From Candidatus Latescibacterota bacterium (lineage in GTDB: Bacteria; Latescibacterota; UBA2968; UBA8231), in assembly GCA_965261395.1 (NCBI GenBank), contig OZ253462.1, positions 3,072,001 to 3,136,000 on the forward strand: DNA of 64,000 nt. Reading direction: 5' to 3'. Made by a program: the position numbers and the translations under genes. Position 1 is the first letter of the stretch. Every line of letters begins with the position of its first letter. Below, in pieces: positions 1 through 64,000 of the stretch. Below the pieces are notes generated by a model that saw only the letters and a program-made list of their open reading frames with translations, was not told the origin of the DNA and did no database searches.

Positions 1-303
1 TTGCTGTCGCAGCGCGGGGTTAAGCTCTCCGAGCTGCTCGCCCCGCTAGAGCGCCAGTACTTCCCGTCCTCTGAGATCAACTCCAAGGTTGCGGACCCCG
101 CCGCCAAAATCGCGGCCCTAGCCGACCGCTACCAAGACGGCCGCATCCTGCGTCTCGACGGGATTTCGGTCAGCTACGACGACTGGCACTTCAACGTGCG
201 ACCCTCCAATACCGAGCCGCTGTTGCGACTCAACCTAGAGGCCCTCTCTGCAGAGCGCATGGCCGAGAAGCGGGACGAGGTCCTCGCCTTTATTCGCGCG
301 TAA
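1..303 (+). CDS. Phosphomannomutase/phosphoglucomutase, C-terminal part (partial at window edge)
   Basis: Domain IV motif 'LDGISV..DDWHFNVRPSNTEPLLRLNLEA'. Confidence 0.9.
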   Translation: MLSQRGVKLSELLAPLERQYFPSSEINSKVADPAAKIAALADRYQDGRILRLDGISVSYDDWHFNVRPSNTEPLLRLNLEALSAERMAEKRDEVLAFIRA

Positions 304-306
304 ATT

Positions 307-1764
307 ATGACGGCCCCCGCCCCTAAGATCCCGTGGGCTTTCGCCCTCGACCGCCGCTACTTTGCGGCATTTTTGGTTTTCCAAGGCGCGGTGGTCGCTG
401 GCAGCATCTTCGTTTTCGAATTCCTCCCGGCCCTCCTCATCGGCGCGCTCTGCGTCGCGTTTTTTGTCGCGGGCCTGATGCTGAGGCCGTGGATCGTCGT
501 CCCAATTTTGTTGCTGACGACGGCCCTCGACAGCACTGGTCGGCTGTTCGGCGAGTCCGGCCCTTCAAAAGACATCTTCTTGCTGACGGGGTTTCACTTG
601 GCCTTCGGGCTGATGGTCGTCGGCTTGGCCGCCAACATCTGTCTGCGGCAACGCATGCACTTTCCCGACTTCGAGATTAAGGTACCGCTCTTTTTGTTCC
701 TCGCGTCTATTGCGGTGTCGCTGACGTACACGCCCAATCAGCCGGCTGCAACCGTCAGCTTCTTGCGGATTTGCGCCCTCGTGCTCTTCACCTACATGGT
801 GCAAATCACGCTCGACTCTAGGCGGACCGTGTCCGCGGTCTTATGGTCCCTAGTGGTCTTGACGATAGCGGGCTCAGTGATGGGGGCCTATCAGGTCATC
901 ACCGGCCAATTCCACCTGCCGGCCAAGGTCATCACCGCCTTGGGCGGCAACGTGCCGCGGGCGACGGGGGCCTTTCACAACCCCAACATCTTTGCCTCGT
1001 TTGTAATGAGCGGCGTCCTGCCGCTGTTGGCCGTCTTGCTCAATTATCGACTGCCTAGGGGCCAGCGGGCGCTTTTTGCTTTGTCGATCGTCATCGGCAT
1101 TGGCGGGCTGTTGGCCTCGTTTAGCCGCTCTAGCTGGGTGTCAACCCTGGCCGGCGTGCTCGTCATCCTCTGGTTGAGCGGCAAGCTGCGCTATTTTTTT
1201 ATCGTAGTTTTTGCCTCTATCCTGCTGGTGCTCGGCCTCAAAGAATTCGTGCCTTATGCCGAGTACATCTTCGAGCGCTTCGCCTCCATCTTTACCTTGT
1301 TTGATGAGTTCGGCTCGACCGGCCGCGCTTCGAGTACGGCGCGCATTTATCTCGTCATGGCCTCGCTCGACATGTTTTTGGACCATCCGTTCTTGGGCGT
1401 TGGTTGGCGGGCCTTCCCGGTCGTATTCTCCGAATACGCGCCGCCCGGATATCCCCACTGGACCCTAGTAAAAGAGTCGCACACTATAGTGACTGCGGTC
1501 TTGGGCGAACTAGGCATCGTTGGTTTCGCGGCTTTTGTCTGGTTTGTCGGGAAGACGTTCTTTTTGAGCTTGGGGCGCTTGCAGCAGATGCAGGATTCCT
1601 ATTTACGCGCCGTAGCCATCGGCTTGATCGCCACGTTTGTCGCCTTCCAGGTCAATCAGTCGTTCAATGGCGACCTGCCCAGCAACATGTTTTGGTTCTA
1701 CATCGGCATGCTCTTCGCCGTGCAGCGGCTCGACGCGGACGCGCGTGCGCCGTTAAGGTCTTAG
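307..1764 (+). CDS. O-antigen ligase/polymerase (Wzy_C) family membrane protein
   Basis: Many TM helices; 'RATGAFHNPN', 'SFSRSSW', 'HPFLGVG', 'SH...LGELGIVG' motifs. Confidence 0.85.
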   Translation: MTAPAPKIPWAFALDRRYFAAFLVFQGAVVAGSIFVFEFLPALLIGALCVAFFVAGLMLRPWIVVPILLLTTALDSTGRLFGESGPSKDIFLLTGFHLAFGLMVVGLAANICLRQRMHFPDFEIKVPLFLFLASIAVSLTYTPNQPAATVSFLRICALVLFTYMVQITLDSRRTVSAVLWSLVVLTIAGSVMGAYQVITGQFHLPAKVITALGGNVPRATGAFHNPNIFASFVMSGVLPLLAVLLNYRLPRGQRALFALSIVIGIGGLLASFSRSSWVSTLAGVLVILWLSGKLRYFFIVVFASILLVLGLKEFVPYAEYIFERFASIFTLFDEFGSTGRASSTARIYLVMASLDMFLDHPFLGVGWRAFPVVFSEYAPPGYPHWTLVKESHTIVTAVLGELGIVGFAAFVWFVGKTFFLSLGRLQQMQDSYLRAVAIGLIATFVAFQVNQSFNGDLPSNMFWFYIGMLFAVQRLDADARAPLRS

Positions 1765-1810
1765 TCCCCTGTTTGCCGTGCCGGCGCTTTGAAGAACGCG
1801 AGGATCAATC

Positions 1811-2968
1811 GTGAAAGTTTTGCTGCTATCGCACCTCTACCCCAACGTCATATCTAAGATCTACGGCAGTTTCGTCCACAACCAGGCGCGCTTCCTCAAA
1901 GAGCATTGTCAAATAGAGGTAGTGGCACCCGTACCTTGGTTTCCCCTGCCGGGGTTTGGGTTGTGGAGTGCCTATCGCCATGTCCCACGCCGCGAAGTGC
2001 TGGACGGGATCGAGGTGCGGCATCCCCGCCGCTTCGCCGTACCACGGCGGATTTTCTTTACCCAGCAGTGGCGTTTTCACCTCAAGGCTTTGCTCAACGC
2101 TGTTGAGGGTGTGCCGGACATCATCCACGCGCACTGCGCCTATCCCGACGGCCGGGCCGCTGTTGAGTACGGCGCACAAACCGGTCGGCCCGTAGTCATC
2201 ACGGTCCACGGTTCCGACATCAAGATCCTGCCCAAGCTCAAGTCCCAATGGCGACAACTGATCGCTGAGGCCCTAACGCAAGCCGCGGCCGTTATTGCCG
2301 TCAGCCAAGAGCTGCGCCGCGAGGTCCTGCAATTGGGCGTCCCGGCCGACAAGGTTCGCTGCATTCCCAACGGCGTTGACTGTCGGCTCTTTTCGGCGAC
2401 CGGGTCGCACCAGCCCGGTAAAGATGGGTGGCGCCTACTTTATGTGGGCCGATTTGTCGAGGCAAAGGGATTGCGCGTCTTGCTGGAGGCACTGGCTAAA
2501 GTGCGCAGTCAAGGCCGCGACGTCTCGTTGACCTTGATCGGCGGCCACCCTGCGACTGGGACCGCTCATCCTTTCCTACCTCAAGTCAAGGCCTTGAACC
2601 TGTCCGAGCACGTGTCGTTCGAGGACGCGGTGCCTTGGGAGGAACTACCCCCCTATATGGCCGCCGCCGATCTGTTCGTCCTGCCTAGTTTTAGCGAGGG
2701 CCTGACCACGTCGCTGGTCGAGGCCATGGCCTGTGGCCTGCCCGTGGTCGCCACGCGCTGCGGTGGGCCGGAGGAAGTCGTCAATGAGGAGGTCGGACGG
2801 CTAGTGGCGGTCGGCGACGCGGAGGACTTAGCGGCGGGCATCCTCGCGGTGCTAGAAAATTACGACCGCTACGACCGCGAGGCGATTCGCCAGCAGGCCG
2901 AGGCGCGCTACGACTATCGCCAAGTGGCGGCGCAGATCCACGCGCTGTACGAGGACGTGCTGCGTTAG
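1811..2968 (+). CDS. Glycosyltransferase family 4 (GT-B)
   Basis: 'IPNGVD', 'YVGRFVEAKG', 'FVLPSFSEGL..SLVEAMACGLPVV' (EX7E). Confidence 0.92.
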   Translation: MKVLLLSHLYPNVISKIYGSFVHNQARFLKEHCQIEVVAPVPWFPLPGFGLWSAYRHVPRREVLDGIEVRHPRRFAVPRRIFFTQQWRFHLKALLNAVEGVPDIIHAHCAYPDGRAAVEYGAQTGRPVVITVHGSDIKILPKLKSQWRQLIAEALTQAAAVIAVSQELRREVLQLGVPADKVRCIPNGVDCRLFSATGSHQPGKDGWRLLYVGRFVEAKGLRVLLEALAKVRSQGRDVSLTLIGGHPATGTAHPFLPQVKALNLSEHVSFEDAVPWEELPPYMAAADLFVLPSFSEGLTTSLVEAMACGLPVVATRCGGPEEVVNEEVGRLVAVGDAEDLAAGILAVLENYDRYDREAIRQQAEARYDYRQVAAQIHALYEDVLR

Positions 2969-3044
2969 GACTGCTTGGGGACGCGGGTTTGGCCGGCAAA
3001 AGTGCGGTCGTGGAATTGGGCTTCTCGCCGCAAGCGGTCGTCGG

Positions 3045-4151
3045 TCATGGCAAAATTTCCGCGTACAAGTTCAGCAGCTTCTCGGCCTGCGTCTCCCAAT
3101 TGTAAGTCGTCCGCGCGGCCTCCCGCCCGTTTTCCCCCATTTGCTGTGCCGCTGCTGGATGTTCCCACAAATAGCGCACGGCCGCGGCCGCGGCGGCCCG
3201 ATCTTGTGGATCGACGCAAAGGCCGCACTCGGCCCCTTCGACGATCTGGCGCAGGTTGGGAAAATCCGCGCAGAGGACCGGGATGCCGTAGGCCATGTAC
3301 TCGAAAATTTTGGTCAGTTCCTTGCGGCGGGTGTGGGGGCTGGGCGGGAAAAGGGCCAAACCCGCGGTCCAACGCTCGCGGAGATAGTAGCGCACGATGC
3401 GCTGATGGGGCACGTACGAGCCGATGCCTTCAAAGTGGAGGCGCGGGCCGCGCAAGTCCGCGGCGAGCCTCGGGCTGCAGCGGCCGACGAAAAAAAGCTC
3501 GGCTTCGGGCACATCCTGCAAGAGCCGCGCGTGGTGGTGTGCACCGCGATACGCCTTGACGTTGCCGGTGTAGATCAGGCGCGGGTGCCCGGCGCTGGGG
3601 CGGGCCGCGAGTTGGGCGGGGTCTAGTGCTGGGAAGCGCGTGTAGTTGAGAACCGTCGCGCCGCGCGGGAAGCGCTCGGCGTAATAGCGCTCGGCCAAGA
3701 CGAGGTGAAAAAAGCGGCTGGTGCCTTGTTCGGCCCAAGCCATTGCCCGAGCGAACGCTGCACGCAAAAAGGCCGGTAGATATTCGCGCTCCTCGATGGC
3801 GGTGCGGTTGTCTTCGTGGATGTCGTACACCACGCGCTTGCCGAGCAGGCGGAGGAGGAGGCCGGCGGGGATGAGTTCCGGGTCGTGGAAGTGGTAGAGG
3901 TCTGCGCGCGTGGTTAAGGCCCGCCAAAAGGCCGCCCCCACGCCCAAGCTCATGCGGGCGAACCGCTTGCCGCAGTAGGGCAAGGCGATAAACTCAACGT
4001 CGTCAACCGGCCCGTCGCTCCCGCCGGGGGCCACGAGCACCACGTCGTACCCGGCCGCAGCCAAGGTCTTGCATTCGCGGTGAAAGATGCGGTTGTCAAA
4101 GGGGTTGTGGACGGTGGTGAGGTGGACGACTCTAGGCACGGCTAATTCCAT
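3045..4151 (-). CDS. Glycosyltransferase family 4
   Basis: 'HLTTVHNPFDNRIF', 'YHFHDPEL', 'VYDIHED', 'KIFEYMAYGIPV'; start placed at ATG 4151. Confidence 0.88.
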   Translation of the reverse strand: MELAVPRVVHLTTVHNPFDNRIFHRECKTLAAAGYDVVLVAPGGSDGPVDDVEFIALPYCGKRFARMSLGVGAAFWRALTTRADLYHFHDPELIPAGLLLRLLGKRVVYDIHEDNRTAIEEREYLPAFLRAAFARAMAWAEQGTSRFFHLVLAERYYAERFPRGATVLNYTRFPALDPAQLAARPSAGHPRLIYTGNVKAYRGAHHHARLLQDVPEAELFFVGRCSPRLAADLRGPRLHFEGIGSYVPHQRIVRYYLRERWTAGLALFPPSPHTRRKELTKIFEYMAYGIPVLCADFPNLRQIVEGAECGLCVDPQDRAAAAAAVRYLWEHPAAAQQMGENGREAARTTYNWETQAEKLLNLYAEILP

Positions 4152-4249
4152 CCAGCGCGATCGGCGCACGGTTGCATAAATGACTACAAATGACGAAAAT
4201 ATAATAAGATAAGATATATCGTAACACTGTTTTCTACCGCTGGATTCCC

Positions 4250-5389
4250 ATGCTCATTGCCGTTTTTTGGGTCGCTTTATTCCTCGTCGTCTATACCTAT
4301 TTAATCTACCCGGTTTTGCTTTGGCTCTTGGGGGCCGGCCGCAAGATGCCCGAGTACGCGCCGCTGAGCGAATGGCCCACGGCGTCGCTAATCATTGCCG
4401 CGCACAACGAAGAAGCCGTATTGCGCGCCAAGCTAGAAAACGCACTGGCCACAGATTACCCGGCCGAGCGGCTCGACATCATCGTCGTCTCAGACGCCTC
4501 GACCGATGGCACCGATCGCATTGCCGCCGAGTTTGCCGAGCGCGGGGTACGGCTGCACCGGCAGGAGACCCGCGGTGGCAAGACCGAGGCGCAAAACGCA
4601 GGGGTGCGCTTGGCGCGAGGGCAGTTTCTCGCGTTCTCAGACGCCAACAGCATGTACGCGCCCAGCGCACTCAAGCGGCTGTTGGCACCCTTTGCCGACG
4701 AGCGGATCGGCTGCGTCTGCGGTGAGTTGCAATACGCCAACCCAGACGAGCAAGGCGCTGGCAAGGGCGAAGGCCTGTACTGGCGCTACGAGCAATTTCT
4801 CAAGCGCCGGGAGAGCCTGCTCAGTTCCACGCTGGGTGCCAATGGGGCGATCTACGCGCTCCGACGCGAGCTGTTCGTCGAACTGCGCGGCGACATTATC
4901 AGCGACTTTGTCGCGCCCCTGCACGCATGGCGGCGCGGCTTTCGCATCGCGTACGAACCAACGGCCGTTGCCACCGAGTACAGCAGCGTCCGCTTTGGCG
5001 ACGAGTTCCACCGCCGCCGCCGGATTGTCTCGCGCTCGCTCTACGGGCTGTGGACCGAGGTCGGCGTGCTCAACCCGTTCGCGCACTTTTTTTTTGCGCT
5101 TCAGATGTCTTCCCACAAGCTGCTCCGCTGGCTCGTGCCGGTATGGCTGTTGGTGGTGCTCGCGGTCAATGTCCCGTTGGCCGCGAGCGAGTACTACGGC
5201 CTCTTGCTCGCGCTGCAAGTGGCTTTCTACGGCTTGGCCGCGTTGGGCCTCTTGCTGCCGGAGCGGCTCGGGCGCTATTGGCTTTTCTACGTACCGGCCT
5301 ATTTCACCGCCACCAATTTGGGCACCTTGCTGGGGCTGCTGAGCTTTCTAACGGGTCGCCGCCACCGCGTCTGGCAACCTGCGAGGTAG
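4250..5389 (+). CDS. Glycosyltransferase family 2 (PgaC/CESA-like)
   Basis: 'IIAAHNEE', 'VSDASTD', 'FSDAN', 'GANGAIYA', 'EFHRRRRI'; N- and C-terminal TM helices. Confidence 0.92.
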   Translation: MLIAVFWVALFLVVYTYLIYPVLLWLLGAGRKMPEYAPLSEWPTASLIIAAHNEEAVLRAKLENALATDYPAERLDIIVVSDASTDGTDRIAAEFAERGVRLHRQETRGGKTEAQNAGVRLARGQFLAFSDANSMYAPSALKRLLAPFADERIGCVCGELQYANPDEQGAGKGEGLYWRYEQFLKRRESLLSSTLGANGAIYALRRELFVELRGDIISDFVAPLHAWRRGFRIAYEPTAVATEYSSVRFGDEFHRRRRIVSRSLYGLWTEVGVLNPFAHFFFALQMSSHKLLRWLVPVWLLVVLAVNVPLAASEYYGLLLALQVAFYGLAALGLLLPERLGRYWLFYVPAYFTATNLGTLLGLLSFLTGRRHRVWQPAR

Positions 5390-5396
5390 AGCGTTT

Positions 5397-6851
5397 ATGT
5401 CGCGTCTGAAACGCATTGTCCTGCTGCTGTTGAGCGATACTGCTGCCGTCAGTTTGGCGTCGGTTTTCTTTTTGTGGATGAAGTTGGCCGGTGGCGCGCT
5501 GGAGACCGTCCGCCACAACTACGAGCGGCTTTATCCAGACGCGGTGGACGGGCCGACCTTCTGGTATGCGCTGGGCTATTACTCGGACGTGTTGCCGCTG
5601 ATAAGCGGTTGCTGGCTGCTGCTGTTCCTGTTCTTTGGCTTCTATCAATCCTCGCCCTCTAGTTCGCGCTTCGACGAAATTTTCGAGGTCGTCAAGGTCG
5701 TCACCTTGGGCATCTTGCTGGCCATGATCGCCACCTTTGACCGCGACATCCGCCTCACTCGGTTGCTGGTCTTGTTCTACTGGCTGGGCATGGTCGCGTT
5801 GGTGGCGGGTGGGCGGGTGCTGGTGCGCAGCTTTGAGCGGCAGCTCTTGCTGCGCGGCATTGGCCTCCGGCGCACAGCCATTGTGGGCGTGAACGCGCGC
5901 GGCATACGGTTGCTGCGCGCGTTGCGCTCGGCACCGGCGCAGGGGTATGAGATCGTGGGCTTTGTGCGGGCGCGCGGCGAAAAAGATCGCGGGGCTATTG
6001 ACGGCCTGCCCGTGCTCGGCGAAGTAGGTGATCTGCGAACCATCCTCGCGGCCGAGGGCATTGAGGCCGTGCTCATCGCCCTGCAATCCAATTCACACGA
6101 AGAGATCATGCAGATCGTCGAGGAGGCCGAGGGGCTGCCGGTCTCCTTCGGCATCACGCCCGACCTGTACGACATTGTGACCGGCCACGTGCGCACGACG
6201 CAGATCTACGGCGTGCCGCTGATGGAGCTCAAGCCCGAGCTGATGCCGACTTGGCAGCGCACGGTCAAGCGGCTCATCGACGTGGTGGTGGCCGTCGTCG
6301 TGCTGGCGGGTTTGGCCCCATTGTGGCTGTTGGTGGCCGCGGCGATCAAGCTGACCTCCAAGGGGCCGATTTTCTTTCGCCAAGAGCGCGTCGGCGAGGG
6401 GGGGCGGACTTTTGCGATGCTTAAATTTCGCTCGATGTACGTGGATGCCGAGGAGAAGACCGGCCCGGTGTGGGCCAAGGGTGCAGACCCACGGGTGACC
6501 CCGGTTGGCCGGGTGCTGCGCGCCCTGCACTTAGACGAGATTCCCCAGTGCATCAACTTCCTGCGCGGCGATATGAGCTTGGTCGGCCCGCGGCCCGAAC
6601 GCCCGTTTTTCGTCGAGCAGTTCAAGAATCAGATTCCCTTGTACATGCGGCGTTTTAACGTCAAGCCTGGCCTATTGGGCTGGGCGCAGTCCAAGCACGA
6701 GTTCGACCTCGATTCCAAGGACGTGGTGGGCATTGCTCGCGAGCGGCTGGAATACGATTTCTACTACATCGAGAACATGTCGCTCAAGCTGGACTTCAAG
6801 ATCATGCTGCAAACGGTGTGGTTCGTGTTGACGGGCAAGAGCACGCGCTGA
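5397..6851 (+). CDS. Priming sugar transferase (undecaprenyl-phosphate glycosylphosphotransferase, WcaJ/WbaP-like)
   Basis: N-terminal TMs, Rossmann-like middle domain, 'KRLID', 'KFRSM', 'DPRVT', 'LDEIPQ', 'GDMSLVGPRPERP'. Confidence 0.93.
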   Translation: MSRLKRIVLLLLSDTAAVSLASVFFLWMKLAGGALETVRHNYERLYPDAVDGPTFWYALGYYSDVLPLISGCWLLLFLFFGFYQSSPSSSRFDEIFEVVKVVTLGILLAMIATFDRDIRLTRLLVLFYWLGMVALVAGGRVLVRSFERQLLLRGIGLRRTAIVGVNARGIRLLRALRSAPAQGYEIVGFVRARGEKDRGAIDGLPVLGEVGDLRTILAAEGIEAVLIALQSNSHEEIMQIVEEAEGLPVSFGITPDLYDIVTGHVRTTQIYGVPLMELKPELMPTWQRTVKRLIDVVVAVVVLAGLAPLWLLVAAAIKLTSKGPIFFRQERVGEGGRTFAMLKFRSMYVDAEEKTGPVWAKGADPRVTPVGRVLRALHLDEIPQCINFLRGDMSLVGPRPERPFFVEQFKNQIPLYMRRFNVKPGLLGWAQSKHEFDLDSKDVVGIARERLEYDFYYIENMSLKLDFKIMLQTVWFVLTGKSTR

Positions 6852-6899
6852 TCTTTCCTCTAGTTTCGATGACGAAAACGACGACGCGATCAACGGCCT

Positions 6900-7274
6900 A
6901 TCTCGCCGATCGAGATACTCGAGAGAGACAAAATCCTGCTCGATGTTGTTTTTGCTCTGCGACGCCGAGATCTCTAGGCGCAGGCGGCCGAGCGCGCGAC
7001 CGAAGGTGACTTCAAACCCGGTGCCGGCATCCGCATCGATGGTGTAGCGCCAGCGGTAGCCCGAAAGCGTGGGGACGGGATCGGCAACGAAACAGGGGTC
7101 CGTCGGATAGCACACTGTGTCCCGATTCCACCCCTCTTGGTCTATGCTCGAACTCAGTGCAAGACCGGTCCCGACGCTGAAGTACCAACCGGATTGATCC
7201 GCTTCTGCACTGGCAGCACCAGCCGCTGCACCGGCGCAGATGAGGGCACACAGCATGATAAACGCAAATCGCAT
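6900..7274 (-). pseudogene. Probably truncated secreted outer-membrane beta-barrel-like protein; its frame runs on antisense into the sugar transferase gene
   Basis: Signal peptide 'MRFAFIMLCALICAGAAAGAASA', then 'GWYFSVGTG' and 'GRLRLEISAS' strands; protein-like character is lost after 'LEYLDRR'; left boundary approximate. Confidence 0.45.
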
Positions 7275-7420
7275 AGAGGAATTTCCTAGTGATAAAGATG
7301 GACTTAACGCCTGTGAGTTATTGAACGTCGAAATGTCGAGGCAGGTTTCTATTGGCTGCTGACGATGTGGCATCGTCCACAGCTTGGAAGGCGATTTGCC
7401 GCGCTTGCCACGGCCTTACC

Positions 7421-7786
7421 TCACGCCTTGAGCGCCAGATGGACGAGTGCCCAGACGCGGCCTTTGGAAATCCTCCCGGCTAGGCGCAGCCAGCCGCCGT
7501 AGTGGGACACTCGCACAAAGGACGGCTTGTCGAGCGTATGCTGTTGTACGACTAAGTTCATACGCGATCCTTCGTCGCACCAGTGGATGCCGTCGGGCGA
7601 GATCTGCACCTGTAGCTCGACATCGATCAAAGGCTTGGGGGACGAGTCCGCCGCTTCAGCACGGAGTATTCGCACGAAGAAAATCGCCTCGTGGCTCCAG
7701 CCAGCCTCGTACGGCTCGGTAGCAAACTCTCCCTCCCAGAGCTGATTGCGCTCCACGACGGCGGTGTGGCTCTGTCGCATATTCAT
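7421..7786 (-). CDS. Conserved hypothetical protein (DUF6385-like)
   Basis: 'TAVVERN..EFATEPYEAGWSHEAIFFV..QISPDGIHWCDEG..HYGGWLRL'; ATGA overlap with upstream gene. Confidence 0.65.
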   Translation of the reverse strand: MNMRQSHTAVVERNQLWEGEFATEPYEAGWSHEAIFFVRILRAEAADSSPKPLIDVELQVQISPDGIHWCDEGSRMNLVVQQHTLDKPSFVRVSHYGGWLRLAGRISKGRVWALVHLALKA

Positions 7787-8691
7787 GACATAGACTCCCC
7801 GGATAACAACACCGAGTCGATGTAGAGAAAGGCCCGTTTATCCATGTCGGCTTCGACCCAAAAGGCCGCGTTGAGCATACACCACAAATTGGCCATGGCC
7901 GGCAGTTCAATGCAGTGCATCCCCTCCGGCCCGAAGGTGTGATCGTTGCACTGAAACCCGGTGAAGGCCCGCCTTCTGAGGTCCAAGCCGACGCGCAGAT
8001 AGTGCCAGTTCATTTTGGTGGCGATTTCGTTGTAACACAAAAGCTGCGGCTCGCCCGGGACATCCTCCCAGCTCTCCGGCCCCAAGTGGAAATGCGATAC
8101 GGTCTTGCCGCTTGGGCCAATGGGCTGTACCGACCGGGTGGCGGGCTTAGTCTGCCAGCGTGCCCGGCGCTGGCCGCTCTCGGCGTTGAGGTAGCGCAAG
8201 TGGGGCATCCAGCGCCGCCCTTGGGAATTGCCGTCCTGCACGTCGAAGAGCACACCCCAAGCGCGAACATCCATTTCGCCGAGCTTGAGTTCGGACGCTT
8301 CGGGTTTGAACGCGAAATAGCACTCCAACTGCACTTGGCCCAGCGCCCGAAAGGTGTGCCGCTTGATGCCTACGGAAAGGCCGCCGGCCTGCGGGCGGGT
8401 GGCCAGCTTGAGGGCGTAGGTGCCCTCCATCGAGCCAGCCGTGCCCGTGTCCCACATCGTCAAGTTGCTCAACATGGGGGGCCGCAGGTCTTGGTAGTCG
8501 GGCAGCATGGTGTCGAGCGAGTCCTCGTAATTGCCGATCAGTCCGGTCCAGCCGTTCAGCCCCGCGTCGAAATCGTTGTAGCACAGAATGAGCTCGAGGG
8601 GGTCAAAGCGGCTCAACCGAGGATTGGCTAGCAATGATTCCACAGTATGCTCCGGTATTGGGGTGGATGGGATTCGATGAGCTCGCGCCAA
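7783..8691 (-). CDS. Conserved hypothetical protein (DUF6772-like); true start may be downstream of 8691
   Basis: Long ORF with 'LSRFDPL..DFDAGLNGW..RPPMLS..MEGTYALKLATRP', 'TKMNWHYLR'. Confidence 0.7.
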   Translation of the reverse strand: MARAHRIPSTPIPEHTVESLLANPRLSRFDPLELILCYNDFDAGLNGWTGLIGNYEDSLDTMLPDYQDLRPPMLSNLTMWDTGTAGSMEGTYALKLATRPQAGGLSVGIKRHTFRALGQVQLECYFAFKPEASELKLGEMDVRAWGVLFDVQDGNSQGRRWMPHLRYLNAESGQRRARWQTKPATRSVQPIGPSGKTVSHFHLGPESWEDVPGEPQLLCYNEIATKMNWHYLRVGLDLRRRAFTGFQCNDHTFGPEGMHCIELPAMANLWCMLNAAFWVEADMDKRAFLYIDSVLLSGESMS

Positions 8692-8726
8692 TAAAAAACC
8701 CCGCCGAACAGTGCGCTCGGCGGGGT
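8692..8726 (-). terminator. Rho-independent terminator after gene 8752-9240
   Basis: Minus strand ACCCCGCCGA-gcgcactgt-TCGGCGGGGT followed by TTTTTAT. Confidence 0.8.
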
Positions 8727-8751
8727 CAGGACGTCTGATGAGGCAAGCGTC

Positions 8752-9240
8752 CTACTCGGCGGCTGTTGCTTTGACTTGACCCCAGCTTACGGCCTCAACA
8801 GCCGTGCTTATCTGGGGATCAATCCAGCGCGCGGGCACGATCGGCGACGAAACCCAGCGGCCGTTAATCAGGGCCTCCGCAGACACGCCATAAACCGCGG
8901 ACTCGGGATTCGGCAGCTTCATACTGTACTGCTCCCGATCTGGCAAGGCTTCCACACGGCCCCACGACACGAAGGTGGGCTGTGCTTCGGCGGGATCAAC
9001 GATCTCTTCACTGGCTTCGACTTCGATCTCATCGGCGTCGAAAACCTGCAAATAGATCGCGTAGCGGGTCGCGTCTTCGACATCCTCCCACTCGACCAGC
9101 ACGAACTGGGAGTGGGGGCTAGCAAGGCTGACCCGTACGTCGTCCGGTCCCAGAAGCTCCATGGCACCGTGAGGACATTGCGCCCAAGCCGCGCTCGCGA
9201 ACGCGAGAGCAACACCGGCCATTAGCATCCGCTGTTTCAT
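8752..9240 (-). CDS. Secreted hypothetical protein with C-terminal 'TAVEAVSWGQVK' tail
   Basis: AAGGAGGT SD upstream; signal peptide ending 'ASAAWA'; acidic beta-rich body. Confidence 0.8.
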   Translation of the reverse strand: MKQRMLMAGVALAFASAAWAQCPHGAMELLGPDDVRVSLASPHSQFVLVEWEDVEDATRYAIYLQVFDADEIEVEASEEIVDPAEAQPTFVSWGRVEALPDREQYSMKLPNPESAVYGVSAEALINGRWVSSPIVPARWIDPQISTAVEAVSWGQVKATAAE

Positions 9241-9367
9241 AAGGGCACCTCCTTAAAAAGAGTGGATACTGCTTGCCAAAATACCATTATTCTCGGCAAA
9301 TTCCAAATTTTTTATCTCCACGGCGGCGACCGCCGCCTTCAAGGACGCTGGCAGCCGCAATCCGCCC

Positions 9368-10144
9368 CTACTTGTCGCCGCGTGGATCGGCGCGCAAGGT
9401 CGCTAGGTGGTCGTCGAGGACTTGCACGCCGTAGCGGAGGGCATTGCCGACGTTGAGGAAGCGATACCCCCAGCGAATCTTCTCCTGGATCTGGTCTAAT
9501 TCCCCCAGCGTAGTGCCCACGGCGATCCCCGTATCGGCTAGCTGCTGCGGCACGTCGCGCATGATTTCCTGCACTTGCCGCGACTCAGTATCGGTGATTG
9601 TCCCCACGGTCGCCGAGAGATCCAACGGCCCGACAAAAATCACGTCAATGCCGGGCACGCGCCTGATTTCGTCCAAGTTGTCGTAGGCCCGCTGGCTTTC
9701 GAGCTGGAGGACGACGAGCGTCTCCTCGTTGGCGGTTTTGATGACCTCGTTCCAGTCCGCGCCCGCGATTTGGGTCCACATGGGCGAGAGGCCGCGCCGG
9801 CCTTCGGGTGCGTAGCGGGCGGCCTCGACCGCGGCTGCCGCTTCTGCGGCCGTATCGACTTGGGGTACCATCACGGCTACTGCGCCCGCGTCGTACGCCT
9901 TTTTGATTAGCGCGGGGTCGTTCCACGCGACGCGCACCATGGGGGCGACGCCGCGCATCCGCGCCAGCACCAAGATCGAGTCGAGCGCTTCGGTGTCGTG
10001 GGGCATGTGCTCGGTGTCGGCCCAGAGGAAATCGGGACCGGTGGAGATGACCGACCCGGCCACGTGTGGGGTGGGAGCCGGCAGGCTGGTGCCGAGGATG
10101 ATTTCGCCGCTGCGCAGACGCGCTTTTAGGTTGTTGGGATACAT
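9368..10144 (-). CDS. HpcH/HpaI aldolase family protein
   Basis: 'DFLWADTEH', 'VRVAWND..IKKAYDAGA..VMVPQV', 'QLES', 'IFVGPLDLS'. Confidence 0.9.
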   Translation of the reverse strand: MYPNNLKARLRSGEIILGTSLPAPTPHVAGSVISTGPDFLWADTEHMPHDTEALDSILVLARMRGVAPMVRVAWNDPALIKKAYDAGAVAVMVPQVDTAAEAAAAVEAARYAPEGRRGLSPMWTQIAGADWNEVIKTANEETLVVLQLESQRAYDNLDEIRRVPGIDVIFVGPLDLSATVGTITDTESRQVQEIMRDVPQQLADTGIAVGTTLGELDQIQEKIRWGYRFLNVGNALRYGVQVLDDHLATLRADPRGDK

Positions 10145-10161
10145 GGATAGCTCCGTTAAAA

Positions 10162-10971
10162 TTAGCCGTACAGTGAGTAGAAGATGCCGCCGCCGAGCAG
10201 GATGCGATAGACGGCAAACGCATAGGTGCCGTGGCGCTGGAGGAAGCGGAGGAGGAAGCCGATGGACAGGTAGCCGCTAACCGCGGCGGCGAGGATCCCC
10301 AACCCCAAACTCAGCATCCCGGCACCGCCTAGGCCTCCTTCGAGTAGGGCGAACAGTTGCAGGAGGCCGCTGGCCCCAATGGCCGGCAAGCCGAGCAAAA
10401 AGGAGAAGCGGGCGGCGTCCGCGCGCTGGAGGCCGATAAAAAGCCCGCCCATAATCGTCGAACCCGACCGAGAGCATCCGGGAATCAGGGCGAGGGCTTG
10501 GCACAGGCCGATCCACTGGATTGACCAGAAGCCGAGGTCTTGCAGGGAGCGCTCGCGCCGCCCCACGCGCTCGGCGAGTATCAAGCACAGCGCGAGGACG
10601 ATCAAGCTCGCGGCGATGATGGGAAGCTGGCGGGCCTCGGTCTCGATAAAGTCGCGTCCCCCGAGGCCGAGCACGGCAATGGGCACGGTGCCCACGGCAA
10701 TGGACCACGCCATGCGGCAGTCTGGGCTGTGGTTGAAGTTGCGGTGCATCACCCCTTGCAGCGCAGCGACGACTAGCCTTTTGATATCGGCCGTGAAGTA
10801 CGCGAAGACAGCCGCGAGCGTCCCCAGTTGGATCACCGCGGAAAACGCCGTGCCTGGATCGTCCCAGCCGAGAAAATGGGGGACCACCCGCAGGTGAGCG
10901 GTGCTGCTGATGGGCAGGAATTCGGTCAGGCCTTGAACTAGGCCTAAGATGAGTGCTTGCAGCCAATCCAT
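10162..10971 (-). CDS. uppP: Undecaprenyl-diphosphate phosphatase
   Basis: 'LGLVQGLTEFLPISSTAHL', 'ALIPGCSRSGSTI', 'ARFSFLL'; start placed at ATG 10971. Confidence 0.95.
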   Translation of the reverse strand: MDWLQALILGLVQGLTEFLPISSTAHLRVVPHFLGWDDPGTAFSAVIQLGTLAAVFAYFTADIKRLVVAALQGVMHRNFNHSPDCRMAWSIAVGTVPIAVLGLGGRDFIETEARQLPIIAASLIVLALCLILAERVGRRERSLQDLGFWSIQWIGLCQALALIPGCSRSGSTIMGGLFIGLQRADAARFSFLLGLPAIGASGLLQLFALLEGGLGGAGMLSLGLGILAAAVSGYLSIGFLLRFLQRHGTYAFAVYRILLGGGIFYSLYG

Positions 10972-11024
10972 GGGAGGACTTAAGCTAACCGCCGCCGCCG
11001 GCCCGGACAAGGACGGCGCGCCCC

Positions 11025-11054
11025 TTGACAAAAACGCGGGCTGGTGTGCAGAAT
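11025..11054 (+). promoter_or_regulatory. Putative sigma70 promoter for the dehydratase-ackA operon
   Basis: TTGACA-18 nt-CAGAAT, upstream of an AAGGAG SD. Confidence 0.45.
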
Positions 11055-11088
11055 ACCCACTCATTTTCACCGACAAAAAGGAGACCTC

Positions 11089-12288
11089 ATGCCCGTTCTG
11101 ATCAAAGACGTTCAAACCATCCTCACCCAACCAGCCGGCTCCCGCTTGGTCATCGTCAAGATTATAACCTCGGACGACGGCCTATACGGGCTGGGTTGCG
11201 CCACCTTCACCCAGCGCTTCCACGCCGTGCATACGGCCATCGAACAACACCTCAAGCCCTTCCTCATTGGCCGCGACGTGGATCGCATTGAGGAGACTTG
11301 GCAGATGGCCATGGTCAACAGCTATTGGCGCAACGGCCCGGTGCTCAACAACGCCATCTCTGGAGTCGATCAGGCGCTGTGGGACATCAAAGGCAAGCGG
11401 GCGGGGATGCCGGTGTACCAATTGCTAGGCGGCAAGTGCCGCGAAGGGGCGGCCGTGTACGGCCATGCAGGTGGTGAGACGCCCGAGGCTGTCGTCGATA
11501 GCATCCGCCAGTTCCAAGAGCAAGGCTATCGCTATATCCGCTGCCAGATGGGCGGCTACGGCGGCAAGGCATCGACTTTGGTCAAGCCCGAGGGCGCACC
11601 CGAAGGCGCGTATTTTAACCGCAAAGAGTACATGATGAACCACCTGCGGATGTTCGAGCACATCCGCGCAGAACTGGGTTTTGAGGTGGAGCTGCTGCAC
11701 GACATTCACGAGCGGCTGCACCCGATTGAGGCCGTGGGCTTTGCCAAAGACATGGAGGAGTTCAAGCTATTCTTCTTGGAGGACGCGCTGGCGCCCGAAG
11801 ACATCGAGTGGTTCCGCCACATCCGCCAGCAGTGCGCGACGCCGCAGGCCATGGGCGAGCTGTTCAACCACCCTCACGAGTGGACGCCGCTCATCGAAGG
11901 GCGGCTCATCGATTTCATGCGCATGCACGTCAGCCAGATGGGCGGGATCACGCCGGCGCGCAATGTCGCGGCCTTTGGCCAGATGTACGGGGTGCGCACG
12001 GCTTGGCACGGCCCGGGCGACACCTCGCCAGTGGGACACGCGGCCAACCTGCACCTAGATCTTTGGGCACCCAACTTCGGGATCCAAGAGTGGTGCCGGT
12101 TCCCGGAGCACGTGTACGAGATGTTTCCGGGGCTGCCCGAGGTGCGCAACGGGTACATGTATCCGAGCGACGGTCCGGGGTTGGGGATCGATATCGACGA
12201 GGACTTGGCGGCTAAGTATCCTTGTGCGAATGAGGTCATTGGGTGGACCCAGACGCGCTTGCCCGACGGCAGTCCGGCGCGGCCCTAA
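11089..12288 (+). CDS. Enolase-superfamily D-mannonate dehydratase (RspA/ManD-like)
   Basis: 'YWRNGPV..NAISGVDQALWDIKGK', 'LLHDIHERL', 'FFLED', 'GELF', 'TAWHGPGD'. Confidence 0.9.
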   Translation: MPVLIKDVQTILTQPAGSRLVIVKIITSDDGLYGLGCATFTQRFHAVHTAIEQHLKPFLIGRDVDRIEETWQMAMVNSYWRNGPVLNNAISGVDQALWDIKGKRAGMPVYQLLGGKCREGAAVYGHAGGETPEAVVDSIRQFQEQGYRYIRCQMGGYGGKASTLVKPEGAPEGAYFNRKEYMMNHLRMFEHIRAELGFEVELLHDIHERLHPIEAVGFAKDMEEFKLFFLEDALAPEDIEWFRHIRQQCATPQAMGELFNHPHEWTPLIEGRLIDFMRMHVSQMGGITPARNVAAFGQMYGVRTAWHGPGDTSPVGHAANLHLDLWAPNFGIQEWCRFPEHVYEMFPGLPEVRNGYMYPSDGPGLGIDIDEDLAAKYPCANEVIGWTQTRLPDGSPARP

Positions 12289-12289
12289 G

Positions 12290-13483
12290 ATGAAAGTCCT
12301 AGTTTCCAATCTCGGCAGTACCTCGTTTAAGTACAAGGTTTTTGCCATGCCCGAAGAAGTGGTTTTGGCGCGCGGTGGCATGGATCGGATTGGGGGTCAA
12401 GGCTCGGTACACACCTTCCAGATCGGCGGGGCTGACGAGGTTGAGCAGGCCGTGGATTTGCCCGACCACGCCAGCGCGATTGACGAGGCCCTCACGCGCT
12501 TGGCCGAGGGCGGGGTGTTGGCGTCGGTGGAGGAGCTGGACGCGGTGGGATTTAAGGCCGTACACGCGCGCGCGATTTCCGGGGTGGTCGAGCTCGACGA
12601 GGACGTGGTGGGGCGGATGGAGGATTTTTATCCGCTGGCCCCGGCGCACAATCCCGCGTACGTGGCGGCGATTCGGCAGTTTGCGCGGGTGGCCCCCAAG
12701 GCGCGGCGGGTCGGGTGCTTTGAGACGGCCTTTCACGGGGCGATGCCGCAGCGGCGCAAAATGTACGCAGTGCCCTACGCTTGGTATGAGCAATACGGCA
12801 TCCAGCGCTACGGCTTCCACGGGGCCAGCCACCGCTACGCTGCTGAGAAGGTCGTGGAACTGGAAGGGCGTGCTGACCTCAAACACGTCAACATGCACTT
12901 GGGCGGCTCCTCGTCGCTGTGCGCGATCAAGGACGGAGTCTCGCAGGGAGCGTCGCATGGGCTTAGCCCGCAGGGGGGCCTGCCGCAAAATAACCGCATT
13001 GGCGACTTGGACCCGTATGCTCTCGACTTGGTGATGCGCAACGAGGATCGCCCGTGGGCGGAGGTGCTGGAGCAGTGCGCCAGCGAGGGTGGCCTGTTGG
13101 GGATATGCGGGCACAGCGACATGCGCGATATTGAAGCGGGTGCGGCAAGCGGCGACGAGCGCTGTGCCTTGGCCATAGCCGTGCTGGCGACGTCGGCGCG
13201 CGACTGGCTGGGGGCTTTTGCGGTGGAGATGGGTGGGCTGGACGCGATTAGCTTTACTGGCGGCATTGGCGAGTATTCGGCTGCCGTGCGCGGCCAGATT
13301 CTGCGCGACTTGGAATTTCTGGGGGTGGTGATGGATGAGGCTAAAAATGAGGACGTGCAAGGCGAGGGTAGTCTGCACGCCGCGGCGAGCCGAGTGCCCA
13401 TTTACGTGCTGCGCACCGACGAGGAATTAGTGGTGGCGCGGCAGACGTGTGAGTTTTTGAGTGTGGGAACGGGGGAAGTATAA
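12290..13483 (+). CDS. ackA: Acetate/propionate kinase
   Basis: 'NLGSTSFKY', 'LAPAHNP', 'ETAFH', 'RYGFHGASH', 'FTGGIGE', 'TDEELVVAR'. Confidence 0.88.
   Translation: MKVLVSNLGSTSFKYKVFAMPEEVVLARGGMDRIGGQGSVHTFQIGGADEVEQAVDLPDHASAIDEALTRLAEGGVLASVEELDAVGFKAVHARAISGVVELDEDVVGRMEDFYPLAPAHNPAYVAAIRQFARVAPKARRVGCFETAFHGAMPQRRKMYAVPYAWYEQYGIQRYGFHGASHRYAAEKVVELEGRADLKHVNMHLGGSSSLCAIKDGVSQGASHGLSPQGGLPQNNRIGDLDPYALDLVMRNEDRPWAEVLEQCASEGGLLGICGHSDMRDIEAGAASGDERCALAIAVLATSARDWLGAFAVEMGGLDAISFTGGIGEYSAAVRGQILRDLEFLGVVMDEAKNEDVQGEGSLHAAASRVPIYVLRTDEELVVARQTCEFLSVGTGEV
13387..13461 (+). repeat. 75-bp direct repeat, copy 1 (3' end of ackA)
   Basis: gagccgagtgcccatttacgtg...gtgagtttttgag; 70/75 identical to 15629-15703 by manual alignment. 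Confidence 0.95.
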
Positions 13484-13516
13484 GCGAGGTTATTTCCAGA
13501 CGAAGGAGGTGTACTT

Positions 13517-14782
13517 GTGAAACTGAAATCTGTGGATATTGAAAACTATCGCGCCATTGAAAAGCTCTCGTTGTCGCTCGACCCGTCGCTGACGGTGTTG
13601 TACGGCGACAATGGGTACGGCAAGACGAGCATTCTGAGCGCGATTGCGGTGGGAGTGGGGAAGAGCCCAGAAATGTTGTTCGATATATCGGAGATTGATT
13701 TCCACGAAGAGGATCTGCGCGAGGGCGCGGAACATTCGCGAGTTTCGATCACCCCAATGGATGGGACCTTTTGGGAACACCAATCGGGACGGGAGGACGA
13801 CCAGATGAAGAAGCAGAGGCAGATTACCTTGTCTCGTTTTTTGGAAAGCCAGATCACAGGCAAGGTGGTCGATCTGCCGATTGCCGCCTTCTATAGTACA
13901 GATCGCATTATCTCGGGTCTGTCGAAGGTGCCAAGCGATCCCAAAGTCAAAATTCCTCGTACCGCCGCACTGAAGGGGGCACTCGACGCTCGTACGGACT
14001 TCGGAGGTCTCTTTACTTGGTTCTATTATAAGGAGGCCGAGGAGTTAAAAATACAGAGGGACCGGCGCGACTTCGATTATCAGCTAAAGGATATATCCGC
14101 GGTGCGCCAAGCGATCTCGTCCATGCTCCCAGAGGTGTCCGATCCACGCACCGAGTTGCATCCGCCCCGTTTTGTGGTGTCCTGGAAATCGGAGCAAGGA
14201 CAGGTGGAAAAGCTCTCGATCGACCAGTTGAGCGGTGGCTATCGCATTGTGCTCGCGCTCGCCGCCGATCTTGCCCGACGGATGATTACAGGCAATCCAC
14301 ATCGCGACGACCCGCTCGAATCCGAGGCAGTTGTCCTGATTGACGAGGTGGAACTGCATCTGCATCCAAAATGGCAGCAACGCATCTTGGGCGATCTGCG
14401 GCGGACGTTCCCGAATGCTCAGTTTATCGTCTCTACTCACAGCCCGCAGGTGCTGACTACGGTCGAGCCGCAGCGCATTGTGGAACTTGCTCGAGAAGGT
14501 GACCGCATTGTTGCGGGGGCACCGGCAGGGGCGACGTATGGGGCCGAGGCGGGGGATGTGCTTTCCGTGGTGATGGGCGTGAAAGAACGGCCCGAGAACG
14601 AGTTCACAAAAGCACTGGAACAATACCGGTATCTGATCAGGGAGGGACAGTGGGAGTCCGAAGAAGCCTTGGCTCTGCGAGCGAGTCTGGAGAGCATGTC
14701 TCCCTACGATCCGGCCCTTGATCGAGCTGACCTTGAAATCCGACGACGCAAGCTGTTTAAGCAGCGGGCCGAGTCGCCATGA
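13517..14782 (+). CDS. ABC/AAA-type ATPase, PtuA-like (Septu / retron-associated effector)
   Basis: Walker A 'GDNGYGKTS', signature 'LSGG', 'LIDEVELHLHPKWQ', 'STHSP'; AAGGAGGT SD. Confidence 0.85.
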   Translation: MKLKSVDIENYRAIEKLSLSLDPSLTVLYGDNGYGKTSILSAIAVGVGKSPEMLFDISEIDFHEEDLREGAEHSRVSITPMDGTFWEHQSGREDDQMKKQRQITLSRFLESQITGKVVDLPIAAFYSTDRIISGLSKVPSDPKVKIPRTAALKGALDARTDFGGLFTWFYYKEAEELKIQRDRRDFDYQLKDISAVRQAISSMLPEVSDPRTELHPPRFVVSWKSEQGQVEKLSIDQLSGGYRIVLALAADLARRMITGNPHRDDPLESEAVVLIDEVELHLHPKWQQRILGDLRRTFPNAQFIVSTHSPQVLTTVEPQRIVELAREGDRIVAGAPAGATYGAEAGDVLSVVMGVKERPENEFTKALEQYRYLIREGQWESEEALALRASLESMSPYDPALDRADLEIRRRKLFKQRAESP

Positions 14783-15540
14783 AGAGGGTTCGCGAATTGA
14801 GTAACCCGACTCTTGGCCTTGACGAATACCTCGGTTGTATGGGTGAAGACGCGGATTGGGACGAATTTCGCTCTCACAATTCGGGGGCGTCGTACCGCGA
14901 ACTCAGGGAAGCCCTAACCCAAAACCAACACGGACTCTGCGCTTACTGCGAGATTGCGATCAGAGGATGGCGTCGTCAGATTGAGCATGTGATCCCGCAG
15001 AGCGATGATGAATTGGGCAAAGCGAAGGCCCTCGATATAGCCAACATGGTCGCCTGCTGTATGGGTGGAACCGTGCAGGATGATGAGGATCGTTATCGCA
15101 GGCCCGTGGGACATAACACGAGCTGTGGTCAGGCAAAGGGAAGTCAGAACGACGAAAATTTTATTGACCCTCGGATACTACCCGCGTTGCCATCGCTTAT
15201 GAGGGTACTTGACAATGGGCTGATTGAAGCAGACGAAAATGCCTGCCAAATGGCCGGTTTTTCCCCTGACCGCGTGACCCGCACCATTGAGCTGCTGAAC
15301 CTCAACGCGGAACGGCTCCGGTCGGCGCGGGAGAAGCGGTGGAATGGCCTTGAGGAAGAGTTGGGACAAATTGACGATCCAGACGATCCAGATATGGTGA
15401 GTGATTGGATACGCTCTGAGCTGACGCCAGATGAGGACGACCGATTGGTCTCCTTCTTCACGACGAGCCGGTCGTACTTTGGTACGTTTAGCCTGCTTGC
15501 CGAGCGCGTCCTCGAACAACAACCTCAAGCGTGGATATAA
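14779..15540 (+). CDS. HNH endonuclease, PtuB/TIGR02646-like
   Basis: 'QHGLCAYCE', 'IEHVIPQS', 'NMVACC', 'SCGQAKG', 'TIELLNLN'; ATGA overlap with the ATPase. Confidence 0.85.
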   Translation: MKRVRELSNPTLGLDEYLGCMGEDADWDEFRSHNSGASYRELREALTQNQHGLCAYCEIAIRGWRRQIEHVIPQSDDELGKAKALDIANMVACCMGGTVQDDEDRYRRPVGHNTSCGQAKGSQNDENFIDPRILPALPSLMRVLDNGLIEADENACQMAGFSPDRVTRTIELLNLNAERLRSAREKRWNGLEEELGQIDDPDDPDMVSDWIRSELTPDEDDRLVSFFTTSRSYFGTFSLLAERVLEQQPQAWI

Positions 15541-15628
15541 GTGATGTCCGGCACTCGTCCAATTGAGCAGTAGCCGTCGATTGCCGAGCATAAGCATTAC
15601 ATAAAAACAACGATAGAGTACTTCCATT

Positions 15629-15703
15629 GAGCCGAGTGCTCATTTACGTGCTGCGCACCGACGAGGAACTGGTGGTGACGCGGCAGACTTGTGAGTTTTT
15701 GAG
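15629..15703 (+). repeat. 75-bp direct repeat, copy 2 (duplicated ackA 3' end; frame ends FLSL-TGA overlapping the DUF499 ATG)
   Basis: Translates as SRVLIYVLRTDEELVVTRQTCEFLSL* versus ackA SRVPIYVLRTDEELVVARQTCEFLSV. Confidence 0.95.
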
Positions 15704-15706
15704 CCT

Positions 15707-18694
15707 ATGAATACACCAACGATATTCGAGACTTGTCATCCGCGAACGGATGTGCTCCAAGGGGCGATCTCCGAGGCCGATTTTGCGGCGGATTTGGCTC
15801 AAGTCATCGCCGGAACCGGAAGCGCAGAGTACGTTGATCCGGTGCGGTTTTTTGCCCACACCTATCCGACGAGGGGCTTGAAGAACTTACTCGCCAACGT
15901 CATGAGTCGGTTAAGTGGCAGGGGTGGAGACGCGGCGATCTTCCGTCTCGACACGTCCTACGGCGGAGGCAAGACCCACGGGCTGATTGCGCTAACGCAT
16001 GCGGCACGTAGCGCGAAGGACGTGGAGACAATTAAGGAGTTTGTCGATCCGGCGTTGTTGCCGCCAAAGCGCGTGCGCGTTGCTGCATTTGATGGAGAGA
16101 ATGCTGATCCGGCCAATGGGCGGGATATGGGCGGCGGCGTTCTCGCTCACACGCCGTGGGGTGAGATCGCTTACGCCTTGGCTGGAAAGGAGGGCTATGA
16201 ACGGGTCCGGCCAAGCGACGAAAACCATATTGCCCCTGGTGCAGAGACCTTACGGACGTTGTTCGGAGGCGAGCCGACGCTGATCCTGCTCGACGAGCTT
16301 TCGATTTATCTGCGCAAGGTGCGTCGCCTCGACGACGCAGGCGATCAGCTAACCGCCTTCCTGACCTCGTTGTTTAAGGCCGTAGAAGGCGCACCGAACG
16401 CGGCCCTCGTCTATACGCTGGCGATCGGCAAGGACAACCGTGCAACCGACGCCTATGGCGAGGAACACCAGTTTATCGCCGACAAGATGGCAGAGGCCGA
16501 AAGCGTTTCGGCGCGCAAGGCTACGATTTTGAATCCGACTGAAGAAGACGAGACGGTCCAGGTGCTGCGGCGACGCCTGTTCGAGAAGATCGACGAGGCG
16601 CAGATTCCAGCGGTGGTGGATGCCTATCGCCAAGTGTGGACGGCCCATGGCGAGTCGCTTGCCGATGAAGCTACTCATTCCGAGACCGCGGAAAACTTCC
16701 GGTCGAGTTATCCGCTGCATCCAGAAGTGCTGAAAACGCTGACTGGCAAGACGGCGACACTGAGTAATTTTCAACGGGTGCGCGGCATGCTGCGGCTTTT
16801 AGCGGGCACGGTGGCCCAACTTTGGGAAAACCAGCCTGCGGACGCGACTGCGATTCACCTCCACCATATTGATCCGAGCCACGAGCCGATCCGCCGCGAG
16901 ATAGTCACCCGCCTAGGACAGGCCGCTTATACACCGGCGATTACCAACGATGTCGCCGGATCGCCCGATGCCAATGCACTGGCGCAGGAAATTGACGCAG
17001 AGTACCATCGCGACCTGCCACCCTATGCCGCATATATAGCGCGGACCATCTTTATGCACACGCTCGCCTTCAACGACCCGCTTAAGGGGCTTTCACCGGA
17101 GCAGTTGCGCTATTCGGTTCTGGGTCCTGCGACGGACATCAGCTTCATTGAGGAGGCGCGGGGGAAGTTCATCGCTGAGTCCGCCTATCTCGACGACCGG
17201 CCTGGTGCGCCGATGCGTTTTCTCGCCGAGGCCAATCTGAGTCAGATCATCCAGCGTGAGGATCAGCATGTCGATGCGGGTGAAGCCCGGGCGGAATTGA
17301 ACGACCGTATCCGGGAGATTTTCAACGGTCGGACGTTTGCGCTAGTGCCCTTTCCCGGCGGACCGTTCGACGTGCCAGACGAGGTCGGCGACGGTCGTCC
17401 CCAACTCGCTGTTTTGTCCTACGATGCCCTAAGCGTTGGGGACTCAGTAGAGTGCGTTCCTGAATTGGTCGAGGGCATCTATAACCGCAAAGGTGTGGAG
17501 GGCACTGCCCTGCGGGCGTTGCGCAACCATCTGGTCTTGGTGGTGGCCGATGAAGCTCGTAAGGAAGCGATGCGCCGCAATGTCCGCCGTCGGTTGGCCC
17601 TGCGGGCACTCAAGCGGCCCGAACACCTCGCCGATCTGGCAGAGCATCAGCAGGCTAAGGTTCACCAATTGGAAGCGGCTTCCGAGAAAGACTTGGCCAT
17701 CAGTATCCAGCAGTGTTATCGGCATGTCTTCTATCCGTCGCGGAACCGAGTTGGCTCGGGGACGGTCGATCTAGCACATACCGCAATGGAACTCCCATCG
17801 GTGTCCGATACGCCCGGCAGCGGACAACAACAGATTGTGCGGGCGCTGCGCGAACTCAACAAGCTGCGCTTGGCCGAAGATGAACCTGATTCGCCAGCGT
17901 ATGTACGTGATCGCACACCGCTAAAGAAGGGCCAAATCACCACGCTAGCCTTGCGCGATGAGTTCCGCCGCGATCCAGGACTGCCCATCCTGATAGGCGA
18001 CGACATCTTCCTTAGAGGGATTCGGCGCGGCGTTGAGCAGGGTGACTACATCTACCAGCGTGGCGATTTGCTATTTGGGCCGGACGATCCGTCGGCTAGC
18101 ATCGCCATTGACGAACAAGCCCTAGTCTTTACCATGGCCTACGCCCGTAATAAAGGGATATGGCCCCGCTCTGAACCGACTCCACCGCCGGAGAAGGAAG
18201 CCCTCGCCGCCGAGAAACAGTCGAATGAACCTCCGGTCTCGTCCCAAGAATCGTCGTTTGATTCCGAAGGTGTACTCAAGGAGGCGTTGATCAAGCTTTG
18301 GGAGCAGGCACGCGATAGGAAGGTGGAAGCGGTTGGCATCCTGACCATTCGCATGTTTGAGGCTAGCGACTCCTTCCGTCTGTTGAATGTTGTGGGTGCT
18401 GTATCGGGAGCGGAAAAGATTATTTCTATCACGGGAGGGTACGAAACCCACGCTGGCGGCTCGTTTGAACTAAAGTTCCGAGGACCGGTGCCGGACGTGC
18501 AACCGGTGAGGGAGTTTCTCGAACCACAACTGCGCGCCGCCAGCGCCAACACGCTGACGGTGGACTTTCAATTGACCTTTGGTGACGGCTTGGCGATGAA
18601 GGGTGATGCGGCGGAGAAACTCACCGAGCGTCTTGCCAAGTTCACGAGCGGAGTGGCTTATGTGTCCGCGACGCCGAAGGTTGAGACCCAATGA
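15707..18694 (+). CDS. DUF499 AAA+ ATPase of a restriction-like (Gao RL-type) defence system
   Basis: 'DFAADL', 'FFAHTYPT.GL', Walker A 'YGGGKTH', 'LILLDEL', 'VLRRRLF', 'SYPLHP', 'FQRVRG.LR'. Confidence 0.9.
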   Translation: MNTPTIFETCHPRTDVLQGAISEADFAADLAQVIAGTGSAEYVDPVRFFAHTYPTRGLKNLLANVMSRLSGRGGDAAIFRLDTSYGGGKTHGLIALTHAARSAKDVETIKEFVDPALLPPKRVRVAAFDGENADPANGRDMGGGVLAHTPWGEIAYALAGKEGYERVRPSDENHIAPGAETLRTLFGGEPTLILLDELSIYLRKVRRLDDAGDQLTAFLTSLFKAVEGAPNAALVYTLAIGKDNRATDAYGEEHQFIADKMAEAESVSARKATILNPTEEDETVQVLRRRLFEKIDEAQIPAVVDAYRQVWTAHGESLADEATHSETAENFRSSYPLHPEVLKTLTGKTATLSNFQRVRGMLRLLAGTVAQLWENQPADATAIHLHHIDPSHEPIRREIVTRLGQAAYTPAITNDVAGSPDANALAQEIDAEYHRDLPPYAAYIARTIFMHTLAFNDPLKGLSPEQLRYSVLGPATDISFIEEARGKFIAESAYLDDRPGAPMRFLAEANLSQIIQREDQHVDAGEARAELNDRIREIFNGRTFALVPFPGGPFDVPDEVGDGRPQLAVLSYDALSVGDSVECVPELVEGIYNRKGVEGTALRALRNHLVLVVADEARKEAMRRNVRRRLALRALKRPEHLADLAEHQQAKVHQLEAASEKDLAISIQQCYRHVFYPSRNRVGSGTVDLAHTAMELPSVSDTPGSGQQQIVRALRELNKLRLAEDEPDSPAYVRDRTPLKKGQITTLALRDEFRRDPGLPILIGDDIFLRGIRRGVEQGDYIYQRGDLLFGPDDPSASIAIDEQALVFTMAYARNKGIWPRSEPTPPPEKEALAAEKQSNEPPVSSQESSFDSEGVLKEALIKLWEQARDRKVEAVGILTIRMFEASDSFRLLNVVGAVSGAEKIISITGGYETHAGGSFELKFRGPVPDVQPVREFLEPQLRAASANTLTVDFQLTFGDGLAMKGDAAEKLTERLAKFTSGVAYVSATPKVETQ

Positions 18695-19167
18695 CGCGCT
18701 TGGAGAGGATTGCTCAGATCAAAACACCGGAATCGGTACCCCGGTACGAGTTGCGGGTGTGCCGGCACGGGCCGGCCGATACCGAATACGAAATTTGGCA
18801 GATGCCCGCACCAGCCACACCGCAGGTCACATCGGCGCTGCGCGTTGCAGGGCTTAGAGGCCGAAACTTCGAACTGGTGGAGCACTGGGTGTTGAAGCGG
18901 CTTGCGCAATCTGGCCTCAAGCTCGACCGTAGTGAGGATATTAGGAAACGCGGCTACGCGCTCAGCGAAGACTTGGCACTGACGCTGGGGCTGTTGTTCC
19001 GCACGCTGGCCCCGATGCGCAGCCGCGCCAACATGCGGGCGGTGACCGAAGGTATTGAGATGATGGGACGCGAGGAGGCCGCCTATTGGTTGGGCATGGC
19101 GATGCATCGCAAGCATCCGCGCCGCGTGCTGATGGCTCTACGCTTTCTGCTGACGGAGCCGAAGTGA
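18691..19167 (+). CDS. Small conserved protein of the DUF499 operon (occupies the DUF3780 position)
   Basis: ATGA overlap with DUF499; 'LSEDLALTLGLLF...MGREEAAYWL...ALRFLL'. Confidence 0.75.
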   Translation: MTRLERIAQIKTPESVPRYELRVCRHGPADTEYEIWQMPAPATPQVTSALRVAGLRGRNFELVEHWVLKRLAQSGLKLDRSEDIRKRGYALSEDLALTLGLLFRTLAPMRSRANMRAVTEGIEMMGREEAAYWLGMAMHRKHPRRVLMALRFLLTEPK

Positions 19168-19170
19168 TGA
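19161..19170 (+). repeat. 10-bp direct repeat GAAGTGATGA, left flank of the Menshen-like module
   Basis: Identical to 22470-22479; includes the stop codon of the preceding gene. Confidence 0.75.
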
Positions 19171-19211
19171 GTGAGCAAGCTAGTATGCAAAGGACACGGA
19201 GGGACGACACC

Positions 19212-20318
19212 ATGGAAACTCAGCAATCCGGCTGGTCGGCCGATGATGAAGAAATTGAAGGTCTGGATTCCGGGGACGAATCTTTAGGAGACTATCCTAT
19301 TGACGATATCCTGATTCGGAAAGATGATCGGTCAATTTTCGAAACTATCCGGCGGATCGATCAGGGCAATTATGTAATGGACCCCGATTTCCAGCGCGAT
19401 TTCATCTGGCCGGAGGATAAGCAAAGCAAGCTGATCGAATCCGTGATCATGCGCATCCCGCTGCCCGTGTTCTACATGGCGGAAGACGATGAAGGACGCA
19501 TGGTGGTCGTGGACGGTTTGCAGCGCCTGTCTACATTCCGACGATTTGTGAAAAATGAATTATCGCTACGTCTTCCAGATCGGAGCGAACTTGACAGCAA
19601 ACGGTTCTCGGATTTGTCGTCCAAACTCCAGAATCGCATTGAAGACTGCAACCTTATCTTCTACATAATCGACTCAAAGGCGCCTGACCGTGCTCGTCTG
19701 GATATCTTCGAGAGAGTGAACAGCGGCGCACCCCTCACTAGACAACAGATGCGCAACTGCCTGTTCATGGGACAGGCGACTCGTTTTCTGAAGGAGGAAG
19801 TGCAAACAGAGATTTTCTTGGAGGCGACAGGCGGAAGTCTCAATTTTCGGACCATGCGGGATAGAGAATTCGTTAATCGGTTTTGCGCTTTTCAGCTTCT
19901 AACTCTCGATGGCTATCGCGGGGATATGGATGAGTTCCTGGCCCGATGTCTTCAACATATGAATGATCTGCCGGAGGACGAACTGTCGCGATTGCGTGAT
20001 GACTTCCATAGGAGTCTGGCTAATAACGTTATGCTATTCGGGGACCATGCTTTCAGAAAGCACACACCGGAACAAGAACGGCGCAGTGTCCTCAATGCGT
20101 CCCTCTGGGACGTGATGTCCACCGGTTTGTCTCATTACACCAAAGACCAGATCAAGAAGTGCGCTGATCCTCTTCGTCGAGCCATCTATGGCCTGCTTGC
20201 TAACGAGGAATTCGGCGACGCAATCACTTACGGCACGAACAGCGCCAGAAGGGTAAGGTGTCGGTTTCAGATGACTCGGGAAAAATTTGAGGAGATTCTC
20301 GGTGCTCACACGGATTGA
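19212..20318 (+). CDS. DUF262 (ParB-like) protein, Menshen NsnA-like
   Basis: 'PDFQRDFIW', 'KLIES', 'IPLPVFY', 'VVDGLQRL', 'IFERVNSG'; start 19212 (GGAGG SD) or 19167. Confidence 0.85.
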   Translation: METQQSGWSADDEEIEGLDSGDESLGDYPIDDILIRKDDRSIFETIRRIDQGNYVMDPDFQRDFIWPEDKQSKLIESVIMRIPLPVFYMAEDDEGRMVVVDGLQRLSTFRRFVKNELSLRLPDRSELDSKRFSDLSSKLQNRIEDCNLIFYIIDSKAPDRARLDIFERVNSGAPLTRQQMRNCLFMGQATRFLKEEVQTEIFLEATGGSLNFRTMRDREFVNRFCAFQLLTLDGYRGDMDEFLARCLQHMNDLPEDELSRLRDDFHRSLANNVMLFGDHAFRKHTPEQERRSVLNASLWDVMSTGLSHYTKDQIKKCADPLRRAIYGLLANEEFGDAITYGTNSARRVRCRFQMTREKFEEILGAHTD

Positions 20319-21510
20319 TCTACAGCATTTCAAGTGCTTCACATCACTGAATTTGCCGCTCCGCCCGTTGACCTTGCTGTCGGGTGCCAACGCATCGGGG
20401 AAATCGTCCGTGCTACAGGCACTTGTCCTGCTGCATCAGACGATGCATGAACATGAATGGTCGTCGCGCCTGATGCTCAACGGTGCCGCTATTCGGCTCG
20501 GCACCGTAGCCGATGTGGTTGATCAAGTGCACGGTCGCCGCACTTGCGAGATTGCGTTGCTGGACGGTGAGGAAGCGCGTTTTCAATGGGGATTCACGGG
20601 CGAACCCGATGAGATGTCGATGGCGGTGACGCACGTCCATGTCGATGGTGTTGACGGTATCGACATGGACGAATCCAAGTCGCTTCAACCCCCGCTACCG
20701 CTCGACCTACCAATATCCGAGCCGCTTCACTACTTGCTGCCGCACCGCCCGTCGCCGCCGTCGGGTGTAGAATCACTGACCGACTGTCTTCGTGGGCTTA
20801 CCTACCTGACCGCCGAGAGGCTAGGGCCGCGCGAGACTTATCCATTGGAGGATCCTCAGCATACATCCGTTGTCGGGCCAAGGGGAGAACACACAGTCAG
20901 CGTCCTGTACTCCCGCAGGGACGAGCATGTGCTGGATGGCTTGACGATTGCGGACGTACCGCCGACACGGCTGCGCCAAGTCGAAGCCCGGATGAACAGA
21001 TTCTTCCCGGGCTGTGAGTTGGTTGTCGAAAAGATTTCTCGAACCAACGCAGTGACTTTGGGAATTCGGACATCGAGGAGTACGGAATTCCATCGTCCGA
21101 TTCATACCGGCTTCGGGTTGACGCAGGTTCTCCCGATCGTGGTGGCGGCCTTGTCCACAGACAAGGGAGGCTTGCTGTTGATCGAGAATCCAGAAGTGCA
21201 TCTCCACCCCGCCGGGCAGGCGGCGATGGGCGAGTTTCTCGCTGAAGTCGCGGCTGCAGGCGTACAAGTCATCTTGGAGACGCATAGCGACCATGTGCTG
21301 AACGGCATTCGGCGGGCCGTCAAGAAAGAGGTCTTGGCTCCTGACGATGCCGCCTTGCACTTCTTTCGACTGCAGCAGGACGATGAACAGGAAGGTGCTG
21401 TGCTGGTGGAAAGCCCGATCCTAGACCGCGACGGCAATGTCGACATGTGGCCGGAGGGATTTTTCGACCAGTTCGACAAAGACATGAATTACTTCGCTGG
21501 CTGGAGTTGA
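20302..21510 (+). CDS. AAA ATPase with DUF3696, Menshen NsnB-like
   Basis: 'GANASGKSS', 'GFGLTQVLP', 'IENPEVHLHP', 'ETHSDH', C-terminal 'WPEGFFDQ'; GAGGAG SD before GTG. Confidence 0.87.
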   Translation: MLTRIDLQHFKCFTSLNLPLRPLTLLSGANASGKSSVLQALVLLHQTMHEHEWSSRLMLNGAAIRLGTVADVVDQVHGRRTCEIALLDGEEARFQWGFTGEPDEMSMAVTHVHVDGVDGIDMDESKSLQPPLPLDLPISEPLHYLLPHRPSPPSGVESLTDCLRGLTYLTAERLGPRETYPLEDPQHTSVVGPRGEHTVSVLYSRRDEHVLDGLTIADVPPTRLRQVEARMNRFFPGCELVVEKISRTNAVTLGIRTSRSTEFHRPIHTGFGLTQVLPIVVAALSTDKGGLLLIENPEVHLHPAGQAAMGEFLAEVAAAGVQVILETHSDHVLNGIRRAVKKEVLAPDDAALHFFRLQQDDEQEGAVLVESPILDRDGNVDMWPEGFFDQFDKDMNYFAGWS

Positions 21511-21511
21511 C

Positions 21512-22468
21512 GTGGAACTCTTCGCCAACGACCTGTCGATTCACGGGCAATTCTACGACATACCTTCGTTTCGCGATGAGCTTGCGCGGCTAATGGCCAT
21601 GCGCAATGTCGCCCAGCGCTTCGGACGGGAGGTGTATTGCCATCGTGCGCTCCTAACCGCCAATCCTATACCGAATATGTCAATGCAACAGGCGCTTGGG
21701 CGTCTTCGTGAAAGCGAACGACGGGCAGCGATGAGTTGGCTGACTCGTAGTGGTCCGTTCTGGGATGATCTGCGCTGCCATGGTGTCAACGACTGGCTCG
21801 AATGCTGTGGCGATGTAGTTACAGAATCCGCCGTGGGGGAAGCGGCATATCGAAAACTGCACGAGGTCGAATGTGGGCTAGTTAGCGTCATACCGTCCAA
21901 TTGGGATTTCTCTCCCGTAGAGGTGACCTGGAGACGAGAGGACGAGGGATTGGACGACCTGAGCTCAAAGCTCGAAAATTGGCGAGACGCTGCCGCGCTA
22001 GAAAACAGCCTACAAGCTGCAGCGGTGCCCCTCCAGTCGTGGGACGATTTGCGAGATAACTCGACGAGCCGGTTTAGGCACCTGATGTTCGCCGACAACT
22101 GTTTCGAGCCTCTTACAAGGTTCCCGTTCGCCAAAGGCGCGGCGGAGCGCTTTGTTGTGCTGCTCGGCATTCTGGACCGGCTTGCGTGCGCCTTCGATGC
22201 AGACGGTGTGCAGACGCCCGAAGCCCAACAGATTTACGAAAACTACTTCAAAGGTAAAAATGCGTTGTTTTCGGACTCGTCGGAGTCGGAGAAGAGCCGG
22301 TTTCGTAACAAATTGATGTTCCCCCACCCGGAAGAGCCGGGGAAATCCCTGTTCTGCACATGGCATGGCAAGGTGCGTTCCATGACGCTCCGCCTGCACT
22401 ATTGGTGGTCTGGGCAATCCGGTGATCCAGTTTACGTCGTATATGCTGGGCCAAAGAGAACCAAGTAG
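21512..22468 (+). CDS. Hypothetical protein, probable effector of the DUF262-DUF3696 module (NsnC position)
   Basis: Starts 1 nt after nsnB-like stop; C-terminal 'SDSSESEK..FC.WHGK...RLHY....VYVVYAGPK' resembles a RelE-like RNase domain. Confidence 0.65.
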   Translation: MELFANDLSIHGQFYDIPSFRDELARLMAMRNVAQRFGREVYCHRALLTANPIPNMSMQQALGRLRESERRAAMSWLTRSGPFWDDLRCHGVNDWLECCGDVVTESAVGEAAYRKLHEVECGLVSVIPSNWDFSPVEVTWRREDEGLDDLSSKLENWRDAAALENSLQAAAVPLQSWDDLRDNSTSRFRHLMFADNCFEPLTRFPFAKGAAERFVVLLGILDRLACAFDADGVQTPEAQQIYENYFKGKNALFSDSSESEKSRFRNKLMFPHPEEPGKSLFCTWHGKVRSMTLRLHYWWSGQSGDPVYVVYAGPKRTK

Positions 22469-22469
22469 T

Positions 22470-22479
22470 GAAGTGATGA
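22470..22479 (+). repeat. 10-bp direct repeat GAAGTGATGA, right flank of the Menshen-like module
   Basis: Identical to 19161-19170; starts 1 nt after the stop of the third module gene. Confidence 0.75.
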
Positions 22480-22501
22480 CGACACCGGTAGAAAGGGAAA
22501 C

Positions 22502-25486
22502 GTGACTGATACACGCCTTATAGAACGCTGGCTGCCGATCGCCGAGCTTGGCGAGGAGAGTATACGCGAGCGGACGCCCATGACACCGTTCCCAGCTCCG
22601 AATCGTCTTCACGTCTGGTGGGCGCGGCGGCCGTTGGTCGCAGCGCGAGCGGCGATCCTTGCGTCGCTGCTGCCGGCGGATGCCGACCGCGAGAAATTTT
22701 TGCATGTGCTGGGGATTCATGGAGATCCGGTGGCGGCACGGCGTAGGATTGATACTGCTCGCCGTCGAGGTGAACGATTTGAGGGAAAGGCTTATAGCTA
22801 TCCTCGGGCGTTCAGCTACGTTCCCGGTCCGGCTGACAAGAATTGGTTGAAGACTACTCTGAACGATTCTTTAGATAACTTCACGGTTCTCGACCCCACC
22901 GCTGGGGGAGGAAGCATTCCACTCGAGGTGGCGAGACTTGGTGCTGAAGCTACCGCGAATGATCTCAATCCGGTATCGACGTTGATAATGCGCGCTACGG
23001 TGAAATGGCCTTCCGAATACGGTGACGAACTCAAATCCGAATTTGAACATCTGTCAGAACGCTTTATTCGTACGAGAGAGGAGTGCCTCAAGCAATATTT
23101 TTCGCCAGAACCCAAATCAAACGCCATATCCACCAATTTCCTCTGGGCGCGCACCATCACCTGCCCCTATTGCGATGGTCTCGTGCCGCTGTCGCCGAAT
23201 TGGCGTCTCGCGCCCAGCGGTATTGGGGTCAGGCTGCGACCCAATCTCGAGTCTGGCCCTGGATCAACGGGTCGCGTCTGCTCGTTTGAGATCGTCGAGT
23301 CGGCGGCGGAACAGTCGCACGGCACGGTGTCGCGCGGCGACGGTACCTGCCCTTATGCCGATTGCGGGCGCGTCATTGATGGCGACCACATCAAGGCGCA
23401 GGCTCAAGCCGGGGACATGGGCGAGCAACTCTATGCGGTTGTTTACAAAGAACGGGTGCTCACCATCACCAAGACTGGGAAGACCCGCGAGAAATGGATT
23501 CGCGGCTACCGCGCGCCCCGGCCCGAGGACGACAACAGCGCCGAAATTGAGGAAGCACTCGCCGAGAAGCTGCCGGAGTGGGAAGCGCTGGACATGGTGC
23601 CGAGTGAGAGATTCCCCGAGGTGAGCAATGACGACCGCCCCATACAGTATGGGATGCCTTTGTGGCGAGACTTGTTTTCTCCGCGTCAGCTTCTTTGCCA
23701 TGGTACCAGCGTTGAGGTCTTTCGTGAAATGCTCGACGCCGACCGGGAAGCAGGCAAACTCGACGAGGTTCGGCAAGCGGCGTATGGGTACTTGGCTCTT
23801 TCACTGGACAAGTTGTTGAACTATAACTCACGCATGTCTGTCTGGATGCCGACTCGTGAAGTCGTTGCAAATACGTTTAACCGCCATGATTTTGCATTCT
23901 GCTGGTCCCATGCTGAAATGGCCCCTCTGATCGTCGGCCTCGGCTACGACTGGGCCATCGGACAAACAGCCAAGTGCATTAAGGAACTCGTCTCGCTGGT
24001 TCGCCCCGAAGCGAATGGTGCTGTCGGTGATCTATTCGGCAGCGCCGACGCGGCGGGATATACGCCCCCCCCGATCACCATCACTTGCAAGTCCGCCGAC
24101 AGCCTCGACCACATCGCCGATGGTAGCCTCGACGCGGTGATCATGGATCCACCCTACTACGATAATGTCATGTACGCTGAGCTATCGGACTTTTTCTATG
24201 TCTGGCTCAAGCGCACGGCCGGCTATGTCTTTCCCGAGTTGTTCCGCCGCCACCTGACGGACAAGGACAACGAGGCGGTCGCCAATCCCGCCAAGTTTCA
24301 AGGCCAGAAAGGTGCCTCTGCGCTGGCCGGGCGCGAGTATCAAGAGCGCATGGCTGCTATTTTTGCCGAGTGCCAGCGGGTGCTAAAGGCTGATGGGGTG
24401 ATGACTCTAATGTTTACCCACAAGGCGACCGGGGCGTGGGACGCGCTCACCAAGGGTCTGATGGAAGCGGGATTTGTCATCAGCGCGTCGTGGCCGATCA
24501 ACACCGAGGCCGAGGGTAGTCTGCACATCAAGGACAAGGCCGCGGCCAACAGCACCATCTTCTTGGTCTGCCGCCCACGCTCTCCCCGTGCAGAAGAGGA
24601 TACGCTAATGGTGCGCGAAGCACCGGCGGTTTACGGCGGAGCCACAACCTCGGTCTATTGGGAAGACGTGGAGCCGCAGGTTACGCGTGCGGTGCGGGCA
24701 CGGGTGGAGGAGTTTCAGCGAGCGGGCATTACCGGGGTTGATCTGTATCTCGCTTCCTTCGGTCCGGCTCTGGAGGAGTTTTCGCGCCACTGGCCATTGA
24801 AGCGAGGCTCGCCGCGTGAGGTTCCCAAGGAGCGTCGGCGACGGGTCCAGCAGGAATTGTTTGAAGAGGAATGGGATCCCTACGCCGCGACCCCGGAAGA
24901 CGCCCTCGACGTGGCTCGCCGCGAGGTCAAACGCTGGCGCTTGGAGCAACTGACTCATCTCAAGGCCAACGCCGATCTTGACCCTGCCACCGCCTTCTTC
25001 GTGCTTGCTTGGGACGCCTTCAAGGCACCGGTATTCTCCTATGACGAAGCACTGAGGCTCGCCCGCGCCGTCGGTATCGATCTCGACAACGACATCGTCG
25101 GGCGGCTCGCGCAGAAGAAAAGCAGCAATATCCTGCTGTGGGACAGCGCCCGCCGGGCGGCCAAGGGGGCACTCGGCCCGGCCGATGGTTCCCGAGGCAT
25201 GATCGACACCATCCACCATGCCGCCAATATGGCCCGCGTGCGCTCCCTTGAGGCCGCCCGGGAAATGCTCGCCGGTACTTTAGTGGACCAAGAGCCGCGT
25301 TTCTTCGCCGCCCTTGAAGCGGTGCTTGAGGTGCTACCGGTCTCCGGGGCCTTTACCGGCATTGAGCTTGAAGGCGACGCGGCGGCCTCGGGCAGTGACT
25401 TTGAGGCTCTCTACAACCTTGCCCGCCTCGCCTACGGCGACCAGATCGACGAGCCGGAGCAGCTCAAGCTATGGCGCGACGACTAG
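22502..25486 (+). CDS. DUF1156 adenine-specific DNA methyltransferase with Zn-ribbon
   Basis: 'LHVWWARRPL', motif I 'DPTAGGGSIP', 'CPYC'/'CPYADC', motif IV 'DPPYY'. Confidence 0.92.
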   Translation: MTDTRLIERWLPIAELGEESIRERTPMTPFPAPNRLHVWWARRPLVAARAAILASLLPADADREKFLHVLGIHGDPVAARRRIDTARRRGERFEGKAYSYPRAFSYVPGPADKNWLKTTLNDSLDNFTVLDPTAGGGSIPLEVARLGAEATANDLNPVSTLIMRATVKWPSEYGDELKSEFEHLSERFIRTREECLKQYFSPEPKSNAISTNFLWARTITCPYCDGLVPLSPNWRLAPSGIGVRLRPNLESGPGSTGRVCSFEIVESAAEQSHGTVSRGDGTCPYADCGRVIDGDHIKAQAQAGDMGEQLYAVVYKERVLTITKTGKTREKWIRGYRAPRPEDDNSAEIEEALAEKLPEWEALDMVPSERFPEVSNDDRPIQYGMPLWRDLFSPRQLLCHGTSVEVFREMLDADREAGKLDEVRQAAYGYLALSLDKLLNYNSRMSVWMPTREVVANTFNRHDFAFCWSHAEMAPLIVGLGYDWAIGQTAKCIKELVSLVRPEANGAVGDLFGSADAAGYTPPPITITCKSADSLDHIADGSLDAVIMDPPYYDNVMYAELSDFFYVWLKRTAGYVFPELFRRHLTDKDNEAVANPAKFQGQKGASALAGREYQERMAAIFAECQRVLKADGVMTLMFTHKATGAWDALTKGLMEAGFVISASWPINTEAEGSLHIKDKAAANSTIFLVCRPRSPRAEEDTLMVREAPAVYGGATTSVYWEDVEPQVTRAVRARVEEFQRAGITGVDLYLASFGPALEEFSRHWPLKRGSPREVPKERRRRVQQELFEEEWDPYAATPEDALDVARREVKRWRLEQLTHLKANADLDPATAFFVLAWDAFKAPVFSYDEALRLARAVGIDLDNDIVGRLAQKKSSNILLWDSARRAAKGALGPADGSRGMIDTIHHAANMARVRSLEAAREMLAGTLVDQEPRFFAALEAVLEVLPVSGAFTGIELEGDAAASGSDFEALYNLARLAYGDQIDEPEQLKLWRDD

Positions 25487-28400
25487 CCGCTCGCGACTGG
25501 AAGCTCAAATACACTCCCGAAGACGGCGACCTCGTTCGGCTTTTCTACGTCCCGGCCCTTGAAGACGCTCGGCGCTACGATCGGCTAACGGGGTACTTCA
25601 ATGCGGGGGCATTGGCGTTAGCCGCACGCGGCATTGAGGGCTTGATACAAAACAAAGGCCGGATGCGGCTCATCGTCGGTTGCACGCTTGAGTCGCCGGA
25701 GATCGAAGCTATCGAGCGAGGCGAAAAACTGCGCGACCTCGTCCAACAACACTTGACTAGTCTGCCCCTAGACCCGCCCGACCCGGCCTCCTCTCAAGCA
25801 CTGGAACTCTTAGCTTGGATGATTGCCCGCGACTATCTCGAAGTTAAAGTCGCGGTACCGTGCAATAAGCGCCGGCAACCTGTTTGTAACGAAGCTCTAT
25901 TTCACGAAAAGGCGGGTACTATAAAAGACGGAGCCGGCGACCGGATTGCTTGGAACGGTAGTCTCAACGAGACCGTCGCTGGTTGGCAGCGCAACTGGGA
26001 AAGCATCAACGTCTATAGGAGTTGGGAAGAGCCGGAGCGAGTCGAGGTCGAAGAAGCGAATTTCGCCCACCTGTGGGCTGGCCAGTCCCAGCAAGTGATT
26101 GTGCTCAATGTGCCCGAGGCCGTGCGGCAAGATCTGCTGCGCTTCATGCCCACCACCGACCTGCCGACGAGGTTGATGGAACTCCCAGAGAGGATGTCCG
26201 ATGCGGATCGTCGCAACCGGGTATGGGCCCTTATCGAGCGCGCCCCGTCTCTGCCTAGGGGTGGCGCACGGGTCGGCGAGGCAACCGCAGCGGTAACTCC
26301 TTGGCCGCATCAGGTACAGGTGTTTGAGCGACTGTATAGCCAATGGCCGCCCAAACTACTCATCGCCGACGAGGTGGGGCTGGGCAAGACCATTGAGGCA
26401 GGGCTGCTCTTGCGCCAAGCGTGGCTGGCCGGACGAGCAAAGCGCATCCTGATCCTCGCCCCCAAGGCCGTACTCAAACAGTGGCAAATCGAGCTTCGAG
26501 AGAAGTTCAATCTCAATTGGCCCGTGTACGACAGCGCGGCAGGCAAGCTATTGTGGTATCCTTCGCCGGCAATGCGCGGGCGGCACGAGTGCCTAGTCAA
26601 TAGGCAAGACTGGCACCGAGAGCCGGTGGTAATTGCGTCTAGTCAACTCATGCGCCGGGACGACCGGTTGGGCCAGCTTCTCGAAGATGCCGAGCCGTGG
26701 GACTTGGTAGTACTCGACGAAGCCCATCACGCCCGCCGGCAATCCCCCGGCAACCCACCGTACGATCAACCCAATAAATTGCTTCGACTCATGCGGGGGC
26801 TCAAAGAGCGGACCGAGGGTTTGGTATTACTGACAGCGACGCCCATGCAGGTCCATCCCATTGAAGTGTGGGATTTATTGGACCTGTTGGGCTTGCCGCC
26901 GGAATGGACTGCCGAGGCGTTTCTCCGCTTCTTCGACGATATAGGGCAATCAAACCTCGCGCCGGAGGACATGGAGCGCGTGGCGCAGTTATTCCAGGCG
27001 ACGGAACGCTGTTTTGGTGAGGCCACGAAGGACGCTGCTCAACGCCTTACGGGCTTGTCTTCGCTAATGGCCAATAAGGTTCTGCACGCCTTGCGCGATC
27101 CTTCCAGTTACCCGCGCCGTCAGTTGGATACCAAGGAACGTCAGGCGGCGCGCAATCTCTTGTGCCGATACACGCCGATCCAACACTTGGTATCGCGGCA
27201 CACTCGAGACCTCTTGCGTCGATACTTCAAGGCTGGAATGCTCTCGACGCCTATCGCCGGTCGCCAAGTTGAAGATCGGTTCATCGATCTGACCGCCGCC
27301 GAACGCGCGCTCTACGAGGAGCTTGAGGAGTACATCGCTAGTACGTATAACCAAGCCAGCGCCCGAGATCGATCGGCTGTGGGCTTTGTGATGACTATCT
27401 ACCGCCGTCGGCTCGCCAGTAGCTTCCGTGCTTTGCACTATACGCTTAGTGGCCACCTTGCCGCCATGACCGCTGTCGACCAAAGTCAGTTGACGGGATC
27501 GGAAGAGGACGCGCCCGACGACGAAGCCGTTGATGAGGTGCTAGACGCCGACGAGGTGGCGGCTATGGAGCGCGAGGTTCTCGTCGCTGAGGAGACTGAC
27601 GCTATCGAGCACCTGCTCGACCTCATTGGCCGTCTGCCGCCGGATAGCAAGCTCGAAAGCCTCAAAGATGTGCTCGACGAGTTGCGTGCGGCTGGCTTTA
27701 AACAGGCGATGGTGTTTACCCAGTACACCGACACCATGGATTTCCTGCGCGAAGCCCTTGCCGCCGACACCAACCTGCGCCTAATGTGCTATTCGGGCCG
27801 GGGCGGCGAGATTCGCTCTGTGGACGGATCGTGGAACGGGGTATCCCGAGACGACGCCCGACGCCGGTTCCGCAGTGGGGAAGCCGATGTGCTGCTGTGT
27901 ACCGACGCTGCTGCCGAGGGGCTCAACTTTCAGTTCTGCGGTGCGCTGATCAACTACGATATGCCGTGGAATCCGATGCGAGTTGAACAGCGCATCGGAC
28001 GCATTGACCGCCTCGGCCAGGAGCATCCGACCATCCGCATTGTCAACTTGCACTACGAAGGCACAGTCGAGACCGACGTGTATCGGGTGCTCCGCGATCG
28101 CATCAGTTTATTCGAGTCGGTGGTTGGACGCTTACAGCCTATTCTGGCGCAGTTGCCGCGTACCATTGCCGATGCGGTGCTTTCACGGCGCGGTAATGTC
28201 TCCGAGATGATCAACCGACAGGTAGATGAGGCCCGAACCGACGGCTTTGACCTCGATACCGTATTGATTGAAGATGCCACCTTTCCAGAGCGTGCCCCGT
28301 CGCCGGTCGTACTCGATGACCTCACCCGAGTAATCACATCGCCCGACCTTATGCCGCCTGGAACCCGTGTCCAGCCATTGGGCCCCCGCGAATACGGCTT

Positions 28401-28581
28401 GTCAGTGCCAGGCGCACAAGAGCCCCTGCGGGTGACTACCGATCCTGACTACTACGGAGAGAACGCGGAGAGCATGGAACTGTGGTCGCCGGGCAATCCT
28501 TTGTTCCAAGCCCCCGAATCGGAGGCGCGAACGGAACATTTTTCAGCCGACGAGACCTTAAAAGATATTCTCGATAGTTGA
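25471..28581 (+). CDS. PLD-nuclease / SNF2-family helicase of the restriction-like system
   Basis: PLD 'HEKAG...NGSLNET', Walker A 'ADEVGLGKT', 'DEAH', 'LTATP', 'EGLNFQ', 'WNPMRVEQRIGRIDR'. Confidence 0.92.
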   Translation: MARRLAARDWKLKYTPEDGDLVRLFYVPALEDARRYDRLTGYFNAGALALAARGIEGLIQNKGRMRLIVGCTLESPEIEAIERGEKLRDLVQQHLTSLPLDPPDPASSQALELLAWMIARDYLEVKVAVPCNKRRQPVCNEALFHEKAGTIKDGAGDRIAWNGSLNETVAGWQRNWESINVYRSWEEPERVEVEEANFAHLWAGQSQQVIVLNVPEAVRQDLLRFMPTTDLPTRLMELPERMSDADRRNRVWALIERAPSLPRGGARVGEATAAVTPWPHQVQVFERLYSQWPPKLLIADEVGLGKTIEAGLLLRQAWLAGRAKRILILAPKAVLKQWQIELREKFNLNWPVYDSAAGKLLWYPSPAMRGRHECLVNRQDWHREPVVIASSQLMRRDDRLGQLLEDAEPWDLVVLDEAHHARRQSPGNPPYDQPNKLLRLMRGLKERTEGLVLLTATPMQVHPIEVWDLLDLLGLPPEWTAEAFLRFFDDIGQSNLAPEDMERVAQLFQATERCFGEATKDAAQRLTGLSSLMANKVLHALRDPSSYPRRQLDTKERQAARNLLCRYTPIQHLVSRHTRDLLRRYFKAGMLSTPIAGRQVEDRFIDLTAAERALYEELEEYIASTYNQASARDRSAVGFVMTIYRRRLASSFRALHYTLSGHLAAMTAVDQSQLTGSEEDAPDDEAVDEVLDADEVAAMEREVLVAEETDAIEHLLDLIGRLPPDSKLESLKDVLDELRAAGFKQAMVFTQYTDTMDFLREALAADTNLRLMCYSGRGGEIRSVDGSWNGVSRDDARRRFRSGEADVLLCTDAAAEGLNFQFCGALINYDMPWNPMRVEQRIGRIDRLGQEHPTIRIVNLHYEGTVETDVYRVLRDRISLFESVVGRLQPILAQLPRTIADAVLSRRGNVSEMINRQVDEARTDGFDLDTVLIEDATFPERAPSPVVLDDLTRVITSPDLMPPGTRVQPLGPREYGLSVPGAQEPLRVTTDPDYYGENAESMELWSPGNPLFQAPESEARTEHFSADETLKDILDS

Positions 28582-28666
28582 GATCTATGAGATCTATCGG
28601 TGAGCTTGTGTTTTCTTTAAATAGGATGCTTTTATAAACAATGCTTACAGCAGGTACCTGTGGAGG

Positions 28667-29395
28667 ATGAAACTCATGTTCGGAACCATTCGCAACCCGT
28701 CCGGCGAAGTGCTGGACTACACTTTTCACGCTGGCACGGAGGGATCGCGGCACATCGCCGTCTTGGGGCACGGTGTGACCGGCAACAAGGATCGCCCCTT
28801 TGTCGTAGCGCTCGCCGAGGGGCTAGCGGCCGCTGGCATCCACGCGCTGCGCTTTTCCTTTGCCGGTAACGGCGCGTCCGAAGGCCGCTTTGCCGACGCG
28901 ACGATCTCTAAAGAGGTCGGGGACCTCGGCGCGGTGCTCAGCGCCTTAGACGGCTACTCGGTTTGCTATGTCGGCCACAGCATGGGGGGGGCGGTCGGCG
29001 TCTTGCGCACCAGCCGCGACGAGCGCATCCGTCTGCTCGTCTCTTTGGCGGGCATGGTGCATACCCGCGCCTTTGCCGAGCGCGAGTTCGGCGAGGAGGT
29101 GCCCGACGAGGGCTGCATGTGGGACGAGCCAGACTGCCCGCTCTCGCGGGTCTATATGGACGACATGGCCCAGATCGACACCGTGGTGGAGCGTGGGGCC
29201 GAGATAGTAGTGCCTTGGCTGCTGATCCACGGCAGCGAGGACGACGTGGTGCCGATTGCCGACTCGCACGACATCCTCGCCCAAGCCAGCGACAACGCCG
29301 AACTCGTGGTCATCGACGGAGCCGACCACGTCTTTAGCGAACACGCTCAGGTCATGGTCGAAAGGGTCGTCGGCTGGCTACAAGGGCAGTCGTAG
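28667..29395 (+). CDS. Alpha/beta hydrolase
   Basis: 'GHG', nucleophile elbow 'GHSMGG', 'IHGSEDDVVP', 'GADHVF'. Confidence 0.9.
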   Translation: MKLMFGTIRNPSGEVLDYTFHAGTEGSRHIAVLGHGVTGNKDRPFVVALAEGLAAAGIHALRFSFAGNGASEGRFADATISKEVGDLGAVLSALDGYSVCYVGHSMGGAVGVLRTSRDERIRLLVSLAGMVHTRAFAEREFGEEVPDEGCMWDEPDCPLSRVYMDDMAQIDTVVERGAEIVVPWLLIHGSEDDVVPIADSHDILAQASDNAELVVIDGADHVFSEHAQVMVERVVGWLQGQS

Positions 29396-29486
29396 ATCGC
29401 CGCCTACCAGAGATCGCGCTCAACTCCTATCTTTAAAGGAGTACGCCCGGCAATCCCGCCGGTCATGCGCGCTGCCAAGCTAAGCC

Positions 29487-32351
29487 ATGCAAAAGAAAAC
29501 GCCGAGTCGCCTGAGCGCTCGCCAGCAACGGACCTTGCTGGCGGTAGTGGCCTTGGGCGTCTTCATGGTCGCCGATACGCTCTATCTGCTGACCAACCGG
29601 CTGGCCGACGTCTTGGACTCGGGTTATTTCGCGGTCACCGACATTTCCCTGCCCAAGTTTTACCAGGGCATGGTGCTGTTGCATACGGGCGTCGGTCTGG
29701 TGCTGGTGGTGTTGGCGATGGGCTTTGTGGCTTGGCATTTACCGGCCGTGTGGCGCAGAAGCCGCAAGCGGGCCATCCTCACCGGCATCGCCACGCTGAC
29801 GCTGGGGATCTTACTGGCCATCAGCGGGCTGTTCATCCTCAGCGCGGCGAGCAACCGCGGCAATCCGGTGGCCTACTGGAGCCACGTGGCCGCGGCGGTT
29901 TTAGTCCCTCTCTTTTACTTGGCGCACCGCCGCCTCTCGCTGTGGAAACCCTCCGCGCGGAGCTATCGCATCGTGCCCGTAGCGGTGGTTGGGCTGTTGG
30001 CGCTAGCCGTGGTGCTACACGGGTTGACCTATAGCGGCGAGCAGTACACGCAGGCGGCCGAGCAGGCATTCGCCGCTGGCAAGCACACCGGCCCGGGTTC
30101 CAAGGCGCGGCAGGTCGCCGACTTTGCCCCAGACGACTTCGTACCCGCCAATTTCGTCCCCGCCGCAAGTCCCTTTTTCCCGGCGGCTACTACGACTACG
30201 ACCGGCGACATTCTGCCCTCGCGGATCATCACTCGCGGCGATCTTTCGCAGCCAGAGAAACTTGCCGGGGACCTCGACGAGTACGGCTTTGTGGTCAACG
30301 AGCCGATTGGCTCGGAGACTTGCGCCCGTTGCCACGCGGCGGTCGTCGAACAGTGGGCGACATCGGCGCATCGCTTTGCCTCGTTCAACAACCCCTTCTA
30401 CGAGGCGACGATCAACGACATGCGCAGCAACTCGACCGAGAGCAACGCGGAGGTCGCCGCCCATATCGCCTATTACAAGGGCTTGGCGGGCGAGGAGGGC
30501 AAAATTAAGTCCAAGTGGTGCTCGGGTTGCCACGATCCGGCGCTGATGCTGGCGGGCAAAATGACCGAAGAGATTGACCGCGCCTCGCCCCAAGCCCAAG
30601 CCGGGCTGACCTGTCTGGGCTGCCACGCCATTGACGAAATTCACGATCAGACCGGCAACGGCAACTACAACATCGCCGACGAGCAAGAGGATCCCTATCT
30701 GTTCGCCAAGGCCAAAGAAGGCGCTGGCCGCTTCGTGCACGACACTGCGCTGAAGGCGCGGCCCATCGTCCACAAAAAGCAGATGCTCAAGCCCTTCTTC
30801 CGCACCTCTGAGTTTTGCGCTACCTGCCACAAGGTCAGCCTCGACTCGCGCGTCAATGGCTACCGCTGGCTGCGCGGCCAAGACGAATATGACAATTGGC
30901 ACGACAGCGGCGTGGCGCTCAACGCCTCCAGGACTTTCTATCTGCCCGGTGTTAAGCGGGTCTGCCAGGACTGCCACATGCCGCTGGAGGAAGCGGTCGC
31001 CGGAGACGTGTCGGCGCGGGATGGGTACGTCAAGTCGCACCGCTTTTTGGCGGTCAACACGGCTTTGCCCTACATCCGCGGCGATGAGGAGACTATCGCG
31101 CGGATTGAGGAATTTCTGCAAGACGAAAAACTCAGCGTCGATGTGTTCGCGCTGCACCATCAAGAAGAAGCGCACTACGCGCTGGACAAGAGTCAGCCAA
31201 CGCTGATGCCCGGCGGCGAGTACGCATTTGACGTGGTGGTGCGCAACAAGGGCGTCGGGCACACCTTCCCAGGCGGGACCAACGATTCCAACGAGGGCTG
31301 GCTAGAGGTCTCGGTGGTAGGCAACGACGACGCAGTGCTAGCTTTGAACGGGGCGGTGCAAGACGATGGGCACGTCGATTTGGGGGCGCATTTTTACAAG
31401 GCGCTGATGGTCGATGCAAAAGGCCAAGCCATCCATCGGCGTAACGCCCAGGACATCGTCACGGCCGTGTACGTGCGCACCATTGGTCCGGGTACGGCGG
31501 ATGTAGCTCACTACAGCTTCCAGGTGCCCGCAGACTACGCGGGGCGCAAGCTGACGCTGCGGGCGCGGCTGCTGTGGCGCAAGTTCGACCGCGCCTATAC
31601 GGAGTTTGCCTTCAACAGCAACCGCCAGGGCTTCCGCCGCTTCGACCAAGTGCCGGAGTTGCCGATAACTGAAATCGCCCGCAGCGAGGTGGAGCTAATG
31701 GTGGGAGGGCCGCCCGCGACGGGTGCGCCGGATGCGGGCGACTGGATGCGCTTCAACGACTATGGGATTGGCTTGCTGCTCCAAGACGATACCCAAGGTG
31801 CTGCACGGGCCTTTGCGACGGTGGAACAGCTAGCGCCCAAGCGCCTAGACGGCTGCCGCAACTTGGCTAGGGTTGCGGTGCGCGACGGCCACCTGGAGCG
31901 GGCCTATGAGCATTTGGAGGACTGCGAGGGGTTAGTTAGCGGCGACGGGCAGACGGCTTGGGTCTGGGGGGTGGTATTGCAAGAGGACGGCCGCTACGAG
32001 GCCGCGGCGCAGGCGTATCGCCACGTGTTGCGCGACTTCCCCGAAGATCGAGCTACGTGGCGCAACTTGGGCCGGGTGCTCTATCTCGACGGCCGCTTTG
32101 AGGAGGCTTTGGAGGCCCTCGATGGCGTGCTGGCCATTGACCCGGAAGACCGCGTTGCCCACTACCATCGGATGCTTTCGCTGCGTGCTCTCGGCCGCGA
32201 GGATGAAGCCCTCGTCGCCGAGCGAGCTTACCAGTACTACCAGATTGACGAGTCGGCTCAAGAGCTGACGCGCCGCTACCGGCTAGAGCATCCACACGAC
32301 AACCGCGAGGCCCTTAAAATCCATGTTCATCCGCTGGGGGAGGGTGGTTAG
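29487..32351 (+). CDS. Membrane-anchored multiheme c-type cytochrome with C-terminal TPR repeats
   Basis: About 5 N-terminal TM helices containing His; five CxxCH motifs (CARCH, CSGCH, CLGCH, CATCH, CQDCH); 'GHTFPGG'; TPR-like 'WRNLGRVLY..GRFEEALEAL'. Confidence 0.88.
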   Translation: MQKKTPSRLSARQQRTLLAVVALGVFMVADTLYLLTNRLADVLDSGYFAVTDISLPKFYQGMVLLHTGVGLVLVVLAMGFVAWHLPAVWRRSRKRAILTGIATLTLGILLAISGLFILSAASNRGNPVAYWSHVAAAVLVPLFYLAHRRLSLWKPSARSYRIVPVAVVGLLALAVVLHGLTYSGEQYTQAAEQAFAAGKHTGPGSKARQVADFAPDDFVPANFVPAASPFFPAATTTTTGDILPSRIITRGDLSQPEKLAGDLDEYGFVVNEPIGSETCARCHAAVVEQWATSAHRFASFNNPFYEATINDMRSNSTESNAEVAAHIAYYKGLAGEEGKIKSKWCSGCHDPALMLAGKMTEEIDRASPQAQAGLTCLGCHAIDEIHDQTGNGNYNIADEQEDPYLFAKAKEGAGRFVHDTALKARPIVHKKQMLKPFFRTSEFCATCHKVSLDSRVNGYRWLRGQDEYDNWHDSGVALNASRTFYLPGVKRVCQDCHMPLEEAVAGDVSARDGYVKSHRFLAVNTALPYIRGDEETIARIEEFLQDEKLSVDVFALHHQEEAHYALDKSQPTLMPGGEYAFDVVVRNKGVGHTFPGGTNDSNEGWLEVSVVGNDDAVLALNGAVQDDGHVDLGAHFYKALMVDAKGQAIHRRNAQDIVTAVYVRTIGPGTADVAHYSFQVPADYAGRKLTLRARLLWRKFDRAYTEFAFNSNRQGFRRFDQVPELPITEIARSEVELMVGGPPATGAPDAGDWMRFNDYGIGLLLQDDTQGAARAFATVEQLAPKRLDGCRNLARVAVRDGHLERAYEHLEDCEGLVSGDGQTAWVWGVVLQEDGRYEAAAQAYRHVLRDFPEDRATWRNLGRVLYLDGRFEEALEALDGVLAIDPEDRVAHYHRMLSLRALGREDEALVAERAYQYYQIDESAQELTRRYRLEHPHDNREALKIHVHPLGEGG

Positions 32352-32566
32352 GAGCTTGCCCGTTGAGGGCGAACGTGGAGAATTTCCTCCATGCCTAGCG
32401 CCCGCACTTGGTCGGCCTCTAGGGTGAGGACGGCTTGGTTGGGAAACTCCACCTCGTAAGCGACTCCTCCGCCGTGAATGAAGACCACGACTCCGACATC
32501 GCCGGCGATCAGCTCGGCTTCGGGTTGATCGGCTGTCAGAACAGCCCGTCGGTGTTCGGCTATCAT
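32348..32566 (-). CDS. DUF4926-like small protein (putative antitoxin/immunity)
   Basis: 'VLTAD...L.AGDVGVVV..H..G.AYEVEF'. Confidence 0.7.
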   Translation of the reverse strand: MIAEHRRAVLTADQPEAELIAGDVGVVVFIHGGGVAYEVEFPNQAVLTLEADQVRALGMEEILHVRPQRASS

Positions 32567-32569
32567 AGA

Positions 32570-32881
32570 CTAACTCCTTTGTGGAACGGCTGTTACAAAA
32601 CGCAGTGTGGTCTCGCCTTGGCGGACAAACCATACGGTACGAAAATAAAACAGGCCGTATGAAGGTGTGTCAATATATCCAAGGATAATGTATTTGGTGC
32701 CGTGTTTTGTTTCAATGCGTTCGGCAAGCGGTTGAGTCCTGACGATGACCAGCAGACTTTGGCGTAAATCCCCGATGTTGTGGTCGCTATAGCCTAGTAT
32801 CGCAAATAGACCGCTCTTGCTGTCGTCGTGCAATAGATAAGTCAATTTTGCGTCGGCGATGTAGGCTGCGCTGCGATTCAT
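32570..32881 (-). CDS. DUF6883-like protein (putative toxin)
   Basis: 'AKLTYLL..K..LF..LGY...TKHGTKY...RTVW....RFVTA.P'; lower GC than neighbours. Confidence 0.65.
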   Translation of the reverse strand: MNRSAAYIADAKLTYLLHDDSKSGLFAILGYSDHNIGDLRQSLLVIVRTQPLAERIETKHGTKYIILGYIDTPSYGLFYFRTVWFVRQGETTLRFVTAVPQRS

Positions 32882-32978
32882 GCCAAGCTAGTCCGATTGC
32901 ATTCTTTTAAGGTGTCGGTTACTCTAGCAAACACCTGTGTATCACACCTTTCACATCGCAAGGCTTAATGGGAAGAAT

Positions 32979-34772
32979 ATGACGAGGAAGTACGCAATAG
33001 GATGCAAATTTTATGCCAACATCTTCTTGGTCGGCGCGTTGCTGCTGGCCGCCTGCGGTCCGGAAGAACCTTCTGAACCGGCTCCGACGCCCGAGTACAC
33101 TAAAGCGCCCACCGCTGATTACGCGGTGGGGCACGGACGGCAAAAAGCCCCTGCGGTGCGCTTTGTCGATGTGACGCGAGAGGCCGGTCTCGAATTCAGG
33201 CACGAGACCGGTGCGCGCGGCGACAAGTGGATGCCGGAAACTATGGGCAGCGGCTGCGCGCTTTTTGATTACGATGGCGACGGTTGGCTGGACGTGCTCT
33301 TGGTCAACAGCGAAGGCTGGCAGGGCGAAAAGGCCCCCGGCAAGCTCTACCGCAATCTCGGCAACGGCACCTTTGCCGACGCAACGCAACGCGCTGGCCT
33401 AGACTTTTCTGTCTATGGCATGGGCGCGACGATTGCCGACTACGACGCCGATGGCGATCCGGATATTTACCTGACGACCTTGGGGCCTAATCTGCTCTTG
33501 CGCAACGACGCGGGCCGCTTTGTCGATGTGGCGCGGGAAGCGGGCGTGGCGGGCGCGGTCTGGCGCGACGATGCGGGCAATGAGAATCCCGAATGGTCCA
33601 CGGGCGCGGCCTGGGTCGATGTGGATGGCGACGGCTGGCTGGATCTGTTGGTCACCAACTACGTGCGCTGGTCGCCCAGCACTGACATATACACCACGCA
33701 AGACGGCAAGGAAAAATCCTATGCCACGCCACAGCAGTACCCCGGCTCGACGCCCCGGCTCTACCGCAATCTGGGCGCGGGCCGCTTCCGGGAGATAACC
33801 GAAGAAGCCGGCCTGCTGTTGCCCGAGGGCAAATCTATGGGCGTGGCCATGACCGACTTTGAAGACGACGGCCGCATCGACTTGGTCGTCACCAACGACA
33901 CCCAGCCCAATTTCCTGTTGCAAAACTTAGGTGGGGGTCGCTTTGCGGAGCGGGGGCTCGCCGCGGGCATTGGCTACGATGAGAGCGGGCGAGCGCGAGC
34001 GGGGATGGGCGTAGATATTGCATCGGTCGCCAACGACGGCGTGCTCTCCATCGCCATTGGCAACTTCAGTCGCGAGGCGCTCTCGCTCTACCGCCAAGCT
34101 GGCAGCGAGGTTTTCGTCGATGGCGCAGGTAGGGCTAGACTGATGCAGGCGACGCTGCGGCCGCTGACCTTTGGGCTGCGCTTTTTCGACTACGATCTCG
34201 ACGGCTATCAGGACCTGATCTTGGCCAATGGGCACATCGAGCCGGAGATCAACTCGGTGCAGAAGGAGATCGAGTACCAGCAGGCACCGCAGTTGTTTTG
34301 GAACGACGGCGACGGGCGGATGGTCGAGGTGTCAGAGCAGACCGGTGGGCTGTTCCTCAAGCCGCTGGTGGCGCGGGGATTGGCTGTCGGCGATATCGAC
34401 GCCGATGGCGACTTGGACGTATTGCTGACGACCAATGGCGGCCCGGCTTATCTATTGCGCAACGAGGGGCCGACCGGCCGTGCGGTGGCGCTCGACCTGA
34501 CGGGTAAGGCACCCAACCGAGACGCCATCGGCGCGAAGGTGACGGCGCAGGTGGGGGAACAGAAGCAGGTGTTCATGGTGCGCACGGGGTCTTCCTATCT
34601 GAGCCACAGCCCGACGACGCTAACCGTTGGCTTGGGCGCGGCTGAGCAGATCGACCGCTTGGAGATTCGCTGGCCGGATGGGACGGTAGAAACCCTCGAA
34701 CAGCTCGCGGCCGGGGCGCACTACGAAATCGCGCAGGGTGAGGGGATTGTGGGGAAGAGGGCCTTTCAATAG
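32979..34772 (+). CDS. CRTAC1/ASPIC-UnbV family FG-GAP repeat lipoprotein
   Basis: Lipobox 'LLAAC'; repeated DxDGDGxxD motifs; C-terminal 'NRDAIGAKV...GSSYLS...VGLG...IRWPDG'. Confidence 0.9.
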   Translation: MTRKYAIGCKFYANIFLVGALLLAACGPEEPSEPAPTPEYTKAPTADYAVGHGRQKAPAVRFVDVTREAGLEFRHETGARGDKWMPETMGSGCALFDYDGDGWLDVLLVNSEGWQGEKAPGKLYRNLGNGTFADATQRAGLDFSVYGMGATIADYDADGDPDIYLTTLGPNLLLRNDAGRFVDVAREAGVAGAVWRDDAGNENPEWSTGAAWVDVDGDGWLDLLVTNYVRWSPSTDIYTTQDGKEKSYATPQQYPGSTPRLYRNLGAGRFREITEEAGLLLPEGKSMGVAMTDFEDDGRIDLVVTNDTQPNFLLQNLGGGRFAERGLAAGIGYDESGRARAGMGVDIASVANDGVLSIAIGNFSREALSLYRQAGSEVFVDGAGRARLMQATLRPLTFGLRFFDYDLDGYQDLILANGHIEPEINSVQKEIEYQQAPQLFWNDGDGRMVEVSEQTGGLFLKPLVARGLAVGDIDADGDLDVLLTTNGGPAYLLRNEGPTGRAVALDLTGKAPNRDAIGAKVTAQVGEQKQVFMVRTGSSYLSHSPTTLTVGLGAAEQIDRLEIRWPDGTVETLEQLAAGAHYEIAQGEGIVGKRAFQ

Positions 34773-35650
34773 ATCAAGCGGCCCTTTTGGTCGTGGCTGA
34801 CCTTGTCGGGGTCGTGCGGCCCGGAGTGGGCGCGCTTGGCCTCCCCTTTTTTATAGCGGTGGCGCATTTCCGTTTGCCGCCACTGCAAAAAACTGCGTTC
34901 CTGTGCGTCGCGGTTGCGCGCCGAAGCTGGGGCCGGGATTTCGATGGTGGCGTAGGTGATTTCGCTCACCCGGCGCGACAAAGCGATAATCTCTCCTTTG
35001 CTGATGACCAAGGTGACGCCGACGTTGGCCTCGACAATGGCGACGCCGTTTTCGCGCGCCCGGGCTAACACGGCGTGGTCTTGGCTTTTGGAGCGGGAGC
35101 CGAAGGAGGGAATGAGCAGGTACTGTGCCCCGTCGAGCACTGGGATGCGGGCGATGTCGGGATTCCAGCGGTCGTTGCAGATGAGGAAGCCACAGCGACC
35201 AAACGGAGTGTCAAAGGCATGGGCATGGGCACCGAGGCGGTTGTACCACCAAGAGGGATGGTAGCCCTCGGCCAACTGCATTTTGTGGTACTTGCCGCAC
35301 AGGCGACCCCGGTGGTCGATGAAGACGGCGCAGTTGTACACATCGTCGCCGATGCGCTCAGCTAGCCCAAAGGCTAGGCATATTCCCAGTTCGCGGGCCA
35401 GCTCGCGGAAGCGACCCATGACCGGGCCGCGCGTGGTGACGGCCACGTCCCGCATCCGTTCTTCCGGCTCCTCTCCCGTGATCAATTCCATAACCACATA
35501 GCCTTCTAACACCCCTTCGGGTGCCAAGGCCAGTTGGGCACCGCCTTTAGCAGCGGCGCGGAACATGGCCTCTAGGTGGTCGGCGTTGCCGGTTAGGTCG
35601 AATTTTTTAGGTCTGAAGGAAATGGCGGCGACATCTACAGATTGGTACAT
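34766..35650 (-). CDS. Carbon-nitrogen hydrolase (nitrilase superfamily)
   Basis: E-K-C triad motifs 'APEG', 'YHK', 'ICNDR'. Confidence 0.87.
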   Translation of the reverse strand: MYQSVDVAAISFRPKKFDLTGNADHLEAMFRAAAKGGAQLALAPEGVLEGYVVMELITGEEPEERMRDVAVTTRGPVMGRFRELARELGICLAFGLAERIGDDVYNCAVFIDHRGRLCGKYHKMQLAEGYHPSWWYNRLGAHAHAFDTPFGRCGFLICNDRWNPDIARIPVLDGAQYLLIPSFGSRSKSQDHAVLARARENGVAIVEANVGVTLVISKGEIIALSRRVSEITYATIEIPAPASARNRDAQERSFLQWRQTEMRHRYKKGEAKRAHSGPHDPDKVSHDQKGRLIY

Positions 35651-35661
35651 GGGTTCGTCTC

Positions 35662-37038
35662 CTATTCTTCTTTGCGGCAAAAGCGCAGCGCGTACAGGTC
35701 GGCGTCGTACAGCACAAAGCGCAAACGCACCGGTCGGCCGGCCAACGGGCCTACTCCAGCACCCGATTTCCACTGCACAGCTAAATCCGTCTGATCTTGA
35801 AAAAGCTCGGGCGAGTCGGCCAGTGACAGGCCGGGGAAGGGCTTGCCGTTTTCGTCTTGGACCTCGACGCGGATGCTGCCGGCCGCGGAGGTGGACATGT
35901 TGAGCCGCAACTGATCGCCGCTAAAGATCAGGGGCTTGGTGGTGAACTGGCCGCCGCGATAGGGCGCTTGCACCGAGGCGAAACCATCCAAGCGCATCGT
36001 CAGACGGCGGATGCAGGAGGTGGGCATGCGCCAGTGCTCGGTCATGTAGAGCGACAGTTCGGCCGGTCCGGTGCGCAGCAGGCCGCGCATGATGTACACG
36101 CTGCGGTCGTGCCAATTGCCGGGGTTGGGCCCCGGGCGCACGAAAGCTTCGGGGAAGAGGCGGTCGAAGTGGAGGCCGTCGTGGCTGCTCATTAGCACGC
36201 CATCGTTGACCCCGGGATACGGCCAACCGGGCGTGGGGCTGCGGCTGTTGACAAAGCGCGAGGGGAACATCAGGTAGAGGCCGGGGGAACGCTCGTAGGG
36301 AACGCAGGAATTGGTGTACATGTGCTCCAGCGGCGCATCGCCGGTGTCGATGGCTGCTAGCGGACTCCAGTGGACAAAGTCGTCGGAGGTGGCGCGGCGG
36401 ATCCAGCGCACGCCTTCCTTAAAGGCGCGGGTGGCACCGTGGCCTAGTTCGCCGTCGCAGCGGATGCCGCGGGTGTACATGACGTATTGGCCGGTCCACG
36501 GGTCGCGGAAGGCGATATTGTGCGAGTCGAACGGGCCTTCGGTTTGCACGGGTTCGGGGTTTTTGCGCCAGTGCAGGCCGTCGGGCGAGGTCGCCGTGTA
36601 AATGGCACCGCGTCGGCCGATGCCTTTATAGCGCTCTTGCTCCGGGGCTGCTGGATCGAGGAACGGGGAGAAGTTGACTAGGTCGGGATCGTCGATGACC
36701 AAGTTATTGGCCGTCGAGCCTTGGAAGTCGACTAGGCCCAGCTCTGGTTTGTGCCAAGTGATGCCGTCGCTGCTTTCGGCATAGGCGGTGCAGGCTCGGT
36801 CGGTTTTGTTGTTGTCGGCGTGGGGGATGCAGCGGTACCAAGCGCGGAAGCGGTCGCCGTCTTTAAAGAGCACGGCGTAGGCGAGGCCGCCTTCTTCATA
36901 GGGATGGTCGATGCGCACTGCGGCGTTGCGGCGCATGGGCTGGTGGAGGACTTGGCGGGCGTCGTGTAGCTCGTCGATGAGGCGGCGGTCGAGCAGTAGT
37001 TGGCGGTCGGAGCCGATGGGGATGGGGGTGTCGGGCAT
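35662..37038 (-). CDS. Hypothetical glycoside-hydrolase-like beta-propeller protein
   Basis: 'YAESSDGITW.KPEL', 'SPDGLHW', 'SHDGLHF', 'RLDGFASV', 'LYALRF'; paralog of 61345-62898. Confidence 0.75.
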   Translation of the reverse strand: MPDTPIPIGSDRQLLLDRRLIDELHDARQVLHQPMRRNAAVRIDHPYEEGGLAYAVLFKDGDRFRAWYRCIPHADNNKTDRACTAYAESSDGITWHKPELGLVDFQGSTANNLVIDDPDLVNFSPFLDPAAPEQERYKGIGRRGAIYTATSPDGLHWRKNPEPVQTEGPFDSHNIAFRDPWTGQYVMYTRGIRCDGELGHGATRAFKEGVRWIRRATSDDFVHWSPLAAIDTGDAPLEHMYTNSCVPYERSPGLYLMFPSRFVNSRSPTPGWPYPGVNDGVLMSSHDGLHFDRLFPEAFVRPGPNPGNWHDRSVYIMRGLLRTGPAELSLYMTEHWRMPTSCIRRLTMRLDGFASVQAPYRGGQFTTKPLIFSGDQLRLNMSTSAAGSIRVEVQDENGKPFPGLSLADSPELFQDQTDLAVQWKSGAGVGPLAGRPVRLRFVLYDADLYALRFCRKEE

Positions 37039-37140
37039 GGTGGCCTCTGGGGTGGGTAGGTGGAGCGTCGGCGGGCGTATTATAGCTAACGTAAGTCTGA
37101 TCTACAACTTAACAAGTCTTGTTCACCCTATCCCATCTAC

Positions 37141-37169
37141 TTGCTATTCGGACACTTGTGTCCTATTCT
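37141..37169 (+). promoter_or_regulatory. hicAB promoter with a palindromic operator
   Basis: TTGCTA-17 nt-TATTCT; the spacer contains GGACAC-TT-GTGTCC (37150-37163). Confidence 0.65.
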
Positions 37170-37176
37170 GTAGAAC

Positions 37177-37392
37177 GTGAAAGGCAGAGAATTCATAACC
37201 CGGGTTTTTGAGCTTGGCGCGGAGCGCGCGGTTTCCGTTCACCTCGATACCAAGCGCGGTAAGGGAAGTCACGTCACGCTGTATTACGGTACGTGTAAGA
37301 CCGTCGTAAAAGATCGCCGCAAGGAGCTTGCTCCCGGCCTTCTATCCGCTATGATCCGTCAACTAGGCCTCAACCGCAGCGACTTTCAATGA
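37177..37392 (+). CDS. hicA: HicA family toxin
   Basis: 71 aa basic protein with 'GKGSH', 'L..GLLSAMIRQLGL'. Confidence 0.88.
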   Translation: MKGREFITRVFELGAERAVSVHLDTKRGKGSHVTLYYGTCKTVVKDRRKELAPGLLSAMIRQLGLNRSDFQ

Positions 37393-37413
37393 GGTAGGAA
37401 AAAGGAGATCGTC

Positions 37414-37842
37414 ATGCAGTTTCGCTATCCCGTACGGCTTCAGCCTGATTGCTCGGGCGAGATCATCGTCTCGTTCCGGGATCTTCCCGAATGTCTCACG
37501 TCCGGCACAGACGAAGTTGAAGCTCTCATGGAAGCTCGCGATGCGCTTGAGGAAGCTATAGCTGGACGCATTGACGATGGCGAGCCGATCCCGGTGCCAA
37601 CTCGACGGCGTGCCGGTGAGCAGCTCATCGCCGTGCCGCCAGATATGGCTGCGAAGGCTGCGTTCGTGCTGGCGTTCCGCGCTAGTGGGCTATCGCGCCT
37701 TGCCTTGGCCCGCCGCCTCGGCGTCAACGAGAAAGTCGTGCGTCGCATGCTCGACCCGCGTCACCACACGGCCGCCAACCGGATTCACAAGGCCCTGCGC
37801 GCACTCGGTCAGGAACTCATCGTGGAGTCGCGTGCGGCGTAG
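37414..37842 (+). CDS. hicB: HicB family antitoxin with C-terminal HTH
   Basis: 'VSFRDLPECLTSG....EAL..ARDAL...IP.P' plus HTH 'LARRLGV'. Confidence 0.9.
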   Translation: MQFRYPVRLQPDCSGEIIVSFRDLPECLTSGTDEVEALMEARDALEEAIAGRIDDGEPIPVPTRRRAGEQLIAVPPDMAAKAAFVLAFRASGLSRLALARRLGVNEKVVRRMLDPRHHTAANRIHKALRALGQELIVESRAA

Positions 37843-37911
37843 CAGTTGCAGGCAGACCTCTTTCCTACGTCGCCACTGACTAGCGACTGTCAGCCATTTT
37901 GAAACGGAACT

Positions 37912-37995
37912 ATGGTGAACTCAGAACAGCTTGGCAAAACCGTTTCGGACGTTGAAGTAACCAATATATCGGCTCACGGGATATGGCTTCTCGTC
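37912..37995 (+). pseudogene. N-terminal fragment of a DUF2442-like protein
   Basis: 'SEQLGKTVSDVEVTNISAHGIWLLV', after which the sequence runs into the antisense strand of the restriction endonuclease remnant. Confidence 0.55.
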
Positions 37996-38446
37996 AGCGT
38001 CGTAAAACACGACATCCGGCATCTTGCCGTGATCGGTGATCGAGATGCCGAGTTCAGCAAGGCCATCCCTGTCCACGTACAGGTTCTTCTTGGCGGTGTC
38101 GCCGACATAGAGTAGGCGTGCGCCGGGAGCGAAGCGGGGGCCGAATTCTTCCACGACAGCTTTTTGCACTTCGTTGTGCTTGCCCGGGGAGAACTGAAGC
38201 TCCTGCCCATCGGCTAGCTTGAGCGGAATCATGGTGAGAAGCCGTTCACGCTCGTAGCGCTCTACAAGAGTGCCCTGCTCGTGGCGGAATTTGTCCACAG
38301 CCGAATCCCAATCTTTCGTCCCATAGTGCCGCACGGCTTCCAAGGCCGCTTCCGTGATGGCGTAGTGAGCGCGCGGGCTGTTGGTCGGGAGGTCGGGTTC
38401 GAACGGGTTGTAAGAGGATTTCCCTAGCTTCTTCAATGCTGGCCAA
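37996..38446 (-). pseudogene. BsuBI/PstI-type restriction endonuclease remnant (internal deletion with frameshift, plus C-terminal truncation)
   Basis: GGAGG SD + TTG 'MASIEEAREIL', then an out-of-frame jump to 'YNP..PTNSP..Y', 'SPGKHN', 'EEFGPRFAPG', 'YVGDT', 'HGKMPDVVFYD'; stops before the E.K-equivalent 'IEAV' segment. Confidence 0.8.
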
Positions 38447-40088
38447 CGACTGCCTCCTCCAACTCGGGATGGGCAATCAGGTCCATGACAAGCCGATCCA
38501 GGCCTTCCATGGGGTCCGCGAGATGCTTCACGCACTGACCAAGCGCGATGATCGTTTGGTGCGCAGGAAGCCGCATGGCACGCAGTTCGGTGGCGCTCAC
38601 TTGGGTGTTGCCGTTGACCGCACGGAACCATGTATCGAGCAAGCGGCTGTTGTAGAGCGCCGCCAGACCCCATGCTTCGTCTTCGGCGAGCGTACCTCCA
38701 GGCCGGTGGATGTAGTTGAGATGATTTTCGAATCCGACCTCGGGGGTCGCGAAGTCCGTCGCAATGTAGGGAGCCGCAGTCAGCCGTCGCGCCTCTTCTT
38801 TGGCGCTAAAGCGGCGCATGAGTACGTAATTCCTGTTCGGCAGGAGAAGAGCCTCGGTGCCGGAACGCTCGATGTACTCCGGCTTATGTCCATTGAGCGG
38901 CCAAGTGGCCTGCATCGCGTGCACGTGGTTCATCCACAGGAGCGGGACATGGCTCTCCGGCACCTTGCCTTCCTTGCATATGAACTCCGTTGCACGGAAC
39001 GCGACCACGGGGCCAGTCGAGATATCTAGGCCGAAGCTGCGGAGGCTATCCGGCCATGAATCCACCAGAGCCAGCGCGTCGTCATCTTCTTCACAGATCG
39101 GCAATCGGAGAATCTTGTTTGTGGAATCGAGATCGAGAGCCGTGTTCAACGGAATCTCGCGACGGTTGGATTCACCGATATCACGGACCCCGCGGCTTGA
39201 TGAAATGACAAACGGCGCGTCGGTTTTACTCCGATGACGGAGATCTTGACGGGTGCCGAAAACAATGACGTTCTCCTGCAGCACCTCGTCTCGGCTGAAG
39301 GCGTCGCGTCGGGATCCGAACACATGGACTTCCGTTGGGCGGATCATGTTAAAGAAAACGTTCCTGAACTGCCGGAAGTAAGGGCCGGAGGTAAAACTTC
39401 GAGGTGTGATGAATACGAAGTCGCCATTTTCGCGCAGTAGTACGGCACTGACCGCCATGAAGAGCGCATAGATATTTGGCTGGCCGTGAACTACGGTAGA
39501 AGCAGCGCTCGCACGCGGGTCGGCCTTGCTGATCTTGAAGTAGGGAGGGTTGGCGATAACGATATCAAAGTCTTCGGCTACCGATCGATGGGGAAAGAGT
39601 TCGCCGAACGAACGTAATGTCTCGGCGTGCGCCATGATGAAGTCGGTCTCCTCGACCTGCACGGAGACCGTCACTCCATGGCCGCGACACCAATCGACAA
39701 GATAGTCGATAACGGCATGTAGCGGCGCGATCAGGTCCCCATCGACCTCATGGACGACCAGTTCGATGATATCCGGCTTTGAATCGCGGGAGACAAGCGC
39801 TTCTATGGCCGCACAGCATAGAATGCCTGCGCCTGCGGCGGGATCGAGAACCCGCAGCTTTGGCCCACTCACCTTGATCCGCCCGGCCATGAAATCCGCA
39901 GCGGCGACTAGCGTGAGATATAGACCGTGATTTTTGCGGTGTTCGTCGGATTTCCGTTCGACGTAACACGCCCCTACGCGATCTGCATAGACAACGGGTC
40001 GTTCCCCCTCTTGAGGGACAGGAAATACCGATGGCGCAGGTCGCGCATGGTAGATTGCGTCCTTTTTCACTGCTTGGCCTAGCCTCAT
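38433..40088 (-). CDS. N6-adenine DNA methyltransferase, BsuBI/PstI (Eco57I-like) family
   Basis: Motif I 'LDPAAGAG', motif IV 'NPPYFK', 'VLQEN', 'STGPVV.FR', 'ENHLN', 'NGNTQVSATELR'. Confidence 0.92.
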   Translation of the reverse strand: MRLGQAVKKDAIYHARPAPSVFPVPQEGERPVVYADRVGACYVERKSDEHRKNHGLYLTLVAAADFMAGRIKVSGPKLRVLDPAAGAGILCCAAIEALVSRDSKPDIIELVVHEVDGDLIAPLHAVIDYLVDWCRGHGVTVSVQVEETDFIMAHAETLRSFGELFPHRSVAEDFDIVIANPPYFKISKADPRASAASTVVHGQPNIYALFMAVSAVLLRENGDFVFITPRSFTSGPYFRQFRNVFFNMIRPTEVHVFGSRRDAFSRDEVLQENVIVFGTRQDLRHRSKTDAPFVISSSRGVRDIGESNRREIPLNTALDLDSTNKILRLPICEEDDDALALVDSWPDSLRSFGLDISTGPVVAFRATEFICKEGKVPESHVPLLWMNHVHAMQATWPLNGHKPEYIERSGTEALLLPNRNYVLMRRFSAKEEARRLTAAPYIATDFATPEVGFENHLNYIHRPGGTLAEDEAWGLAALYNSRLLDTWFRAVNGNTQVSATELRAMRLPAHQTIIALGQCVKHLADPMEGLDRLVMDLIAHPELEEAVVGQH

Positions 40089-40157
40089 AATAGGTTATGT
40101 TCAATAAACTGAGCTTACGATGAGGGATGCTCTACATCAAGGGGTTCACGCCTACTA

Positions 40158-40733
40158 CTATTTCCGCAGCGATTTCTTCAACAAGCTGCCCCAGATTCTG
40201 TCATAGGGATGGACGACCTTTACCCGCTCGTTTCCCCGGTAAACCGGTCGCCCCTCGTTTGCCCAGGCGAAGATGGATCCTTCCAGATTATAGACCTCTG
40301 TATATCCCTTCTTCATTAGAAACTGGGCAAGTTCTGACGAGCGGTACCCCACGGAACAGTACAAAACAATACGCTGGTCCGCTGGTACTCCTTGGAGCGC
40401 TTTTAGGGCCTCGTCTTTCGAGGGGGCTGGCCGGGCACCCTGCAGATGGCTAACGGCATATTCCTCGGGTTCTCGGACGTCGAACAGCAGGAGGTTTTCC
40501 CGCTGCGGAGATTCGTCGAGCCAGGATTGTAGCGTATCGGTCGAGACTCGGGCGACCGTTGGAAATCTGGCGCGGATCATCTTCAGCGTCATCGACCAGA
40601 ACATGGTGTTATCCTCGCTTTCTTTTGGTGCCTCGGCACCGGCCGGTGCGGATGCGGCGACGCCAATACATATCGCTAGTAGTAGGGCAAACATGAGACC
40701 TGTCTTAAATTGGTGGAGGTCGAGTCGGTGCAT
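40158..40733 (-). CDS. Secreted rhodanese-like domain protein
   Basis: Signal-like N-terminus; 'DVREPEEYAVSHL', 'YCSVGYRS', 'NLEGSIFAWANEG'. Confidence 0.88.
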   Translation of the reverse strand: MHRLDLHQFKTGLMFALLLAICIGVAASAPAGAEAPKESEDNTMFWSMTLKMIRARFPTVARVSTDTLQSWLDESPQRENLLLFDVREPEEYAVSHLQGARPAPSKDEALKALQGVPADQRIVLYCSVGYRSSELAQFLMKKGYTEVYNLEGSIFAWANEGRPVYRGNERVKVVHPYDRIWGSLLKKSLRK

Positions 40734-40786
40734 AAGGATGATCCAATCCGATGGATGAATACTATAGAAGAGGAGGAGCTGATCCG

Positions 40787-41644
40787 ATGCAAGACCTACG
40801 CATAGCCGCGGTGCAGATGAACTGCCGCGTCGCGGAACACGACCGCAATCTAGCCACTATCGAGCGCTTTGCCGAGGCGGCGGCGGCGCAAGATGTTGAT
40901 ATCGTCTGCTTTCCCGAGCTGTGCGTGTGTGGGTACAACGCCGGCGACACCTCGACACCGGAGCCCGAGCCGCTCGAAGGTGAATCGCTCCGCAGGCTCG
41001 AAGAGATCTCACGCAACTTCCAGATCACCCTGCTGGCCGGTATCCTTGAACGGGACGCCAGTGGCATCGTTTACAACACGCAGGTCGCCTGCGGCCCCGA
41101 GGGATACGTCGGCCGCTATCGCAAGACGCACGTCCCTGATTCCGAGATCGGCACTTGGCGCCACGGCGATGATCTGCCGGTGTTCGACCATGCAAAGGCC
41201 CGCTACGGTGTTGAGATCTGTTACGATTCTCACTTCCCGGAGTTGAGCACCCTGCTGGCGGAAAAGGGAGCCGAGGTGATCTTCCTGCCCCATGCCTCGC
41301 CGGGGGAGACCCCCGCAGACAAGCGGGCTCGCTGGATGCGCTACGTTCCCGCCCGCGCGTACGACAACAACGTGTACGTCGCTATTTGCAATAACGTCGG
41401 CGACAACGGGGCCGGCCGCACTTTTTCGGGAGTGACCTTCATCTGCGATCCCCTCGGTGCGGTCATTGCCGAGGGGCAGAGCGGCAGCGAAGAGGAGATG
41501 ATCGTCGCCGACTTGAGTGCGTCGATGATAGCGGAGAGTCGCAGGAAGACGCTGATGTTCTTCCGCCATTACCGACGGCCCGAGATGTACCGGCGCTGGG
41601 AGAATGAGATTAGGTCCGGTAGCGCGGACCAGGAGGGGAGCTGA
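40787..41644 (+). CDS. Nitrilase-family carbon-nitrogen hydrolase
   Basis: 'CFPEL', 'YRKTH', 'ICYDSHFPE', 'ARAYDN'. Confidence 0.9.
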   Translation: MQDLRIAAVQMNCRVAEHDRNLATIERFAEAAAAQDVDIVCFPELCVCGYNAGDTSTPEPEPLEGESLRRLEEISRNFQITLLAGILERDASGIVYNTQVACGPEGYVGRYRKTHVPDSEIGTWRHGDDLPVFDHAKARYGVEICYDSHFPELSTLLAEKGAEVIFLPHASPGETPADKRARWMRYVPARAYDNNVYVAICNNVGDNGAGRTFSGVTFICDPLGAVIAEGQSGSEEEMIVADLSASMIAESRRKTLMFFRHYRRPEMYRRWENEIRSGSADQEGS

Positions 41645-41648
41645 AACG

Positions 41649-42788
41649 ATGATCAAATCCGTCCTATTCCGTGAAGACAATGTGTACAAGGCCTTCCCCG
41701 ATCTCGTCGAATGCGGCGACGGCACTTGGGTATGCGTGTACCGGGAGAGTCTCGGGCACACCGCCCGCCCTTTCGGCCGCATCGCCTGCCACCTAAGCCG
41801 CGACGGCGGCCGCACTTGGAGCGAGAAGGCCATCGTCGACGAGGTGACCGACCCGGAGACCGAGGGCCGCCTGAACAACCCGCGTCTGCTCGCCCTCGAC
41901 GACTCCGAGTTGCTGATTATCTGCGACCTGCTGCCCCGCCTCGAGCCGGAGCACCATCCCGATTCGGAGATCCTCATCTACCGCTCGACCGACTCGGGGC
42001 GCACCTGGAGCGCGCGCGCCTCCACCGGGATTAGGGGCCACATCTGTCCGTGCATATTCCGCACCAAGGCCGGCGAGATTATCATCGGTGCCGACCGCGT
42101 TGGGCCGGGGGACGACCGCGACGTGGTCTGGCTCCACAACGCCTTCACCTCGACCGACGGTGGATGGACTTGGGGGCCGGCAATCCACGTCTGCTCCGAC
42201 CCGGAGCTGTGGCTCAACGAAGGGACCTATGTCGAACTGGACGACGGTACCCTAGTCTGCTACCTGCGCGAGGATTTGCAGCGCGCCATTGGGCACAAGG
42301 CGATTTCGCAGGACGGCGGCAAAACCTGGTCCGGCCCATACCCCACCTTCCTCACCTGCTGCGTCGGGAGGCCGCGGGCCGGTATCCTACAGAGTGGCGA
42401 GGTTGCGATCGTCCACGGCTTCCAGCGCTTGACGCCGCCGCGCAATCTCGTGCTCCACGTCGAGACCCAAGCGATTGCCGCGGACCCGGACTGCACCGCT
42501 AACTACGCCCGCCAAGCTGGCCACCGGTATTTCTTTATAGACCACGACCGCAGCATCCACTGCGACGGTGCCTACTCCGGCTGGGTGCAGAGGCCATCCG
42601 GGGACCTATTCGTGGTGCAGTACATCAACGACGACGGCCCCTATGCCCACATCCGCAGCTACGAGATTGGCCGCTCCGACTGGATCCTCTGTCCCGAGGG
42701 GGATCTGCTGCTGGAGCCGCCGCGTTGGCCTGGGTACGTCGACAGGGCCGCGGCGGCGAGTGGGGAGCTGTACGGAGCGGGGCGCTAG
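41649..42788 (+). CDS. Sialidase-like BNR/Asp-box repeat protein
   Basis: Asp-boxes SRDGGRTW, STDSGRTW, STDGGWTW, SQDGGKTW. Confidence 0.8.
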   Translation: MIKSVLFREDNVYKAFPDLVECGDGTWVCVYRESLGHTARPFGRIACHLSRDGGRTWSEKAIVDEVTDPETEGRLNNPRLLALDDSELLIICDLLPRLEPEHHPDSEILIYRSTDSGRTWSARASTGIRGHICPCIFRTKAGEIIIGADRVGPGDDRDVVWLHNAFTSTDGGWTWGPAIHVCSDPELWLNEGTYVELDDGTLVCYLREDLQRAIGHKAISQDGGKTWSGPYPTFLTCCVGRPRAGILQSGEVAIVHGFQRLTPPRNLVLHVETQAIAADPDCTANYARQAGHRYFFIDHDRSIHCDGAYSGWVQRPSGDLFVVQYINDDGPYAHIRSYEIGRSDWILCPEGDLLLEPPRWPGYVDRAAAASGELYGAGR

Positions 42789-42895
42789 CCGATCCCGAGT
42801 GCTGCAAGAACCGTTTCGCATGCAGGGGAAGCACTTGATCGCGTAACTTGTCTGTGATTAATTTTTGTGTAACTATATGTGTTGGAGGTAACACA

Positions 42896-43096
42896 ATGGC
42901 GACGAACTTGGCGATAGATCCAAAACTGCTCGACAAGGCGCTGGAAATCAGCGGCGAGAAGACCAAGAAGGCGACCGTCAACCGCGCCTTGCGGGAGTTC
43001 ATCGCACGGCGAGAGCAGGAACGGCTTTTGGATCTTTTTGGTAAACTCGACTGGGACGACGGCTTTGACTACAAACGCGAACGGTGCCGTGGGTGA
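42896..43096 (+). CDS. vapB: VapB family antitoxin
   Basis: 'MATNLAIDPKLL..A...G.KTKKATVN.AL.EFI.RR'; GGAGGT SD. Confidence 0.88.
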   Translation: MATNLAIDPKLLDKALEISGEKTKKATVNRALREFIARREQERLLDLFGKLDWDDGFDYKRERCRG

Positions 43097-43500
43097 CGTT
43101 GTTTGTGGACACGAGCGTTTGGTCGCTGGCCTTGCGGCGGGATGCGGCACCCGAAGGGCCCGAGGTGCAGCGCCTGCGGGAGGCGCTCAGTAGTGGCGAA
43201 TCGATTTACACGACCGGAATCGTTTTGCAGGAGTTGTTACAGGGCTTTCGGGGGCCGCGAGACAAGACGCGGATCGTCGAACGGTTTGAGGCGCTCGCCA
43301 TGATTATGCCCGTGCGTGACGACTACATTGACGCAGCCGCGTTGCGCAACGAGTGTCGCCGCCACGGCATTCAGACTGGAACCATCGACGCGCTGCTCGC
43401 CCAGATCTGCATTCGCCACAAACTGGTTATGTTGGCGACCGATCTCGATTTCAGCCACATGACAAAGTGGACGCCGCTTCAGCTTTGGTGCGCCCGATGA
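43093..43500 (+). CDS. vapC: VapC PIN-domain toxin
   Basis: 'FVDTSVWS', 'QELLQG', 'TIDALLA', 'TDLDF'; GTGA overlap with vapB. Confidence 0.9.
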   Translation: MTLFVDTSVWSLALRRDAAPEGPEVQRLREALSSGESIYTTGIVLQELLQGFRGPRDKTRIVERFEALAMIMPVRDDYIDAAALRNECRRHGIQTGTIDALLAQICIRHKLVMLATDLDFSHMTKWTPLQLWCAR

Positions 43501-43612
43501 TCTTCTATACGGAGAAGAGCACAAGTACCTGTCGTGGGAGATGGATGGCTTTTGTAGGATGGTGGTCAATCGACACCCCTTCACTGGCCAATAATTTTAA
43601 CAGGAGACGACC

Positions 43613-45172
43613 ATGGCTCGTTTACAAGACGTCAATACCACGGATGTGCGCAGCGCCATTGAATTGGGTTGCCGCACCATGTCGAGCGTCTTCAATGCCG
43701 ACGACAACGATATACCCTTTTTCGGCTCGTACGTGCGCCCCCAAGCCGAACTGCGCTTCAGCGCCGCGCATTCGGAGGCGCACGTGCCCGGTCGTCACCT
43801 CAACGCCTTGCTCAACGCCGAAGACGCGGCGGGCGTCGAAGTGGATGAAGCGGCGATTGAAAAACATGCGGCCGCCGCTTTCTATTCGTACAGCGGCCCC
43901 ATCTCCATGCCGCTCAACCGGGCCGAGTTGGGTGGGCCGCTGGTCAACTTCATCCCGCACAATATTCGCGAGGGCTTCCACGCGCTCTATCCGCTGGTGC
44001 AGTACCGCGACTCGGACCAGGCACGGCAGTTGGCTGAGGCCAGCATCGAGGCGTTTCGCCGCTACTGGTCCGCTGATGAAGGGTGGGACCGACCGGCGCT
44101 ACAGGGGCTGGGGCTGGAGGCTTGGGAGAGTTTGTTCATTCCAGGGGAAGCCCGGACTTTGGGGCCTTTGGTCAAGTACTATCGGGCCACTGGCTATGGG
44201 CCGGCGTTGGAGTTGGCCTTGGAATTGGCAGAGAAGATTACGGGTGAGTTCTTCACCGCGGACGGCGGCCACGACCGGGAACTGCTCGGCGACCACACGC
44301 ACTCGGTCACCTGCGTCATGTCGTCGTTGGCGCAATTGGCCGATCTGACGGGCGACGCAGCGCTCCTGCTGCGCGTCAAGGCTTTTTACGATAATGGCCT
44401 GTGGGCCATGCGCGACCCGTTGGGTTGGGTCGTCGAAAGCACGCATCCCGATGCACCGCCCGACCGCGGCGAGGTCAACAATACCGGCGATATCGTCGAG
44501 ACTGCGCTGATCCTGGGGCGTTGGGGCTGGAGCGAGTACTTCCAGGATGCCGAGCGCATTGTGCGCGGCCATATGCTGCCGTCGCAACTGCGCGACATTT
44601 CTTTTATTGACGAACCGCCCAACCCCGAGGGCGTGGATGGTCTGCGCGATGTGGCCCAACGGCACCGGGGGGCTTTCGGCTTTCCAGCGCCGTACGGCCA
44701 TCAACCTGTTGAAGCCGAGACTGTTGGCTTCAATATGGATATTGTCGGCGGAGCGGTGGCGTCTTTGTGCGAGGTGTACCGGGAGGTGGTGCACAGCGGC
44801 CCGGCGGGGCACCGGGTCAATTTGCTCTTTGATCACGAGACCGAGGCCGTGCGCGTCGAATCCCCCTATACCCATGACGTCTTGTGCGTCGAGGTTAAGC
44901 AGCCGGGGCCGTTGTGGGTGCGCCTGCCTAGTTGGGTAACACCGTCTGACTTAACGGTAGAGGGGGCCGCGCCGCCGCGTATAGATAGTGGGTTCCTTTT
45001 CTTTGCCCAACCGCCTTTGCACGCGCCGATTGAGATCCGCTTCGACCTAGCCGAAGAAGAGTTAGTCCTGCGGCATCGAACTCGTTCCATCTGCGCTCGG
45101 CTGCGTGGCGACGAGGTGGTGGCGATGGATGACTTCGGTGCTGACCTGACCTTTTTTTCGTCGTTTGATTAA
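43613..45172 (+). CDS. Hypothetical protein, possibly GH127-like (alpha/alpha)6 barrel; paralog of 47167-48753
   Basis: 'HVPGRHLNAL', 'HNIREG', 'HTHS', 'GEVNNTGD', C-terminal beta domain 'WVRLPSW'. Confidence 0.7.
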   Translation: MARLQDVNTTDVRSAIELGCRTMSSVFNADDNDIPFFGSYVRPQAELRFSAAHSEAHVPGRHLNALLNAEDAAGVEVDEAAIEKHAAAAFYSYSGPISMPLNRAELGGPLVNFIPHNIREGFHALYPLVQYRDSDQARQLAEASIEAFRRYWSADEGWDRPALQGLGLEAWESLFIPGEARTLGPLVKYYRATGYGPALELALELAEKITGEFFTADGGHDRELLGDHTHSVTCVMSSLAQLADLTGDAALLLRVKAFYDNGLWAMRDPLGWVVESTHPDAPPDRGEVNNTGDIVETALILGRWGWSEYFQDAERIVRGHMLPSQLRDISFIDEPPNPEGVDGLRDVAQRHRGAFGFPAPYGHQPVEAETVGFNMDIVGGAVASLCEVYREVVHSGPAGHRVNLLFDHETEAVRVESPYTHDVLCVEVKQPGPLWVRLPSWVTPSDLTVEGAAPPRIDSGFLFFAQPPLHAPIEIRFDLAEEELVLRHRTRSICARLRGDEVVAMDDFGADLTFFSSFD

Positions 45173-45184
45173 AAGCAATGTATC

Positions 45185-45212
45185 CGCAGATAAACGCAGA
45201 TAAACGCAGATA
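45185..45212 (+). repeat. Tandem 10-mer repeat (CGCAGATAAA) x2.8 in an intergenic region
   Basis: cgcagataaacgcagataaacgcagata. Confidence 0.85.
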
Positions 45213-45320
45213 CGGGATGTGGTGTGGGCAACTGCCCCTACATGGTTTGGTCCCCGTGGATTCGGGCGATATATTAGCGCCCCCTATCGCAGCAGCGCAA
45301 TCGCGCTAAGGAGGATGAAC

Positions 45321-46175
45321 ATGGCGAAAATCAAGCGGCCTAAAATCTATCATCTGTGCTCCCTCGGTACTCTGGGGGGATACGGCGGCAAGAAGGGCGA
45401 GTGGAGTACGGCCCAAAAGCTTAAAAAAATAAAAAACGCTGGTTTCGACGGCTTTGTGGGACGCACCTTTATGGTGACCCCGGACGAAGTGGCCGCCTCG
45501 GGTTTGGTTTTTGCCTGTACCACTGACTTGGGCGGCATCCGCGAGATCAAGCCCAAGTTGCGCGAAATTAAGGCGGCGGGAGCGCGCTGCGTCAACGTGC
45601 AAATGCTCAACCACGATACGCTTACCCCTCGGGCCGTGGAGGTCGCGCGGCACCTGATGGCCGCGGCCGAAGACTTGGAGATGGACGTAGCCGTGGAAGT
45701 CCACCGCGATACTTGCACGGAAACGCCGGAAAAAGCCTATGCCTTGGCCGCCGGTTACGAGAAGGCGGAGGAGAAGCCGCTGAAAATGACTTGGGACTTT
45801 TCCCATCCGGCGGTGATTAAGCATTTGTCGCCGCCCTATTGGGAGCGCCTAGCCGAGCGCGTCGATCTGATTCAGCTAGCGCAACAGTTCCACTTTAGGC
45901 CCTTTAACGGGCACCACGCCATGATTCCGGCCATTGACCACAAGGGCAAGATCATTCCCGAATTCGTCGATTGGCTGGAATTTGCCGAGCAGGTCATGGC
46001 CTGTTGGCTGGAAGCAGCCGAGCCGGGCCGGGAAATGTTCGCTTGCCCCGAGCAGATTGCCGGCGGCTATCATCTGTCGGTTTTTCCCGACCGCTGGAAG
46101 GACGTGCAGGTGGTGCGGCGCGAGTTGGATAGGGTGTGGAAGAGGCAATTGAAGAAGTGGAAGGCACCGGCTTAG
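45321..46175 (+). CDS. Xylose-isomerase-like TIM-barrel protein (sugar phosphate isomerase/epimerase)
   Basis: 'AGFDG', 'EVHRDT..ETPE', 'TWDFSH', 'FHFR', 'CPE'; AAGGAGG SD. Confidence 0.8.
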   Translation: MAKIKRPKIYHLCSLGTLGGYGGKKGEWSTAQKLKKIKNAGFDGFVGRTFMVTPDEVAASGLVFACTTDLGGIREIKPKLREIKAAGARCVNVQMLNHDTLTPRAVEVARHLMAAAEDLEMDVAVEVHRDTCTETPEKAYALAAGYEKAEEKPLKMTWDFSHPAVIKHLSPPYWERLAERVDLIQLAQQFHFRPFNGHHAMIPAIDHKGKIIPEFVDWLEFAEQVMACWLEAAEPGREMFACPEQIAGGYHLSVFPDRWKDVQVVRRELDRVWKRQLKKWKAPA

Positions 46176-46197
46176 CGCGAGAAGGGTACTTAACCCT

Positions 46198-47157
46198 GTG
46201 CAGATAAGCGTCGAGACGCCTCCTTTGGACTCCGGCCTGACCGAGGATTTGATCGATTTTTGGGACGGGATTTTCGGGGCCGCTTACCAGCCTGACCGCT
46301 CTGTGTACGCCGGTGATGAACGCCCCTTTAACCGCGATACGTTCTATCTCTTAGAGCAGGGGGGATGCACAGTCGGCAGCAGTCATTTAACCATGGCGGT
46401 GGGCAACCCAGAACTGGGTGGCTTGGGCGAGGTGGGGACCGCGCCCCAATGTCGCGGCAAGGGCATTGCCAGCCGCTTGTGCCGGGCGGCGCACGACGAT
46501 TTTTTGGCCGCGGGGGGACAGGCCCTGTTTCTGGGCACGGTCAACCCGGTTGCGGCCCGCATTTACCACCGCTTGGGTTGGTGCAAGCTGCCTGGTTCTA
46601 CTATCTGGGCTTTGATCGCCAGCGGGGAATCGCCCGAGTCTTTTCTGGTAGATTACTTTAGGGCTAGTGATGAGGTCGGGGTTGAGCCGGGGACGCCGGC
46701 CCAGCGCGTGCCTATGATCCCCTTGATTGCCACGCCGCACGACTGGCGGGTACTCGACGCTAATGTCGAATTGTACTCGACCCGCTACCTCGAACAGAAT
46801 TCCTGTATGGGGCTGTACCCGCGCTACGCCGAGCTGGTCGAACAAGGCACCGGTGCTTGGTTTGCCGCCCGCACCCGAGATGGGCGCTTGGTGGGTTTGG
46901 CCAGTGCGCGGCCCGACGGAGCGGGCGCTTGTCAGGTGGATGGTTTTGTCCACGGTCGCTACGCAGGGACTTGGGCCAATTTGATGCGGGCGGCCATGGA
47001 CTGGGCCGGAGGGCGCTGCTGGGTGCGGCTCTGCGTCGAGGACGAGGAAAAAGGCGCTTGGTTGAAGGACTTGGGTTTTGTGGACGGAGGGCCGGGCGAG
47101 CCGTTTGTCATGGGGGATCGGACCGTTGAGGCCGTGCGCTTGGTCGCCGGTGTTTGA
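46198..47157 (+). CDS. GNAT family N-acetyltransferase (tandem-domain)
   Basis: 'LGEVGT.PQCRGKGIA..L', 'NPVAARIYHRLGW'. Confidence 0.82.
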   Translation: MQISVETPPLDSGLTEDLIDFWDGIFGAAYQPDRSVYAGDERPFNRDTFYLLEQGGCTVGSSHLTMAVGNPELGGLGEVGTAPQCRGKGIASRLCRAAHDDFLAAGGQALFLGTVNPVAARIYHRLGWCKLPGSTIWALIASGESPESFLVDYFRASDEVGVEPGTPAQRVPMIPLIATPHDWRVLDANVELYSTRYLEQNSCMGLYPRYAELVEQGTGAWFAARTRDGRLVGLASARPDGAGACQVDGFVHGRYAGTWANLMRAAMDWAGGRCWVRLCVEDEEKGAWLKDLGFVDGGPGEPFVMGDRTVEAVRLVAGV

Positions 47158-47166
47158 GGAAAGGCC

Positions 47167-48753
47167 ATGGTACAACTGCACGATGTGAATACCACAGATA
47201 TCGGCGACGCCATTCGCTTGGGTTGCCAAGCCATGGGCCGGGCTTTCAATGCCGATGACGCCGATATACCCTACGGAGGAGCGCAGGTGCGGCCCGAAGC
47301 CTTTTTGGGCGGCAGCATGGAAGGCCATATGCCGGGTCGTCTCTTGAACGCTATGCTGGCGGCTGAGGACGCCACGGGTTTGGACTTGGACGAAGAGGAG
47401 ATCGACAAGCATGCCCGTGCGGCTTTTTTCTCGTACAGCCGGGCACCTCTGCCCTTGCAGCGCATCGGCCAGCACACCAAGGGCGAGGGCGACCCCATTG
47501 AACTGCAAGAGCACAATTTGCGCGAGGGGTTCCACGCCCTCTACGCCTTAGCTGCTTTCCGCGAGTCCGAGCGGGCTATGGAATTGGCTGCGGCTAGCAT
47601 TGAGTTGCTGTTTGATTATTGGGTGCCCAATGAGCAATGGGATCGCGTCCGCCTCAAACGCGACACGCCGGTGCGCCTCCGCGATTCCGGCGAGACGACC
47701 TTCATCCAAGGGCCGGCGCGCGCCATTGGGCCGCTGGTCAAATTGTACCAAGTGACCGGGTACCAACCGGCCTTGGATTTGGCCACTCTGCTCAAGGACA
47801 AAGCCGTGCGCGAATTCTTTCTCGACGACGGCTCCTTTGCCACCGAGCGCTTTGGTCTGCACGTGCATTCGACCACTTGTGTGATGTCGTCGCTGGCTCA
47901 GCTAGCCGAATGCACTGGGGACGCCGGGCTAATGCAGCGAGTCAAGCGGTTCTACGATGGCGGCCTGTGGGATTTGCGCGATCAGATCGGCTGGTCCATT
48001 GAGGTATCGACCCGACCCCCGCCCTGTCGTCGGGGCGAGGCCAACAATACCGGCGATATTATCGAGACCGCGCTCATCTTGGGGCGCTGGGGCCACCCCG
48101 AGTACTACGCCGATGCCGAGCGCATGTTGCGCAGCCATTTGCTGCCGTCGCAATTGCGCGATGTCTCGTTTATCGTCGAGCCAGATAATCCCGAGGGGGT
48201 TGATGGCAAGCGCGAGGTGGCGCACAGGCTGCGCGGCGGCTTTGGTTTCCCTGCCCCCCACGGACACGAGCCGCTGGGCATCTGGCAATCGAACAAGCCG
48301 CGCATTGGCTTCAATATTGACATTGTCGGCGGGTCCGTAGGCTCGTTAGCCTCGGCGTACAAGGCGGTGATGCGCCGCGATGGAGCGGGGCATTGGGTGG
48401 ATATGCTATTCGACTGCGAGACCGAGGCCCTTGAAGTGCAGTCGCCCTATACGCATCCGCGCCTAGCGGTCAAAGTCAAGCAGCCGGGAGCACTGCACGT
48501 GCGTCTGCCGCCTTGGCTCGACGGCGATTGTCTCAAAGTCGAGGGTGCTGCACATCCGATCTTGCGCGACGGCTATGCGGTGATTGAGAATCCGCCCGTG
48601 GGAAGCTGGATCAGTCTTGCGTTTGACTTGCCCGTCCACGAGACGACCCTGACGTGGCGGGACAGCGCCATCCGCGCGCGGCTGTGCGGCGACGAAGTGG
48701 TGGCGATGGATAACTTCGGTACGGATCTGACCTTTTTCCCGCCGTTTGATTGA
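47167..48753 (+). CDS. Hypothetical protein, possibly GH127-like; paralog of 43613-45172
   Basis: Shares 'DVNTTD', 'HNLREG', 'HVHS', 'GEANNTGD', 'LPSQLRD', 'VVAMD.FG.DLTFF..FD'. Confidence 0.7.
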   Translation: MVQLHDVNTTDIGDAIRLGCQAMGRAFNADDADIPYGGAQVRPEAFLGGSMEGHMPGRLLNAMLAAEDATGLDLDEEEIDKHARAAFFSYSRAPLPLQRIGQHTKGEGDPIELQEHNLREGFHALYALAAFRESERAMELAAASIELLFDYWVPNEQWDRVRLKRDTPVRLRDSGETTFIQGPARAIGPLVKLYQVTGYQPALDLATLLKDKAVREFFLDDGSFATERFGLHVHSTTCVMSSLAQLAECTGDAGLMQRVKRFYDGGLWDLRDQIGWSIEVSTRPPPCRRGEANNTGDIIETALILGRWGHPEYYADAERMLRSHLLPSQLRDVSFIVEPDNPEGVDGKREVAHRLRGGFGFPAPHGHEPLGIWQSNKPRIGFNIDIVGGSVGSLASAYKAVMRRDGAGHWVDMLFDCETEALEVQSPYTHPRLAVKVKQPGALHVRLPPWLDGDCLKVEGAAHPILRDGYAVIENPPVGSWISLAFDLPVHETTLTWRDSAIRARLCGDEVVAMDNFGTDLTFFPPFD

Positions 48754-48794
48754 GCCGACCCCAGCCCCTGCTATTTCACGCCTAAAGGCGCGGC

Positions 48795-50375
48795 TCAGGC
48801 AAAGTACTCCTCGTCGTCCCGCAGCGCATTGCGGTGCGGCAGATATTCGACCACCAGCTCCACCTCCGCTAGGGTCACCGGGTGAATGAGCTGGGCGTCC
48901 TTCTCCACGACCTCCACCTCCACCGTATTTATCCCCCTCTGGGGCAGGCGCTGGATCTGTTTGAGATCGATGTGCAGCCGGTACCCGTTGACCGCGTAAT
49001 CCGGCCTGGGGCGCAACTGGTAGGTCCAGTCGGCCTTGCGCCACGCGGTCTCGGGTATTTCACTGCCATTCCACTTCAGCCCGATCCGGTCCTCGTACGT
49101 CAGGTGCTGCAACAACAGGCGCAACTCGCAGCGCCACAACTCGCCGGCTCGATCCCGGCCGGCCACGTCGTCGCTCACCTCCAGCGTGAATGGCCGCGCT
49201 GGATCTCCGCACGGCAATTCGGCCGGTAGCTGTTCGGCCAGGCCATAGGCAGGGGCTGACTTGGGATTGATGGGCATGCCGAGCCGGTACTTCTTGTCGA
49301 GATTGTCCAGCAAGTCCGGATGCCCCATAAACCTCAGCCTGCCAGCCGCCTCGTCATCGTACGGATAGCGCTTGGGCTCTGGGTAATAAGTGTGGAAGAA
49401 CACGCCGTGGACCCCAGCGGCATAGGCATTGGTTGCCGCGGCCCGCACTGCCAGCCGGGAAAGCTCGGGGTTATTGGTCGATTCCATACCCGCCAACACC
49501 TGCACATCCCCACCTTCGGCCGCGGCAACAATGGTCCGCAATCCAGTGGTGTCGTTTGCAAAACCACCGACGATCTGCATGCAGATCAGCGCGTCGACGA
49601 TCCCCTCCTCGATCCAGGTCTCCACGTCCATCCCCATGCGCTTGTTGCCGTCTAGGGTCGCGCCTATGCGGACCACCAACCGCTTGGGACGATCCTGCTC
49701 TGCGGCCGCCCGGTCGCAGACCCGGCGTATTTCCCGCATCCACTCGGTCAAGGTCTCGGTGTGCTCGGCGACCTCCCCGCGGCCGATAAACGGCGCGTAG
49801 TCGTGCATGTTCAGCTCAATGCCGTCGCCGGGGTAATCCCCGACCAACTCGGCGATCACCGCCAGCCGGTCGGCCCGTACTTCGGGTACGGCAAAGGATA
49901 GCCGGTTGGGGTTGTCGAAGCGGGCCTCGGGGTACTCGGGCTCGTCGCCGACCTGCCATTCGGGATGCTCGGTGGTGAAGTCGGCCACCCGGCAATTGGT
50001 GACGCGGCCGTGCGGCGTGTGAATCATGTTCAACAGCAGGCTGGGCAGAAACTGGAAACCGCGCTGCTGCGCCCGCTGGCACACGAGCATGAGCGGGTCC
50101 GTGCCCTGTTCGATCATCAGCCTGGCGTTGTGCGCCGCCCGCCACCAAATATCGTGGTCGGTCAGGTCGACGTTGTGCCCCCAGCGCTCGCCGACCTTGG
50201 TGGCGTAGAGCAAGACGCTGCAGTCGCCCACGGCATAGGTGATGGTGTCAATGCCGAGATCAACCAGCTCGTCGATGGGCTCTAGGTACTGCTTGGCCCC
50301 CATGGGCGGCTCGTACAAGTACACGCTTGAATGGCGGCCGTCGGTGTAGAACATCACCTCGTGGGTCTTGCTCAT
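48795..50375 (-). CDS. Hypothetical glycoside-hydrolase-like TIM-barrel protein (GHL10-like)
   Basis: 'GTDPL', 'F..EHPEW', 'LSFAVPEVR', 'YPGDGIEL', 'DVETWIEEG.VD'; GAGGAGG SD. Confidence 0.7.
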   Translation of the reverse strand: MSKTHEVMFYTDGRHSSVYLYEPPMGAKQYLEPIDELVDLGIDTITYAVGDCSVLLYATKVGERWGHNVDLTDHDIWWRAAHNARLMIEQGTDPLMLVCQRAQQRGFQFLPSLLLNMIHTPHGRVTNCRVADFTTEHPEWQVGDEPEYPEARFDNPNRLSFAVPEVRADRLAVIAELVGDYPGDGIELNMHDYAPFIGRGEVAEHTETLTEWMREIRRVCDRAAAEQDRPKRLVVRIGATLDGNKRMGMDVETWIEEGIVDALICMQIVGGFANDTTGLRTIVAAAEGGDVQVLAGMESTNNPELSRLAVRAAATNAYAAGVHGVFFHTYYPEPKRYPYDDEAAGRLRFMGHPDLLDNLDKKYRLGMPINPKSAPAYGLAEQLPAELPCGDPARPFTLEVSDDVAGRDRAGELWRCELRLLLQHLTYEDRIGLKWNGSEIPETAWRKADWTYQLRPRPDYAVNGYRLHIDLKQIQRLPQRGINTVEVEVVEKDAQLIHPVTLAEVELVVEYLPHRNALRDDEEYFA

Positions 50376-50562
50376 GATCGTCCTCCTCGTCTCTTGTCTG
50401 GCGCTGCGGCCTCCTGAGCTCACAGCGCCAATTCGGTGCGTCAACAGGTGCAATTAACCCCAACCGGGCGGCGCGATCAAGTCCCTTTGGCAAGATCTTG
50501 ACCCACCAGCGACAATGCCCTATGCTTGGCCATTCGCCGCCCCCAAATGATTGAGGACGCCC

Positions 50563-51456
50563 ATGATATTCACCGATGCGCAATTGGCTCAGTACGAAGA
50601 GCAAGGCGCCGTGACCATCGACAGCCCCTTCACCACCGAGCAGTTGGACCGAGCCGAGGCGGCGTGGGACCGCTTGCGGCACCAAGGCGGTGAACCGCAC
50701 GAGGATCCGGATTACATCGAAGTCATCCAGCACCCGTACTTTGAGGAGGTGGCCAAAAAGCTGCTGCGCGCCGAGGCGGTCCATTTGTGGTGGGGCTTGG
50801 CCCCCCACGAGCGGGCCCCGGCCTCAGCGCCGTACGCCGACCCCCGCCAGCAGTGGGCGCGCGGGTGCCACGTGGACATCCAGGCCACGCTGGAGGATTT
50901 TGCGGCCACTCCCCGCCGGATGCGGGCCGAGTTGTGGTTCTGGCTCAACGATGTGCCCGCGCACCGCGGTGCCATGCGCATCCTGCCCGGCAGCCACCGC
51001 TCCATCATGGCGCACTGGAGTCGGGTCCTCCGGCCCGAGCACAAAGCCGAACTGCCCCGCGTGCACGGCCTGCGGCCGGCTCCCGTCCCGTCGACTGCGT
51101 CCGCTTTCCCCGAGTACGTCCCGGACCTGGGCGAAAGGCCCTGGCTCGAGTGCGAGCCCATCCCCGCAGTGGCGCGCCGGGGACAGATCCTAGTGCTCTG
51201 CAGCGCCGGACTGCACTCGGCTTGGCAGAATGAGGACACCGTGCCCCGCAAAGCCATGGGCACCTCGTGGGTCGCCGCCGGAGTTTCATGCGGCCTGCCC
51301 AAGAACCAGCGCGACGCCCTGATGGATTTCTTCCCCCGGCTGCGGCGCCAACTGCGCCCGGACCGCGCCCACATTGCGCCGGATCATTTCGACTGGCTCT
51401 TTGAAAGCGACTACGATCCGCTTTGGCCGGAGACTTTTCCGCCCTCCCATTCATAG
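50563..51456 (+). CDS. Phytanoyl-CoA dioxygenase (PhyH) family Fe(II)/2OG dioxygenase
   Basis: 'Q..QYEEQG', HxD 'HVD', 'GAMRILPGSH', distal His 'LHSA'. Confidence 0.82.
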   Translation: MIFTDAQLAQYEEQGAVTIDSPFTTEQLDRAEAAWDRLRHQGGEPHEDPDYIEVIQHPYFEEVAKKLLRAEAVHLWWGLAPHERAPASAPYADPRQQWARGCHVDIQATLEDFAATPRRMRAELWFWLNDVPAHRGAMRILPGSHRSIMAHWSRVLRPEHKAELPRVHGLRPAPVPSTASAFPEYVPDLGERPWLECEPIPAVARRGQILVLCSAGLHSAWQNEDTVPRKAMGTSWVAAGVSCGLPKNQRDALMDFFPRLRRQLRPDRAHIAPDHFDWLFESDYDPLWPETFPPSHS

Positions 51457-51507
51457 GCGAGGACTCCGCGCTCTACAAGCCTCGATTCCGCCGGCTGAGC
51501 TTTTCCG

Positions 51508-52638
51508 CTAGCTCCTCCGGGAACTCGGCTGGACCTCTGCGACGAAGAAGTCGTCGGGGAGGATGCTCTTGGTCTCGACCGCGTGACTGTACTCCGGCAG
51601 CCCGATTGTCGTCACCACGCCCATGGCCGTGAAGTGCTCGCACTCGCCGCTGGCCCCGCTCTTATTGCCCCCGCTGTGGCCGCGCAGCCAAGCGGCGTCG
51701 ATGACGCGCATCCCCTTCCACATGCCCCGGGTGGCATTGAGGTGGCCGAAGCGCGCCAGATCAGAGGCGCTGATGACCACCCAACCCGGGCCGCTGCGCA
51801 CAACCTGGCCGCCAATTTCGTAGGGTGGGTCGAGGTAGGTGTATGCGTCCGGAATGGCGGGATAGAGGTATTTCCGCTCTTTCACTTCGCCGCCGGCGAG
51901 CCAGTCCCAGCGCTCGTACGGGATGCCAATGGCGTCGAACAGGCGCTCCTGGACCACGTCCTTGAGGTCGCGGCCCCAAACGTAGGTCAGCGCTTGGCCC
52001 AACCGCCAGAAGCCGGCGCTGCTGTACAGCCCCTCGGTGCCCGGTTCGGCATGGGCGTAGCAGTCGCAGAAGGGATCGCCCGTCCAATTGGCCCATTCGG
52101 GGACGCCAGAAACCGCGTCCCGCTCTTCGAGACCAGTGCGCTGCTCCCGCCAGCGGATGCCGATTTCAAAGGGGAAGCCGCCCCAGTGCAGGCTCTCATC
52201 GCGCCGCCCAATCAAGTGGCGCCAGGTGAGTTTTTGGTGGTGGCCGCAATCGAGGTACTTGTGCTCGTGCGATAGCTGCCCGGCTCCGGTCCACGTTTGG
52301 TGGATCGGCTCGTCCGGGTCGAGGAGGCCGTCGCCAACGGCCGCGCCCAGCGCCACCCACGTTAAGGCCTTGCCGACCGAGGCTGTCTGATGCCGATAGT
52401 GGCGGTCGCCCCAAGCGTGCACCAGGTATCCGCCGCGCGTGAGCACGGTGCCGTACTGGTCGCCGCTGTGGTCCTCGCCGCCAAAGCTCGCCCCCCTGAC
52501 ATCAAGGCTGGCCAGCCAGGCGGCGAATTTCCGCGCATCGAGACCGGCTTCGGCGGGCGTGATCTGCACCCAGTCGCGATCCGGGTACGCGACCCAGTCC
52601 GGTACTTGTACCGTTGCCGTCGGGGCGATCAGATTCAT
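51508..52638 (-). CDS. Serine hydrolase (beta-lactamase-related)
   Basis: SxxK 'SVGK', 'YSS', 'SASDLARFG', 'HSGG'. Confidence 0.78.
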   Translation of the reverse strand: MNLIAPTATVQVPDWVAYPDRDWVQITPAEAGLDARKFAAWLASLDVRGASFGGEDHSGDQYGTVLTRGGYLVHAWGDRHYRHQTASVGKALTWVALGAAVGDGLLDPDEPIHQTWTGAGQLSHEHKYLDCGHHQKLTWRHLIGRRDESLHWGGFPFEIGIRWREQRTGLEERDAVSGVPEWANWTGDPFCDCYAHAEPGTEGLYSSAGFWRLGQALTYVWGRDLKDVVQERLFDAIGIPYERWDWLAGGEVKERKYLYPAIPDAYTYLDPPYEIGGQVVRSGPGWVVISASDLARFGHLNATRGMWKGMRVIDAAWLRGHSGGNKSGASGECEHFTAMGVVTTIGLPEYSHAVETKSILPDDFFVAEVQPSSRRS

Positions 52639-52657
52639 GGTTCAACTCCTTTCGACC

Positions 52658-53737
52658 CTAGTCGACTAACTCGCTGCCTCGGCGGTTGGCGACGGAGCGC
52701 GGCGTCAGGTCGAAGAGGGTCTCGTGCCCGTGGAAGAAGCGGTCGAGTTCGTCGACCATCAGCTCGAAAAAACGCGGGTAGCTCTGCTCTGTCACGCCGG
52801 CGATGTGGGGGGTGACGAAGACGTTTTCCAAGTGGAGAACCTCCTTGTCGCCATAGGCGTCCTCCGCTCCCACATCCGGGTCGAACACGTCTAGGCCGGC
52901 GACGATGTCGCCCCGCTTGAGCCGCCTCACCAGCGCATCCGAATCCACTACTTTGCCCCGAGACACATTGACGAACACCGCGCCCGGCCGGATCAGGTCC
53001 AGCTCCCGTTGTCCAATCATGCGCTCGGTGCGCGGGGTGTGCGGGGCTAGGCAGACGATGGCGTCGCATTGGGACATCACGTTGTCCAACGAGGTTTTGA
53101 GGAAGCCGACGGCGTCTGCCATCTCCCGCGCCAGATAGGGATCGCACACCCACACCTCGGTTTGGAAGGGGCGCAAAAACTGGATTAGCCGTCGGCCAAT
53201 ATGGCCGCAGCCGATCAGGCCGACTCGCTTGCCGGTTAGATCGCCGTGGATAAAGCCAAAGTCGCTGTGCGGACGAGGGCTCACATCGCCGGCGATGAGG
53301 CGGCGGAATTGGGCACCGGCGTTGCGCAGGGAGATGATGATGAGCGCCAAGGCCCACTCGGACACTGGATACGACGAGCCGTTGGTCGTATCGACCGTAC
53401 AGACGCCCCGTTCCCAAGCGGCTTCGACGTCGATGCGGCTGGCAAAGCGGTCGCCCTCTAGCTCGCCGATTATCTTCAGGTCGGGGGCTTGATCCAAGAT
53501 CGCGGCATCGATCGTTGGGCAACCGTGGCAGACTACTAACCCGTCGTAACTACCTAGCCGCTCGCCCAACGCCCGGGCGGTTTCGGGGTCTGCGTTGGTG
53601 TCGTAAATGCTGCCGCCCTCGCATTCGAACCAGTCCCAGTCGGCGAAGGCTTCGAGGCGTGCGAAATCGGTCGCGGCGAGGTACTGCTCGCGCACGTGCT
53701 TGTTGCAGGCGATGAGTATTTGGGGGCGTGCGTTCAT
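52658..53737 (-). CDS. D-2-hydroxyacid dehydrogenase family protein
   Basis: 'GLIGCGHIG', 'VNVSRG', 'LDVFD', 'TPHIAG'. Confidence 0.9.
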   Translation of the reverse strand: MNARPQILIACNKHVREQYLAATDFARLEAFADWDWFECEGGSIYDTNADPETARALGERLGSYDGLVVCHGCPTIDAAILDQAPDLKIIGELEGDRFASRIDVEAAWERGVCTVDTTNGSSYPVSEWALALIIISLRNAGAQFRRLIAGDVSPRPHSDFGFIHGDLTGKRVGLIGCGHIGRRLIQFLRPFQTEVWVCDPYLAREMADAVGFLKTSLDNVMSQCDAIVCLAPHTPRTERMIGQRELDLIRPGAVFVNVSRGKVVDSDALVRRLKRGDIVAGLDVFDPDVGAEDAYGDKEVLHLENVFVTPHIAGVTEQSYPRFFELMVDELDRFFHGHETLFDLTPRSVANRRGSELVD

Positions 53738-53761
53738 GGTTGCAGTCTCCGTTTAAGTTAG

Positions 53762-55003
53762 TTATTCCACTTCCACTAACACTTGGCGTTGGGCTGGGTC
53801 AAAGGCGACTAAAGTAGCTCCGTCCTCTAACAGGAAAGTGTCGCTTTTGAAAGAGGCACGGCTCGAAGCTCGCGTCAATGGGCGGCCATCTACCCGCACT
53901 GAGCGCACCTGCCCATCTGTCAGGCGCAGGGTCAAATCAGGGGTCTGCACCGGCAGGTCGAGGCGGATGGTGTTGCCCTCTACTGAAATCTCGGCCATTG
54001 CGCGGGTGCAGGCATAGGTGGTGATCTGGCTACAGGTGCGCCATTGGGTGCGCTCTCCTCTGGGATCGCGCTCGGCGAGGCGGCTCACCACCTTCTTGAA
54101 TGCCTTAAAGCCGCGCCGGTCCTCATCGTGTAGCCCATAAAACCCCTGCCAATGGCTGATGAGCACAGCCGGCTCGCCCGCGTCAATGAGGGCCGGTAGG
54201 CGGCCGCTTTCTAGGTCGGGAGCGATGTACTTGTCGGGATCGACCTCGCCATACCCGGTCCAACTGCCAGTCCAGTCGCCGGTGGAGGCGATGATTTCGC
54301 CAGTGGCTTGGCCGGTCTGGCGATCGGGGTACCACACGGGGGTATCCACCGTGGCCTCCCTAGAGATCCGCTGAAAAAAGTAGGGCACGGGGTTGCCCGT
54401 GACTTGGCGCACGGCCTCGCCAGCACAGTGGGCGTAAAAGGGCAAGGTGCGGCCGCCGAAACCGCCCGGTGAGGTTACCCCTTGGGGCGTCAAGCCCACA
54501 GCGACTAAAATGCGGCATGCTTGGGCGATGTACTCGGTGACCAATTCTTCTTGATCTTCGGGCAGCGTGGCCCACTCGTATTGCTCCCATATTCTGGAGG
54601 GGAGCGGCTGCAAGGTTTTGGGATCTAGCACGAACGTATGGGTGAGCATCTCGGGCGTGATGTCGAAGGCAGGGACGATTACCTCGCGGCACATGGCCAG
54701 CCATTCGTCTTGCTGGGCTTTGCTGAAGAGGGGCAGCCCCTCGTCGATGCGCCCTAGAGCCGCCGGACAGGGCACCACCGAGAACTTGCCCCGGACGCCG
54801 CTTGTTAGGCACCACTCGGCAAATTCACGGGTAAAGGACGTAGGATGGGCCACCGGCACATCCTCCCAGCGCTGGGGACGGCCCTCGGCGATAGTGCGAT
54901 CGCGGAGGAAGAAATAGTTGAGGTTGACCAGCACCGTGGAATCGTCGAAGATGATGGACAAGGGCACTCGATCGAGGGCGTGACGGGCGATTTCAGCGAA
55001 CAG
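53762..55003 (-). CDS. Conserved hypothetical protein; probable CTG start
   Basis: Long ORF ('PLSIIFDDS', 'GVRGKFSVVP.PA', 'DITPEMLTH', 'GVTSPGGFG', 'SHWQG'); AAAGGAGGT SD 5 nt before an in-frame CTG. Confidence 0.75.
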   Translation of the reverse strand: MFAEIARHALDRVPLSIIFDDSTVLVNLNYFFLRDRTIAEGRPQRWEDVPVAHPTSFTREFAEWCLTSGVRGKFSVVPCPAALGRIDEGLPLFSKAQQDEWLAMCREVIVPAFDITPEMLTHTFVLDPKTLQPLPSRIWEQYEWATLPEDQEELVTEYIAQACRILVAVGLTPQGVTSPGGFGGRTLPFYAHCAGEAVRQVTGNPVPYFFQRISREATVDTPVWYPDRQTGQATGEIIASTGDWTGSWTGYGEVDPDKYIAPDLESGRLPALIDAGEPAVLISHWQGFYGLHDEDRRGFKAFKKVVSRLAERDPRGERTQWRTCSQITTYACTRAMAEISVEGNTIRLDLPVQTPDLTLRLTDGQVRSVRVDGRPLTRASSRASFKSDTFLLEDGATLVAFDPAQRQVLVEVE

Positions 55004-55172
55004 GGGACACCTCCTTTGTTGTAACAATCTGCCGTGGCTGAGCGGCTTTTGGCGTCTAATATACTATGCTCTCTTGCCGTTACAAAAACTACACCCAATG
55101 GGGCAAATCCGCCGCGCACCGGCTGGGGTTGACTCCTGATCTGCTAGGTGCGGCCTGTGGGGGATACGACCC

Positions 55173-57860
55173 GTGACTAGTCGCCCGCGCGCCGCCGTGC
55201 GCCTCGCCGGTGCGGCTCTGCTGCTCAGTGGCTTGGCCCTCAATCCGCTGGCCCCCGCGCATTTTTCTTTAGGGCATCCGCTTAGCACCGAGAGTATCAT
55301 CGCCCTCCAGATCGCCTTGATTTTTGGCGGCGGTTGGCTCGTTTGGCGATGTCCCCGGCTGCCGCTAGTTCCCATTGTACTCGTTGCCCTCGCCTTTGGC
55401 GCCCTGGCCATTCTCGGGGGATACGGTACGGTCCGCTCACTGCAAAAGGTGCAGGAACGCAACCGGCTTTTGGCGACTATTGACCGCAGCGAAGAGGTAC
55501 AGCAGCACCTGAGCGGCGAGGCCCTGCCGCTCCTCGTTTTGGGGATCTACCAAGGACAACTGCCCGCGCCGCCGGCTCGCGCGCTTTTTGCCGCCACGGT
55601 TGCGGTCGCGGATGTAGAGCAGACCGCAGAGGCGACCGAAGTTGTCCCGGCGTTGGGCATTAAGCGTCAGCACTGGCGGATTGCTTCTATCGAACAGTTC
55701 CGGGGCTCCGACCTCCAGCTATGGGGGTCGCTTTTTGCCGCGCTGCATTCCTGCGACTATGCGGCCTTCCACATTGAGACCGGGCATTTCCTCGACGCGG
55801 AGGCGACACTCTACCAAGCCCGCTTGCGCTTCAACGCTTCGGCGCAGACAAAAGACGGGGAGCGAGCGCAAATTCGGGCTTGGCTGACGCTCGACTGGCA
55901 GCGGCAGGAAGATGCCTCTTGGCGGATTCAGCGCTGGGAGACCGAATCGCTGGAGATGCTCACGCGGGCGCACGCGCTGTTTGCCGAAGTCCTCGACGGG
56001 GCGCTCCCGCGCGACGAGGACCGCACCCGGGCTAGGTTTTCGCGCCACGCCGAACTGGTGCGTCAGTCGTTTTTCGACTCCGCGTTCACCGCACCGCATC
56101 GCTATTTCACCCGCCAGGCCTTTGACCGCCATCCCGGCATCAGCGTCGTGGATATTGACGCCGATGGGTACGACGACCTGTACATTGCCGGGCGCCAAGG
56201 TAGGAACATGCTGTTGCACAATGGCGGCGACGGCACGTTCACTGAGCGCGCGGCCCAATACGGCCTCGATGTGGAGCACCACACCGCGGCTGCGCTCTTC
56301 GCCGACTTTGACAACGACGGCGACCCGGATGTCTTCCTCGGTCGCACGCTCGCGTCTAGCCTCTACTTGGTCAACGAGGACGGTCGCTTTGCCCCCCGCG
56401 ACTTAGGCGATGGCGTCTTGCCGTTCCTCGTGGCCTCGATCTCAGCGGCCGATTACGACGGCGACGGCCTGCTCGACGTGTACTTCTCCACGTATGCCGC
56501 GCGGATGTTGCTCGAAGCGGTCGCCACCGCGTCTGGCGCAAGCGCGCTGTTGGCCGACTTCCTGTCTGCGGACCACGCTCGCACGCTCTACGACCTGAGC
56601 CGCGACCGCATTGGCCACCTCATCCACGACGCGCCCGGGCCGCCCAACGTCCTACTGCGCAACCTCGGCAACGGCCGCTTTGCACCCACTGCCGCGGTGT
56701 GGCGCAATACCTTACAGGCGACTTGGGCCGACTACGACCGCGACGGCGACCCGGATCTCTACCTCGCCAACGACTTTGCCGCCAACAACTTGCTCCGCAA
56801 TGACGGCGGTGCCCTCGTCGATGTCACCGCCGCGAGCGGGGTTGCGGATCCGGGCTTTGGCATGGGTGCGAGCTGGGCCGATTACGACGGAGATGGCCGC
56901 CAAGACCTGTACGTGACCAACATGCACAGCAGCGCCGGTCGCCGCATCACGGCAGCCGCTGGGCGGGCGGGCGCGGCGTTTGCCCCTTTGGCCCGGGGGA
57001 ACTCCCTCCTGAGGAACGGCAGCAAGGGCTTCACTCGCGTTGCGGATTCGCCGGTGGAGGACGGCGGCTGGGGTTGGGGCGGCCAGTTTTTGGACTTTGA
57101 CAACGACGGCGACCTCGACATCTACGCTCTGAGTGGCTACTACACCCCGCCGTCCGCAGTCGCTCTTCCCGAAGATACCTGAAGCCTGTTTTGGCGCACG
57201 GTCGTGCGTCATGGCCGGACGGATGGGGCGTACAACGTAGGAGCGCGGCTCAACGCTGGGGCCTCACTCAGCGGAGACCAGCGCAACCGCCTCTTTCTCA
57301 ATGTAGAAGGCCGCGATTTTATTGAACTGTCGGGCTTGTCGGCGGTGGATTCGCCGGCGGATGGCCGCGCCTTCGCCACCTTGGACTTCGACCGCGACGG
57401 CCGCATTGATTTGGCCGTCGTCAATGCCAATGAGCCGCTCTGCGAGCTGTTTGCCAACCGCAGCAAGGCGGGGCACATCCTCGCGTTGCGGTTTGTGGGG
57501 GGTAATAAGCACGATGAGATCTCGCGTGAATGGAGTACACGCGATGGGTATGGCGTACAAGTGGAAGTGGATGTCGGCGGGAGGACGCTGTTGCGCGAGC
57601 ATCGGGCTGGCGAGGGCTTCTCGGCCCAGAACAGCGCGACCTTGATTGTCGGCTTAGGCGCACATCAACGAGCGGATGCCGTGCGCGTGCGCTGGCCTTC
57701 GGGCCGCACCCAGCACACAACCGACGTGGAGGCCGGTTCGCTGTTGACCGCGTACGAAAACTCTCGGCACTCGCCTACGGGGGCGGCGTTTGTAACCGCG
57801 CCATACTACGTGCCCCCAGATAGCAGCCGACCGCGGCTCCCCGCGCGCCGGCAATTTTAA
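55173..57860 (+). CDS. Membrane-anchored CRTAC1/ASPIC-UnbV FG-GAP protein with an in-frame TGA at 57180-57182 (candidate selenocysteine; 895 aa if read through)
   Basis: ORFs 55173-57182 and 57204-57860 share one frame separated only by TGA plus 7 sense codons (EDT*SLFWRTVVRH); FG-GAP repeats continue after the TGA (DFDRDGRID), followed by the UnbV domain ('GYGVQV...GEGFSAQNS..GLG...VRWPSG'). Confidence 0.75.
57184..57215 (+). promoter_or_regulatory. Candidate bacterial SECIS element
   Basis: Stem UGGCGCAC/GUGCGUCA (57192-57199 with 57204-57211), apical loop GGUC 17 nt after the UGA, lower stem GCC/GGC. Confidence 0.62.
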
Positions 57861-57884
57861 CTGTTAGTCCAGGAGGTATAAAAA

Positions 57885-58610
57885 ATGGTTGCTAATGTTG
57901 CTCATCGGGGTGCGTCGGGAAACTATCCCGAAAATACGTTGATCGCCTTTCAGAAGGCGTTAGAAATTGGCGTTGATGAGATTGAGCTAGATCTCCACAT
58001 GACAAAGGATGACCATCTAATTGTCATGCACGACTCAACCGTAGACCGAACGACAGATGGCACGGGCGCGATTGCAAAACTCACACTAACTGAGATCAAA
58101 GCCCTTGACGCCGGAGGAGTGTTTGGTGAACAGTTTCGGGGTGAGCGTGTGCCAACATGGGAGGAAGCATTAGACCTCGTACAAGGGAAGGTTAGACTCA
58201 ATGTCCACCTCAAAGAAGGGGGCAATCCAGACGGTCGCTATGAACGCAAGGTTGCACAGGCATTGCGCGAGTTTCAGATGGTAGAGGCTTCTATTTTGGC
58301 ATGCAGCGATAAAAGCGTTGGGATTTTTGCCGAGATTGACTCGCGGATTGAGTGCCGGATTTTTCGCGCGAATCGCACACCAGAGGAATATATCCGAAAA
58401 TCGGCAGAGATGGAGCTGCGGACGATGCAGCCGGGACGGGACATCACGACTCGGGAGTTTGTCCAAAAGGCACATGCGGCAGGACGAGTTGTGCACGTCT
58501 TCTATGCGGATACCCCTGAAGATATGCGAGCTTACATCGAGATCGGCGTTGATGGGATTTTGACAAACTATCCGGAACGACTGCAAGCGATCCTCACAGA
58601 AATTGAGTAG
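57885..58610 (+). CDS. Glycerophosphodiester phosphodiesterase family protein
   Basis: 'AHRGASG.YPENT..AF', 'ELDLH.TKD..LIVMHD', 'GVDGILTNYP'. Confidence 0.92.
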   Translation: MVANVAHRGASGNYPENTLIAFQKALEIGVDEIELDLHMTKDDHLIVMHDSTVDRTTDGTGAIAKLTLTEIKALDAGGVFGEQFRGERVPTWEEALDLVQGKVRLNVHLKEGGNPDGRYERKVAQALREFQMVEASILACSDKSVGIFAEIDSRIECRIFRANRTPEEYIRKSAEMELRTMQPGRDITTREFVQKAHAAGRVVHVFYADTPEDMRAYIEIGVDGILTNYPERLQAILTEIE

Positions 58611-58618
58611 AAGAAATA

Positions 58619-60010
58619 TCATGGTACCAACTTTTTGAACACAAAAGCTCCCAACTCGTAGCTAATTACGCGCTCATCGTCGTCAAACTTAAAGAGGGCG
58701 ATTTCTCCGGCTGCACGACCTCCACAAACAAGCCATTCCTCCTCCTTGTCTGTCGGTTCGAGGACTGCCGGGGCATGTAGGGAATACGCCGACCCAGCGT
58801 GAGCCGCAAGCCGTAGGCTGCCGTCGCGCACCTCAATATCCACCTCAATGCCCGGCTCGGCGCGATAATAACCGACAAAACGCCGCCATGCCTCTGGCGT
58901 TGGTGCAAGCGCTGGCTGCTCTGGTACAAGCGGCACCGCTTCGTCGGCATTCAGTACCATTTCAAGTACTTCCTGTGCAATCTCAAGACCTTCGGGCGGG
59001 GGCCACATGTTGATGAGAACAACCACACCGGTTTTCCGCGGAACGTTAAACCACACCTGTGTTCCAAAGCCGTGAATCCCGCCACCGTGATTGTGATAGA
59101 TATGGTCGCCGATGCGGGTTGCTCGCCAGCCTAGACATTGCCCCGCCGACCAGTCCGGCTCGACATATTGCGGTTGTTGAATCTCCACCAGTGTTGATCC
59201 CTTGAGTACCTGTGCCCCGCGGCGATCGCCGCCGTCGCTTTGGAATTGGAACGATACCCACTTTGCCAAGTCGCTGACGGTGGAATGCAGTTGCCCCGCC
59301 GCTGAAATCCCGTTCAGGTGGGCGTAAGGAGCACGTTCAGGACGGTCTTGGTAGGGCGTCGGGTTATAACCGACAAAGAAGTGAGGACGCAATTCGTCCG
59401 TGAGGTCGAAGACCGTGGACGCTAGACCGAGCGGCTCAATAATATTGGCGTGGACGTATTCGATGTATGGCGTGCCGGTGACCCTGTACACCACCTCGCC
59501 GAGTAACCCAAATGCAAGGTTTGAGTATTTGAAAGCGGAGTCCTGCGGGATGACAATCCCTGTCTCCGGCAGTTTGCCAAGCATCTCCTCGCGGCTTGGG
59601 AAGTCGAGATCATGCCAACCGTGCGTCGGCGACTCGGTGACCAATCCGGAGCGATGTGTCAACAATCGTCGGAGCGTCACACCATCGACATCGCCGCGGA
59701 TAGCGCGAGCTGAAGCAAATTCGGGAATGTGCTGTGCCAGTGGATCGTCCAACTTGAGTTGTCCCGCATCCCGCAACTGCATAATCGCAGTTGTCGTGAA
59801 TGTCTTGGTCACGGAGGCGATGCGGGCAATCGTGCTTGCAGTAGGTTTTTTGCCCGAATCAAGATCCGCTGCACCGAACCCGCCGAACCAAGCGAGTTCT
59901 CGATCGCGGATAATGCCGAGTGCGATACCGGGAAGTCTATGCTTGGCAACCGTTGTTGCTGCCAAGCGTTCGATGTCTGGTACCAAGGTTTGGAGAACAC
60001 AATCTGCCAT
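58619..60010 (-). CDS. Serine hydrolase (class C beta-lactamase-like)
   Basis: 'IASVTKTF', 'LLTHRSG', 'YSN', 'SAAGQLHST..DLAKW', 'HGGG'. Confidence 0.88.
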   Translation of the reverse strand: MADCVLQTLVPDIERLAATTVAKHRLPGIALGIIRDRELAWFGGFGAADLDSGKKPTASTIARIASVTKTFTTTAIMQLRDAGQLKLDDPLAQHIPEFASARAIRGDVDGVTLRRLLTHRSGLVTESPTHGWHDLDFPSREEMLGKLPETGIVIPQDSAFKYSNLAFGLLGEVVYRVTGTPYIEYVHANIIEPLGLASTVFDLTDELRPHFFVGYNPTPYQDRPERAPYAHLNGISAAGQLHSTVSDLAKWVSFQFQSDGGDRRGAQVLKGSTLVEIQQPQYVEPDWSAGQCLGWRATRIGDHIYHNHGGGIHGFGTQVWFNVPRKTGVVVLINMWPPPEGLEIAQEVLEMVLNADEAVPLVPEQPALAPTPEAWRRFVGYYRAEPGIEVDIEVRDGSLRLAAHAGSAYSLHAPAVLEPTDKEEEWLVCGGRAAGEIALFKFDDDERVISYELGAFVFKKLVP

Positions 60011-60089
60011 TTGCTTTCCCAAATCCCATGGGCTGCCAATCACGCATCCCGTGCGCGAATGCGGCCAACGCCGTGCTCGAAGCGGTCGC

Positions 60090-61247
60090 CTACGCTTGAT
60101 CCAGCGCCCACCGGGTAGCCGCCACGTGAGTTACGCTGTCGCCGAGGGTCATGTAGTACAGGGTGAACAGCGAGCCGTCCGAAAGCTCGACTGTCCGTGG
60201 ATAACCCAGATCGGCGGGCGTGCCTTTCCCGGCCACCGTCCCATCGGTGGTGAGACCGTCGTCGCGCAGTACGATCTCGTCTGCGATTTCCCACGTTTCG
60301 CAGCCGTCGCGAGACAGGCAGCCCCGCACCCCGTATGGAGCCCGCCGGTATCCGTAGCTGCAGAGGACATCGCCGCTGCTTAGCAGCAACAGGTGAGGAG
60401 GATATCCCCACATCTCGGTCTTTCTGACCTTACTCCAGGTTTTCCCGCCGTCGTCCGAGTGCGTCTGAAACAGGTACTTTTCTTCCTGTGGAATGGCTTT
60501 GCTGCCGCTGGACGTGCGCACCATCGCCACGATGCGTCCGTTCGGCAGCGCCAGGAGGTAGCTCTCGTTGAACGGATGCTCCCCGCCGTCGTACGCCATC
60601 GTCACCATCTCCCAGGTGTCGCCGCCATCTTCCGAGCGCAGCACCCAGGCCTGGAACGGATCGCCTGCCGAGGCGCTGCCGTACACCTGATGCACGATCG
60701 TATCGTCCGCGAGAACGCAGCTCTTCAGGTCAGCCCCGTTGCGGATCAGGGCGAAGAACGGCAGCTCTTCACCGCTCCTGAGCAGACGACTCTCCCAGTC
60801 GCTTTCTCCCGGTCGCTTTCGCGACATCTGCAGGCTGTGCTCCACGTGGATGCGTTCGGGGAACTCCTCCACCGCAAAACCGCGTCGCGCGAACTCCTCC
60901 CTGCGCTCGGGCGGGTACGCGTTGACGGGCCTGGAGATCCTGATCTGGGTGCCGTCGCTCAGCACGGCGCTTCTCTGCGTCTCCGGGCATTCGCGGTACT
61001 GGTCGTCCTTCCCCTCCTCGAACCAGCTGCCTCCGCCGTCCGGAGAGAACAGCTCCACGTGACCGGTTGCGCCTCCCGCCAGTCCACCTGAATGAGAGTG
61101 CGCTGCACCTTCGACGCCACGCGCCAGCGGCGTGTGGGAGTTCCAGTTGAAACCGACCCAGAGCTCGTCGCGGTCTCCCTTTACCACGGTCGGGAAGCTG
61201 GAATACCGAGCGTCGTCCCAGTACAACACGGAATGATTCATAGGCAT
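60090..61247 (-). CDS. Sialidase-like BNR/Asp-box protein
   Basis: 'YSSFP', SPDGGGSW, SEDGGDTW, SDDGGKTW, SRDGCETW, 'DLGYP'. Confidence 0.8.
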   Translation of the reverse strand: MPMNHSVLYWDDARYSSFPTVVKGDRDELWVGFNWNSHTPLARGVEGAAHSHSGGLAGGATGHVELFSPDGGGSWFEEGKDDQYRECPETQRSAVLSDGTQIRISRPVNAYPPERREEFARRGFAVEEFPERIHVEHSLQMSRKRPGESDWESRLLRSGEELPFFALIRNGADLKSCVLADDTIVHQVYGSASAGDPFQAWVLRSEDGGDTWEMVTMAYDGGEHPFNESYLLALPNGRIVAMVRTSSGSKAIPQEEKYLFQTHSDDGGKTWSKVRKTEMWGYPPHLLLLSSGDVLCSYGYRRAPYGVRGCLSRDGCETWEIADEIVLRDDGLTTDGTVAGKGTPADLGYPRTVELSDGSLFTLYYMTLGDSVTHVAATRWALDQA

Positions 61248-61344
61248 ATTGGTTCAAATGCTATAGATTCGCCCCAATTGCAAACCGTCCAATGATAGAC
61301 AAACCGCGGGCGCGCGCAAAACGCGGGTCTGCAACGAGGGCATC

Positions 61345-62898
61345 ATGCAGCCGATAGATATTGGATCGAGCAAGCAGCTTTTCGTCGACGATCGCTTCAT
61401 CGCCACTGGCAACGGAGTGGAGCTCGTGATGAATCCACCCTACCAGGCCACGGAGCCGGTGGTGACCGTTGGCGCCCCTTGGGAAGACCCGTCCAACACG
61501 AGCTTTGGCATTTACAGCAGCGTGTTGCGGGAAGATGACGGTCGCATCCGGCTGTGGTATCACGTGCGCAGGGCAAAGGAGGAATCCGAGCTCAGCCTCG
61601 ACCAGGCCTACGTCGGCTATGCCGAATCGACGGACGGCATCCACTTCGACAAGCCGGAGCTGAACCTAATCGACGAGGGCGGGTCGACCCTCAACAACGT
61701 CGTCATCCCGAGCAAGCTCGGTGGCAGCTCGGTCTGGATCGACCCGCATGCCCCGCCCGAGGAGCGCTACAAGAACCAGTCGAAGGTCTACAATCCCAAT
61801 GTGGCGATGCAGTTCCACATGCACAGCTCGCCGGACGGCATCCACTGGACCTTCCTTCGTCGCATACAGCTTGAACAGCGCGGCGGCTGGGATACGCAGA
61901 GCATTATTTTCTGGGATCCGGCAATCGGGCGGTACGTCCTCTACACCCGCCGCTGGGTCGCAAAACGCCACACCACCGCCCAAGGAAATGAGAACTTCCG
62001 GACGGTCAGAAGGCTCGAGTCCGACGATCTCATCAACTGGGACAACCAGAAGACGGTCATGTCCCCGGACGAGGTAGACTTGGCGACATACGAGACCGGC
62101 GCGCCGTTGGATCCCACCGCGCCGGAAAAACCCTACGGCAGGGTGCCAATGGACTATTACGGCGCAGCCGTGTTCAAGTATCCGGACCCGCACGGCGTGT
62201 ACGTCATGCTCGCCAACGCCAATTGGTACTGGTTCAACCGCGAGCCGGTGGTGACCATGGTCCGCGACGACCTGGATGTCGTGCGCACCGAGACGCAGCA
62301 GATCTACGGGCCCAGCCGCTTCGACGTGCGCCTGTCGGTGAGTCGCGACGGAGTGGACTTCCAGCGCTGTGGCGGACGCCGGCCCTTCCTGAGCCCGGGG
62401 CCCGAAGGCAGTTTCTCCTCACGCATGATCTGGGCAATGCCGCATCCGGTCCGGATGGGTGACGAAATCTGGATCTACTACAGCGGCACCAACAGGGACC
62501 ACGACGGCCTCCTCGACCCGGCGGGCAAGGGCCACCTTTCCGGCATCGGTCGCGCGATTCTTCGGTTGGACGGGTTCGTATCGGCGGATGCGGGCTACGG
62601 CGGCGGCGAAATCGTCACGCCGATTATCCGCTTCGAGGGCGAGCGTTTGGAGCTGAACCTCGACACCGGGGGCGGCGGCGCGGTTCGCGTGGAGCTTCAG
62701 GATGCGTACGGCCGACCGGTCAGCGACTACACAGAGCGCGATGCGTCCTACATCTGCGGCAATTCGGTGCGCATGCCGGTCCGCTGGGGGAAGAGCTGGG
62801 ATGTCAGCTCATTATCCGGGAAACCGATCCGGATCCGTTTTGTCATGCGCGACTGCAAGCTGTACGCGTTTCAGTTCGTCGACTCGCCGAGCTCGTAA
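61345..62898 (+). CDS. Hypothetical glycoside-hydrolase-like beta-propeller protein; paralog of 35662-37038
   Basis: 'QLFVDDRFI', 'YAESTDGIHFDKPEL', 'SPDGIHW', 'SRDGVDF', 'LRLDGFVS', 'LYAFQF'. Confidence 0.75.
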   Translation: MQPIDIGSSKQLFVDDRFIATGNGVELVMNPPYQATEPVVTVGAPWEDPSNTSFGIYSSVLREDDGRIRLWYHVRRAKEESELSLDQAYVGYAESTDGIHFDKPELNLIDEGGSTLNNVVIPSKLGGSSVWIDPHAPPEERYKNQSKVYNPNVAMQFHMHSSPDGIHWTFLRRIQLEQRGGWDTQSIIFWDPAIGRYVLYTRRWVAKRHTTAQGNENFRTVRRLESDDLINWDNQKTVMSPDEVDLATYETGAPLDPTAPEKPYGRVPMDYYGAAVFKYPDPHGVYVMLANANWYWFNREPVVTMVRDDLDVVRTETQQIYGPSRFDVRLSVSRDGVDFQRCGGRRPFLSPGPEGSFSSRMIWAMPHPVRMGDEIWIYYSGTNRDHDGLLDPAGKGHLSGIGRAILRLDGFVSADAGYGGGEIVTPIIRFEGERLELNLDTGGGGAVRVELQDAYGRPVSDYTERDASYICGNSVRMPVRWGKSWDVSSLSGKPIRIRFVMRDCKLYAFQFVDSPSS

Positions 62899-63125
62899 CT
62901 CTGGCGCTCCGTCCGGAGGCAATTGGGGAATGTCTGGTCCCTGTCTCTCAGCACGAACCCGGGGGCCGAGCGAGCGACAACGTACTTCTTGTTCTTGTAT
63001 TTGAGACGGAGGGGGTTCCCTATGTCGTCGAGGGCCGGACGCGTATCGAGGCCATAGGCCGCCGCGCTTACGAAGAAGTTGAGAGGGGACAGTACCTAGC
63101 GCCTTGACAGAGTATCGACAGTGCT

Positions 63126-63998
63126 CTAGTGTGGCCCTACACTTTTCTTTAATCGCGCCATACTACGCATCATCAGCAGTGCCCCCAGATAGCAGCCGAC
63201 CGCGGCCCACAGCGCGACGGCAAAGCCCCAATGCAGGGCGATGAAAACCGCTAGGGCCGCGCCGAAGACCGAGGCCACGCCGTTGATTGCAAATCCCCAG
63301 TCGATGCACTCGCCGACGTAGCGCGCGGCGCGCGGGAAGGGCATGCCCATCAAAAATCCCGGCGGGGCGATTAACGCGCAACTTATGGCGACCCGCACTC
63401 CCCAATCAAGCCCTCCACAGATTGCCACCACGTGCGGGAAGAGCAGCAGATGCGCTGCCGTCCACACGGCGACAAAGACAAACGGCAACCACGGCCCGCC
63501 ACGCTGCGAGTAGAAACTTCCCGCGCCCGAACTCAGCAAGAGCGCCAACAGCACGATTGGAAACGTATAGGCCGAATGGCCCAAGAGCAGGCTGTATTGC
63601 TGGATCCACACCACCTCAATCAGCATGTAACCCATGCCAATGGCGGCGAAGTACAGCCAAGCGCCCCCCGACAGCCCGGCTTGCCCTCGCCGCCGAGGCA
63701 AGAGCAAGAGGGGCACTCCCACCGCGAGGACGACCGCCAGCACGGCCACCACCAGCAGCCGCGCTAGCGGAAATCCGGCAAACTCAAAGGCCAATGCCTG
63801 TTGCTGCCGCCCGCGATCCAAGCGGTCCCAGCGCCCCATCTGCGCGACAAAGGGGCGGTCGTCGGTCGGTGGGCTGATGTCGATGGCCGCGGTGGGCCAA
63901 TGCGCTTCCCAGCCATCGGCGACAATTCGGCTGATTAGGTGCTTGGCCGCGGGGGCAGGATGAAGGGCGCGGCTCGCCGGGTCGGCGGCGGCAAACAG
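63126..63998 (-). CDS. C-terminal part of a spermidine-synthase-like / MFS-type membrane protein (partial at window edge)
   Basis: The frame extends upstream of the listed ATG through 'ISPPTDDRPF'; 'YFAAIGMGYMLIEV', 'LLGH', 'GFLMGMPFP', 'WGFAINGVASVFG'. Confidence 0.8.
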   Translation of the reverse strand: MFAAADPASRALHPAPAAKHLISRIVADGWEAHWPTAAIDISPPTDDRPFVAQMGRWDRLDRGRQQQALAFEFAGFPLARLLVVAVLAVVLAVGVPLLLLPRRRGQAGLSGGAWLYFAAIGMGYMLIEVVWIQQYSLLLGHSAYTFPIVLLALLLSSGAGSFYSQRGGPWLPFVFVAVWTAAHLLLFPHVVAICGGLDWGVRVAISCALIAPPGFLMGMPFPRAARYVGECIDWGFAINGVASVFGAALAVFIALHWGFAVALWAAVGCYLGALLMMRSMARLKKSVGPH

Positions 63999-64000
63999 GG

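Follow-up and report, generated by a model that had tools for sequence, protein, structure and literature searches.

A probable selenocysteine codon within the FG-GAP propeller of a bacterial CRTAC1/UnbV protein family

Does the in-frame TGA at positions 57180–57182 of the Latescibacterota DNA analysed here (a stretch of 64,000 nucleotides, called the window below) separate two genes, or is it decoded as selenocysteine (Sec) within a single one? Two ORFs, 55173–57182 (669 amino acids) and 57204–57860 (218 amino acids), share a reading frame whose sole interruption is this codon. Frame and domain analysis agree with the proposal of an earlier note that the two are halves of a single frame, and translation across the TGA yields the 895-residue product it had predicted, with the recoded position at residue 670 in the context ALPEDT-U-SLFWRTVVRHG. 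The source organism is uncultured and its genome is a MAG, in which a motif scan for a second Sec-type copy matched the window gene alone. The features at the level of the gene are as follows.

55173–57860, forward strand: recoded coding sequence, 895 residues plus a TAA stop at 57858–57860 (one frame and one domain architecture; orthologues have the same single in-frame TGA)
57180–57182, forward strand: UGA predicted to be read as selenocysteine, residue 670 (column conservation; Cys, Glu or Asp in sense-codon relatives; the sole UCA tRNA is tRNA-Sec)
57184–57215, forward strand: putative SECIS element (position after the TGA, conservation, covariation)

A UGA codon conserved across phyla

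The TGA is found at the same alignment column in all 25 related loci that passed our filter (39–94% identity; L066, from a fragmented genome, was left out) and in 77 of 80 more distant loci from a genome collection, for a total of 102 of 105, well beyond what chance would give. The family is large, with at least 555 relatives seen. The distant loci are titled Latescibacterota, Verrucomicrobiota, Planctomycetota, Acidobacteriota, Gemmatimonadetes, Myxococcota and Gammaproteobacteria, and thus span at least seven phyla. In alignment A1 the Sec column and the flanking D, W and V residues are invariant, there is coding conservation on both sides of the codon, and the TGA-type family has the common motif D-x-U-[SA]-x-x-W. 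The suspicion that the TGA might be strain-specific or a read error is therefore not borne out by its recurrence in 102 of 105 loci.

Eleven sense-codon relatives could be aligned with the insert that carries the Sec column, and these have Glu (six), Cys (three: P0092, P0111 and P0119) or Asp (two) at the column; the Cys forms that the earlier note had suggested looking for thus exist, but are a minority relative to Glu and Asp. The three sense-codon loci among the 80 distant ones carry Glu, Asn and Ala, and the GGUC loop described below is lost in all three. Neither Trp nor Arg occurs at the column in any of the sense-codon relatives examined.

Public databases do not reflect this continuity. 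Of 120 listed entries, at least 85 break off right before the TGA, as would be expected from the systematic mis-annotation that had been suspected, and the window gene is almost certainly, as judged by comparison of sequences, a Sec-encoding member of a widespread bacterial family that databases split in two. The split thereby introduces errors into the domain architectures, the numbers of proteins and the sizes of selenoproteomes given for Latescibacterota, Verrucomicrobiota, Planctomycetota, Acidobacteriota and others.

A SECIS-type hairpin and the machinery for selenocysteine

Immediately downstream of the TGA, the sequence can form a hairpin whose upper stem pairs 57192–57199 (TGGCGCAC) with 57204–57211 (GTGCGTCA) in eight base pairs, one of them G-U, around a GGTC loop (57200–57203) that starts 18 nt after the TGA. 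These coordinates reproduce the stem and loop described earlier, and the proposed GCC/GGC lower stem (57184–57186 with 57213–57215) is possible as three further pairs. The bSECISearch rules call for a G at loop position 1 or 2, at 16–37 nt from the UGA, and the SECIS of E. coli fdhF has a GGUC loop at nearly the same spacing as the hairpin in the window. A G is present at loop position 1 or 2 in all 87 distinct 42-nt sequences that we collected from the family, and 68 of these have GGTC at columns 21–24.

The hairpin is also maintained as a structure, which was one of the checks suggested for it. The stem occurs in two registers, in which pairing reaches 87.8% (37 sequences) and 97.0% (44 sequences) and falls to 14–69% when the partner strand is slid. 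In each register, double-sided compensatory changes are seen at three pairs, and the covariation score was reached by none of 500 shuffles. Moreover, column 27 is almost invariant (entropy 0.31) even though it is a third-codon position. Comparison with Rfam matched no bacterial SECIS family and gave only sub-threshold eukaryotic miRNA and snoRNA hits (11–16 bits versus gathering cut-offs of 44–94). Comparative evidence shows the GGUC-capped hairpin at 57192–57211 to be the predicted element that directs decoding of the UGA as selenocysteine.

The resemblance to the fdhF system of E. coli, in which recoding depends on SelB and the SECIS, extends from the in-frame UGA, the hairpin inside the ORF and the GGUC apical loop at +18 to the presence of selA, selB, selD and tRNA-Sec in the window genome. 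The differences are that the protein carrying the codon has no relation to formate dehydrogenase and that the stem sequences are not those of fdhF and come in two registers. All the components of the machinery for which a search had been recommended were found: profile matches to selB (345.8 bits), selA (562.8) and selD (374.9) lie above the curated cut-offs, and a tRNA-Sec is present as the sole tRNA with a UCA anticodon, the tRNA-Trp having CCA. The selD gene of this genome has an in-frame TGA of its own, followed by a CUGGCA-GGUC-UGCCAG hairpin.

The distribution of the TGA form among genomes agrees in large part with the expectation that it be confined to organisms that use Sec. With selA as the marker, and with carrier genomes taken from other phyla, the machinery was seen in 45 of 50 genomes carrying the TGA form versus 1 of 14 control genomes. 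The remaining five of the 50 TGA-bearing MAGs, which may be incomplete, showed no selA, and nor did the 1.7-Mb MAG that holds L133. Within the class of the source organism, the selA test is uninformative because 40 of 41 relatives are positive and there is no negative set. The marker is also present in the genomes of all three sense-codon loci, so that a missing machinery does not account for the loss of Sec at these loci.

Given this evidence, we are highly confident that the UGA at 57180–57182 is a genuine selenocysteine codon, which would be decoded by SelA, SelB, SelD and tRNA-Sec. It is conceivable that the UGA instead terminates translation and that the downstream part is re-initiated at the GTG within the hairpin, with two polypeptides assembling one propeller. 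Gene callers used by databases do predict two ORFs, and an in-frame GTG occupies columns 25–27 of the 3′ arm in most hairpin sequences. However, in the window that arm opens with the GTG (57204) as its first triplet, and this GTG is base-paired, with no Shine-Dalgarno sequence evident, just as the earlier note had described it. Re-initiation would also leave unexplained the GGUC loop and the compensatory stem changes, the occurrence of selA in 45 of the 50 carrier genomes and the existence of relatives that form a single chain and have Cys, Glu or Asp at the column, and the interval between TGA and GTG shows variation biased toward third positions, as is typical of coding sequence (entropy, columns 4–12). 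We therefore regard this arrangement as very improbable.

Equally improbable is a reading of the UGA as Trp, Cys or Arg, without selenium, by near-cognate decoding or a reassigned code. Such read-through would likewise leave the frame open across the TGA, but tRNA-Sec alone has a UCA anticodon, TGA acts as a normal stop for ORFs of relatives (L070 is one instance), each gene has just one TGA, at one column and followed by a SECIS-type hairpin, and the sense-codon relatives examined lack Trp or Arg at the column. In one genome, a lone in-frame stop would look like a new nonsense mutation, and a recent pseudogene or an assembly error was considered for this reason. This candidate was rejected on the column conservation in 25 of 25 and 77 of 80 loci, which extends over several phyla with the protein conserved on both sides, and it is the least probable of the alternatives to selenocysteine.

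A predicted extracytoplasmic propeller with the putative Sec in an insert

The read-through protein can be divided into the following parts.

55194–55436, forward strand: N-terminal membrane anchor with three hydrophobic segments (approximately residues 8–30, 39–60 and 60–88; hydropathy scan)
55437–56129, forward strand: N-terminal domain of no assigned fold (approximately residues 89–319; conserved in TGA-type relatives, with similar stretches in the sequences of relatives)
56130–57512, forward strand: FG-GAP beta-propeller with Dx[DN]xDG calcium-loop motifs, which holds the Sec insert (Pfam, AlphaFold2 and the match to 9etn)
57441–57443, forward strand: Cys757 (TGC) in NANEPLC, which lies in the next blade in the loop that follows strand 2; candidate resolving Cys
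57546–57749, forward strand: UnbV_ASPIC domain, residues 792–859 (Pfam PF07593, E = 2.7e-16; all-beta in the model)

Pfam matches above cut-off are to PF13517, PF01839 and PF07593, with FG-GAP_3 in five stretches followed by FG-GAP and UnbV_ASPIC, and residues 1–309 have no Pfam match. The TGA falls inside the propeller, as had been noticed, and the last blades and the UnbV domain (UnbV_ASPIC at residues 792–859 in Pfam) are encoded after it; these parts are contiguous in the paralog at 32937–34772. An AlphaFold2 model (pLDDT 87.5, pTM 0.91) has as its best solved counterpart, by both sequence and fold, murine CRTAC1 (9etn; family profile match E = 2.3e-38), on which it superposes with TM scores of 0.64/0.69 at 18% identity. 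In this model, Sec670 is predicted to begin a short helix within an insert of approximately 50 residues. The description of Sec as lying on a loop outside any CxxU motif is thus correct in that there is no CxxU or UxxC near the residue, but a plain loop is not what the model predicts.

The hydropathy scan similarly agrees with the claim of a membrane-anchored propeller, and an extracytoplasmic location is suggested by the positive N-terminus and the odd number of hydrophobic segments. The anchor would place the remainder of the protein outside the cytoplasm. Inspection of the sequences of relatives reveals N-termini that resemble signal peptides or lipoprotein signals. In our overall reading, which we consider very likely, the protein is CRTAC1-like, membrane-anchored and extracytoplasmic, and its UnbV domain is preceded by an FG-GAP propeller and an N-terminal domain.

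The propeller and the UnbV_ASPIC domain are shared with the known CRTAC1/ASPIC-UnbV proteins, which include murine CRTAC1 (9etn), bacterial proteins annotated as "CRTAC1 family" or "VCBS repeat-containing", and UnbV of enediyne clusters. Canonical members, including the paralog at 32937–34772, lack the Sec insert, whereas the window protein adds the three-segment anchor and the N-terminal domain without a Pfam match. To our knowledge, no CRTAC1/UnbV member has an assigned biochemical function.

That such proteins are outside the standard selenoprotein families, as the earlier note had stated, is consistent with a 2026 review (PMC13188914), the newest and most complete catalogue consulted, whose Table 1 of 119 families has no FG-GAP, UnbV or CRTAC1 entry. 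NCBIfam likewise contains no selenoprotein model that matches the read-through protein, including GOS_B (NF041374) and GOS_C (NF045500), and a VpsF match in the membrane anchor is far below threshold (16 bits versus a cut-off of 150). In deep-Sep (PMC12013277) and BSepDB (PMC13326102), whose family lists are in supplements, the main text mentions no propeller, FG-GAP, integrin, cartilage or repeat, and that of Kim et al. 2016 (PMC4807772) mentions neither ASPIC nor FG-GAP. Literature searches that combined selenoproteins or selenocysteine with FG-GAP, UnbV, ASPIC (the best 10 of 22 records), CRTAC1 or VCBS returned nothing relevant, nor did a search on the crystal structure of the CRTAC1 beta-propeller. 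The family departs from three patterns that are usual among selenoproteins: its Sec lies outside any CxxU or UxxC motif and outside a thioredoxin fold, and Glu or Asp is a commoner replacement than Cys.

Redox partner or metal ligand

The closest guide to the chemistry of Sec670 comes from TGA-type fusions of CRTAC1 with Redoxin, and in some cases TPR, domains (L067, L068 and L080–L154), which share with the window protein the Sec column, the motif, the hairpin position and the propeller-UnbV core. In Verrucomicrobiota, Planctomycetota, Acidobacteriota and others, these proteins of 960–1400 amino acids continue into a CxxC domain that lies approximately 225–320 residues after Sec, often with TPR repeats, and Pfam identifies the fused domains as Redoxin or AhpC-TSA. 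Most relatives carry a thioredoxin-like CxxC domain, whereas the window protein ends after UnbV, 225 residues beyond Sec, with no thioredoxin-type Pfam match, and has Cys757 instead. Among related sequences, and in a comparison uncorrected for phylogeny, CxxC is kept in 68 of the 69 TGA-type proteins that extend 330 residues or more beyond Sec versus 4 of 8 non-Sec forms, those that retain it including two Glu forms and the Ala form.

The lineages without a thioredoxin-like domain appear to have acquired a Cys of their own. Every member of the thioredoxin-less Latescibacterota orthologue group has Cys757, and the position is F, L, S, T or V in thioredoxin-fused relatives. A second such lineage (L069/L070) has an extra Cys as U-x-C. 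We infer that Cys757 is close to Sec670. Integrin-type propellers bind ligands on one face, and the strand order of the model suggests that Sec670 may be located on the corresponding face of the window propeller.

Because CxxC is kept with Sec and lost in 4 of 8 non-Sec forms, and because thioredoxin-less lineages gain a Cys, we lean toward a redox role for Sec. In the mechanism that we envision, Sec670, which would sit in the insert at the loop that follows strand 2 in the penultimate blade, might act as a redox-active nucleophile that is oxidized to a selenenylsulfide by a periplasmic oxidant (peroxide, disulfide or polysulfide, or similar). In most relatives, the selenenylsulfide would then be resolved by the fused TlpA/Redoxin-like CxxC domain. 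In the thioredoxin-less lineage, Cys757 in the neighboring blade loop could resolve it first, followed by a thiol reductant acting in trans. A relay of this kind between Sec670 and Cys757 is a tentative proposal, to which we attach clearly less confidence than to a redox role as such.

The earlier note had left the choice between redox and metal chemistry open, and the fused thioredoxin-like domains favor the former. Nevertheless, Sec670 might be a metal ligand or part of a site that handles metals or metalloids, with the propeller binding or transforming a soft metal. Glu and Asp are more frequent than Cys at the column, which is odd for a redox-active Sec and would equally suit a metal ligand or an acid/base residue; indeed, Glu, Asp and Cys are all common metal ligands, and their occurrence in sense-codon relatives would reflect other metal preferences. 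The scaffold is a calcium-binding FG-GAP propeller, no CxxU or UxxC surrounds Sec in the window lineage, and several catalogued bacterial selenoproteins bind metals (PMC13188914, Table 1). However, the retention of CxxC with Sec and the Cys residues gained nearby in thioredoxin-less lineages both point to exchange between thiols and a selenol, and the site has no conserved cluster of His or Cys, its invariant columns being mostly D, G, N and W. A metal role is thus unlikely, though it merits more weight than any of the alternatives to Sec decoding.

Genomic context lends no support to the redox reading. No redox gene adjoins the window gene, whose neighbors encode a GDPD phosphodiesterase, beta-lactamase-fold proteins, a 2-hydroxyacid dehydrogenase and others, and clustering of 410 flanking ORFs found no neighbor common to more than nine loci, and so no hint of an operon.

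If Sec670 is redox-active, known selenoproteins offer only partial parallels. Thioredoxin-fold families have Sec within the UxxC motif of the fold (PMC13188914), and the TGA-type CRTAC1 proteins share with them a likely extracytoplasmic thiol/selenol redox function and, in relatives, a TlpA/Redoxin-type domain, but in these relatives the thioredoxin-like domain has an ordinary CxxC and Sec resides on the propeller. With catalysis of the glutathione peroxidase type, the proposal shares the principle of a single Sec outside any CxxU motif that is served by a resolving Cys and recycled in a thioredoxin-like manner, and Pfam gives no relation of sequence or fold between the window protein and these enzymes.

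A conserved Sec that is tied to a CxxC domain provides a concrete and testable handle on CRTAC1/UnbV function, and the form in the window, with Cys757 and no thioredoxin-like domain, makes a compact construct for such work. It is possible, although we would not yet favor it, that the Sec insert makes of the CRTAC1/UnbV propeller a new class of extracytoplasmic selenoenzymes, in which a lone selenol on the ligand face is cycled through a selenenylsulfide by a fused TlpA-like domain or, in the window lineage, by Cys757. Were this so, the CRTAC1/ASPIC/UnbV superfamily would have its first catalytic function, no earlier selenoprotein would have carried its Sec on a propeller rather than at a thioredoxin-like or metal-cofactor site, and the Glu and Asp forms would constitute a natural series of redox-dead paralogues.

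An interrupted CRTAC1-like frame and its conservation

Judged from its sequence, the region at 55173-57860 is a genuine and widely conserved selenoprotein gene that is uncatalogued in Table 1 of PMC13188914 and mis-annotated as two genes. The earlier note took two predicted ORFs for one frame broken only by TGA, and this reading holds: nothing separates them except the TGA at 57180-57182 and seven sense codons. Read-through yields a product of 895 residues, in which the recoded position, residue 670, is very probably selenocysteine (Sec).

Features of the selenoprotein gene
55173-57182, + strand: upstream ORF, 669 aa
57192-57199 / 57204-57211, + strand: upper stem of the hairpin, 8 bp with one G-U
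57200-57203, + strand: GGUC loop, starting 18 nt after the TGA
+ strand: possible lower stem, 3 bp
57204-57860, + strand: downstream ORF, 218 aa, same frame as 55173-57182
57441-57443, + strand: Cys757, within the motif NANEP[LF]C

Three hydrophobic segments lie at the N-terminus of the read-through protein, for which Pfam reports five FG-GAP_3 stretches, FG-GAP and UnbV_ASPIC (residues 792-859), with no family for residues 1-309. Because the Pfam domains span it, the TGA falls inside one domain architecture, and the paralog at 32937-34772 has the same architecture in a single ORF, with the contiguous UnbV domain that had been claimed for it. This paralog (+ strand, 611 aa, FG-GAP and UnbV) lies 20 kb upstream of the selenoprotein gene and is without the Sec-bearing insert.

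When 41 related genomes were searched in six frames with the read-through protein, 20 more members of the genus yielded orthologues 73-94% identical to it, all with an in-frame TGA, and one additional orthologue of the genus sits on a fragmented contig. TGA-bearing homologues of 39-42% identity occur in four members of the genus and in a further two genomes from another family. Among the loci from these genomes that passed the open-frame filter, which left out L066, all 25 have the TGA in one and the same column. In a wider scan, an alignment of seven TGA-type relatives was compared with one genome per species from a GTDB-based collection, which gave more than 600 matching stretches, 555 of them confirmed as relatives. 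Among the best 80 of these 555, the Sec column holds TGA in 77 and GAA, AAC or GCC in the remaining three, so that the predicted conservation of the TGA is evident at both distances. The Sec-site consensus in the wider collection is D-L-U-S-F-F-W-R-Q-V-V, and the window's lineage has D-T-U-S-L-F-W-R-T-V-V.

The titles of the best 80 name Latescibacterota (the window's lineage), Verrucomicrobiota, Planctomycetota, Acidobacteriota, Gemmatimonadetes, Myxococcota and Gammaproteobacteria. In a few cases the label or the bin looks doubtful, as loci L084, L114 and L133 are in records titled Akkermansia muciniphila (~7.3 Mb), Rickettsiales and Flavobacteriaceae (a 1.7-Mb MAG without selA); the TGA-type gene is otherwise typical of PVC and Acidobacteriota lineages. 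One database orthologue of 579 aa (P0064) leaves the family sequence a few residues ahead of the Sec column and runs on in an apparent other frame, which is probably a frameshift or assembly error in the record.

The hairpin and the selenium machinery

The hairpin with its GGUC loop at +18 is present as first described, and its 3' arm opens with the GTG that gene callers take as the start of the second ORF; this GTG is hence buried in the stem as proposed. All 87 distinct 42-nt sequences from the TGA onward, aligned gap-free, can fold into a hairpin at one shared position, most of them in two registers with a common loop start at column 21.

Hairpin registers
Register one, 37 sequences including the window: stem columns 13-20 / 25-32, loop GGUC; 87.8% of cells paired versus 15-63% with the partner slid; 3 pairs changed on both sides
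Register two, 44 sequences: stem columns 15-20 / 26-31, loop GGUCG; 97.0% of cells paired versus 14-69% with the partner slid; 3 pairs changed on both sides (16 cells)

Loci L069, L070, L114, L133, L134 and L139 fall outside both counts and form hairpins in other registers. The expectation of a covarying hairpin is upheld, since the covariation score was reached by none of 500 shuffles in either register. GGTC stands at columns 21-24 in 68 of the 87 sequences, and G at column 21 or 22 in every one. Synonymous sites are also constrained, as the entropy is 0.31 at column 27, where the Val codon ends, versus 1.6-2.0 for third positions further downstream. Amino-acid changes likewise follow the pairing, the third base of an Arg codon pairing with the first base of the codon four positions on, which encodes Ser, Pro or Arg. 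The GGUC loop is lost in all three sense-codon loci, among which L085 retains the stem, capped by a CAUG loop. Rfam gave no match to the hairpin.

The 6.55-Mb genome, a single contig in which the window spans C1:3072001-3136000, has the Sec machinery for which the note advised a search: ARAGORN found tRNA-Sec (anticodon UCA) as well as tRNA-Trp (CCA), and selB (345.8 bits), selA (562.8 bits) and selD (374.9 bits) passed the NCBIfam cut-offs. ARAGORN also called a tRNA-Gly outside the window (C1:6547634-6547729). At 96 nt and with anticodon ACC it is atypical of bacterial tRNA-Gly in both size and anticodon, and the call may be spurious or mark an unconventional tRNA-like element. The selD gene (C1:167966; locus L013, position 1531) has its own in-frame TGA (motif ...ACGG-U-ASKL), with a 6-bp hairpin, CUGGCA-GGUC-UGCCAG, starting 36 nt downstream, a greater distance than the CRTAC1-like gene has. 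A textbook selenoprotein gene of this organism thus shares the GGUC loop type. The recoding itself follows the standard bacterial mechanism.

Since selA is present in all but one of the 41 relatives, that set offers no contrast for co-occurrence. Among genomes of other lineages with the TGA form, selA (E <= 1e-50) was found in 45 of 50 (43 over the cut-off, two partial at contig ends), versus 1 of 14 control genomes. The suggested restriction of the TGA type to Sec-using genomes is thus supported by these counts, but not by the five genomes without selA; these and the 1.7-Mb MAG with L133 are all MAGs and may be incomplete.

A pseudogene or assembly error is ruled out by the conservation of the TGA (25/25 and 77/80 loci). 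That the UGA is read through code reassignment or by a near-cognate tRNA is very improbable, as this would misfit the tRNA set, the single fixed TGA position and the residues in sense-codon relatives. That translation terminates at the UGA and restarts at the stem's GTG deserves equally little credence, because it leaves unexplained the GGUC loop, the covariation of the hairpin, the association with selA and the existence of sense-codon relatives as single chains.

The Sec insert and its possible role

Among aligned full-length sense-codon relatives, the Sec column holds Cys in P0092, P0111 and P0119, Glu in P0081, P0090, P0112, P0088, P0094 and P0067, and Asp in P0115 and P0118. The whole insert (~50 residues) is absent from P0068, P0075, P0079, P0120 and the window's canonical CRTAC1-like paralog. 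The Cys sought at this column is therefore found, giving a classical Sec/Cys pair, but Glu and Asp together are commoner than Cys.

An AlphaFold2 model of residues 300-895, built on a 22-sequence alignment, has a mean pLDDT of 87.5 and a pTM of 0.91; among solved structures, murine CRTAC1 (9etn) is the nearest (profile E 2.3e-38, Foldseek TM 0.64/0.69 at 18% identity). The insert lies between strand 350-355, after a DxDxDG loop, and strand 407-412 (model numbering). The proposed loop location of Sec stands for the insert, but not for Sec itself (model residue 371), which is first in helix 371-379. In integrin-type propellers the strand 2-3 loop lies on the ligand-binding face; with this topology, the strand order of the model would make the insert the strand 2-3 loop on that face.

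Most TGA-type relatives outside the window's lineage have 960-1400 residues and run on into a thioredoxin-like domain of the Redoxin/AhpC-TSA type, after which TPR repeats are often found. Of 69 such extended TGA-type proteins, 68 have a CxxC 225-320 residues past Sec (the exception is L131). The same extension occurs in eight sense-codon forms, of which four retain the CxxC (L085, P0081 and P0090 with Glu, L150 with Ala) and four have lost it (L107 with Asn, P0112 with Glu, P0115 and P0118 with Asp). These counts, which ignore kinship, suggest a joint function of Sec and the CxxC. The chain stops after UnbV in the window protein and its orthologues, all of which carry Cys757 in the equivalent loop of the next blade, a position held by F, L, S, T or V in the nearest thioredoxin-bearing relatives. 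The only other thioredoxin-less lineage (L069, L070) carries U-x-C. Some same-genus species have a second TGA-type paralog (L067 and L068 in G017 and G015; also G014 and G016) of 938-980 aa with a fused Redoxin domain and CGPC or CAPC; none was found in the window's genome.

On these sequence patterns we lean slightly towards a redox role, in which Sec would be redox-active and resolved by a nearby thiol, with electrons supplied in cis by the TlpA-like domain or in trans by a reductant. The Glu and Asp replacements at the Sec column would fit Sec as a metal ligand, which we consider unlikely.

Annotation and genomic setting

Residues 620-740 gave 181 matches in a collection of 5.8 billion proteins. 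Among the 120 matches listed, at least 85 are proteins of 600-730 residues ending in ...EDT, ...EDS or ...DL, exactly before the TGA, which bears out the suspicion of systematic mis-annotation as two genes; where named, such truncated entries are 'VCBS repeat-containing protein'. The note's view that CRTAC1/UnbV proteins are not among the standard selenoprotein families agrees with their absence from the whole of Table 1 of a 2026 review (PMC13188914; 119 families and subfamilies), and no NCBIfam selenoprotein model matches the window protein.

No conserved neighbours of the gene were found across loci. Nearby ORFs of 420-528 aa at 53762-55027 (-), 47167-48753 (+) and 61345-62898 (+) have no Pfam family at E <= 1e-5. 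A GDPD (glycerophosphodiester phosphodiesterase) gene at 57885-58610 (+) begins 25 nt past the selenoprotein stop, with a strong AGGAGG-type ribosome-binding site, and may be co-transcribed with the selenoprotein gene; other loci do not keep the two genes together. A search of the genome for FG-GAP/CRTAC1-like stretches gave 94 first-look candidates (200 matches), so this family is heavily expanded there, and the selenoprotein gene is the sole copy of its kind among some ninety FG-GAP loci.
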